In this document: positions 1 through 64,000 of the stretch, one piece after another
Numbering within the stretch: the stretch's first letter is position 1
Layout: each line of letters starts with the position of its first letter
Assembly (NCBI RefSeq): GCF_001194135.2
Contig: NC_068999.1
Location: 52,949,049-53,013,048, forward strand
Length of the DNA: 64,000 bases
Direction: 5' to 3'
From: Octopus bimaculoides
Taxonomy: Eukaryota
Notes under the pieces: model-generated
The model's input: only the letters and a program-made list of their open reading frames with translations
The model's database searches: none
Told to the model about the DNA's origin: nothing
Made by a program: the position numbers and the translations under genes

Positions 1-66
<66 letters not shown>
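1..66. repeat. (TG)n microsatellite, one of well over 100 SSR tracts in the window
   Basis: Direct inspection. Other long tracts: (CTA)n 833-875, (GATA)n 936-1020, (ATT)n 2560-2660, (CTA/CCA)n 16276-16479, (CA)n 18711-18832, (ATT)n 22023-22203, (AAT)n 43961-44048, (TG)n 52722-52856. Confidence 0.95.
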
Positions 67-71
<5 letters not shown>

Positions 72-547
72 GCATACACACGCCTGCGCTCATGAAAACA
101 TACATGCGTACACATAGATACAATTAGAAATGTTCCAGACGACAGCCGCTCATGCTAAGAACATTAACATTGTCTTTTTTTGTTGTTTTTATTGACTACA
201 CTAATCTAATTAACGGAATATTTGCGTATATTTTATATAGTTTTATTTCTAAATTTCTTTATCGTTTTGCTTATCCTCAATGTTGGGGGTTTTTTTCTGT
301 CTTATTTGCAATCAATTTTATACTCAATAAAATGCTATATCGTATTATGTGGAAAACTTCACTATTTAAAATGTTTATTTATATGTTTATATATGTATAA
401 ATATTTTCCTCCTATTACATCTCGGAAAATCAAATCGAATATCTAGTTAAGTAGCAAGCGATCTCCCTCTCTCCCTATCCCTCTCTCTCTCTCCCTTTCT
501 TTCTCTCTCTCGCTTTCTTACCCTCTCAATCTCTATCTATCAATCGC

Positions 548-585
<38 letters not shown>

Positions 586-832
586 GATGTGTATATACAC
601 AAATTCGAACATATACCTGCCTACCTACCTATATACCTATCTACACACAGTCACAAATATTCACATAAAAAGACACATAAACGCACATATGAACACAACA
701 CATGCTCATACACTTACACACACATACTCACACACTCACACACACACACACATACACACTCACACACATACACACTCACACACATACTCATTATATATAT
801 GTTTATTTTATGATTTCGCCCAGGCACAATGA

Positions 833-876
<44 letters not shown>

Positions 877-948
877 TATTTACACACACACATTCATATA
901 TACATACATAGAGAAATTCAGACAGGCAGATTGAAAGATAGATAGATT

Positions 949-1021
<73 letters not shown>

Positions 1022-1601
1022 AAAGATAGATAGATAAATAGATAGATAAATAGATGGATAAATACATACATACATACATACATACATACATACATACATA
1101 CATGCATGCAAACTAACATTCACACTGACAGAAGAGATTCTTATACACACAAATACGAATGCAACGTTAGTTAGCCAAACAAAATGACAGACAGACAAAT
1201 AGACAGGCAGATAGACAGGCAGACAGACAGACATACAAGTAAGCAGACAGACAGACATACAAGTAAGCAGACAGACAGACAGACAAATAGAGATCCATAT
1301 TGTTGTTTGAATGTTTATCGCTTCTAAGTGCGGTTGAATTACTGGGAATTTCACTAAATACTATTTAAAATCTGACCTAGATTTATGTGTATGACATGTA
1401 CTGTCTTATTTGCATTTATCTGTGTCTGCTGCCAACCAATTTACTTATCTGTCTGTGTGTCGGCGTGTTTATCTGCGTCTGTTCTAGTCCTCGTCATTTC
1501 TCTATCTTTCCTTGGATATTTGTCTGTCTACATTTTCTTTAAATTTCTGATCTCACCGAAGTCTTTGCGAATGTATGCATGTATGTATGTATGTATGTAT
1601 G

Positions 1602-1632
<31 letters not shown>

Positions 1633-2148
1633 GTATGTATGTATGTATGCATTACGTCTGTGTCTACGTGTATGTAGGTTTGTGTATGAACGGGCAGTTA
1701 TCGTTGTGTAATATATATATATAGACAAGTTCAAGATAAATTATAAGAGGTGTATATATATATATATATATATATATNNNNNNNNNNNNNNNNNNNNNNN
1801 NNNNNNNNNNNNNNNNNNNNNNNNNNNNNNNNNNNNNNNNNNNNNNNNNNNNNNNNNNNNNNNNNNNNNNNNNNNNNNNNNNNNNNNNNNNNNNNNNNNN
1901 NNNNNNNNNNNNNNNNNNNNNNNNNNNNNNNNNNNNNNNNNNNNNNNNNNNNNNNNNNNNNNNNNNNNNNNNNNNNNNNNNNNNNNNNNNNNNNNNNNNN
2001 NNNNNNNNNNNNNNNNNNNNNNNNNNNNNNNNNNNNNNNNNNNNNNNNNNNNNNNNNNNNNNNNNNNNNNNNNNNNNNNNNNNNNNNNNNNNNNNNNNNN
2101 NNNNNNNNNNNNNNNNNNNNNNNNNNAGAAAGAAAGTGAAGATGGAAT

Positions 2149-2500
2149 CTCAGCTTTACCTTTCATCCTTTCGGGGTCGATAAAATAAGTACCAGTTGAG
2201 TACTGGGGGTCGATCTAATCGTCTTAGCCCCTCCCACTGAAATTTCTGGCCCTGTGCCAAAATCTAAAACCATTATAATTATTATTATTGTTGTTCATGT
2301 CGTTGTTATTAAATGGTGAGCTGGCAGAATCGCCGGACAAAGTGATTAGTAACATTTCTTCCGGCATTACGTTCTGAGTTCAAATGCGACCGAAGTTGAC
2401 TTTGCCTTTCATCCTTTCGTGGTTGATAAAATTAGTACCAGTGGAGTTTTGGGGGCCGCTGTAATCGACTTGCCTGCTCCGCTGAAAACTGCTGACCTTA
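2149..2500 (+). mobile_element. Two adjacent SINE family A copies (2149-2272 3' half; 2315-2500)
   Basis: Both carry (g)cctttcatcctttcg(g/t)gg(g/t)..gataaaat..gtaccagt; the second has the head ggtgagctggcagaatc. Confidence 0.75.
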
Positions 2501-2587
2501 ACTGCCTATATCAGCAAAACTGCCCGTTTTGTTGACCAAAACTGTCTGTATTAGAAAGAATTATTATTATTATTATTATTATTATTA

Positions 2588-2660
<73 letters not shown>

Positions 2661-2680
2661 CCCTAACCTAACAAATCCAG

Positions 2681-2729
2681 AAAAGTGGATGCGGAGTAAG
2701 CTAGTCGATTGTATAAACAAGGTTGACAG
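2681..2729 (+). CDS. Predicted internal exon 1 of an uncharacterised multi-exon gene (xKWMRSKLVDCINKVD-R)
   Basis: Acceptor ccctaacctaacaaatccag with CTAAC branch-like motifs; open frame AA AAG TGG ATG CGG...GAC AG; donor AG|gtcagc. Phase 1 to phase 2, matching the next exon. Confidence 0.5.
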
Positions 2730-3890
2730 GTCAGCACTGTTTAACAGCAACGTCGTCAAAAACATCACCGTCTGCACCATAACCACTACCACCACCATTA
2801 CCAACAACAACAGCGAAAAACGACGGCAACAATAACAACAACAGCGTCTGAAACAAATAGCAACGAGCATAAAAAACACCAAAATAAAACACACACACGA
2901 GATCAAAGAAAGAAGATCAATACAGAGCTCAAACTAGCCATTGCCCTTTCTATCTCATCAATAACTGATTGAAATTTGATTCATTAATTGAAGACCTATT
3001 ATTTCGAAATTGTTAATAGTTAATAATGACCATAAAAAAAATATTTAATGGAGAATTAATATCAATGAAAAACACAATTAACAAAACAAATAGGTTTCAT
3101 ATAGACAACGGTGAATGTATAACAGGTTAATTAGGAGTTAATTATCAGCTGGTGACGGAATGTTGGTGATTATACATACATGCATATATATATATATATA
3201 TATATATATANNNNNNNNNNNNNNNNNNNNNNNNNNNNNNNNNNNNNNNNNNNNNNNNNNNNNNNNNNNNNNNNNNNNNNNNNNNNNNNNNNNNNNNNNN
3301 NNNNNNNNNNNNNNNNNNNNNNNNNNNNNNNNNNNNNNNNNNNNNNNNNNNNNNNNNNNNNNNNNNNNNNNNNNNNNNNNNNNNNNNNNNNNNNNNNNNN
3401 NNNNNNNNNNNNNNNNNNNNNNNNNNNNNNNNNNNNNNNNNNNNNNNNNNNNNNNNNNNNNNNNNNNNNNNNNNNNNNNNNNNNNNNNNNNNNNNNNNNN
3501 NNNNNNNNNNNNNNNNNNNNNNNNNNNNNNNNNNNNNNNNNNNNNNNNNNNNNNNNNNNNNNNNNNNNNNNNNNNNNNNNNNNNNNNNNNNNNNNNNNNN
3601 NNNNNNNTATATAAACAATCTTTTGAAACGTCGAATTTACAGACAAGAAATACAAATAAATTAGAAGTTGTAAAGCTCAAAAAGAAAATGGGAGATGCGA
3701 AAAGACCTACATATATGTTTCAGTGTAGCCCCTTGTTGACATGCAATTGTAAGAATTTGGTTATATGCTAGGAATGGTATCATTTTTAACTATATGGGGC
3801 AAAACTTCCTCTGGGTTATTATGAGCTTATAGAACTAAGGTTATATTTCTTGGAAGGAACTTATAATTTATTTGTATTTTTTTTCTTTTT

Positions 3891-4025
3891 AAATCCACTC
3901 ACAGGGCTTTGATCGGCCCGACGCTACAGTAGAAGACATTTGCCCAATGTGCCACGCAGTGGGACTGAACCCGGAACCATGTGGTTGGAAAGCAAGCTAC
4001 TTACCATACAGCCACATTTTCGCCT
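3891..4025 (-). mobile_element. SINE family B 5' part
   Basis: Reverse complement: tggctgtatggtaagtagcttgc...ccacatggttccgggttcagtcccactgcgtggcacattgggcaaatgtcttctact (tRNA-like head). Confidence 0.75.
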
Positions 4026-4964
4026 ATATATATATATATATATATGCATGCATGCATATATACATACGCGCGCGTGCACATGTATAAATGTACGTATATT
4101 GGTACATCAGCGTTTCTTATGTATTTCGTGCGTGTCACGAGAAGTGAGTTGACTGCAATTTTATAAAAATTCTCCAGTAGGATTGGATTTACTAAACAGG
4201 TATATTATATTGCAACAATAGAAAATGTTAAAAAAAAAGCAAATTTACAGTATTACTGAGGCGTTTATCAATGAGTGCATTGGAGAAAGCTTATCGGTTA
4301 TGAGAAAAAGAACAACATGACTGAAGGAGAACAATACAAAAAGAAAATTCTGATTAATGTGTAAGCTATGAAAAATACAAGAAGCAGACAAAATTTAAAG
4401 TGTCAGAGCAAACAATGGATTTAAAAGTGACTGGATTTTTATTCGTATCGCTGCGGAAGACATGGACAGGATGTACCAGTTTTGAAACGTAAAATGTTTT
4501 ACCACAGATAAGCTGAGGGATGGTATTTTCAACATTTGACTTTTACAAAGCAAATTGCCATCTTCAATAAGCTGAGAATCTCCTTCCATTAACAAGTCTT
4601 TCGCAGAGTCACTTCATAAGTGTTTCTGAGACTCCTTAGAAATTTAATTTCAAAGATAATTTGTCTTTATCATTTGTGTCAATGGGAAGCCAGATTTCAG
4701 AGATATAAAGAAGGAGACAGTATTTATCTGAGTACATGCGTCAAACACATCATATTCGTACCAATAAAAAACACAAAAAAAAAAAACAACTGTTGTTCAG
4801 TTGTGTATATTTTCTTCTTTGGAAGCTACTAATGTTAGATCTTACAAATTTGCTATTGAAACAGGTATTACAGAAATATATGCAAATATATTTTAACGAC
4901 ATTTTCACTAATCAATGTTAGATAATTATGGATTACCATTAATATTGGCGTTTCAAGTATACTA

Positions 4965-4999
<35 letters not shown>

Positions 5000-5009
5000 T
5001 GTATGTATG

Positions 5010-5073
<64 letters not shown>

Positions 5074-5360
5074 TGCGTGTGCTTGCGCGCGTGCATGTGT
5101 TATGTGTGTATGAGCATGTATGTATCTATATATCTATACACACACACACACACATATATATGTACATACATCTACGAAATCTTATACATGAGCATATACA
5201 TATTTAAATATGTGTAAATATGAATGCATGAGTGTGTGTGTGTGGGGGTGCGTGTGTAGGTGCGTGTGCGGATGCAAGTGTGTAACTGTAGGTGTAGTTT
5301 AGTTCATATGTTCTTAGGAATATTCATTTTTTTTACGCATGCGTGACAGCTTCTTCGTAG

Positions 5361-5398
5361 ACCAGAGGTACACAGAGAGAAGCAACAGTTGAAAATAT
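5361..5398 (+). CDS. Predicted exon 2 (R-PEVHREKQQLKI-C)
   Basis: Acceptor cttcttcgtag; consensus donor TAT|gtgagt; 38 nt, phase 2 to phase 1, joins exons 1 and 3 without a stop. Confidence 0.55.
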
Positions 5399-5834
5399 GT
5401 GAGTCAGAGCGTGCATGAATCATCCTCGAGTTCTGCTATCGATTCAGTGTTGCTACTTGACTTGCACGATGCTATGTTGTATTAGAGTGCGTACTGCTGT
5501 ATGTTGTATGTTGTATATATTGTTATGTACTTTTGTGCAGTACTGAGTCAAAACACTGACTAAATAAAGGCGAATTGCTAAGAAGAAGAAAACTCCGATA
5601 ATTATCTCTGCATGCTTCTCTTTTATTCGATACCCATACAAACTTCCAGCTCAGTCTGTATATTTCTGCATCTCCATTTATATATNNNNNNNNNNNNNNN
5701 NNNNNNNNNNNNNNNNNNNNNNNNNNNNNNNNNNNNNNNNNNNNNNNNNNNNNNNNNNNNNNNNNNNNNNNNNNNNNNNNNNNNNNNNNNNNNNNNNNAT
5801 ATATATATATATATATATATATACATGAATGCTT

Positions 5835-5869
<35 letters not shown>

Positions 5870-6088
5870 CACACATATATATTCACACACATTCATATAC
5901 ATATATATTCCCTTGTACATATGTGTGTATACATATACATGTATGTATGTATGTATGTACGTATGTATGTATGTATGTATGTATGTATGTATGTATATGT
6001 GTATGTATGTATGTATATGTAAGTGTTTGTATATTATGTTTTTGCATGCGTCTGTGTCTGTACTTAAATGTGTATATATGTGTGTGTG

Positions 6089-6129
<41 letters not shown>

Positions 6130-6181
6130 GTCTGTCTGTCTATCTATCTATATATTTATAATATATATACATACATATATT

Positions 6182-6220
<39 letters not shown>

Positions 6221-6590
6221 GAAGAGAGAGGGGAGATAGAGAGATAGATATATACACACATATACATACACACGTACATACATACATGCATAGACACACA
6301 CACATACATACATATGCAAGTATGTATTTTATGTTTATTGCTTAGTATTTTTATTGCGTAATTGACATCTTTAATCAGTGCATGTGTATATGTGTGTGCA
6401 AGGGAAGCTGCAAGTTGGCCTGTCTGACTGTCTGTTTGTCTTTCTGTCTGCTTACTCGTGCATGCATATATATGCACGTTTTGTTGCTTCCTGTGAATGT
6501 TATTCAAACTCAATGTAAAAATAGATACGCCATTTTTTGAAATTTGCTTTTGTTAATATTCAACTTTAGCTGTCCTTATAGAAATAAATG

Positions 6591-6650
<60 letters not shown>

Positions 6651-6789
6651 CATAACGTCCAATGATAATGAAAATAATGATGATAATCATAATAAACCAT
6701 CTTATGCCTGTTGCAGATTGATCTATGATAACACTAGGCTAGCCATCAGTCAAACTTTCCGCATAGCAAAACGCGCACCACCGATCATT

Positions 6790-7101
6790 CACATTGAATA
6801 TCTCTTGCTCATACAAGACCGTGCCGAGGGGCTGCGTATTTTTTAGGATTTACTTACTCGTTCCCTTCAGCATGGCTCCCACGAACAGGTATAATACGAA
6901 GGTGGTAAATCCTAACAAACGACGCAGACTCTCAATAAAATGCGTAACAATGGAAGCTTCACTGCTGTGGGCCGCCAGTTTGATGTCCATAAGTCTTCTA
7001 CGCGTTCCATTTACAAAATAATTGTAGATTATTCATTTATCACTGATTCATTTATCATCGACTCATTTATCACTGTGTTTTAGGATAAACGAGGATAGAT
7101 G
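6790..7101 (+). mobile_element. Internally deleted Tigger/pogo element with a transposase N-terminus relic
   Basis: ATG at 6872 (MAPTNRYNTKVVNPNKRRRLS..), frameshifted into KMRNNGSFTAVGRQFDVHKSSTRSIYK (psq-type HTH). The 3' end GATAAACGAGGATAGATG is 15/18 identical to the reverse complement of the 8727 terminus. Confidence 0.65.
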
Positions 7102-7646
7102 TGCATGCTTTTGATGAAATACAAGGAGAAGACATGATACTTTCAGATTTCATCCAACCACACTGCATAAAAACTATTATTTTTCCCTCAATCGATTTTT
7201 CTGCAGAAGGAAATCATATACTTTTGAAAGCAACGAAGCTATCTTAATGATTGTCTCCTAATCTTTCTGCGAACTGTTCATTGAATTCGATTGGATTTGT
7301 TCTGAATTATTTTATTTCAGCAGCCCTCTCACTGATGATGGAAATACTGACAGCTTTAAACTTACAGTTTGACAGTGATCAATTTATTTCAAAAGTCCCC
7401 TACTACCTATTATCACTGTATATTTTTCTTCTATTTTCACTTTCAGCTTATGTGAGCGTAAAGCTGAATTTTCTTTTTATTTGTTTATATTTGATAAATG
7501 TCGCCTCATTTCTTACAGGCTGCCATAGATCAACCGCTTCGTCTTCCGGTTTTCGTATTTTTAAAATGGTTTTTGCCTCTTTTATTGTCTTCAGTTTACT
7601 GTTTAATACTTACGGTGTTTCCTATGTATGTGTGTATATGTGTGTG

Positions 7647-7678
<32 letters not shown>

Positions 7679-7960
7679 CATGTGTGAATGTATGTATGTT
7701 TGTAGGTATGTATGTGCGTATGTATGTGTGTATGTATATATGTATGTATGTGCGTATGTATGTTATATGTATCTGCATAAGTATTTATTCATGCATATAT
7801 GTATGCATGTTCGCATGTGTTTATATGTGTGTGTATATATGTATGTACATATGTATGTATGCACGTACGTATGTATGTATGTTTTGTATGTATGCGTATG
7901 TATGTCTGTACATATATGTGTGTGTGTTTTGTTTGGTGTATGCATATAAGCATGTATATG

Positions 7961-7995
<35 letters not shown>

Positions 7996-8726
7996 NNNNN
8001 NNNNNTGTATGTATGTATGTATGTATATATGTATGTCTGATGTGTGTCTCAACTGAGACGGGAACGCCATTAATACAGAGAATAATCGTGTTACAAGCGA
8101 ACATTTTTACCAATAATTTCTGTAGGAAATTCCGTCTGTATGGCGCCTGTTTCTTAATGGAGGACACTGTTTGTAACAAAAAGCAAATATATCCAATATT
8201 AATTTAGAAAACAGTAGTCGCCCTAGCTAGTTGGTTAGCAATATATAGTTATTTTGATGTATTTTATGCATGAATGATTGGTAGTGGACAATAACTAGCA
8301 AGAAACTGTTTTACTTTGTTAGTATTTTGTGTTTATTTTATAACCAACTGGATATTGTGTTCTGAGATGGTTTGCACGGATTCACGATTATCTTTATTTG
8401 TGGATGTGTGAGTGTGCGCGAGTGCATACATGTGTGCGTGTGAATGTGTGTGCTATCCAATATATAAGAACGCGTGCATGTGTTAGTGTGTGTATATGCG
8501 TGCCTTAGAAGTTTTTCATAGAATGGGTAATAGGGGCGCTGTCTATTTATTGTTTGGACACCAACAATTGATACTCAGAGCTGGACTTTAGATCAAATGC
8601 CGAAGGAGATCCAGAGAATGAGGAAACTTTCCTAAGGGATCTGAGTACTCGAATGAATACTTGTGTCGTTCAGGAGGATTAGAACACACGACCTTCTAGC
8701 TAAAGAGGTACTTATTCTGTTTGGTA

Positions 8727-9040
8727 CATGTAACTTCGTTTATCACTGATTCAGTCATTACTGATCCGGGTTAACGGAGTAAGCTCCACTGTCAACCATG
8801 TCACACTTATTACGGATTGATCTATGGTAACACGAGTCGGTGATCAACTAACGATTCTGCTTGTACTGCAAAACATGCAACCCAACGACAACCCTCAATG
8901 CTTAGCTAACCAGAGTGCATTGACTGTTGCTTGTGTGTACACGACTGTGCTGCCGGGCTGTATATATGTTTCACACGGATTCAGTTCGCATCAGCATCGG
9001 ACCAAGGAAGAGAAAAGATACTAAAGCGCTAGATCCTAAA
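8727..9040 (+). mobile_element. 5' part of a second copy of the same Tigger-like family
   Basis: Starts TA|CATGTAACTTCGTTTATCACTGATTCA; 8917-9010 aligns with 6793-6880 (cattga..cttg..taca.gac.gtgc..gggctg..tcagcat.gg), followed by a GPRKRKDTKA-like start. Confidence 0.6.
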
Positions 9041-9155
9041 GAATTCCACGAACCCTCGTTCTTTGATTTAGTTTTGCCGACACAAATACTCACGGTTTTC
9101 TTCGGTATTTGGAAACTTAGCCTACATATTGATTTCAATAGATGTAACTTCAATA

Positions 9156-9382
9156 CAGTAATCCCTCGCCATATCGCGGTTCACCTATCGCGGTTTATTA
9201 TTTAAGCTTACGTCGATTCCTCCGTGGTGTTGTTTTGCATTGATAGTAAAATAAATATAAACAAATTATAAAAATAATTAAAAAAATATATACTGTACAG
9301 TACTGTTTCTATTTCGGGGATTTTTAGCTATCGCGGGGTTAGGGGTTGGAATGAAACGCCCGCGATAGTCGAGGGATTATTG
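9156..9382. mobile_element. Tigger/pogo-type MITE (227 bp)
   Basis: TIRs CAGTAATCCCTCG..ATCGCG / CGCGAT..CGAGGGATTATTG, flanked on both sides by a TA target duplication (9154-9155, 9383-9384). Confidence 0.85.
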
Positions 9383-10588
9383 TATTTCGTCAAATAACTC
9401 ATGCGAAGTTTCCCAACGCGATTAATGAGCTTTGAGCCTCTATCGCAATTTTGAATCAGCGGCAGCTATTCACTACCATGAAACCAAGCGATTCACCATA
9501 CCTACTAATTGTGGCTAAAACATATTTACCAGTAAGGAAACCCCTCTACATGGGCGTCCTGCTAAATTAGAAAATAAATAAATGAATAAATAAAGAGAAA
9601 GAAAAGAAGACATCGTAAAGACTCATTGGATAATGTATTGTAGTTCCAGATAATCGAAAACGATGGGATTGGCATGGCTGGAGCAGAAGCGATCATCACC
9701 ATCATCATCATCATCATCACAATGGTCGTCGTCGTTATTACCACCATCATCGTCATCATCCCCATCCTCTTCCTCCCCATCATCATCATCATCACCGTCA
9801 TTACCATGAACAGCAACAACATTAACTACAACAGCTGCGTGAGTGATTATATTTCGATTTACATTTTATTATATGATTCATCAAATGATTAAGACATTTA
9901 GAGAAAAGAAGAGAGAAAAAAAAAGCAACACAAAAAAACAACAAAAAACAACAAACAAATGGGAAAACAAAAGCAAGAGAAGGAAAGAGTCGAAACAAAC
10001 TAAAGAAAAACAGAAACAATTCCGAAAAGTGAAATAACGAAATTTAGGGAGATTTAATTAATTATGAAATGGGCAGATAAAAATCAGCGAAGAATAAGTT
10101 CAAGGTCCAGACACGATTGATAATAGGGAAGGAAGGGGCTAACGTGTCTGTCGGGAAGTCAATGGGATCTAGTAGGAGCTGTATTGGAACTTGTATGATT
10201 CATGTTGCTATATTTAGATATATTGTCAATCATTGCACATAACATCATAGCATTATTAGTCAATATGAAGCCGGATGCCGTAATGGCGTTTGCTTACCAG
10301 GGAAACGATAATCGTTGATTTAAAATAGTGGCGTTGTGTCTGTGTGTTTGAGTATATTTGTGTGCTTGCTTTATGCATGTCTAGGTGTGTGTGTGTGTGT
10401 CTCTATGTGTGTGTCGGTGGAGGAGTATGTCCGTGCGTATTGGTGTTTGTGTAGGTGGATTTGTGCATGTACATATGAGTGTGTGTGTGTGTGTATGTAT
10501 GTATGTTTGCGTGTGTAAGAGCAACCACATACAAGATTACTCACAACCGTGAGTATGTGGACGTGTGTATATACCTAAGTACATGTTA

Positions 10589-10743
10589 GGGGCAGGAGTG
10601 GCTGAGTGGTAAGTTACTTACTTACTAACCACATGGTCCCGGGTTTAGTCCCACTGCATGGCACATTGGGCAGGTGTCTTCGACTATAGCCTCGGGCTGA
10701 CGAAAACCTTGTTAGTGGATTTGATAGACGGCAAATGAAAAGA
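10589..10743 (+). mobile_element. SINE family B 5' part
   Basis: caggagtggctgagtggtaag...ccacatggtcccgggtttagtcccactgcatggcacattgggcaggtgtcttcgactatagcctcggg. Confidence 0.75.
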
Positions 10744-10763
10744 TGAAAGGCAAAGATGACTTC

Positions 10764-11053
10764 GAATAATTCACCTTTGGAAACATGGGTGTTTTTCTCA
10801 ACATCCTTAAACAAACATTTTTCAGGGACCTTTTGAGCAGGATGGGCTACTCGACCTGAAGAAAATTCTAACTAGGCCCCACCTGCGAGGTCATGCGCTG
10901 TTTATTTTGATATGAGATCACCATGTCGCGCACATATGGTTGTGATGCATGTGCCTGGTCTACCCTTATCAGACGGATAGTCATGATGGGTATACTAGGC
11001 TTCATATATTTTACCCCAGTGTCTCTTTGATGGCATGCACTGCTCTCTCACTC
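10764..11053. mobile_element. Partial copy of the (AAT)n-embedded element
   Basis: Aligns to about 44310-44587 (ggatgggctactcgacctgaagaaaattctaac...atggcatgcactgctctctcactc) and ends at (AAT)n. Confidence 0.75.
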
Positions 11054-11091
<38 letters not shown>

Positions 11092-11117
11092 GAATAATAA
11101 TAATAATCCTTACTACT

Positions 11118-11298
11118 AAAGGCGCAAGGCCTGAAATTATACATCGACACCAGTGTTTCACTGGTACTTAATTTATCGATCTGAAAAGATGAAGGGCAAA
11201 GTCAACTTCAGTCAAATTTGAACCAGAACGTAAAGACGGACGAAATGCCATTAAGAATTTTGACCGGCATGCTAACGGCTCTGCCAGATCGTCGCCTT
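11118..11298 (-). mobile_element. SINE family A copy
   Basis: ggtacttaatttatcgat..aaaagatgaagggcaaagtcaac...cagaacgtaaagacggacgaaatgcc...gctaacggctctgccag. Confidence 0.75.
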
Positions 11299-12002
11299 AC
11301 ACTTCATTATAATGATGAAAGAAAAATTCATGCTCTAACCGTCTGCACCACTCGCCCACACTTCATAAAAGCTTGGTATATTACGCTATCATTCACTTCT
11401 TACAAACTGTTCTCAGTTACAACGTAACAATATCAAAATGGCGGATATTGTGGGATAAAGAAAAACATTATGTAAAAGAAAATAAAACTACACAGAAAAG
11501 AAGCACGAACAGAAATATTAAGAGAAACAACAGCAACAATAACATCAACAACAACACCGACATAGTAATAAATGAAGAAACAACTGTTAGCATTAACGGT
11601 GACTCACATCTGTGCAATCAGACGAGTTCCAAGACTTGTGAATTTCGGGAGAATTCTACATTTTATTGGTTCGCTTCTTTTTGTGCGTAAATCATTTTTT
11701 ATTAATTTTTTTTTGTTTTGTTTGTGTGTGTGTGTATATTTTGCGTAACGTTAGTAAAGATAATTGGTTGTTGTTGTTGTAGATATTGTAGTTGCTGCTG
11801 CTGCTGCTGGTGTTGTTTTTGTTGTTGTCTTTGCTCTTGTGATTGGCGTTTCTTTTTTTTTATACGCTTTTTATAGATTTTCTATTTTCATTTCAGTAAA
11901 CATACATAATGAAGATATACACAAAATAAATCTATGCTTACATGTGTGCGTGTGTGCGTATGTGTATATGTGTGCGTGCGTATGTAAGTGTGTGATTGCA
12001 TG

Positions 12003-12042
<40 letters not shown>

Positions 12043-12105
12043 CATATATCTATAAGTATCTGTATTTTATATGTATATATAAAACATATATATATAATAT
12101 ACGTG

Positions 12106-12137
<32 letters not shown>

Positions 12138-12211
12138 CATGTGTTTGTATGTGTGTGTGTGCATGCATATGTATATGTATGTATGCATGTATATACGTAT
12201 GTGAGTGTATG

Positions 12212-12252
<41 letters not shown>

Positions 12253-12390
12253 ATATACAGACGCACATGTATATACATATGCACACATATATGCGTGTCT
12301 CTATGTTTAAATTTATGAATACATTTATGTACACACACGCATACTCTCTTTCACTTTCTCTCTGACTCTGTCTCTCTCTCTCTCACATGT

Positions 12391-12433
<43 letters not shown>

Positions 12434-12906
12434 AGTGGTGCCACCGCATAAAATAGAGAGAGGAAGGGAATAGCTATAAGTTTTGAAATCTTACTTGAAC
12501 CATGCATCTACTTACACACCCACGCTCATACAATGTTGTGGTTGCACATTTATACATACATACATACACACATATATATGTACATACATTCACACATGCA
12601 TATGCATGTGTGCATATACGTATATATGTCTATATTACACGCACCCCCACATGCACATGCACGTACATGTACAGAAATAAAGAGAGGAAGACACACATTT
12701 TAAAAGCATGTATATCAATATTTTACCTATTATATGTTTATAAATTAATGAGCTCAGACGTATTTTTATACACACAAACAGACGCACAGATAAATACTTA
12801 CAACATTTATATAAACACACATGCGTAATGCGTATAGTCACATGATTGAATACATCTACATATATATATGTGTGTGTGTGTGTGTATGTGTGTGTGTATG
12901 TGTGTG

Positions 12907-12958
<52 letters not shown>

Positions 12959-13894
12959 ATGAATATGTCCTGTATGTTTCCAGTCTGCAAATGCATCAGT
13001 GTTAAAGGTCACGTTGTACATATTGTACTATAATTGCGTTTCTCCTATTAATTTATCCAGACTTGGATTTCATGCAACAACTGACATCCATACAGTTTAT
13101 ATTAACTAGCCAAATAGTCACTAAAACACTTCCCCATGATGGAAGCAAGTAGTGAACAAGTGACTGGAACCTGGTAAATGGGGCAGGATTTTATGAACAT
13201 TCAGAAACAAAAGAATTCCAATAAAGTGTGGAATATACAATGAACCAGTCTCAGGTCGAATTTCTATAAATGCCAAAAAAAAAAAAAACAATTCTACATA
13301 AAAACTGACTTCCCAATAAATCAATGTGACGAAAGATTATCTATGACATCGCTTGACTTGATATATGGGGGCTAAAAAAACTGCAATTAGAATACCAGCA
13401 GCAGCAACAACAGCATCATCATCATCGTCGTCGTCGTCGTCATCGTCATCAATAGCAGCAGCAGCAGCAGCGGCAGCAGTGGTTTCGTAAGAAAGCAAAT
13501 AGAAAATAACATCGACTGAAAATGCAAATATCGATACAGGTTCAGTTTCTTCTTGGTTCCTTCGAAGTTCACGCATACACCTCACCAACACTCACACACA
13601 CACGTGCATATGTATATNNNNNNNNNNNNNNNNNNNNNNNNNNNNNNNNNNNNNNNNNNNNNNNNNNNNNNNNNNNNNNNNNNNNNNNNNNNNNNNNNNN
13701 NNNNNNNNNNNNNNNNNNNNNNNNNNNNNNNNNNNNNNNNNNNNNNNNNNNNNNNNNNNNNNNNNNNNNNNNNNNNNNNNNNNNNNNNNNNNNNNNNNNN
13801 NNNNNNNNNNNNNNNNNNNNNNNNNNNNNNNNNNNNNNNNNNNNNNNNNNNNNNNNNNNNNNNNNNNNNNNNNNNNNNNNNNNNNNNNNNNNNN

Positions 13895-13927
<33 letters not shown>

Positions 13928-14438
13928 TTCTAAACTCTTCAAAGCAAAGTTTGGATTTACTAATCGAACACGTAGTACAACCGCGGGTGAACTATAAATT
14001 CCATTTAGATTTAATAGACTGCTGATATTGATCTGAATAAAGAACTACGTTTGGACAGCTACAAAGTGCCCTCAGGGATCTGTCTGGATTTGCAAATACT
14101 ATTTTCCTTCATTTTCCAACTCGTATGCTTGCCTCGCACCAATATAACATCTACATACTACATTGAATAGCTAGAATGCCTTGGTGGGCTCCATAAGGAC
14201 ACACCTTGGATTATAACTCTATCTACATACCAGATACAAAAATAGACTGACAGACAGGCCGGCAGACACATAGATAGATCAAAAAGATAGACAAATAGAT
14301 AGATAGATAGGTTGGTAGGTAGGTAGGTTGGTAGGTAGGTAGGTAGTTAGGTAGGTAGGTAGGTAGGTAGGTAGGTAGGTAATTTGAAAATATTCTAGTC
14401 CCCATATTATATACATAATACATACATACATACATGAA

Positions 14439-14487
<49 letters not shown>

Positions 14488-14503
14488 GCACATACATGAC
14501 GAT

Positions 14504-14631
14504 GTTCATTTCAGTTTCCGTCAACCGAATTCATTCTAGGGGTTTTCGTCGGCCCAGTGCTGTAGTAGTGAAACTGAACCCGGAACTACGTGGCTGGAAA
14601 GCAAACTTCGTACCAAGCACCCATGCCCGCA
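14504..14631 (-). mobile_element. SINE family B, internally deleted
   Basis: tttcagtttccgtc...gtcggccc..gctgtagtag..actgaacccggaactacgtgg. Confidence 0.6.
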
Positions 14632-15029
14632 CTTAGATTTATTTCACTTTATATCAATACCGATATATATCAGCCTTATGGTACCATTTGAGAGTTCTGT
14701 GAATCCATCTGATATTAATTGCTTCCATGATAGATGCAAACACACAGTGCAAATGACAAGTATTGAACCGATGACCCTTCCGTCATGTTCTCTATATAAA
14801 CTCAGTGCTATCCCACTAAATCAGACTAATTAAACTGCGTCGTTTTCATTGTCAGCGTGACAGGAGGAAAGCATCAGTAATTGATTGTTTGCCTTTGTAA
14901 AAATACCTAATTAAAAATATTCAATTAAGCAAGCTTTAAACTAATTAACTATTTACGAAACAATAGTGTTCTCGCCACGCCCCGGTTTGTGGCGCTGATA
15001 ATGATTTGCTCACACAAGGTGTGGGATAT

Positions 15030-15520
15030 GCATCATCATGATCATCATCATCATCATCATCACCACCACCACCACCAGCACGACCACCATTACCACTAAC
15101 AACACCATCACTGCTACCACCACCACCACCACCACCACCACCACCATCATCATCATCATCGAAGTCATCGTCATCATTATCGTTATTCTTATTTTCCCGA
15201 TCTTCATCAACTGTCATCATCAAATTCATCATCAAATTCATCATCGACTCCATCCTCTTCCTCCTCTTCCTCGTCGTCGTCGTCGTCGTCATCACCATCA
15301 CCATTATCATCATCAACACCATCATTATTGTCTCCATCACTACCACCACAACAATACAGTTCCACCGCCAACTCCACCCCTAACATCATCACTATCACCA
15401 ACATAAATAACACCAGCATTTTCGCCATGTTGATACCTTTAACTCCACCATGATTCTTCAATCTTCGCCATCCTCCTCCTCCTCCTCCTCGTCGCCTCCA
15501 CCGTCCACCTCATTATCGTC
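15030..15520. repeat. Compound trinucleotide mosaic (CAT/CAC/CGT/CCT)
   Basis: Interleaved trinucleotide runs; similar mosaics at about 33980-34770, 42610-43020 and 45520-46150. Confidence 0.85.
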
Positions 15521-16275
15521 GTACTGATTGACCTCTATTACATCACCGAATACTGAGTATTTGGATCGACTCGTGTGCATCGGTTACCGTCCCTCCAAGC
15601 CTTCAGCACAGTTACATCAAATAACAACATACTTTAATTGTTGTAACCGGTTTGTTTTTTATACGAAAAGTGCGCGAAAAATCGAACTAAACTGCTGCTG
15701 CCGGTGTTGTTGTTGTTGTTTTGTTGCTATTGTTGTTGTTGTTGTTCTTGTTCTTGTTCTTCTTCTTGCTGCTGCTGCTACTGTTGTTGCTGTTTAGCAT
15801 ACTGTCGTCCATGCTAGAGCAGATCTATAACGAAAACATTTTAACCACATCAATTTTTCTTTTCAAGTCATGGTTTCTCTTAGAGTACGTTTGTCGTCCA
15901 GTACTTTCTTTTATTTTATATCTATATTTTGATTATGAAGACGACGACGATGGTTTGTAATAAGATGTGGCTGCTATTGTGGCAGAGTGAACGTCGGACA
16001 AATAGAGAATAAGAGAGTGGAAGAGAGGGGGGAAAAAATGAAAACTTAGATTTACATCAACCTATGGTAGTGGAGAGAAGATGAAAGGCTGATAAGGTTT
16101 TGTTATTTCTGGCCATCAGAAATGCGGTGAAGCGCTATTTGGCCTGTTGGATATTCTTAACAAACGACTCCAGCGCTCACTTCCTTTCTTTTTTTTTTTT
16201 TTTTTTTTTTTTTCGTAGTGTAAAATAAATATTTATAATCTACATACAAGCATATCAGCAGCAACGTCATCAAAA

Positions 16276-16310
<35 letters not shown>

Positions 16311-16317
16311 CACCACC

Positions 16318-16403
<86 letters not shown>

Positions 16404-16416
16404 CACCACCACGACG

Positions 16417-16480
<64 letters not shown>

Positions 16481-17068
16481 AAATTGGAGGGTCTTTAGAT
16501 TAAAGGTTTACTCGATCAGGTATAAAGTGGAATTATGCTGTAACAAGTCCAATTACGATGACAAAAGCAACGACAAAATTCCTGTTACTATAGTTTTATA
16601 TTTCGGCCGACAAAACGACCTTGGCAAACCTAACTGACATATTGATCGATTGACTAAACAGTTTATTAAATGATCGATTAGTTAAATTGTTAAATGTTAA
16701 CTGCTAGACTAATAATAATAATAATAAAAGAAGCGAAATAGAATCAGTATGTTTATGTCTATTATTCGCATAAGGACACTCCCAAGATACAACAAAATGT
16801 ATTTGCACATGTTTGCATATATCCCTGTTGTTAAGTTTCCAAGGACGGATTGGGATGATAATATACTTAGGTCAGTGTTTAGCTACTGGTCAGTACCAAC
16901 AAAATTGACCTATGATCAAGAGCCTTCTAGCCGTAATCATATCATATTTTTCCCCTTTTTTTCCCTGCCATAATTTACCCAGGGCTACATTACCTTACCT
17001 AATGTACCCTTCGCTCTTTTCTTTTTACTCAGACCAGTTTTCTTATCAGACCAGATTTGTCTGTGAGC

Positions 17069-17119
<51 letters not shown>

Positions 17120-17617
17120 TACATACATATAAGAAGGATGACCACTAAGTGGTCATCCCTTATGCTAGATGTAGACCCCATATGCTCTGACCACTAAGAA
17201 AAGATTGTTCTCAAGAAAATTCAGCAAACGCCAGAACGTAAGCGAGCAAGACAAATGAAGAGGTACAAAATATAAAGCATAAGGGCCTTTCAAAGAATCC
17301 CTTCCAACTGAGGTATCTAGATTATCCGTTCGTCTCTAAGACCAAGGAAGTCCTCATTGCCAAGAAGACTGGATTAGCTGCTCTTCTACTCCATGTAGGT
17401 GACTTATCACGCATTTCCCCGTCAGCCCTCTATTCCTAACAGTTAGATGGTCATACACTGCCTTTATTCAAGCGATCCCATCTTACTCGTCTCCACCTCT
17501 CGTCACACTTGTTGCGTTCAGTTCTTCCCAGGTCCCTCATTAACCACTACAAATATTCCTTCCCTCCCACTACATTGACTTTCTGTAATATTTCCTTTGT
17601 TCATATCTTTCCTGCAG

Positions 17618-17722
17618 GTATCGACTTGCAGCAATTTAAACGGAACATTAACGACATCAATGTCACCGATCTCGGAGGGCCTGCAGAAGCCATGGACGCC
17701 GCTCTCCACGATCCTCGTGTCA
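17618..17722 (+). CDS. Predicted exon 3 (IDLQQFKRNINDINVTDLGGPAEAMDAALHDPRV)
   Basis: Strong acceptor ttcctttgttcatatctttcctgcag; strong donor A|gtaagc; 105 nt, phase 1-1; GC-rich island with many C-ending codons in AT-rich flanks. Confidence 0.8.
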
Positions 17723-18708
17723 GTAAGCAAAGAAAAACAAAAAAACAACAGAAATTTAAATAACAATAATAAAAAAAAATACAATGATTAACAAGGGACA
17801 ATATATTAAAATAAATAAACGATAGTAAATTCATGGGACATTATTGAAAAATAAACAACAAATATTTATTAAAAAGCAATATTTTTTCATTTAAAAATAA
17901 ACAACATAAAAGATATGTTATTCTCGCGAGATTTCCGCCTTTATAGAAATATTGTTTCCACATCAAGAATTAATCGTATCTCTGTATTGCCGCAAGAGAA
18001 TGTACTCTGTGTATTGTATTCACATTCTGCATTCGCAGTTAACCGTAAATAATTCCTTTGCTAATAGATTCTTCAATGTTTTTTTAATCTTTTACGTTAA
18101 TTGTGTAAAACTGTCCTCTTATGCTTACTATTATTTTAAACTCCCACTGGGGACAGTTTCGTCTAAACAATATTTTAACCTCAACGTTTATAAAGACACT
18201 CCCATATAATTTTTTCATTCAAATATTTGCTACTCTTACTTTCGCTAAAACACGAATTTCAACATTTTTGTTTAGAAATACGGTTCTTAAATAATATCGC
18301 TTTCTTTTTTATTTTGCTTCTTCTTCGTTTGATTTTCACATTTAACTTTTTACATAACCACATTTTAATCTCTCTTATTCTGCAACAGTGTTGTTTTCTT
18401 TGAGTGATTTTTTGCTTGATTAAAGATAAACGGAGCCTAAAATGTCACTCCTTAAACTTCAGTTGAAGACACTTACTTCAATTTGCTTGCTGCTTTAGTT
18501 TTTATTAATAGTACTTTTTTTTATATATATCTTTCTGCTATATATTATTTACATTAAAAACCAAATGTTGCAAATTGTTGGGCGGCAGGAACTAAGCCAG
18601 CAATGCAGAAATAAACCTTTGCGTCTGAGATTTTCAAAACTTTTTACTACATTGTTGACACACCTCAAAAAATTTTGGGCGACGCATTACTTAATAATAG
18701 ACCTAACG

Positions 18709-18835
<127 letters not shown>

Positions 18836-18868
18836 GTGAGTGTGTGATGTGTGTATGCGTGTATATAC

Positions 18869-18904
<36 letters not shown>

Positions 18905-19120
18905 GGCAAATAAGAAAACGAAGAGGATATAAAGTCGACATACATTACCCAGTAGACATTCAAGTATGTCTATTTATTCAATTGTAAAGGAAGAATACAC
19001 ACACACATGTATGAGTTATACAGATTATCGAGTGGAAAAAGCAGGTAACTGCACAGACAAGGTTGTGAATACATATAAGTATATAGAACAAATGAGCAGC
19101 TGAGCAAATGAGCAATATAT

Positions 19121-19155
<35 letters not shown>

Positions 19156-19605
19156 NNNNNNNNNNNNNNNNNNNNNNNNNNNNNNNNNNNNNNNNNNNNN
19201 NNNNNNNNNNNNNNNNNNNNNNNNNNNNNNNNNNNNNNNNNNNNNNNNNNNNNNNNNNNNNNNNNNNNNNNNNNNNNNNNNNNNNNNNNNNNNNNNNNNN
19301 NNNNNNNNNNNNNNNNNNNNNNNNNNNNNNNNNNNNNNNNNNNNNNNNNNTATATATATATGTGTGTGTGTATAAATATATATGAATGTATATGCATACA
19401 TACATACACACATATATATGTATGTATGTATATATATATATATATATATATCTATATATATCTATAAGCGGAGAGTTAACTCTCCGCCGCTTATACCTTT
19501 GGTATTAGAGTACTATTTTTTCTACCTTTGGTATTCGAGTACTATTTTTCCATCTTTTGTTGCACTTATGTGCTTACTTATGTGTGTGTGTCTGTATGTG
19601 TGTGT

Positions 19606-19648
<43 letters not shown>

Positions 19649-19828
19649 CGCGTGTGTATACATCGAAACTTAAATAAAAATAAGTTTGTATTCTCTGTGT
19701 GTAAATATAAACGTATTCGCGTATATGTGTGTGTGCGCACGTGTGTAAATAGGAAGATATATATGTATATATATAGATATATATACATACACGCGCGTGC
19801 GCATAGACACACATACATACTCATACAT

Positions 19829-19876
<48 letters not shown>

Positions 19877-19975
19877 TAATGATGCACAGATATTAGTACA
19901 TATGTCCCTGAACGCAAGTTATGAATTTAAACAGATAAAAAGATAGTGGGGAGAAGCGAGGAACGGAGAGAAAAA

Positions 19976-20042
<67 letters not shown>

Positions 20043-20751
20043 TGTGTGTGTGTGTGTATGTGCGTGTGTGTGTGTGTGTGCATGAGAGAAAGATAAAAAG
20101 CATAGAGAGAAACTGGTGGAGGGATAAAGCAAAGAATTAGCGAAGCAGTAAGAAATGCACCAATTACCCAGCAGACAACTGTGGATCACTTGGAGAGTAC
20201 AAGAGGTCTGTTATTAGCAGTTTGGCACCAACGAGCAGAATTATTTTCAAGACTATAATCAAACGGAGAGGAAAGAAAAAATCTTTGGCGCAAAATGCAA
20301 ATTTTCCACCAGCGTGTAGGGCCGAACAACATGTAATCTCATTAGCATATATGTGTATGTGTGTGTGTATGTGTGTGTGTGTGTGTGTGTGTGTAAGTAT
20401 GTATGTGAATGTGTGTGTATATGTGTGTGTATATGTGTTTGTGTAAATATGCATATATATATATATATATATATATATGTGTTTATGTATCCATGTATGA
20501 AGTAGGTATGTATACGAAATATATACTGTACAAACTGGCATACATACATATATACATGCATACACACACAAGCATCCATTCATACAAGCATATATGCATA
20601 CATACACAGATATATTGTGTACATAAATACACAATATAAACTTTATATAAATATTATACACCATTTTGCATGCACGTTATTAATTTCTAATTTTTTATAT
20701 TATTATTATTATCATTAGTTTTTGTTCTTGTTATTATTATTATTATTATTA

Positions 20752-20822
<71 letters not shown>

Positions 20823-20911
20823 TTCAATAGTAGTAGTAGTAGTCGTAGTAATTTTATTACTTATCTATTCGGATCAAAATAGCTGGAAAACAAAGTTTTG
20901 CTGAATAACAC

Positions 20912-21016
<105 letters not shown>

Positions 21017-21199
21017 TCTCTTTCTCTCTCTCTCTCTCCTTTCCGCTGTGTCTCTGTCACTCTCTGTTTCTCACTACACACCATACACATACACAAACAT
21101 ACACATAAACACACATACACGCACACAGATACCATATTACCTGCATTTCCACTCTCACTATTTCTGTCTCTCTTTCTCTCTTCCACATCTCTTCTCTCT

Positions 21200-21260
<61 letters not shown>

Positions 21261-21636
21261 AATCTATCTATCTATATTTATGTTTCTAACAATGTACAAA
21301 ATATAAAATATAAAACAGAAAATACGAGCAAATATGGCGGAAAAGTATATTTTGGCATCATAACAAGACAGCTAAATAAATATCTTTAAACCTCCTTTAC
21401 CAAAAATAAATCTACAAACCAAGAAAAATAGTAACAAGATTTTATTGGTTAAATTATCTTTGACGATCAGTTTTAGCAAGAATAATATATTTTCTTTCTG
21501 GAAGCGGAAACGACTCCTCACTGTATAAGATATCTACAGCTCCTCACACTATCTTAGAAATGTTATGCTCGAATATAACGAAGACGCTTGCTTGTTGGAC
21601 TCTGGATGTAGGAGCACATCAGTGTAGCACTACCCC

Positions 21637-21667
<31 letters not shown>

Positions 21668-21716
21668 GTCGTCGTCGTCGTCGTCGTCTTCGTCGTCGTC
21701 GTCTTCGTCGTCGTCG

Positions 21717-21765
<49 letters not shown>

Positions 21766-21821
21766 TATCATCATCATCATCGTCAATATTTTCATTATTC
21801 TTATTCTTATTATTATTATCG

Positions 21822-22024
21822 AAGGCGGCAAGCGGGTAGATTCGTTACCCCTCCGGGCCAAATTCTTAGCGGCATTTGTTCTATCTTTATGTTCTGAGTT
21901 CAAATTCCGCCGAGGTCGACTTTGCCTTTCATCTTTTCGCGACGGATGAAAATAAGTACTAGTCGATCTAATCGATTAGCCCACTTCCCCAAAATTTCAG
22001 ACCTTGTGCCTATAGTAGAAAGGA
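21822..22024 (+). mobile_element. SINE family A copy with a long (ATT)n tail
   Basis: Core gttctgagttcaaattccgccgaggtcgactttgcctttcatc; followed by about 180 nt of (ATT)n. Confidence 0.8.
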
Positions 22025-22051
22025 TTATTATTATTATTATTATTATTTTTA

Positions 22052-22205
<154 letters not shown>

Positions 22206-23051
22206 CATCATTCAGTAGTCTTATTTTTCATCTGGTACTGCAAATGTATTGTGGGATATTGCATTGTTGTAAGAGGGGAGCCCAGAAAAATATTGAAACT
22301 TGTAGCCTGTCATAGAAATCTAGAATTTATGGCACTGTTCTCAGATGAAATTCTTTCGAGGTTTACTATGTCTATCTTTTCTACAGCACAATAAATCAAG
22401 CACCAGTAATGTACTGGGGTTCATTTAATCTAGCAGAACTCATCGCTTCAGATTTATGGATGTGTGTAATGTAGAGAAAGAAATCATTACGTAAAGAAAG
22501 TGTTAGAATATATATATAACGTAGAGATCAGAGAAACTGTTTGGTGGGATTAAACAAAGCTAAATGAATTTGCGATGAATGAAATAGAAGAGACAAAAAT
22601 ACGAACGATATATAAAGATTGAATGACAGAATTGAACAAAGGAGAAAAGAAGAAAATCAGAGAGAAAAGAAAAGAATGAAAGAGAACGGCAAAGAGAAGA
22701 TATGAGAGAAAATAGGAGAATGGGAAACTAAGTAAAAATGAAATTGAAAGAAAAAACTAAGACAAAGTATGAGAAAAACAAATGAGATAAACTGATAAAT
22801 ATACGAAAACCTTGAAAAGACGTAAATAGATAAGGAGGAGAGTGAGAAGGAGGAGAAGGACGACGAGGGGAGGAGGAAGACAAGGAGAGGAAGATGAGAT
22901 CGAGGAGAGGAGGAAGAGATGTATATTGAGGGAGTTACAAAGATAAGAAAATTAAAGGAAACGAAAGACAGATGAAACAAAAAAAGGAAAAGGATAACCG
23001 TAACCACAAACCAAACTAAAGAAATAACTCAAAAGAAAAGAGAAAGAATTA

Positions 23052-23098
<47 letters not shown>

Positions 23099-24272
23099 AT
23101 AAGACATTGAAATAAGGAAAGGATGCGAAAGAAAAGATACGAAAGGAGAGAAGCGAAAGGAAGACAAAGACAATACAAAAGACTCATATGAAAGAAAAAA
23201 GTGACTCGTTTTACAAAAGCCATCATCTGAATGAAACAAAGCAAAAAGAAGAAGAAGAAGTAGAACAAGAAGACACGAGTGGACAGTGATGAGAAGAAAG
23301 CCGATCGCGGATTACTTTATACCTTTGCGCTATTCTTCCTTCACTGCACATTTGTTTGCGGTGGGCCATTTTGTCTTAACTTGTTTGTCCCGGAAGAGCG
23401 GAAAATAAATAAATAGATATATAAATGAAAATAATTGTGAATGCATAATGTACTTAATGTACCGAAATACATACATATTTACGCACGTACATATATATTT
23501 CTATATGAGAATGTGATCATGTTTGTGTGTGATTATTATATATATATATTTACACATACATAAATACATACATATATATTTACATTTATGTCTGTGTGTG
23601 TGTCTCTCTCTCTGTATATATATATATATATATATNNNNNNNNNNNNNNNNNNNNNNNNNNNNNNNNNNNNNNNNNNNNNNNNNNNNNNNNNNNNNNNNN
23701 NNNNNNNNNNNNNNNNNNNNNNNNNNNNNNNNNNNNNNNNNNNNNNNNNNNNNNNNNNNNNNNNNNNNNNNNNNNNNNNNNNNNNNNNNNNNNNNNNNNN
23801 NNNNNNNNNNNNNNNNNNNNNNNNNNNNNNNNNNNNNNNNNNNNNNNNNNNNNNNNNNNNNNNNNNNNNNNNNNNNNNNNNNNNNNNNNNNNNNNNNNNN
23901 NNNNNNNNNNNNNNNNNNNNNNNNNNNNNNNNNNNNNNNNNNNNNNNNNNNNNNNNNNNNNNNNNNNNNNNNNNNNNNNNNNNNNNNNNNNNNNNNNNNN
24001 NNNNNNNNNNNNNNNNNNNNNNNNNNNNNNNNNNNNNNNNNNNNNNNNNNNNNNNNNNNNNNNNNNNNNNNNNNNNNNNNNNNNNNNNNNNNNNNNNNNN
24101 NNNNNNNNNNNNNNNNNNNNNNNNNNNNNNNNNNNNNNNNNNNNNNNNNNNNNNNNNNNNNNNNNNNNNNNNNNNNNNNNNNNNNNNNNNNNNNNNNNNN
24201 NNNNNNNNNNNNNNNNNNNNNNNNNNNNNNNNNNNNNNNNNNNNNNNNNNNNNNNNNNNNNNNNNNNNNNNN

Positions 24273-24305
<33 letters not shown>

Positions 24306-24659
24306 CATACATACATACATGGTCAGGGTCAGGGTTAGTATTGCTACTTTAAAGAAGGGAGAAACTTTTCAATGATAAAAATTATTAATCAGCTGAAAAC
24401 ACACCGGAAGTTTGTCGTCGCCATATTTTGTGTTTGTATATGTGATTTAGTCTCCATGTCACATGTATCCATTTTTTTTTTCTTGTTTGTCAATATTTAA
24501 CTGTCAGACGAAGCTTGAGTCCCAATACACGCATACATATATAGAAACCTAGACACAATCAAACATACACTTACATATTGATACACACACACACATGCAT
24601 ATATGTGTGTATGTAAAAGTGTGTTCGTGGTACGTACGTGCAAGTGTACTTAGGAAGTT

Positions 24660-24712
24660 CTGAGGTCAATAAAATAACCAGAGGTCAATAAAATAACCAG
24701 AGGTCAATAAAA
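24660..24712. repeat. 19-bp tandem repeat (gaggtcaataaaataacca) x about 2.7
   Basis: Directly visible; followed by a SINE-B-like 3' tail (ctccaacatggctgca...tgactgaaa). Confidence 0.8.
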
Positions 24713-26351
24713 TTAACTAAACCTTCAGAGCAAGGACTCCAACATGGCTGCAACAATCTATTGACTGAAAATAGTTAAAAATACACGAGTAATACACTGT
24801 ATGGTATACAATACAATATAATGCACAATACAGTATATTCTAAAATATTATGTAGCACAATAGCAATACAATATAATAGAATATAAAACACATAATGTAA
24901 TAAAATCCACTCGGTAAATGCTACAACTGCTCCAACAGGCATCATATATCTAAAGTAAATAGCTTACAATCTATCACTAGTTATCGATCACTTACATTAG
25001 TTCCGTACATGCTCAATCACTGACCACTAATGGCTTGTGACGTTACTCTGTGTGCTTAATAAACAAACACCGGAACGTCAATCAATCCCAGAGAGCATTA
25101 CACATAAGTTCATAAACATGCAGACAGAGAGAAAGAAAGAAGGGCGTAAGTTATATATATATATATNNNNNNNNNNNNNNNNNNNNNNNNNNNNNNNNNN
25201 NNNNNNNNNNNNNNNNNNNNNNNNNNNNNNNNNNNNNNNNNNNNNNNNNNNNNNNNNNNNNNNNNNNNNNNNNNNNNNNNNNNNNNNNNNNNNNNNNNNN
25301 NNNNNNNNNNNNNNNNNNNNNNNNNNNNNNNNNNNNNNNNNNNNNNNNNNNNNNNNNNNNNNNNNNNNNNNNNNNNNNNNNNNNNNNNNNNNNNNNNNNN
25401 NNNNNNNNNNNNNNNNNNNNNNNNNNNNNNNNNNNNNNNNNNNNNNNNNNNNNNNNNNNNNNNNNNNNNNNNNNNNNNNNNNNNNNNNNNNNNNNNNNNN
25501 NNNNNNNNNNNNNNNNNNNNNNNNNNNNNNNNNNNNNNNNNNNNNNNNNNNNNNNNNNNNNNNNNNNNNNNNNNNNNNNNNNNNNNNNNNNNNNNNNNNN
25601 NNNNNNNNNNNNNNNNNNNNNNNNNNNNNNNNNNNNNNNNNNNNNNNNNNNNNNNNNNNNNNNNNNNNNNNNNNNNNNNNNNNNNNNNNNNNNNNNNNNN
25701 NNNNNNNNNNNNNNNNNNNNNNNNNNNNNNNNNNNNNNNNNNNNNNNNNNNNNNNNNNNNNNNNNNNNNNNNNNNNNNNNNNNNNNNNNNNNNNNNNNNN
25801 NNNNNNNNNNNNNNNNNNNNNNNNNNNNNNNNNNNNNNNNNNNNNNNNNNNNNNNNNNNNNNNNNNNNNNNNNNNNNNNNNNNNNNNNNNNNNNNNNNNN
25901 NNNNNNNNNNNNNNNNNNNNNNNNNNNNNNNNNNNNNNNNNNNNNNNNNNNNNNNNNNNATGAACCGGAAATGAAAACATCATTACATTTTACAAAGGGA
26001 AGTTGTTGCGCAAATAGAATATCAAAGATTGCATGTTGTAGTGTGAATGCTTTTGTGCGTGTGTGTGTGTGCGTGTGTGTGTGTGTGTGTGCGTGTGTTT
26101 GTGCGTGTGTGTGTGTGTGAGTGTGAGTGTGTGTCTATGAGTGTGTGTGAGTGTGTGTGTGTGTATTCATGTATGTGTATATATGTGTGCACGTGAGCCT
26201 GTGTATGTGTGTGCATGTTCGTGTATGTTCATGTATGTATATGTGTTTGTGTGAGAGTGTGTATGCACGTGAGTGTCTGTGTGTGTGTGTGTGTATGCGT
26301 ATGTGTGTGTGTGTGTGTGCGTGCGTGTGTATTCACGCTTCTTCCTATTAG

Positions 26352-26404
26352 TTGAAGTTCTTAACAGATTCAAAGACCGATCACTAACAGTCAAAGGTTT
26401 TAAG
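26352..26404 (+). CDS. Predicted exon 4 (I-EVLNRFKDRSLTVKGFK); may extend to 26425 (+VFHAWMK) via a GC donor
   Basis: Acceptor cgcttcttcctattag; phase 1 start completes A|TT = Ile after exon 3; phase-0 donors AAG|gtcttt (26405) or AAG|gcagtt (26426). Unique sequence inside (TG)n. Confidence 0.6.
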
Positions 26405-27031
26405 GTCTTTCATGCTTGGATGAAGGCAGTTCAAGATACTTGTGCGTGTGTGTATGTGTGCGTGTGTTAGAGAGAGAGAGTTAATGTGCATATGTGTGTC
26501 TTTGTGTGTGTGTGTCACTACTTGCGCGCGCGCGTGAATATAATGTGTGCGAATACAGGTACGTGCATATATGAGTGCGAATAGAAATATTTGACTGTGC
26601 GTGTGCAACGTGTGCAAGTCCAGTGCATGTACACTCGACATGCATGTATATATATAAGCTCATGTCCATGTACGTGTATATATATATATATATATATATA
26701 TNNNNNNNNNNNNNNNNNNNNNNNNNNNNNNNNNNNNNNNNNNNNNNNNNNNNNNNNNNNNNNNNNNNNNNNNNNNNNNNNNNNNNNNNNNNNNNNNNNT
26801 TTTTCACTCCCGTTCTTCAAAGATTTCAAGAGGCACAACTACCGCTGCCTTACTCCGCTCAAATTTGATAAATTTTTTGCCTTGAACTAATTCTTTATTT
26901 TTTCCATCCAACGCTAACAGAAACTTTTCTATTCTATGAACTAGCCGCGTCAGAAAAGGTCTTTGATTCGTTGCTGGTGATGTTGGCGTCGTTCAGATTT
27001 CCACTGGTTTTATTGCTGCTGTTGTTGTTGC

Positions 27032-27062
<31 letters not shown>

Positions 27063-27146
27063 GGTGGTGGTGGTATGTTGCCGTTGCTTTTTTTTCTCTG
27101 GTGCCCTTGTTCATGTTGTCCATGCATGGGTACTTATTTATGTCAG

Positions 27147-27217
27147 GTCGCTCGGAAGCGCTACTGGCAACATGTGACCCAATTCTTGTTGCAACGCTGG
27201 GTTTCGTTGGCGCGTAG
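27147..27217 (+). CDS. Predicted exon 5 (VARKRYWQHVTQFLLQRWVSLAR-R)
   Basis: Acceptor tacttatttatgtcag; donor AG|gtgaac; 71 nt, phase 0 to phase 2; protein-like reading. Confidence 0.7.
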
Positions 27218-27231
27218 GTGAACCGGATGGA

Positions 27232-27278
27232 ATCACACCAGCACCGGTTGTCAAGCGGCGATGGGGGACAAACACAGA

Positions 27279-27317
<39 letters not shown>

Positions 27318-27469
27318 TCATAGATACATATACATACGGCAGGCTTCTTTCAGTTTCAGTCTACCCGAGGCTGTAGAGTAGAAGGTGCCAAGGTGACACG
27401 AGGTGGGACTGAACCCGGAACCATGTGGTTGGGAAGCAAGCTTCTTATCACACAGCCACACCTGTGCCT
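27232..27469 (-). mobile_element. SINE family B with an internal (CA)n tract between head and 3' body
   Basis: 3' body cacaccagcaccggttgtcaagcggcgatgggggacaaacac, then (CA)n, then head ggcaggcttctttcagtttc...actgaacccggaaccatgtggttgggaagcaagcttcttatcacacagccac. Confidence 0.7.
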
Positions 27470-27514
27470 ATATATATAGATGTGTGTGTGTGTGTGTGTG
27501 TGTATGTAGTGTGT

Positions 27515-27595
<81 letters not shown>

Positions 27596-41536: not shown

Positions 41537-42211
41537 CATACATACACATACACACAAACATGCATTTATGCGTGATTTATACGAGTACACACACAGGCAC
41601 ATATAATGTCATGCAGCCTAATTAAATTCTACAACACACCTCTAGGAATATATTTTAAAATAACCAAATTAATATTTACAACTTGTGTTTTCCGTTTTCC
41701 GTTTCGAGTGTCTTATTCAAGCTCGTTCAACTCAAATATCGTTTATTTATCTTGCTGAAAAAATGTTCTCCTTGTATAATAATATACATCCCTGTATGAG
41801 AAACACGAACGTCTCACGGGTATTTAATACATGTCGATCTTAATAAATATTTGTGATGTGTCATTTAATCAACATAATATATTCATTTATACACCTCTAA
41901 GCAATTTACATATTGATAGCTTTTTCGTAGAATCGACTGCTATATACATTCTTGTAGATATGCGTAGGTGTCTCTCTATATTTTTATCTATCTATATATA
42001 TACATACATACACACACACGCACGCACACTCACATACACACATATATGTATGTATATACATATATATATATATATATAAAACATATATATGTATATATAT
42101 AAATATTTATGTGTGTGTGTGTAATACATACAAATATATGCAGATAGCTAGCTAGCTAGATAGATAGATAGCTAGCTAGCTAGCTAGCTAGCTAGATAGA
42201 TAGATAGATAA

Positions 42212-42267
<56 letters not shown>

Positions 42268-42299
42268 ACAATGATATTTAACAAGTTCATGCAAATTCG

Positions 42300-42411
42300 A
42301 ATGCGGAAAGACATTTCGCTGCGGAAATAGCCACGGGAGAACTTTCTCTGCACAGGCGTATGTGCAATCGTTTCGCCCGGCGTGCTAACGATTCTGCCAG
42401 CTCACCGCCTT
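42300..42411 (-). mobile_element. SINE family A 5' fragment
   Basis: tttcgcccggcgtgctaacgattctgccagctcaccgcctt. Confidence 0.65.
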
Positions 42412-43049
42412 AATGATCAAAAATATTTTTACACCCATGGCTCACCAATTGTATTAGGGAGCTATGTGCAGCTGCATTTTTAAGATATGTCAATTCTTTG
42501 ACGGTGATTTGGTCGCTATTTCAAGCAGATCGAGTTGCTACATGATATGGCGGAAATGGCAACCGTTTCACCCTCAAACTCTTACTACTGTCTTTTATTA
42601 CCACACCTACAACTACAACCACCACCACCACCACCACCACCATAAATGCTAATACTACAACTACTAACACTAGCACTCTGCCACCACCACTACCACCATC
42701 ATCACCACCACCACCACCACCACAACCACCACTGACACCAATTCCACTATAACTAAATCTCCCTTACCATAAGCAGCACCGCTAAAACATCATCACTATC
42801 ATAAACATCACCAAAACTGCCACTGAAACCACTACTAGCCCTACTACTACCACTAACGCTATTACAACCACAGCCAATAGCACCATCATCGCAGCACTAA
42901 TAACAACAACAATAATAACAACAACAACTTGGTTTTCACCACCACCACCAACAACAACAACGCAATCGCCATTCAACAGCAACCGCAACCAATAAAAACA
43001 CTAGCGCCACCACCACGAACATGCCAGTATATTTATGTCAGCAATGATA

Positions 43050-43830
43050 TTGAAATATCATTAGTGATTTATGCATTCCTGTAATCCATTGGGACAATCA
43101 CAGCTGGGCGTTTAGATTAGGGCTGGACGAGGTTAATGGTTTAGAATTCGTATTCAATGTAATACTAGACCAAAGCACCCCGCTACTCCTTCCAAAGTTA
43201 AAACTGGTCTTTAAACAACAATTCTAAATCTGATCCAAATATTTTCAGTGATTTATCTACCCAACTTGATCACCGAGGACAGTCACAGCTGGTCGGTTCG
43301 ACTGGATCAAGTGTTTAACTCCATCCCAACCCGAACCGTCACACCGAACTCAGTCGTCATAATCTAATTCAAAAGAGTTGATGCAAATAATTTTTTGGTA
43401 ACTAATCAGTCTTCGGCTCACGAGACAGTCACGATTGGCCGGTTCGAGTGAGCTAAGAGTTAAACTGTAACCTAGTCCGGACCCTAACCTTGAACATGAT
43501 CGTAATACCCTAATGCTAAGACCTGACACAAGCAGTTTCTATAATTAATCAGTCTCTATCCCAGGAGACAGTCACATCTGCACGGTTTGATAAGCCGACG
43601 GTAGGTGAGTGGGTTACAAATCGATTTTAACTCTAACCTTTAAGATTAGGCGCAAGTGAGGGTTTAAGTGGGAATTAAAGTTTAATCTTACGCTAAACAT
43701 GACCCTAGCCCTAACCCTAATCACGTAACTCTAAATATCTCACTTATGTTATCAGACATCCCCTTAGTCTAAACTTGTCACGCTTATTATAAGACATTTA
43801 TCAATCCCAGCTGGTCGGTTCCACAGGGTC
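43050..43830. repeat. Degenerate array of ~145-bp units sharing RGACAGTCACAGCTGGTCGGTT
   Basis: Motif copies at 43092, 43277, 43423, 43566 and about 43806; CCCTAACC-like motifs in between. Confidence 0.6.
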
Positions 43831-43959
43831 AGTGTGTAGAGGATTTCGTGTTATACCTACAGTTCCTCTTGGTATCTGTAGTCTCAAAGCAAAATGAAGA
43901 CAGCCGAAGAAGAATTACGAAGGGGAAAGACGAAGGATCAGATCGATATAATAGATTTA

Positions 43960-44050
<91 letters not shown>

Positions 44051-44585
44051 GCCCTGATGGAATATAACCAGGCAGCGGATCTCATGGCTTCTAATTTCAA
44101 CTGATTGGAAGTGTTATCATGTACATTGTTTTGTCTTTGTGTAAAAGATGGGCCACAGTAAATATTCTGCTCAATATCACAGATTTGCTTTTCAGGTGCT
44201 TCACCTTAACCATTTGAGCATGTCCCTTAGCGGCTGGCGATATGTGCATTTCTGATTCCGAGCAGGACTAGTGAGGGAGCATCATAGCCATGTATTGTAA
44301 AGAATTCTCTGCAGTTTGAAAAATTCACCTCTGGAAACGGTATTTTGTTCATTATTCAAGGACCTTTTTAGTGGGATGAGCTACTCGACCTAAAGAAAAT
44401 TCTAATTGGACCCCACCTGCAAGGTCATAGGCTGTTTACCTTGATATGAGATCACCATGTTGCACACAAATGTTGTGATATATGTGCCTCATGTACTCTT
44501 ATCAGACGGATAGTCATGATGAGCATATTGTGGTACATACATTTGTACTCCAGTGTCACTTTGATGGCATGCATTGCTCTCTCAC

Positions 44586-44587
<2 letters not shown>
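44051..44587. mobile_element. ~540-bp interspersed element embedded in (AAT)n (full-length copy)
   Basis: Termini AAT|GCCCTGATG and CTCTCTCACTT|AATAAT; homologous partial copies at 10764-11053 (same orientation) and 45009-45229 (inverted). Confidence 0.75.
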
Positions 44588-44638
<51 letters not shown>

Positions 44639-44639
44639 C

Positions 44640-45008
44640 CCTTTATTGGCAACGAGAGAAGAACAAAAAAGAAAAAGGGACCATAAAACACAAGGGACAA
44701 ATGGGGCTTAGCACCATAGTTCGTGCATAAAGAAAAAACACGAAAAGCTAACAACAAAAATTCAACAATAACATTCCCCCAAAGCGGAAACTTCCACTCA
44801 GGCACAACCAAAAAACTCCCAAAGTCTTGAGAGAAAAGAAAAGTGTGCGGTTATTTACCCTACCGGTGCTATTGGAAAACGTTTGTCCTGACCACTTAAT
44901 CTGGCTGGAGTTTCTTTGGGAATCTTTTTAAAAGCTTGCTGGTGGCTTTTAGATTAGGGATTCCAACTTCATGAAAGAATACCTCTCTAATGCTTTTGTA
45001 CGTCGCAA
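44640..45008 (-). mobile_element. Probable retroposed LINE-like 3' fragment
   Basis: Minus strand: short disrupted coding-like stretch (RAEIVATYKSIREVFFHEVGIPNLKATSKLLKRF...), then a T-rich UTR-like tract, AATAAA and an (ATT)n tail. Confidence 0.35.
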
Positions 45009-45229
45009 CTATTTCTGCTCGTGATCAGAGATGCACATATCGTCAGCCACCAAGGGACATGCTCAACTGGTTAAGGTCTAGTAACTGACAAGCAAATCTG
45101 TGGTATTGAGCAGAATATTTGCTGTAGCCCATCTTTTATACCAAGACAAAACAATGTATATGATAATACTTCCAATCAGTTAAGATCAGAAGCCATGAGA
45201 GCCACTGCCTGGAACTGCATCAGGGCATT
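45009..45229. mobile_element. Inverted partial copy of the (AAT)n-embedded element
   Basis: Reverse complement of about 44049-44270; ends gcatcagggc|ATT followed by (ATC)n. Confidence 0.75.
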
Positions 45230-45281
<52 letters not shown>

Positions 45282-47230
45282 CCATCATCATCATTATTAT
45301 TGTTATTATTCATACCGAATACGATGATGTTGATGAAATATCCGCGAATCTGGAGGCAATATATTTCAGGGATCAAGTGTCTTGAAGAATTTCTAATTGC
45401 TTTCTGGACATAGCAAGAACAGCAGAAAAAGAAAAAAAGGAAACAAATATGTAAACATAGACAAAAAAAAAAGTATGGCTTCTCTTGAAGCAGAAACGAC
45501 AATGACAACAACAACAACAACGACGACGACGACGATTATAGCAATTACAAGAACATGAGATGATGACAACGTCGTCAAAGATGATGACGACCGCGGCAAT
45601 AACAGTTGCATGGTGGTGATGATGGGGCTAGGGGTGGTTGTGGTGGTGGTACTACTGTTCCTGGTGGTGGTGATGGTGGTGGTGTTGGTGGTTGTGGTGG
45701 TGGTGGAGGTAACAGTGGTGATGATGGTAGTGGTGATTCTGGAGATGGTGATGGCGATGGTGATGGTGATGATGATGGTTATTTATGGTGGTGGTGTTGA
45801 TGAAGTTGTGGTAGTGGTGGTGGTAGTGGCGGTGTTGGTGATAGTGGTGCTGGTGACGTTACTGGTAGCAGTAATGAAGTTGATGACGGTGGTGGTGGCG
45901 GTGATGGTGGGTGGCGGTGATGGTTGCTGTGGAGGTAGTAATGCTGCAGATAGTGTTGCTGAGGATTATGGCGATGAAGGGAGAAACGAGAACAACAACA
46001 ACAACAACAACAACTGCAATATCAAGTACAGAAACAGTAATAACAAAAACAACAACAAAATCAATACCAACAACAACAACAACAACAACAACAACATCTA
46101 CAATAATAATTGCCATAACACCAGCAACAAGAACAACAACAACATAAAAGACACTGTGAACAAGAAGGCAGGATGCTGGCAACGTCGGTCACCGCAGCTG
46201 CAACTAATACCGCAACATCAGAAATGAAAAAGCGATTATGGTATAATGTTTTATATTCTATATTAGTGTGTGTGCGTACTTGCGAGTAATGGACGGGCTG
46301 GGGGGGGGTGTACATGTAGTGTACGCGTGCGTGAGTATTTGTGTGCGCATGACCGTGTGTGTGTATGTGTGTACTGATACATAAACACGTATATACACAC
46401 ACACACACACACACATATATATGAATATCTACATATCTACATATATATATTTACATATACATATGTACATATATATATGTATGTGTACATATATTTACAC
46501 ACACTCACACTCACACAAACACACAAATTTATATATATACACACACAAANNNNNNNNNNNNNNNNNNNNNNNNNNNNNNNNNNNNNNNNNNNNNNNNNNN
46601 NNNNNNNNNNNNNNNNNNNNNNNNNNNNNNNNNNNNNNNNNNNNNNNNNNNNNNNNNNNNNNNNNNNNNNNNNNNNNNNNNNNNNNNNNNNNNNNNNNNN
46701 NNNNNNNNNNNNNNNNNNNNNNNNNNNNNNNNNNNNNNNNNNNNNNNNNNNNNNNNNNNNNNNNNNNNNNNNNNNNNNNNNNNNNNNNNNNNNNNNNNNN
46801 NNNNNNNNNNNNNNNNNNNNNNNNNNNNNNNNNNNNNNNNNNNNNNNNNNNNNNNNNNNNNNNNNNNNNNNNNNNNNNNNNNNNNNNNNNNNNNNNNNNN
46901 NNNNNNNNNNNNNNNNNNNNNNNNNNNNNNNNNNNNNNNNNNNNNNNNNNNNNNNNNNNNNNNNNNNNNNNNNNNNNNNNNNNNNNNNNNNNNNNNNNNN
47001 NNNNNNNNNNNNNNNNNNNNNNNNNNNNNNNNNNNNNNNNNNNNNNNNNNNNNNNNNNNNNNNNNNNNNNNNNNNNNNNNNNNNNNNNNNNNNNNNNNNN
47101 NNNNNNNNNNNNNNNNNNNNNNNNNNNNNNNNNNNNNNNNNNNNNNNNNNNNNNNNNNNNNNNNNNNNNNNNNNNNNNNNNNNNNNNNNNNNNNNNNNNN
47201 NNNNNNNNNNNNNNNNNNNNNNNNNNNNNN

Positions 47231-47318
47231 CTCCACAGAATTTGAACTCAGAACGAAAAGACGGACGAAATAGCGCTAAGCGTTTTTCCCGTCGTACTAA
47301 CAATTCTGCCAGCTCACC
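47231..47318 (-). mobile_element. SINE family A 5' half, truncated by a gap
   Basis: gaatttgaactcagaacgaaaagacggacgaaatagcgctaagc...aattctgccagctcacc. Confidence 0.7.
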
Positions 47319-47458
47319 AACCAGCTGGAATCATATATATTGACCATTAAGACATGAAATATAGACTTGGCCTCGTCGGAATTTGAAATTAGAAAGATTC
47401 TGCTGATTGGCCGCGTTTAGAGCAAAAAAAATATATAAGGAGGTCATTAGTTATGCGC

Positions 47459-47503
<45 letters not shown>

Positions 47504-47742
47504 TACGCGTGTATGTGTGTGTATGTATGCATGTATATATGCATGTCTGTGTGTAAGTGCTTCTGTAAATGTGTGTGTGCTTGCGAGTGAGTATCTCTAT
47601 GTTTGTATGTGTATATATGGGTGTAAGAGGGTATGAATATATGAGTGTGCAAGTATGTGTAAGTAAATGTGTGTGTATGTCTGCGTCTCTTAGTCGGCGT
47701 GTGTGTGTGTCTTGTGTCTGTGTGTGTCTGTGTGTCTGTGTG

Positions 47743-47791
<49 letters not shown>

Positions 47792-49440
47792 ATGTGCGTT
47801 TGCGCGTGTTAAATGTTTCAGAATTAGAAAGCCAATCTCATTTTGAGACTAAGGCCTCATATTAACCATGTATGTGTATGCATGTGTATGTGTGTGTGTG
47901 TGTGTGNNNNNNNNNNNNNNNNNNNNNNNNNNNNNNNNNNNNNNNNNNNNNNNNNNNNNNNNNNNNNNNNNNNNNNNNNNNNNNNNNNNNNNNNNNNNNN
48001 NNNNNNNNNNNNNNNNNNNNNNNNNNNNNNNNNNNNNNNNNNNNNNNNNNNNNNNNNNNNNNNNNNNNNNNNNNNNNNNNNNNNNNNNNNNNNNNNNNNN
48101 NNNNNNNNNNNNNNNNNNNNNNNNNNNNNNNNNNNNNNNNNNNNNNNNNNNNNNNNNNNNNNNNNNNNNNNNNNNNNNNNNNNNNNNNNNNNNNNNNNNN
48201 NNNNNNNNNNNNNNNNNNNNNNNNNNNNNNNNNNNNNNNNNNNNNNNNNNNNNNNNNNNNNNNNNNNNNNNNNNNNNNNNNNNNNNNNNNNNNNNNNNNN
48301 NNNNNNNNNNNNNNNNNNNNNNNNNNNNNNNNNNNNNNNNNNNNNNNNNNNNNNNNNNNNNNNNNNNNNNNNNNNNNNNNNNNNNNNNNNNNNNNNNNNN
48401 NNNNNNNNNNNNNNNNNNNNNNNNNNNNNNNNNNNNNNNNNNNNNNNNNNNNNNNNNNNNNNNNNNNNNNNNNNNNNNNNNNNNNNNNNNNNNNNTATAT
48501 ATATATATATATATATATGGGTATGTGCATGGAGCTTTCATACATAGGCATATATACATATATCCATACACGCACACACACATATAAAAATTAACATTTG
48601 TGTGTATATGTGTATATATGTAAGTATGTGTGCGTGCTGGTGTAGTGCGTGTATGTTTGTGTATGTGTATATTTGAGTGTCTGTGGTAAAAATTTAAAGA
48701 AATTTAATCGAATAAAAGTGTCAAAATGACAGACAGTCCAATCAGCTTCCATCGTGGTGAACAGATACTTTATTCGTGATAATTATTAACAATAGCAGAG
48801 GCTAATGGTGTCTAGTCAAACCCGACACTATATATTAGCGAACAATTTAAGCCAATCTAAAACATGGCGACCAGATAATTCCCTCATTACCAAAACATTA
48901 CAAAATATGCATCGTATTTAATGAAGCAGTAAACTTTGATTGCATAGCTATCAATCTAATATTTGATATGTTAGATAAACGACAAACATGGCGATGGGGC
49001 TCCTGTGCCGGTTGCATTGTGTGTTGGAAATTGTGTTCAAATTTCAAGTTACATGCTACCGCATCTTAATTTAAAGCGAACGAGGTAACAGTTGATAATA
49101 TTTTCATGATTGTACAAATCAAGCGGCAACTGGTCAGGGTTTGAACGCCCTTGGTGTTAAGTGAGCTCCTTCAGAATTGTATTGTGGCTAAAAAAATCAA
49201 CGGCAATTTCTGTTACAACAGCATGGCGATATTTCTGCTGAGAAAGAAGGTTAAAAACAACAGAAGCCTTCAGTTTTCTTCGAGTTCTTTGCGGCGAGCA
49301 GTATGGATGATAGAAGTACCAGTTATTTGCTGCGGTTAGACCTTTACGACTAATCACTTTTCTCTGTGTTTAAAAAATCGAAATTAGAGGACCACTTGAA
49401 GCTGTTGCTATATTTTGAATTACGCATGCAACTTACATTT

Positions 49441-49479
<39 letters not shown>

Positions 49480-49489
49480 NNNNNNNNNN

Positions 49490-49526
<37 letters not shown>

Positions 49527-50424
49527 TGGTGCAAAATGCATAGTAACAACCTGTTCTTTTCCTTTTTCCATATATAACACCAATGCACACACACAATGCG
49601 CGTAGGATATATGTTTAATTAGGTCATAGTTAATCAATCGAGATATTCATTCAGCCACTATGGAAAATCATGATCACACATCCCGCCGGCCCCTTCTTTC
49701 TTAACTGCTCTCATATACTCGAATTTCCACCTTGCCTCTAACCTCCCGATCGCTTCTTTTTCTTCCACCACTTTTTCTCTTTCACGGTCCGTCTTTACTT
49801 TCTTCCTGTATCTTTCGTCTGATGAAAGACTAACACCCGAAACGTCAAGAGTCTTCCCATCCTATTCTGAACGTTAAACTAATACCTTTGTTAAAATTTG
49901 TCCTTCCCGTGTTGCCTTCTTCCATTTTGTGATCGTTGCTTTCACTATTCAATATATTCATTCATGAATACATACACACATACATACATATATTTATATA
50001 TACATATATACACACACATATACATGCATATATACATGCATACATACACTAGCACATTGTATATTGCAAGACATTATAGTAATTTCAAACACTATAAGAT
50101 TACATTTTGTAATGTGTTAAAGTGATGGCGGCGGCGGTGATGGTGGCGGTAGTAAAGACGTTAGTGTTGGTAGGTGGCGGTAACGATGGTGGTGATGATG
50201 GGAGTTGTGACAGTGCTGGTGGCGGTGGCGGCGGCGGCGGTACTCTTCCTGCCATTTGACAAAAGTACTCAAAGCTATTCCAACCATTTCAACAGAAAAC
50301 ACATGTCGATCACGTGATTCTTTTTATAATATTTTTTCTTTTTGTTCTTTTTTATTCCTTCATAATGGTATCGAGTGTTAACAGTTAGATGTATGGGTGT
50401 GTATGCGAACGTTTATTACTGTGA

Positions 50425-50485
<61 letters not shown>

Positions 50486-50712
50486 TGTATGTATGTATGT
50501 ATACGTAGATAGGTGGCGACAGACAGACAGACAGATTGATAGAAATAGTTAGACAGACAGACAGACAGATAGATAGATAGATAGATAGATAGTGTGTGTG
50601 TGTAAGTGAGAATATAACTGTATGTATGAGTACCTCTTTATTTCTGTGCGTGTGTGCACGTGCATAGGCAGCTGTCTGTATATGTGTGCCAATCGATATG
50701 TAAATGTGTTTC

Positions 50713-50751
<39 letters not shown>

Positions 50752-51476
50752 ATGCGTAATTGTGCCTGTTATGTGTTTTGTATACGTTATTTACGAGGTG
50801 CGTGTAAACGTGTGCTTACATGTAGATATCATTCTGCGCATGAAGTATGCATTTGTGTAGAATTTGAACGCATAGTCATTCGTACTTATGTACTTACATA
50901 GTTACATATGTACTTAATTTATGTAACATATGAATAAATGTATGTGCCTGTATACATATATGTATGTCTGTGTGCAGGTGCGTGTGCGTATGTATATGTA
51001 TATATATATATATATAAATATATATATANNNNNNNNNNNNNNNNNNNNNNNNNNNNNNNNNNNNNNNNNNNNNNNNNNNNNNNNNNNNNNNNNNNNNNNN
51101 NNNNNNNNNNNNNNNNNNNNNNNNNNNNNNNNNNNNNNNNNNNNNNNNNNNNNNNNNNNNNNNNNNNNNNNNNNNNNNNNNNNNNNNNNNNNNNNNNNNN
51201 NNNNNNNNNNNNNNNNNNNNNNNNNNNNNNNNNNNNNNNNNNNNNNNNNNNNNNNNNNNNNNNNNNNNNNNNNNNNNNNNNNNNNNNNNNNNNNNNNNNN
51301 NNNNNNNNNNNNNNNNNNNNNNNNNNNNNNNNNNNNNNNNNNNNNNNNNNNNNNNNNNNNNNNNNNNNNNNNNNNNNNNNNNNNNNNNNNNNNNNNNNNN
51401 NNNNNNNNNNNNNNNNNNNNNNNNNNNNNNNNNNNNNNNNNNNNNNNNNNNNNNNNNNNNNNNNNNNNNNNNNNNN

Positions 51477-51524
<48 letters not shown>

Positions 51525-51864
51525 TGTTGCTGTGTGTGTGACTCTATAACTGACAATGTGTGTGTACAAGTAATGAGACGAATGCAGTCTCTTATTCGCC
51601 ACAAAAATGTGTAACTAAGTCAGTGAAAATCCGGAGAAAAACGAAAACTATCGAAATATATCGGAAATACATTGTTACAGACAAAAACTTATAACATATG
51701 ATGTGGTGTTGGATATCTCCTATGCGATATAGGGAATTGAAAAATATCATTTCACCGAGAATGTCCATGTAATTTGAAGACAAAACCTCTCAGATGTTAT
51801 GTTTAACACATAGAAACTAACAATGGGAAATAACTCGAAACAGCTCGGCTGAATCGAAATATTG

Positions 51865-52128
51865 GTTTCAGATATTGGCAGAAGGCCAGTAATTTCGAGG
51901 GTGGAGATAATCCAGTAATAATGGTTTCAAATTTAGGCACGAGGCCAACAATTTCGGGATAAGGGATAAGTCAATTACGTTGACCACAGTACTCAACTAG
52001 TAGTTATTTTATCGAACCTGAAAGGATGAAAAGCGAAGTCGACTGCGGCGAATTTTTGAATTCAGAACGTAAAGGCGGTCGAAATGCTGCTAAGCTTTTA
52101 CCCAGCGTGCTAACGATTCTCCCAACTT
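51865..52128 (-). mobile_element. SINE family A copy with a duplicated 3' tail segment
   Basis: ggtttca.at.ttggca..aggcca.(c/t)aatttcg occurs twice (about 51865 and 51925), then the family A core. Confidence 0.7.
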
Positions 52129-52703
52129 ATCTAGTAATAATATCAATTTTAATACTGATAATAATCCTGTCTTAACAGGATTATTAACTTCTGAGTGGAG
52201 GATTAATACTAATTTTTTTTTAATCATGAGTACCACATACAAGTGAATAAATGCCTTTATAATTTCAAAAGCAAAATTATCTGTTCTTTAGAAAATCAAT
52301 GTTTAAGGAAGAGTTATAATGTATTAATGTAAGGTCATAACAGTGGATCTTACGTATTATTACATGGGTTAGTCCGCTACAACTTGAAAATCTAGATTAC
52401 ATAATCATTCTCATTCATTTAAGTATAGAAGAAAATGTAATTCTACGAATCTTAGTAAATGCATCTGGGATTTAAAAGACAGGACCATTAACTATGATTT
52501 AAAGTTGTTCGTTATTAATTACGCACCATGGTACAATGCTGGTGATATTAAATGTGGTCTTTTCTTTGAGAAATGTATTAAATTAAATTAAGCTTCACAG
52601 TATAAAGTATATATTAATATATAGTATTAGGGAAAAGAACCAAGTTTAATAAATTGATTTTAATTGAGTTTTTACCTGTAATTTTGGATTTTATCCCTAA
52701 TAT

Positions 52704-52859
<156 letters not shown>

Positions 52860-52922
52860 CATGTATGTATGTATATATGCATATATGAATATAATGTGTG
52901 TATGTGTTTATTAATCTCTCTA

Positions 52923-52959
<37 letters not shown>

Positions 52960-53534
52960 ATATATGTATATATAGAGAGAGGGGGGAGAGAGAGAAAATG
53001 ACAACATAAAGGAGGGATATGTATGTGTGTGTGTGTGTGAGAGAGAGAGCGAGAGCGAGTATGTAACTGTGTAAGAGAGAAGCAGAGATAGAAGACAGGC
53101 ACGGGGATTATTTCCATATATGACTTACATACGTACGTACATAGAACCCTATAATTCTCAATATATGTATATTATTTATATAAACTCTTTCCTCATTTCC
53201 AAAATTCTTTCTGTAAATAGCTAAACACTTCAACAATAACAAGTAAAATAATAAAAGAGGACACATACAAAATACACTAAAAAAACTTTCTTGGAAGAAA
53301 AAATCTTTCGCCCTCCCTACACCCTGGCCCATCTCTGAGTTGTTGAAAAGTGGTATGTGTTGTTTCGTAAAATGAAGCGTATTGTTTATATGAAAGAGAG
53401 GTAAATTATCAACAGCCGTTATTACAGTCGTCGCGGTCATTCCCCCTGCACGTATTCAGCCTTGTTATAACCACCATACTTAAACATATATTTTTTTAAG
53501 ACTCAACGCACTTTTATCTTACCGGACTGAAGCG

Positions 53535-53640
53535 GAGTGAAGGCGCGTGGCAAAGTGCTGGGCTCACGGTCATAGGGTTGTAGGTTCGATTCCTTCATCA
53601 AGACACTTCATTTCCCGTTTTCCAGTCTATTCAACTGAAA
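53535..53640 (+). mobile_element. Diverged SINE 5' fragment
   Basis: aaggcgcgtggc...gggctcacggtcatagggttgtaggttcgattcc plus caagacacttcatttc...ccagtctattcaactg. Confidence 0.5.
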
Positions 53641-53957
53641 ACAAAAATCTGTTTAAGTGCAAGTGCTGCATTCTCCTATTTCTATTGTCACATTCACGAT
53701 GTTCCGCCGAAACAAAAATAGAAGGGCTTGCAACTACACAGATGACTAAAACCAAATAGCGAAAGCATGGTATACGCTGCCGCGCCATACTCGTGTGTAA
53801 GTAACGACATAGGTTTATTGAAATAAAGGTAATGACATAGATTTATTGAAAAAAAACCCCCAATGAAAGGGTTACGAGTACAACGCCGACTTTTCGGATA
53901 CCGATGGCCTGGAGTTTACTGACAACATACACATATACATACTAGCATATTAATCCT

Positions 53958-54087
53958 TTCTACTCTAGGCACAAGGCCTGGAATTTTGTGGGTGGAGGTT
54001 GGTTGATTACATCAATCCCAGTGTGTAACTGGTACTTTATTTTATCGACCTCAAAATGATGAAATGCAAAGTCAACCTCGGCGGAAA
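53958..54087 (-). mobile_element. SINE family A 3' half
   Basis: ctttctactctaggcacaaggcctg...actggtactttattttatcgacctc...gatgaaatgcaaagtcaacctcggcggaa. Confidence 0.7.
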
Positions 54088-55140
54088 TTTCAGTTTTAAA
54101 CAGATAATTTTATTTAAGCCAAGAAAATTGCTTTCGGTAAAATAAGATAAGTCAGGTGCTGGGGCACCGTCTTGAAAGACTCAGTCGAACAAATCGACGC
54201 CAGTTATTTATTTTTTTTAAAGCCTGGTACTTATTTTATCGGTTATTTGTTTTCCACCAAACTGCTAGGTTATGTTAACGCAAACAAACCAACAACGGGT
54301 GTCAAGGAACGTCACATATATATCAAACCAGAACTTAAATATGTAATTTAAGAATGTCAGTTAAATTCCTTAAGCTCCATAAATGATATCTCACTTAACA
54401 TTTGATATTTTAAAATGGCGTCTCTGAATGATTTTAAAGAAGAAAAGCCCGGTATATAAAGCAAGAGATTACACAAAGCTTTTATTAAATCTCGTAGGTT
54501 GAATATTGGTACAAAACAGAGATAAAGTAGTATATTTAATCGCTGATTTAAGACTGTTATATCCCTTGGTGCTTTGGGAATTATATCCTCACCATACAAA
54601 ATGGAGTGATAACTATTTCAACCACTATCATATTTGGTGACTAGATATATCACAAATGAAGGTGGCGATAGAGATACATCTATGTAGTGCTGGTTGTTAT
54701 TCTTGTAAAACTGAAGTGGCAGATGTGATATATATTTCGTAGACTGGTGCCCACGCCCACCACTGCGAAAATTAAAACTGAAAAGTAATTACGGCCATAT
54801 TGTCAACGCTAACAAATAGCTTTGAGTGCCATTTATCTACATTTCCATATATTTCAAATATGTATGCATGTATGTCTGTATGTATCTATCTATGTATGCA
54901 TGTATATACATATATGTATGTAAGTATATATATATATATATATATATATNNNNNNNNNNNNNNNNNNNNNNNNNNNNNNNNNNNNNNNNNNNNNNNNNNN
55001 NNNNNNNNNNNNNNNNNNNNNNNNNNNNNNNNNNNNNNNNNNNNNNNNNNNNNNNNNNNNNNNNNNNNNNGTGTGTACTGGGTTAAATGTTACCAGTAGC
55101 ACCCAAGAGCAACCTTACATACATACATACATACATACAC

Positions 55141-55171
<31 letters not shown>

Positions 55172-55294
55172 TACATATAATATAATGTTTGTTTTTATAT
55201 TTAGCTATAATAAAAACAATTTTATATTAATCTGAAGGGTTACTCTATACCTTTGTAGAGTATAAATTTATTATTCATTAACAAGAATAATATT

Positions 55295-55341
55295 GATAGT
55301 GACTTCGAAGTTTCAACCAGCTAAGTCATCTTCAGACAGTC
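55295..55341 (-). ncRNA. Second hammerhead ribozyme motif, inverted copy with a partly disrupted stem I
   Basis: Minus strand reads GACTGT CTGAAGA T GAC-TTAGCTG-GTT GAAAC-TTCGAA-GTC ACTATC. Stem III (ACTTCGAAGT) is a perfect palindrome; stem I pairs at only 4 of 6 positions. Confidence 0.55.
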
Positions 55342-55381
55342 TGATGATGGCTTAGATGGCCGAAACCTCGAAGTCACTGTC
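55335..55381 (+). ncRNA. Type I hammerhead ribozyme motif (Penelope-like-element minimal type)
   Basis: GACAGT [stem I] CTGATGA T GGC-TTAGATG-GCC [stem II] GAAAC-CTCGAA-GTC [stem III, cleavage triplet] ACTGTC [stem I 3' strand, perfect 6 bp]. Predicted cleavage after C55375. Confidence 0.75.
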
Positions 55382-55818
55382 AACAGTATTCTTGCTAAAG
55401 AATAATTTGTAAATAAATATATAAATTCTACTGTATCAAAAATAATGAACAGATGCTCCAACTGAATTTATTCCATGATAAACTCTATTTAAAAAAAGAA
55501 AAAAGAAAAAGGCTGAATCGTCACGGTTAGACCGTATTTCATAGGAGGTCTACTCAATCAGAGTTGACGTTTAAAGCAAAACAACAAAAATGATCAAATT
55601 TGAATGGCGAAAAAACTGGAGCAACGAAAGATTTCAAGTGTCCACAACCAATAAATCAGCGGAACAATTGATATCTCCAAGACATTGGAATATTTTTAGT
55701 TTGTGGTTTGGAATTAGAATTATTCAAAGATCAACAAAATAAGTCTTGTATTTTCACAATGCCTGAAAGTCTTGTTCTGTTGAATGGAACTTAATTGAGG
55801 AGAAAAACACGCGCTCGT

Positions 55819-55873
<55 letters not shown>

Positions 55874-56263
55874 CACAAACACACAAACACACACACACGC
55901 ACACACACACACACACACAAACCACACACACACACATACAAACACGCACTCATGCACATATAGATCTGAGTGTAGATGTGTATATATGTGTATCTATGTA
56001 TGAATGTGTACATGATATATATATGCATATGTAGGTATGTATGTGTATCTATACACACACATATACATACATACATGCGTACGCATACTTTTATATCATG
56101 GACGCACTCGTACAAGTACACATCTGTGTATATACGTATGTATACATATATATATATACATAGATATATATATATATGTGTGTGTGTATGCATGTATATA
56201 TATATATATATGTATATATGCATACATACAGAGAGAGATGTTTATATATATGTGTTTATATAC

Positions 56264-56345
<82 letters not shown>

Positions 56346-56395
56346 TTATATATATACATGTTTATATATATATACGTTTATATATATATACATGA

Positions 56396-56433
<38 letters not shown>

Positions 56434-56896
56434 GATACCTCACACACACACACATGTATGCACACGCACACATACAATCGTACACGCGAATATACGACGA
56501 TGGCCCAGTTTTCCAGAAAGCACTACATTCCAAAAGAATGGAAAAAAAAGAAAACAAAGAAAAGAAACCTGAAATAAAGATAAATTGATATTTATCCAAT
56601 AGATTTGCTCTTTATATAATTCGTTTCACCCCTTATAGACACATCTGATTGGTGTTGTCAGCTGCAGTTCAGCCCTTTCACACACGGGCGCGCGCGCAAA
56701 CGTACATAAGTGCGCGCGCACACACACACACATACACACATAAGCACACACTCACACACACAAAAAAACACACATAAAACACACACACACACGTACATAG
56801 ACTCTTAGGTATATATCTTCACATTCCCTTTCTCTCTCTCTCTCTCTCTCTTTCTCTAGTATTATTATCATCATCATCTTCACCATCATCATCATC

Positions 56897-56946
<50 letters not shown>

Positions 56947-57074
56947 TCGCTCTCTAAGGGCGAATTTTGGGATTTAAAATTGCAAATCTAATACTTTAAA
57001 TCAAAGAGCATCAATATGGCTTCCAAAATCCAAAGTGAAAATGGTAAATGCGCACACCGTCTCCGTTATATATT

Positions 57075-57288
57075 CTTTTCTACTCTAGACACAAAGCCCG
57101 AAATTTTGGGGTATGGGGTCAGTCGATGAGATCGACCCGAGTACGCGACGGGTACTTAATTAATGGATCCCGAAAGGATGAAAGGCAAAGTCGACCTCGG
57201 CGGAATTTGAACTCAGAACGTAAAGACAGACGAAATACTCCTAAATATTTCGCCCGGCGTGCTAACGATTCTGCCAGCTTCCCGCCTT
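57075..57288 (-). mobile_element. SINE family A, near full-length and well conserved
   Basis: Reverse complement reads aaggcgggaagctggcagaatcgttagcacgccgggcgaaat...ttctgagttcaaattccgccgaggtcgactttgcctttcatcctttcggg...gtacc...gtcgatc...aaatttcgggctttgtgtc; tRNA-like head. Confidence 0.8.
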
Positions 57289-57304
57289 GCCTCCATTATA
57301 TATT

Positions 57305-57570
57305 ATCGCCTGACCATTGTGTCTTGTCCCAGTTTACGCCTGACCAAACGGGAGCGCGTACTCTCCGCTTTCTGTTGTGACGCGTTCCACTGGTCAGGCG
57401 TTCCATTTGCTGTCAACACCCGCTGAATGGAGGGCTGGGTTTGCCGTCGCTGCTGATGCACAAACAGGCGCAGACATGCGCTGAGGCTACTTCATCTCCA
57501 GCGCTGCGCTTCCTTGAGCAGCGGTGGCCGCTGTTTTTCAGACAAGATTTCCCATAGCTCGTCTCTTTGA
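57305..57570 (+). mobile_element. L1/Tx1-clade LINE ORF2 fragment (region just after the RT domain), pseudogenised
   Basis: Reads ...LRFLL*RVPLVRRSICCQHPLNGGLGLPSLLMHKQ...LRLLHLQR...FFRQDFP*LVSL, matching the FLW..K..V.......P...GGLGLP motif of L1/Tx1 ORF2; GC-rich island with frameshifts. Confidence 0.7.
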
Positions 57571-57580
57571 TTAAGCTGCA

Positions 57581-57630
57581 GTCCAGGATCAAGTGTACAC
57601 TTGGTCCAGGATCAAGTGTACACTTGGTCC
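57581..57630. repeat. Perfect 23-bp tandem duplication containing a 14-bp palindrome
   Basis: GTCCAGGATCAAGTGTACACTTG x2 plus GTCC; CAAGTGTACACTTG is self-complementary. Confidence 0.9.
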
Positions 57631-57900
57631 ATATGCTTTAATTGCCTTTAATATAACCCTTCTTGTGTTAATGTAACCCTACAACCCTGTTGTTGCCGTG
57701 TGTGCTTGGTGGGTATGTATTTGTGAACGTATACGCACATGTACATATATATATATATGTATATGTATATCTTTTTATCTTTCTAATCTATCTCTCGCTT
57801 GCCCTCCCTCTCTCTATATATATGTGTGTGTATGTGATTGTGTGTCTATAAATATATATATATTCATATAAGCACACACATGCATAAATACATACGTACG

Positions 57901-57956
<56 letters not shown>

Positions 57957-60721
57957 ATTCCCTTATTCGTCTATCTCTCTCTTTCCACTCTCTATCTCAC
58001 ACACTCTTTCTCTTTGTTTATATATCTTCCTGTCTATCTAGCTATCTTTCTGTTTATCTATCTATCTGTCTATCTATCTATCTATTGATCGATCCATCTA
58101 TCTATCTATCTGTCTGTCTATCTTTCTTTCTTCCCATCTAAATATCAACACGCAGCCTAGTCTCCTTCATCAAGGACTATTTATACGAAACGTGATACTT
58201 TGATCATATTTTGGTAAGAGCCCTCTTCACCCCCCCCCCACCCCTCACACTGACTNNNNNNNNNNCTCCCTAAACAACTTGCCCTTTTGATTGTATCCTA
58301 ATTTGATAGCTTTTCACTTTGAGGGTCTAATTAGGAAGTAGGTTACAGCCCTGTAATGGCTAAATATTTGTGTGCGAGTGTGTATTTATGTGTATACATA
58401 AAACACATGTATGTACACAAGAAATTTTATATACGAGTGTATCTATATGAACTTTTGTGTATGTGTGCGTTTATGCATATACATAGATATGTGAGTGTGC
58501 ATTTATGTATGTGTATATATATGCATATACTCATATCCATATATATGTATATATATTTATACATATTTAAAGATATATATATATATATATATANNNNNNN
58601 NNNNNNNNNNNNNNNNNNNNNNNNNNNNNNNNNNNNNNNNNNNNNNNNNNNNNNNNNNNNNNNNNNNNNNNNNNNNNNNNNNNNNNNNNNNNNNNNNNNN
58701 NNNNNNNNNNNNNNNNNNNNNNNNNNNNNNNNNNNNNNNNNNNNNNNNNNNNNNNNNNNNNNNNNNNNNNNNNNNNNNNNNNNNNNNNNNNNNNNNNNNN
58801 NNNNNNNNNNNNNNNNNNNNNNNNNNNNNNNNNNNNNNNNNNNNNNNNNNNNNNNNNNNNNNNNNNNNNNNNNNNNNNNNNNNNNNNNNNNNNNNNNNNN
58901 NNNNNNNNNNNNNNNNNNNNNNNNNNNNNNNNNNNNNNNNNNNNNNNNNNNNNNNNNNNNNNNNNNNNNNNNNNNNNNNNNNNNNNNNNNNNNNNNNNNN
59001 NNNNNNNNNNNNNNNNNNNNNNNNNNNNNNNNNNNNNNNNNNNNNNNNNNNNNNNNNNNNNNNNNNNNNNNNNNNNNNNNNNNNNNNNNNNNNNNNNNNN
59101 NNNNNNNNNNNNNNNNNNNNNNNNNNNNNNNNNNNNNNNNNNNNNNNNNNNNNNNNNNNNNNNNNNNNNNNNNNNNNNNNNNNNNNNNNNNNNNNNNNNN
59201 NNNNNNNNNNNNNNNNNNNNNNNNNNNNNNNNNNNNNNNNNNNNNNNNNNNNNNNNNNNNNNNNNNNNNNNNNNNNNNNNNNNNNNNNNNNNNNNNNNNN
59301 NNNNNNNNNNNNNNNNNNNNNNNNNNNNNNNNNNNNNNNNNNNNNNNNNNNNNNNNNNNNNNNNNNNNNNNNNNNNNNNNNNNNNNNNNNNNNNNNNNNN
59401 NNNNNATATATATATATATATATACACATGTATATGTATACATCTACGCATAAGCGCTCTTGTGTTCACATATATATGTGTATGTATATGTGTGTAAACA
59501 CTCACTTCCGCACATGTGTGTGTGTGTGTGTGTGTGTATAGATAGATAGGTAGATAGATAGATAGTTAGATATAGATATATACTCCAACATGCATGTATA
59601 CTTCTCCCTTCTCCTCGCCTCCTATTAGAGAATATTCTAGGAAAATTGCCGTCCACGTTAATAAGATATAATTTCTGGAAACTTTCAGCATTGCCTCTGT
59701 CCTGAAAATGTCAACAAGATTTGGTGACAATATCTTTAAAACAAAACAAACAATAAAGAATTAATCAAAAAAATAGCCCACCCCCACCACCACCACCACA
59801 TACACATATACAAACAAACAAACAAACAAGCACATACACACATTGACATGCACACAAAGAGAAAGACGATAAAAGAAACAAGAAATAAAAATGAAATCCA
59901 AATAACGAAATGAAAATAAAAGACATGTAATATACATACATACATACATACATACATACATACATACACTCACAGAGACACACACAGACACATACACATA
60001 CAGACATACAAACAGACAGACAAACAAACAGTGGACAGACAGACTATACATTCTATACATACAAACAACACACATACGGCATAGACAAACGTCGATTTAG
60101 AACCATTTCAGTTGGAAGAGAACAAATGGAAAAGAAAGAAAATAAGAAAATAAAGTGGAAAATAGCTGCTAAATAGTAAAGCTGGTAAGATCTAAAGTAA
60201 TTTCGGGATCCGTGTTTCTGGTAAACGAAATTTCGAAAGAATGCGATGCTGAGAACGATCTTTTCGACTGGATTATTTACGATGGCGTGTGTGGGGTTGA
60301 CAGAAATTTCAGACCTCATTTATTGTATATGTCAGACTTGTTCACACATTTTCATATTTGATTTGTACCATAACTTAGCGGCTTATTGGGAACAATTTTC
60401 CAGTCATGTATACCGCAACGGGGAGTGGTCGCTTTAGTGTGAGGCTAAACAAAGAAAAGGGTTGGGCGGATGGGCATTAACGAAGATGATGTGCTTGTTA
60501 ATAACAGACCCATAACCTTTAAACGTTGAAGACATTTTTCTAGTCTTTTTTTTTCTTTCTTTACGGTTGTTACGAATACCGTTGATGTTTTGCCTAAACT
60601 AGGATGGCTGTTTTTTAGAACTTTTCAGGACGACATAATTTCCATGTAATCGCTATATAACGCTGAATAGAAGACAGAGGAAATTTAGTGTTAAAAGGGT
60701 TCCGATCAATGTAAAAAGAGT

Positions 60722-61056
60722 AAAGATCCCTTTCATTCATGAATGACCATGTGATTGCGCCTAGAAAGTTACCCTCCGAGGCACAACTCAGGGCAAGGTT
60801 GTTTATGGAAGACCAGCAGTCACCCATGCATACCAGCCTCCCCTCTCCACGCCACTGATGTTATTCAAGGGAAAGGCAAAGGGGCCGATACAGCTTGGCA
60901 CCAGTGACGTCACAACTCATTTCTACAGCTGAGTGAATTGGAGCAACGTGAAACAGTGTCTTGCTCAAGAACGCAACTCACAGTCCAGTTTGGGAATCGA
61001 ACTCACTACTCCATGATTGTGAGCCCGACGCTGTAACCACTCACCCATGCGCCTTC
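60722..61056 (-). mobile_element. tRNA-derived SINE with a CORE-like segment and an additional central domain
   Basis: Minus strand: aaggcgcatgggtgagtggtt...gagttcgattccc (A/B boxes), ttcttgagcaagacactgtttcacgttgctccaattcactcagctgtagaaatgagt (CORE-like), then gtggagagggaggctggtatgcatgggtgactgctggtcttccataaac. Confidence 0.7.
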
Positions 61057-61619
61057 TGATCAATGTAAATCATTTGATATGAAATGACACACATAAGAAA
61101 TGACACTGCCGACCATTAACCTCTCTTCATTTTTGAAGTGGTGGAATTAATCCAATGTGTACCTAAGTAGAAAAGCAAATAAATAAATTTGTTTTCTGTT
61201 GTGAACATATTTGTATCTGAACTAGAGGCTTTTTGATATACAGAATCCGAAAATAACATCCCTTTATTACCATCTCGTCAAGATTTTAAGATACTGAACC
61301 CATAAAATTTCTTGTTTTTGTCCCCCAGTAAAATAGCTTATGAGGAAGAAGGCATAACATACAAACATACACAGAAATTGATTTTTTTTTTTTTCATAAC
61401 CAGAATGTTTTCTTCAATTACTATTGCAAACAGCAGTCGCTTTCTTCAACTGAATGCACGTCGCTGATTGGTTGAAATTATCCAAATACGATAACTTTAA
61501 CACGAAATAAGTTCTAAAATACCAAATTTTGACAAAAATGTTCAAAGTAAACTGTGCTCTGCATGAGAGATTACACCAGTATACGAAGTTTCAAACTGTC
61601 TAGTTAAAAAAAAGTTAAT

Positions 61620-62200
61620 TAAAAAATCTGTGAGCCAAATTTAGCAGATCCCAAACCAAGTTGCTGCAATAATCCGCTATCATATGCACGTCACATCTGC
61701 TTTGATACTTTTGTTCAATTGATTTTATGTCCAGATGGAAACGTTTTCACTGCTCGTCGCATGTATCAACAAAATTTTCAAGGAATTTATCAAGGTGATT
61801 GCGCAGAGATAGTGCAGCTCATATTTGCTGCCAACTTTTGAAAGTTCTTCCGCATGTTGTGGACTATTTCGGCATTCTTGACTACTTTCTTGTTTCTCGA
61901 GAACTCATTTACAACTATCACAAATGAATTCTATGCTGCTGCTTGAATGTAATTACTTCAATTTTCTGAGTTAAGGTCCTTCAAACATTCCAGCTTTTAT
62001 CTTTTCACTTCTCAGACCGGAAAATGTGCTGCAGTTATAGTGAAAACATGGTCCATCATTATTCAGAGCTTTAACAAACTGCTTCATAATGCCAAGTTTG
62101 GTACGGAGTGGAAGTAGAATGGTTTTTCCCGGTTGAACCAAAGACTTTTCAATCACAATAAAAGACCCTGAAACTAATACTCGCCGCACCCAATTTTTTT
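61620..62200 (-). mobile_element. Decayed DNA transposase, Chapaev3-like (CMC-related) family
   Basis: Minus-strand translation ...SLVQPGKTILLPLRTKLGIMKQFVKALNNDGPCFHY...SEKIKAGMFEGP*LRKL...NHLDKFLENFVDTCDEQ*KRFHLDIKSIEQKYQSRCDVHMIADYC matches the recalled motifs LPPLHIKLGLMKQFVKAL, KAGIFDGPQIR and EQGERFHQDIK..E.RYQG.W...MMADYC. Contains stops and frameshifts. Family name is from memory. Confidence 0.8.
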
Positions 62201-62328
62201 CGCCTGGGACCGTAATCTTCCATGATGTTTGAACGCTTTTCCGTTGGACGTCTTCACCCTATTGGGGGATTGCAATGGTGGTGGTGGTGGTGGTGGTAGT
62301 GGTATACATCAAGTGTTTGAGATAAATC

Positions 62329-62368
<40 letters not shown>

Positions 62369-62525
62369 NNNNNNNNNNNNNNNNNNNNNNNNNNNNNNNN
62401 NNNNNNNNNNNNNNNNNNNNNNNNNNNNNNNNNNNNNNNNNNNNNNNNNNNNNNNNNNNNNNNNNNNNNNNNNNNNNNNGAGAGAGAGGGAGAGAGAGAG
62501 AGAGAGGGAGAGAGAGGGAGAGAGG

Positions 62526-62567
<42 letters not shown>

Positions 62568-62853
62568 TGGACAAGACTTTCCAACGTTTTGAAAAACAAA
62601 CGAAATCATTTACAAAATATGCCAACACGAAAACAACAAAAACAACAACAAAAGGAAAATTCCATTCAAATTCGTGAATTTTAAGATTATGAACTTTTAG
62701 TTCTCGACCTTTTTATATCCTGGTTGTTAAAACTTCCAAACGGAGAGAATTTGTGCTATAGTGATATGGACACTTCTCTTTCTTTTTCTAATGTAGAAAC
62801 GACATTCGAATACAACCTCACAAGAGTATCCAGTTTCTTTTATGACACGCCGC

Positions 62854-62922
<69 letters not shown>

Positions 62923-63203
62923 CATACATACATATATTTGTGAGTAAAAGCTTCGAAGAACAGCTGCTAAAGCTAGATACAGATTACGAAATTACAATAG
63001 GGGCCTCTGGGAACCCTGTATTATTAACTAAGTTTTGTGGATGTAACTGACACGAAATATTTGCAGCAAGGAAGCAGAAGACATTACGATATTTGTCTTT
63101 GTAAAAGAGAAAATTGACGTTTTTTTTCATTAAGGTGACAATTACGCGCGCACACGCACATATATATGCATATAGAATATATATGTATATAGGATATACA
63201 TAC

Positions 63204-63246
<43 letters not shown>

Positions 63247-63265
63247 ATATATATGTATGTATATG

Positions 63266-63305
<40 letters not shown>

Positions 63306-63542
63306 CATACACAAGCAAACTGACACACAGATACACACACATGTATATAGGCATATATGTATCTTCATCTTTCGCTCTGTCTATTTTCCTTTCTGCATGT
63401 TTCATTCTCTCGTTGTCTAAGAATCAACTGCGCTGAGCTTTGGGGAATTGCTTGAGGGACCACTCTCAGAATCACTAGAATCATCAGAATTCCTTTTTCC
63501 TCTGCGTGTGTGTGTGTGGGGGGGGGAGGTGAAGTGAAATGA

Positions 63543-63745
63543 AGGCTCATCACTAAGTGGTTAGAGTATTCAGCTCGAGTTCGTAAGGCCGCAATTTCGA
63601 TTCCGTTTCCGATTCCGATTCCTGACGTCCATGATGTCCTTGAGCAAGTCACTTTATTTCATGTTACTCCAGTCTACTCAACTGGCAACAATAAACAGAA
63701 CCTGTATTTTAAATGACTAGCATTGTCATATTCTGTGTCACGAGT
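63543..63745 (+). mobile_element. Diverged tRNA-derived SINE with a CORE-like segment
   Basis: ctaagtggttagag...atttcgattcc head, gtccttgagcaagtcactttatttcatgttactccagtctactcaactgg, and a 3' part similar to the 30.4-kb copy (cctgta...tgtcacg). Confidence 0.55.
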
Positions 63746-64000
63746 ACCGACGGAGTACCACCGTGTGTGTGTGTGTGTGTGTGTGTTAGGCGCACGCGCT
63801 TATATGCATGTGTGTCTACACAATAGTTACGTATACACACACATACAATCATACAACATATAAAATATCCATGATGCTAACCACCCATCAGCCACCTGCC
63901 ATGATTAATCGTTGGTGGCATAAACACAGGACCTAGCATTTATTGTATAGCAGCATCCTGTGAAATCCCTTCCCGAGGAAACTATAGAAACAAGGCCACC

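What the first reader, a model, noticed from the sequence alone, without database searches (positions are those of the whole stretch)
55255..55431. Head-to-head pair of hammerhead ribozymes forming a fold-back, joined at a GAC microhomology
Seen in sequence: the plus strand has a complete type I hammerhead (stem I GACAGT/ACTGTC, core CTGATGA...GAAAC, stem II GGC/GCC, stem III AC-CTCGAA-GT, GTC cleavage triplet at 55373-55375). The minus strand has a diverged sister (CTGAAGA, stem II GAC/GTT, perfectly palindromic stem III ACTTCGAAGT). Between the two copies the middle base pair of stem II shows a compensatory G-C to A-U change. The arms meet at TCAGAC-A-GTCTGA, so the GAC of one arm doubles as the start of stem I of the other, suggesting a template-switch fold-back. 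Established: Penelope-like elements and non-autonomous retrozymes carry minimal type I hammerheads with short palindromic stem III that can cleave as dimers, and PLE LTRs often occur inverted. Inference: this could be a self-cleaving, circRNA-forming retroelement remnant. A read-through transcript would instead fold into a long hairpin that sequesters the ribozyme and offers several A-C mismatches, a possible ADAR or Dicer substrate. The extra U after CUGANGA and the 3-bp stem II may lower activity.
Basis: partly seen in the sequence, partly recalled or inferred. Interest (0 to 1): 0.85.

Follow-up and report, generated by a model that had tools for sequence, protein, structure and literature searches.

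The report
Inverted hammerhead ribozyme retroelement remnant
A 137-base palindrome in a repeat-rich animal-type genome carries two back-to-back copies of a small self-cleaving "hammerhead" RNA motif of the kind found in Penelope-like retrotransposons, and is most likely a dead, truncated insertion, so it is real but ordinary.

Summary
The + strand at 55335-55381 has a complete type I hammerhead: 6-bp stem I, CUGAUGA, 4-bp stem II, GAAA, a 2-bp helix III with a near-palindromic loop, and a GUC site at 55373-55375. A strict descriptor finds it once in the window and never in 300 random sequences. A diverged copy lies on the - strand (55341-55295). The two copies overlap by 7 nt at GAC-A-GTC.

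The firm inverted repeat is 55270-55406 (68-nt arms, 84% complementary). The outer extension to 55255/55431 cannot be told from chance.

Three hallmarks match published hammerheads of Penelope-like elements (PLEs): an extra base between positions 9 and 10.1, a G10.1-C11.1 pair, and a palindromic helix III. PLE insertions are known to carry an adjacent inverted 5'-truncated copy and to target AT-rich DNA.

Several things argue against an active element:
- Rfam reports no hammerhead match.
- The window has no second copy, no tandem repeat and no PLE reading frame.
- Public collections gave no relatives.
- A read-through RNA folds into a -70 to -79 kcal/mol hairpin, against about -8 for the ribozyme fold.

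Verdict: a solitary, probably inert, head-to-head remnant of a hammerhead-bearing retroelement. It is a new member of a known kind, of modest interest.

The parts
55270..55406 (.). 137-bp imperfect palindrome: arms 55270-55337 and 55339-55406, centre A55338.
   Evidence: the repeat finder I1: 68 nt, 84% complementary, 1 nt spacer. The arm alignment shows firm homology ending at GAATAAT. As RNA it folds at -70.4 (+) and -78.8 (-) kcal/mol, z = -13 and -18.
55335..55381 (+). Complete type I hammerhead motif: stem I 55335-40/55376-81, core 55341-47, extra U 55348, stem II 55349-52/55358-61, GAAA 55362-65, helix III C55366-G55373 plus A55365-U55374, loop 55367-72. The predicted cut is 3' of C55375.
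   Evidence: Read directly from the sequence. It is the only hit of the strict descriptor, with 0 hits in 300 null sequences. The hammerhead fold scores -8.0 kcal/mol against an MFE of -11.4, and the centroid keeps stems I and II.
55295..55341 (-). Diverged sister hammerhead: core CUGAAGA 55335->55329, stem II GACU/GGUU, helix III palindrome ACUUCGAAGU 55311->55302, C17 opposite G55301. Stem I has only 4 of 6 pairs.
   Evidence: All invariant core bases are intact. The hammerhead fold scores +2.1 kcal/mol.
55335..55341 (.). Shared 7-nt junction GACAGTC. It serves as the 5' strand of stem I plus C3 for both copies, and is a near-palindrome with one central mismatch.
   Evidence: Sequence. The geometry is worked out in the full report.
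55387..55404 (+). AU-rich hairpin UAUUCUU-GCUA-AAGAAUA 3' of the ribozyme. The firm arm homology ends 2 nt after it.
   Evidence: Sequence. It mirrors 55272-55289 on the - strand, where the stem has one mismatch.
55272..55289 (-). The same 3' hairpin in the minus copy (UAUUCUU-GUUA-AUGAAUA, or the shifted form AUUAUUC/GAAUAAU).
   Evidence: Sequence.
55108..55269 (.). Left flank: (TACA)n/(TA)n microsatellite 55108-55185 followed by AT-rich DNA. This is the presumed AT-rich target, not part of the element.
   Evidence: the repeat finder D1/D2; sequence.
55407..55431 (.). Right flank, AT-rich. Its homology to the left flank is not significant in either orientation.

Best explanation
The locus is a solitary, inert remnant of a hammerhead-bearing retroelement of the Penelope-like (PLE) kind. 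It consists of two copies of the element's extreme 3' end. Each copy is a 47-nt hammerhead plus a 25-nt AU-rich hairpin, about 72 nt in all. The copies are joined head to head in AT-rich, microsatellite-flanked DNA.

Proposed origin (inferred). In one integration event both strands of the cut target primed reverse transcription, so two cDNAs ran inward. Both ended at the 5' edge of stem I, giving cDNA 3' ends of ...CAGACTGTC. That end is a near-palindrome, so the two ends annealed to each other over 7 nt with one central T.T mismatch, and were filled in. This reproduces the observed centre exactly. The plus copy keeps a perfect stem I. The minus copy carries a U in place of A at the centre.

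The ribozymes are features inherited from the parent element and do not work at this locus. They lie on opposite strands, each lacks a same-strand partner for the dimer that short-helix-III hammerheads need, and any read-through RNA is locked in a 68-bp hairpin.

What is shown: the motif, the palindrome, the junction geometry, and the lack of any coding partner or further copies in the window. What is inferred: PLE parentage and the two-strand priming and annealing steps.
For: The motif is real and non-random.

Hallmarks listed for PLE hammerheads in PMC4209133 are present: a base between positions 9 and 10.1, G10.1-C11.1 (plus copy), and a palindromic 15.2-16.2/loop 3. The Poseidon_Ac hammerhead, CUGAGGA-U-GCCUGCC-AUAGAU-GUGGGC-GAAAC-GUC, shares the extra U and a UAGAU loop II.

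The architecture matches published work. PLE insertions are heavily 5'-truncated and 'often' have an inverted 5'-truncated copy adjacent at the 5' end, with a bias for microsatellite or AT-rich targets (PMC8557442). Dual hammerheads on opposite strands 100-700 bp apart, and mostly solo motifs from truncated PLEs, were seen in Schistosoma (PMC4209133). Purified PAc protein cleaves and extends both DNA strands, prefers AT-rich DNA, and starts reverse transcription in a stem-loop downstream of the hammerhead (PMC11167929). Here a hairpin ends each arm.

The junction is a 7-nt near-palindrome shared by both copies.

The 7 differences inside the ribozyme spare every invariant base and break only one pair (P about 0.02-0.03). 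All 7 transitions between the arms run GC to AT in one direction. Both observations fit two already-distinct templates better than symmetric decay of identical arms.

The hairpin scores -70 to -79 kcal/mol against about -8 for the ribozyme fold.
Against: No PLE reverse transcriptase or GIY-YIG remnant is in the window, so parentage rests on motif hallmarks and the literature.

No other family member could be retrieved. There are none in the window, and public metagenome, viral and prokaryote scans gave only chance hits.

Rfam gives no hammerhead hit at all.

Helix I (6 bp) and helix II (4 bp) look more like the 'canonical' animal type I hammerhead of retrozymes than the long-helix-II minimal hammerheads of many PLEs.

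No significant target-site duplication is present.

Divergence inside the ribozyme (7/41) equals that outside it (4/25).

The two statistical hints are post hoc and come from a single locus.

The source organism was not identified with tools.
Confidence: 0.55

Rival explanations
1. The parentage is the same, but the palindrome arose later at the DNA level. A single solo hammerhead fragment (the right arm) was copied in inverted orientation by a replication or repair template switch at the GAC-A-GTC mini-palindrome. The arms then decayed in place.
For: The spacer is 1 nt and the junction has 3-nt microhomology. The plus copy has a perfect stem I, as expected of the original. The arms share the same outer limit, which any duplication gives automatically. 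Divergence is equal inside and outside the ribozyme.
Against: Random decay of identical arms should usually hit the core or stems (P about 0.02-0.03 for the observed pattern) and should not be directional (7:0 transitions, P about 0.016). Both tests are weak and post hoc. The model also does not explain why the copied segment ends right after the 3' hairpin.
Confidence: 0.25
2. It is a functional hairpin-RNA locus, such as a miRNA or endo-siRNA precursor or an ADAR substrate, that was exapted from an inverted repeat.
For: The hairpin is very stable on both strands (z = -13 and -18). Several Rfam miRNA models hit it at 30-40 bits.
Against: All the miRNA hits are far below gathering scores (89-100 bits). 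They are the generic response to any long palindrome, plus chance 11-mers. A 68-bp near-perfect stem with a 3-nt loop is not a canonical pre-miRNA. No conservation or expression data are available.
Confidence: 0.05
3. It is an active self-cleaving element: a retrozyme-like unit that cuts its RNA and forms circles, or a ribozyme pair regulating transcripts on both strands.
For: The plus copy is a flawless motif. The core is intact in both copies, and there is one compensatory pair change.
Against: The window holds no tandem direct repeat or second same-strand cleavage site, so no unit-length RNA can be released. Helix III is only 2 bp and needs a dimer. The plus helix III self-duplex is weak (-5.5 kcal/mol). 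The minus copy has 2 stem I mismatches and G10.1.U11.1. The competing hairpin is about 60 kcal/mol more stable. PLE-type hammerheads cleave poorly in vitro (PMC4209133), or only with the element's protein (PMC11167929).
Confidence: 0.05
4. It is a fold-back DNA transposon or MITE whose terminal inverted repeats happen to contain a hammerhead-like sequence.
For: The whole element is an inverted repeat in AT-rich DNA.
Against: There is no significant target-site duplication and no other copy in 64 kb. A full hammerhead is not expected by chance, and the PLE-type hallmarks are specific.
Confidence: 0.04

Closest known systems
Minimal/small type I hammerheads of Penelope-like elements (Cervera & De la Pena 2014, PMC4209133; from memory also Lunse, Weinberg & Breaker 2017, 'small hammerhead variants ... 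cleave RNA as dimers')
   Same: Type I topology. An unpaired base between A9 and 10.1. A G10.1-C11.1 pair. A very short helix III with palindromic sequence that implies dimer action. Mostly solo copies from truncated elements, with occasional pairs on opposite strands. Loop II UAGAU resembles the AUAGAU of Poseidon_Ac.
   Different: Helix II is 4 bp here (7-8 bp in many PLE minimal hammerheads) and helix I is a full 6 bp. Loop 3 is 6 nt. No pLTR or RT-EN frame is nearby. The two copies overlap at zero distance rather than lying 100-700 bp apart.
Canonical metazoan type I hammerheads in non-LTR retrozymes (Cervera & De la Pena 2020, PMC7229834; bioRxiv 10.64898/2026.07.22.740005 links them to PLE pLTRs)
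   Same: Helix I is 6 bp, helix II is 4 bp, helix III is 1-2 bp with a palindromic cap, and the context has low GC.
   Different: Retrozymes are head-to-tail tandem repeats of about 170-400 bp that release circular RNAs. Here there is one inverted pair of 72-nt fragments and no tandem copy.
PLE insertion architecture and mechanism (Craig et al. 2021, PMC8557442; PAc in vitro system, PMC11167929)
   Same: An inverted 5'-truncated copy abuts the 5' end. The target is AT-rich or microsatellite DNA. The hammerhead lies near the 3' end. The protein cuts and extends both strands, and reverse transcription starts at a stem-loop downstream of the hammerhead.
   Different: Both copies are truncated to the last ~72 nt, so no element body is left. 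The 3' end lies 31 nt after the cut site, against about 85-92 nt in PAc. The 'tail' and target duplication could not be resolved.
Twin priming of LINE-1 (inverted/truncated insertions joined at microhomology; recalled from memory, not checked here)
   Same: Two cDNAs are primed from the two ends of a target break and joined head to head at a few bases of microhomology.
   Different: It is a different element class and enzyme. L1 twin priming copies one RNA at two positions and gives an inversion, not a true palindrome of the same segment.

Membership tests
Hammerhead ribozyme, type I (structural definition) | Invariant core C3 U4 G5 A6 N7 G8 A9 / G12 A13 A14 / A15.1-U16.1 / H17 | tested here: met
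   All are present in both copies. The only core difference is at the free position N7 (U against A).
Hammerhead ribozyme, type I (structural definition) | Three helices around the core, open at helix I | tested here: met
   The plus copy has 6 + 4 + 2 bp, and the strict descriptor gave 0 hits in 300 null sequences. The minus copy meets this only partly: stem I has 4 of 6 pairs and stem II has two G.U pairs.
Hammerhead ribozyme, type I (structural definition) | Site-specific self-cleavage 3' of position 17 | not testable with these tools
   This needs in vitro transcription and cleavage of 55325-55395 (+).
Rfam Hammerhead_1 (RF00163) and other Rfam hammerhead models | Covariance-model score at or above the gathering threshold | tested here: not met
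   No hammerhead family was reported at gathering score, nor at E<=10 in 629 nt or 108 nt. No positive control could be run to show whether the models can see such minimal variants.
PLE-associated hammerhead (PMC4209133) | [quoted passage not shown] | tested here: met
   U55348 in the plus copy and the mirrored U in the minus copy.
PLE-associated hammerhead (PMC4209133) | Conserved G10.1-C11.1 pair | tested here: met
   The plus copy has G55349-C55361. The minus copy has G.U instead.
PLE-associated hammerhead (PMC4209133) | Palindromic 15.2-16.2 and loop 3 (dimer-forming helix III) | tested here: met
   The minus copy has the perfect 10-nt palindrome ACUUCGAAGU (self-duplex -13.9 kcal/mol). 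The plus copy has ACCUCGAAGU, 8 of 10 (-5.5).
PLE-associated hammerhead (PMC4209133) | Location in the pLTR/3' end of an element that encodes RT plus a GIY-YIG endonuclease | tested here: not met
   tblastn with the Poseidon_Ac ORF against the whole window gave only one chance hit at E = 4.4. No long ORF flanks the locus. Solo motifs are the commonest state in the literature, so this lowers proof of membership without excluding descent.
PLE-associated hammerhead (PMC4209133) | Multi-copy genome family showing covariation | not testable with these tools
   The source genome is not available. There is no other copy in the 64 kb, and public scans gave only chance hits.
PLE insertion architecture (PMC8557442, PMC11167929) | Inverted 5'-truncated copy adjacent at the 5' end | tested here: met
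   The arms are head to head with a 1-nt spacer, and both are truncated at the 5' edge of the hammerhead.
PLE insertion architecture (PMC8557442, PMC11167929) | AT-rich or microsatellite target, with an optional tail or target duplication | tested here: inconclusive
   The flanks are AT-rich and there is a (TACA)n tract 85 nt away. The candidate direct repeat TTTGTA...TATAAATT is not significant (P about 0.2).
Non-LTR retrozyme (PMC7229834) | Head-to-tail tandem repeats (about 170-400 bp), each with a type I hammerhead | tested here: not met
   The only direct repeats are microsatellites, and there is no second same-strand copy in the window.
Non-LTR retrozyme (PMC7229834) | Expression as linear and circular unit-length RNAs | not testable with these tools
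   No transcriptome data are available.
miRNA precursor families (Rfam mir-942, mir-2513 and others) | Score at or above the gathering threshold | tested here: not met
   The best scores are 40.3-40.6 bits against thresholds of 89-100.

The most novel reading that the evidence does not exclude
The junction may be a molecular fossil of how Penelope-like elements make their inverted repeats. Two reverse transcripts, primed on the two strands of one target break, both ran to an RNA 5' end that coincides with the first base of hammerhead stem I. They then annealed through the stem's own GAC-N-GUC near-palindrome. If many inverted pairs in the genome share this junction, the template RNA would have a defined 5' end at the ribozyme. 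The ribozyme's stem I sequence would then have a second role in joining the two cDNAs. A still bolder variant is that both ribozymes have been kept by selection at this locus.
Probability: 0.12. Interest if true: 0.55.

Novelty: new member of a known kind. Interest (0 to 1): 0.3.

Why it matters
Thousands of such hammerhead motifs are already catalogued in animal genomes, mostly as debris of Penelope-like elements and retrozymes. One more solitary copy changes little.

The locus is a clean, minimal example of the head-to-head architecture. The two ribozymes share seven bases, and the join falls in a near-palindrome. If the same join recurs genome-wide, it would give sequence-level support for the two-strand priming seen in vitro with the Anolis element, and would say where the template RNA starts.

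It also illustrates that curated Rfam models can miss these minimal variants entirely.

Tried and rejected
- **Rfam at three settings**. No hammerhead hit appeared. The sub-threshold miRNA hits were rejected as generic palindrome matches with chance 11-mers.
- **Other copies in the window**, by blastn with word size 7. Only the self and inverted hit were found, plus AT-rich noise.
- **Other hammerhead-like strings in the window**. CTGATGA...GAAACGTC at 49819 lacks stem II and was rejected.
- **Public DNA scans.** The family-specific pattern gave 0 hits in metagenomes. The broader pattern gave 2 metagenome hits (L001, L002), 0 viral hits and 1 bacterial hit (L003). None has stem I or II, so all are chance.
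- **PLE coding remnants.** tblastn with Poseidon_Ac found nothing. Pfam on 10 non-repetitive ORFs gave only a sub-threshold ARPC3-like hit.
- **Organism identification.** Three window ORFs are not on record. One protein search gave a single 55%-identical hit in an unrelated ENA contig with no DNA similarity to the window. The organism stays unverified. The SINE and microsatellite content recall octopus genomes, but that is from memory only.
- **Literature string search** for the ribozyme sequence: 0 papers.
- **Target-site duplication or an outer extension of the arms**: not significant.
- **Translating the arms to fish for other copies in the protein database** was considered and dropped. The family-specific part is only about 22 aa.

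Full report
**1. What is in the sequence**

The window is a gapped, AT-rich (36% GC) eukaryotic draft. It has 21 runs of N and dense microsatellites. At 55270-55406 lies a 137-bp imperfect palindrome. Its arms are 55270-55337 and 55339-55406: 68 nt, 84% complementary, one base between them.

Reading the right arm on the + strand gives a textbook type I hammerhead:
- stem I: GACAGU (55335-40) paired with ACUGUC (55376-81)
- core: CUGAUGA (55341-47)
- one extra U (55348)
- stem II: GGCU/GGCC with loop UAGAU
- GAAA (55362-65)
- helix III: only A-U and C-G, closed by CUCGAA
- cleavage triplet: GUC at 55373-75

The left arm read on the - strand gives a sister copy. It has CUGAAGA, stem II GACU/GGUU, the perfect palindrome ACUUCGAAGU as helix III, and a stem I with only 4 of 6 pairs.

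**2. Is it more than chance?**

A strict descriptor required a 5-bp stem I, a 3-bp stem II with an optional extra base, the full core, and U16.1 followed by a non-G. It finds the plus copy and nothing else on either strand of the window. It found nothing in 300 Markov-simulated windows.

The arms differ at 11 of 68 positions, so this is not a fold-back artefact of sequencing or assembly.

They align no better than shuffled sequence, whether read as an inverted repeat (P about 0.29) or as a direct repeat that might be a target duplication (P about 0.20). The feature is therefore 55270-55406.

**3. What the databases say**

Rfam 15 reports no hammerhead family. This holds at gathering score over the whole window and at E<=10 when only 629 or 108 nt are given. 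The only matches are miRNA-precursor models at 30-40 bits against thresholds of 89-100. Any long palindrome gets such scores.

I could not run a positive control. This therefore counts as 'Rfam membership not met'. It does not mean 'not a hammerhead'. The literature found these minimal variants with hand-written descriptors, not with Rfam models (PMC4209133).

**4. Context and relatives**

- blastn finds no other copy of the 206-nt region in the 64 kb, apart from its own inverted arm.
- tblastn with the 846-aa Poseidon_Ac protein, taken from the supplement of PMC11167929, finds no reverse-transcriptase or GIY-YIG remnant in the window.
- The flanks have no non-repetitive ORF.
- Pattern scans of public metagenome, viral and prokaryotic collections gave nothing or chance hits without the stems.
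- The source organism could not be established.

Family-level evidence, meaning copy number, covariation and linkage to coding elements, is therefore out of reach with these tools. The classification rests on anatomy and on the literature.

**5. Anatomy against the literature**

Cervera & De la Pena (PMC4209133) list features that recur in PLE hammerheads but were not built into their search descriptor. [quoted passage not shown] All three are present here.

It is in fact a hallmark. The Poseidon_Ac hammerhead also has the extra U and a UAGAU-containing loop II.

Helix I (6 bp) and helix II (4 bp) are closer to the 'canonical' animal type I motif found in retrozymes (PMC7229834). A 2026 preprint derives retrozymes from PLE pLTRs. 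However, retrozymes are head-to-tail tandems, and no tandem copy exists here.

The head-to-head arrangement is a known PLE signature:
- Insertions are strongly 5'-truncated.
- Targets are biased to microsatellites (PMC8557442).

In Schistosoma most motifs are solo, and some pairs lie on opposite strands 100-700 bp apart. The present locus is the zero-distance extreme of that series.

**6. The junction**

The two motifs overlap by 7 nt, 55335-55341 (GACAGTC). The 5' strand of each copy's stem I is the complement of the other's. GACAGUC is itself a near-palindrome, GAC-N-GUC.

Suppose two cDNAs of the same RNA both end at the first base of stem I. Their 3' ends (...GACTGTC) can then anneal to each other over 7 nt with one central T.T mismatch. 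Fill-in gives exactly the observed centre. One copy (plus) keeps A and a perfect stem I. The other carries U there. With its later G-to-A change it ends up at 4 of 6 pairs.

The alternative is that two independently truncated copies were blunt-joined. In that case the perfect 6-bp stem I of the plus copy would be a coincidence of roughly 1 in 100-250. A microhomology-guided join in this near-palindrome is therefore well supported by the geometry.

Whether the join happened at integration or later, by a DNA template switch, is not settled. The PAc protein cleaves and extends both target strands, prefers AT-rich DNA, and starts reverse transcription at a stem-loop downstream of the hammerhead (PMC11167929). 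That gives a ready mechanism for the first option. Here, firm arm homology ends 2 nt after an AU-rich hairpin, 31 nt past the cut site.

**7. Differences between the arms**

Seven differences fall in the 41 nt of ribozyme that belong to the arm proper:
- N7 (a free position)
- one in loop 2
- one in loop 3
- the compensatory G-C to A-U change at 10.2/11.2, which accounts for two of the seven
- C11.1 to U, giving a G.U pair
- one disruptive G to A in stem I

Placing seven substitutions at random leaves the core intact with at most one broken pair in only 2-3% of trials.

Separately, all seven transitions in the 68-nt arms run from G/C in the plus copy to A/T in the minus copy (sign test about 0.016).

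Both observations argue mildly against symmetric neutral decay of two initially identical arms. They are compatible with two distinct source RNAs. They are also post hoc and come from one locus. In addition, divergence inside the ribozyme (7/41) is no lower than outside it (4/25). I treat this as unexplained rather than as evidence of function.

**8. Can it work here?**

Short-helix-III hammerheads need a second copy on the same RNA, or in trans, to form an extended helix III (PMC4209133, PMC7229834). Here the partner is on the other strand.

The self-duplex of the plus helix III is weak, at -5.5 kcal/mol against -13.9 for the minus palindrome.

A transcript crossing the locus folds into a hairpin of -70.4 (+) or -78.8 (-) kcal/mol (z = -13 and -18). 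The hammerhead fold of the isolated plus motif is -8.0 kcal/mol and that of the minus motif is +2.1. Self-cleavage at this locus is therefore unlikely.

The hairpin does contain 5 A.C mismatches on the + strand and 2 on the - strand. Whether anything edits or dices it cannot be tested here.

**9. Verdict**

It over-reaches on activity, circular RNA and boundaries.

The best reading is a solitary, inert, head-to-head remnant of a hammerhead-bearing Penelope-like retroelement or its non-autonomous derivative. It is a new member of a known kind. Its only special value is as a minimal, cleanly readable example of the inverted-copy junction.

Noticed in passing
57070-57300, 21822-22028, 36773-36939, 51925-52128, 39511-39617, 39721-39845, 11160-11311, 2154-2470, 29106-29249, 53951-54089, 47238-47314, 42371-42411: A ~220-bp SINE-like repeat (core ...GGATGAAAGGCAAAGTCGACCTCGGCGGAATTTGAACTCAGAACGTAAAG...GCCCGGCGTGCTAAC...) occurs at least 14 times at 73-86% identity. 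From memory it resembles the abundant octopus SINE. The organism was not verified.
   Followed up: partly
whole window, e.g. 55108-55185, 55720-56600, 52650-52900: The microsatellite load is very high ((TG)n, (TATG)n, (TACA)n, homopolymer-codon runs). There are also 21 assembly gaps totalling 6645 N, one of them (54950-55070) only 200 nt left of the palindrome.
   Followed up: no
55270-55406: All 7 transitions between the two arms run G/C (right arm, plus copy) to A/T (left arm, minus copy). GC is 41% against 31%. The cause of this one-sided AT-drift, or of editing in one arm, is unexplained.
   Followed up: partly
61974-62258 (-): A 95-aa ORF fragment (…KQFVKALNNDGPCFHYNCSTFSGLRSEKIKAGMFEGP) has no Pfam match. 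Its one database relative is 55% identical (P0001, 160 aa), on a 228-kb AT-rich contig of ENA assembly ERZ25067576 (L004). It is probably a decayed transposon gene.
   Followed up: partly
55290-55386: Rfam miRNA models mir-942 and mir-2513 score about 40 bits on the palindrome and share 11-nt strings with it (AUGGCCGAAAC; GUCUGAAGAUG). Given the number of hairpin models and the palindromic target, this is judged to be chance.
   Followed up: partly
29345-29746 (+): There is a weak, sub-threshold Pfam match to ARPC3/P21-Arc (E = 1.6e-4, 22.3 bits against a cutoff of 25). The ORF partly overlaps SINE-like sequence, so the match is probably spurious.
   Followed up: no
49819-49860 (+): The string CTGATGA...GAAACGTC mimics hammerhead core boxes but has no stem II pairing. 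It is not a ribozyme.
   Followed up: yes
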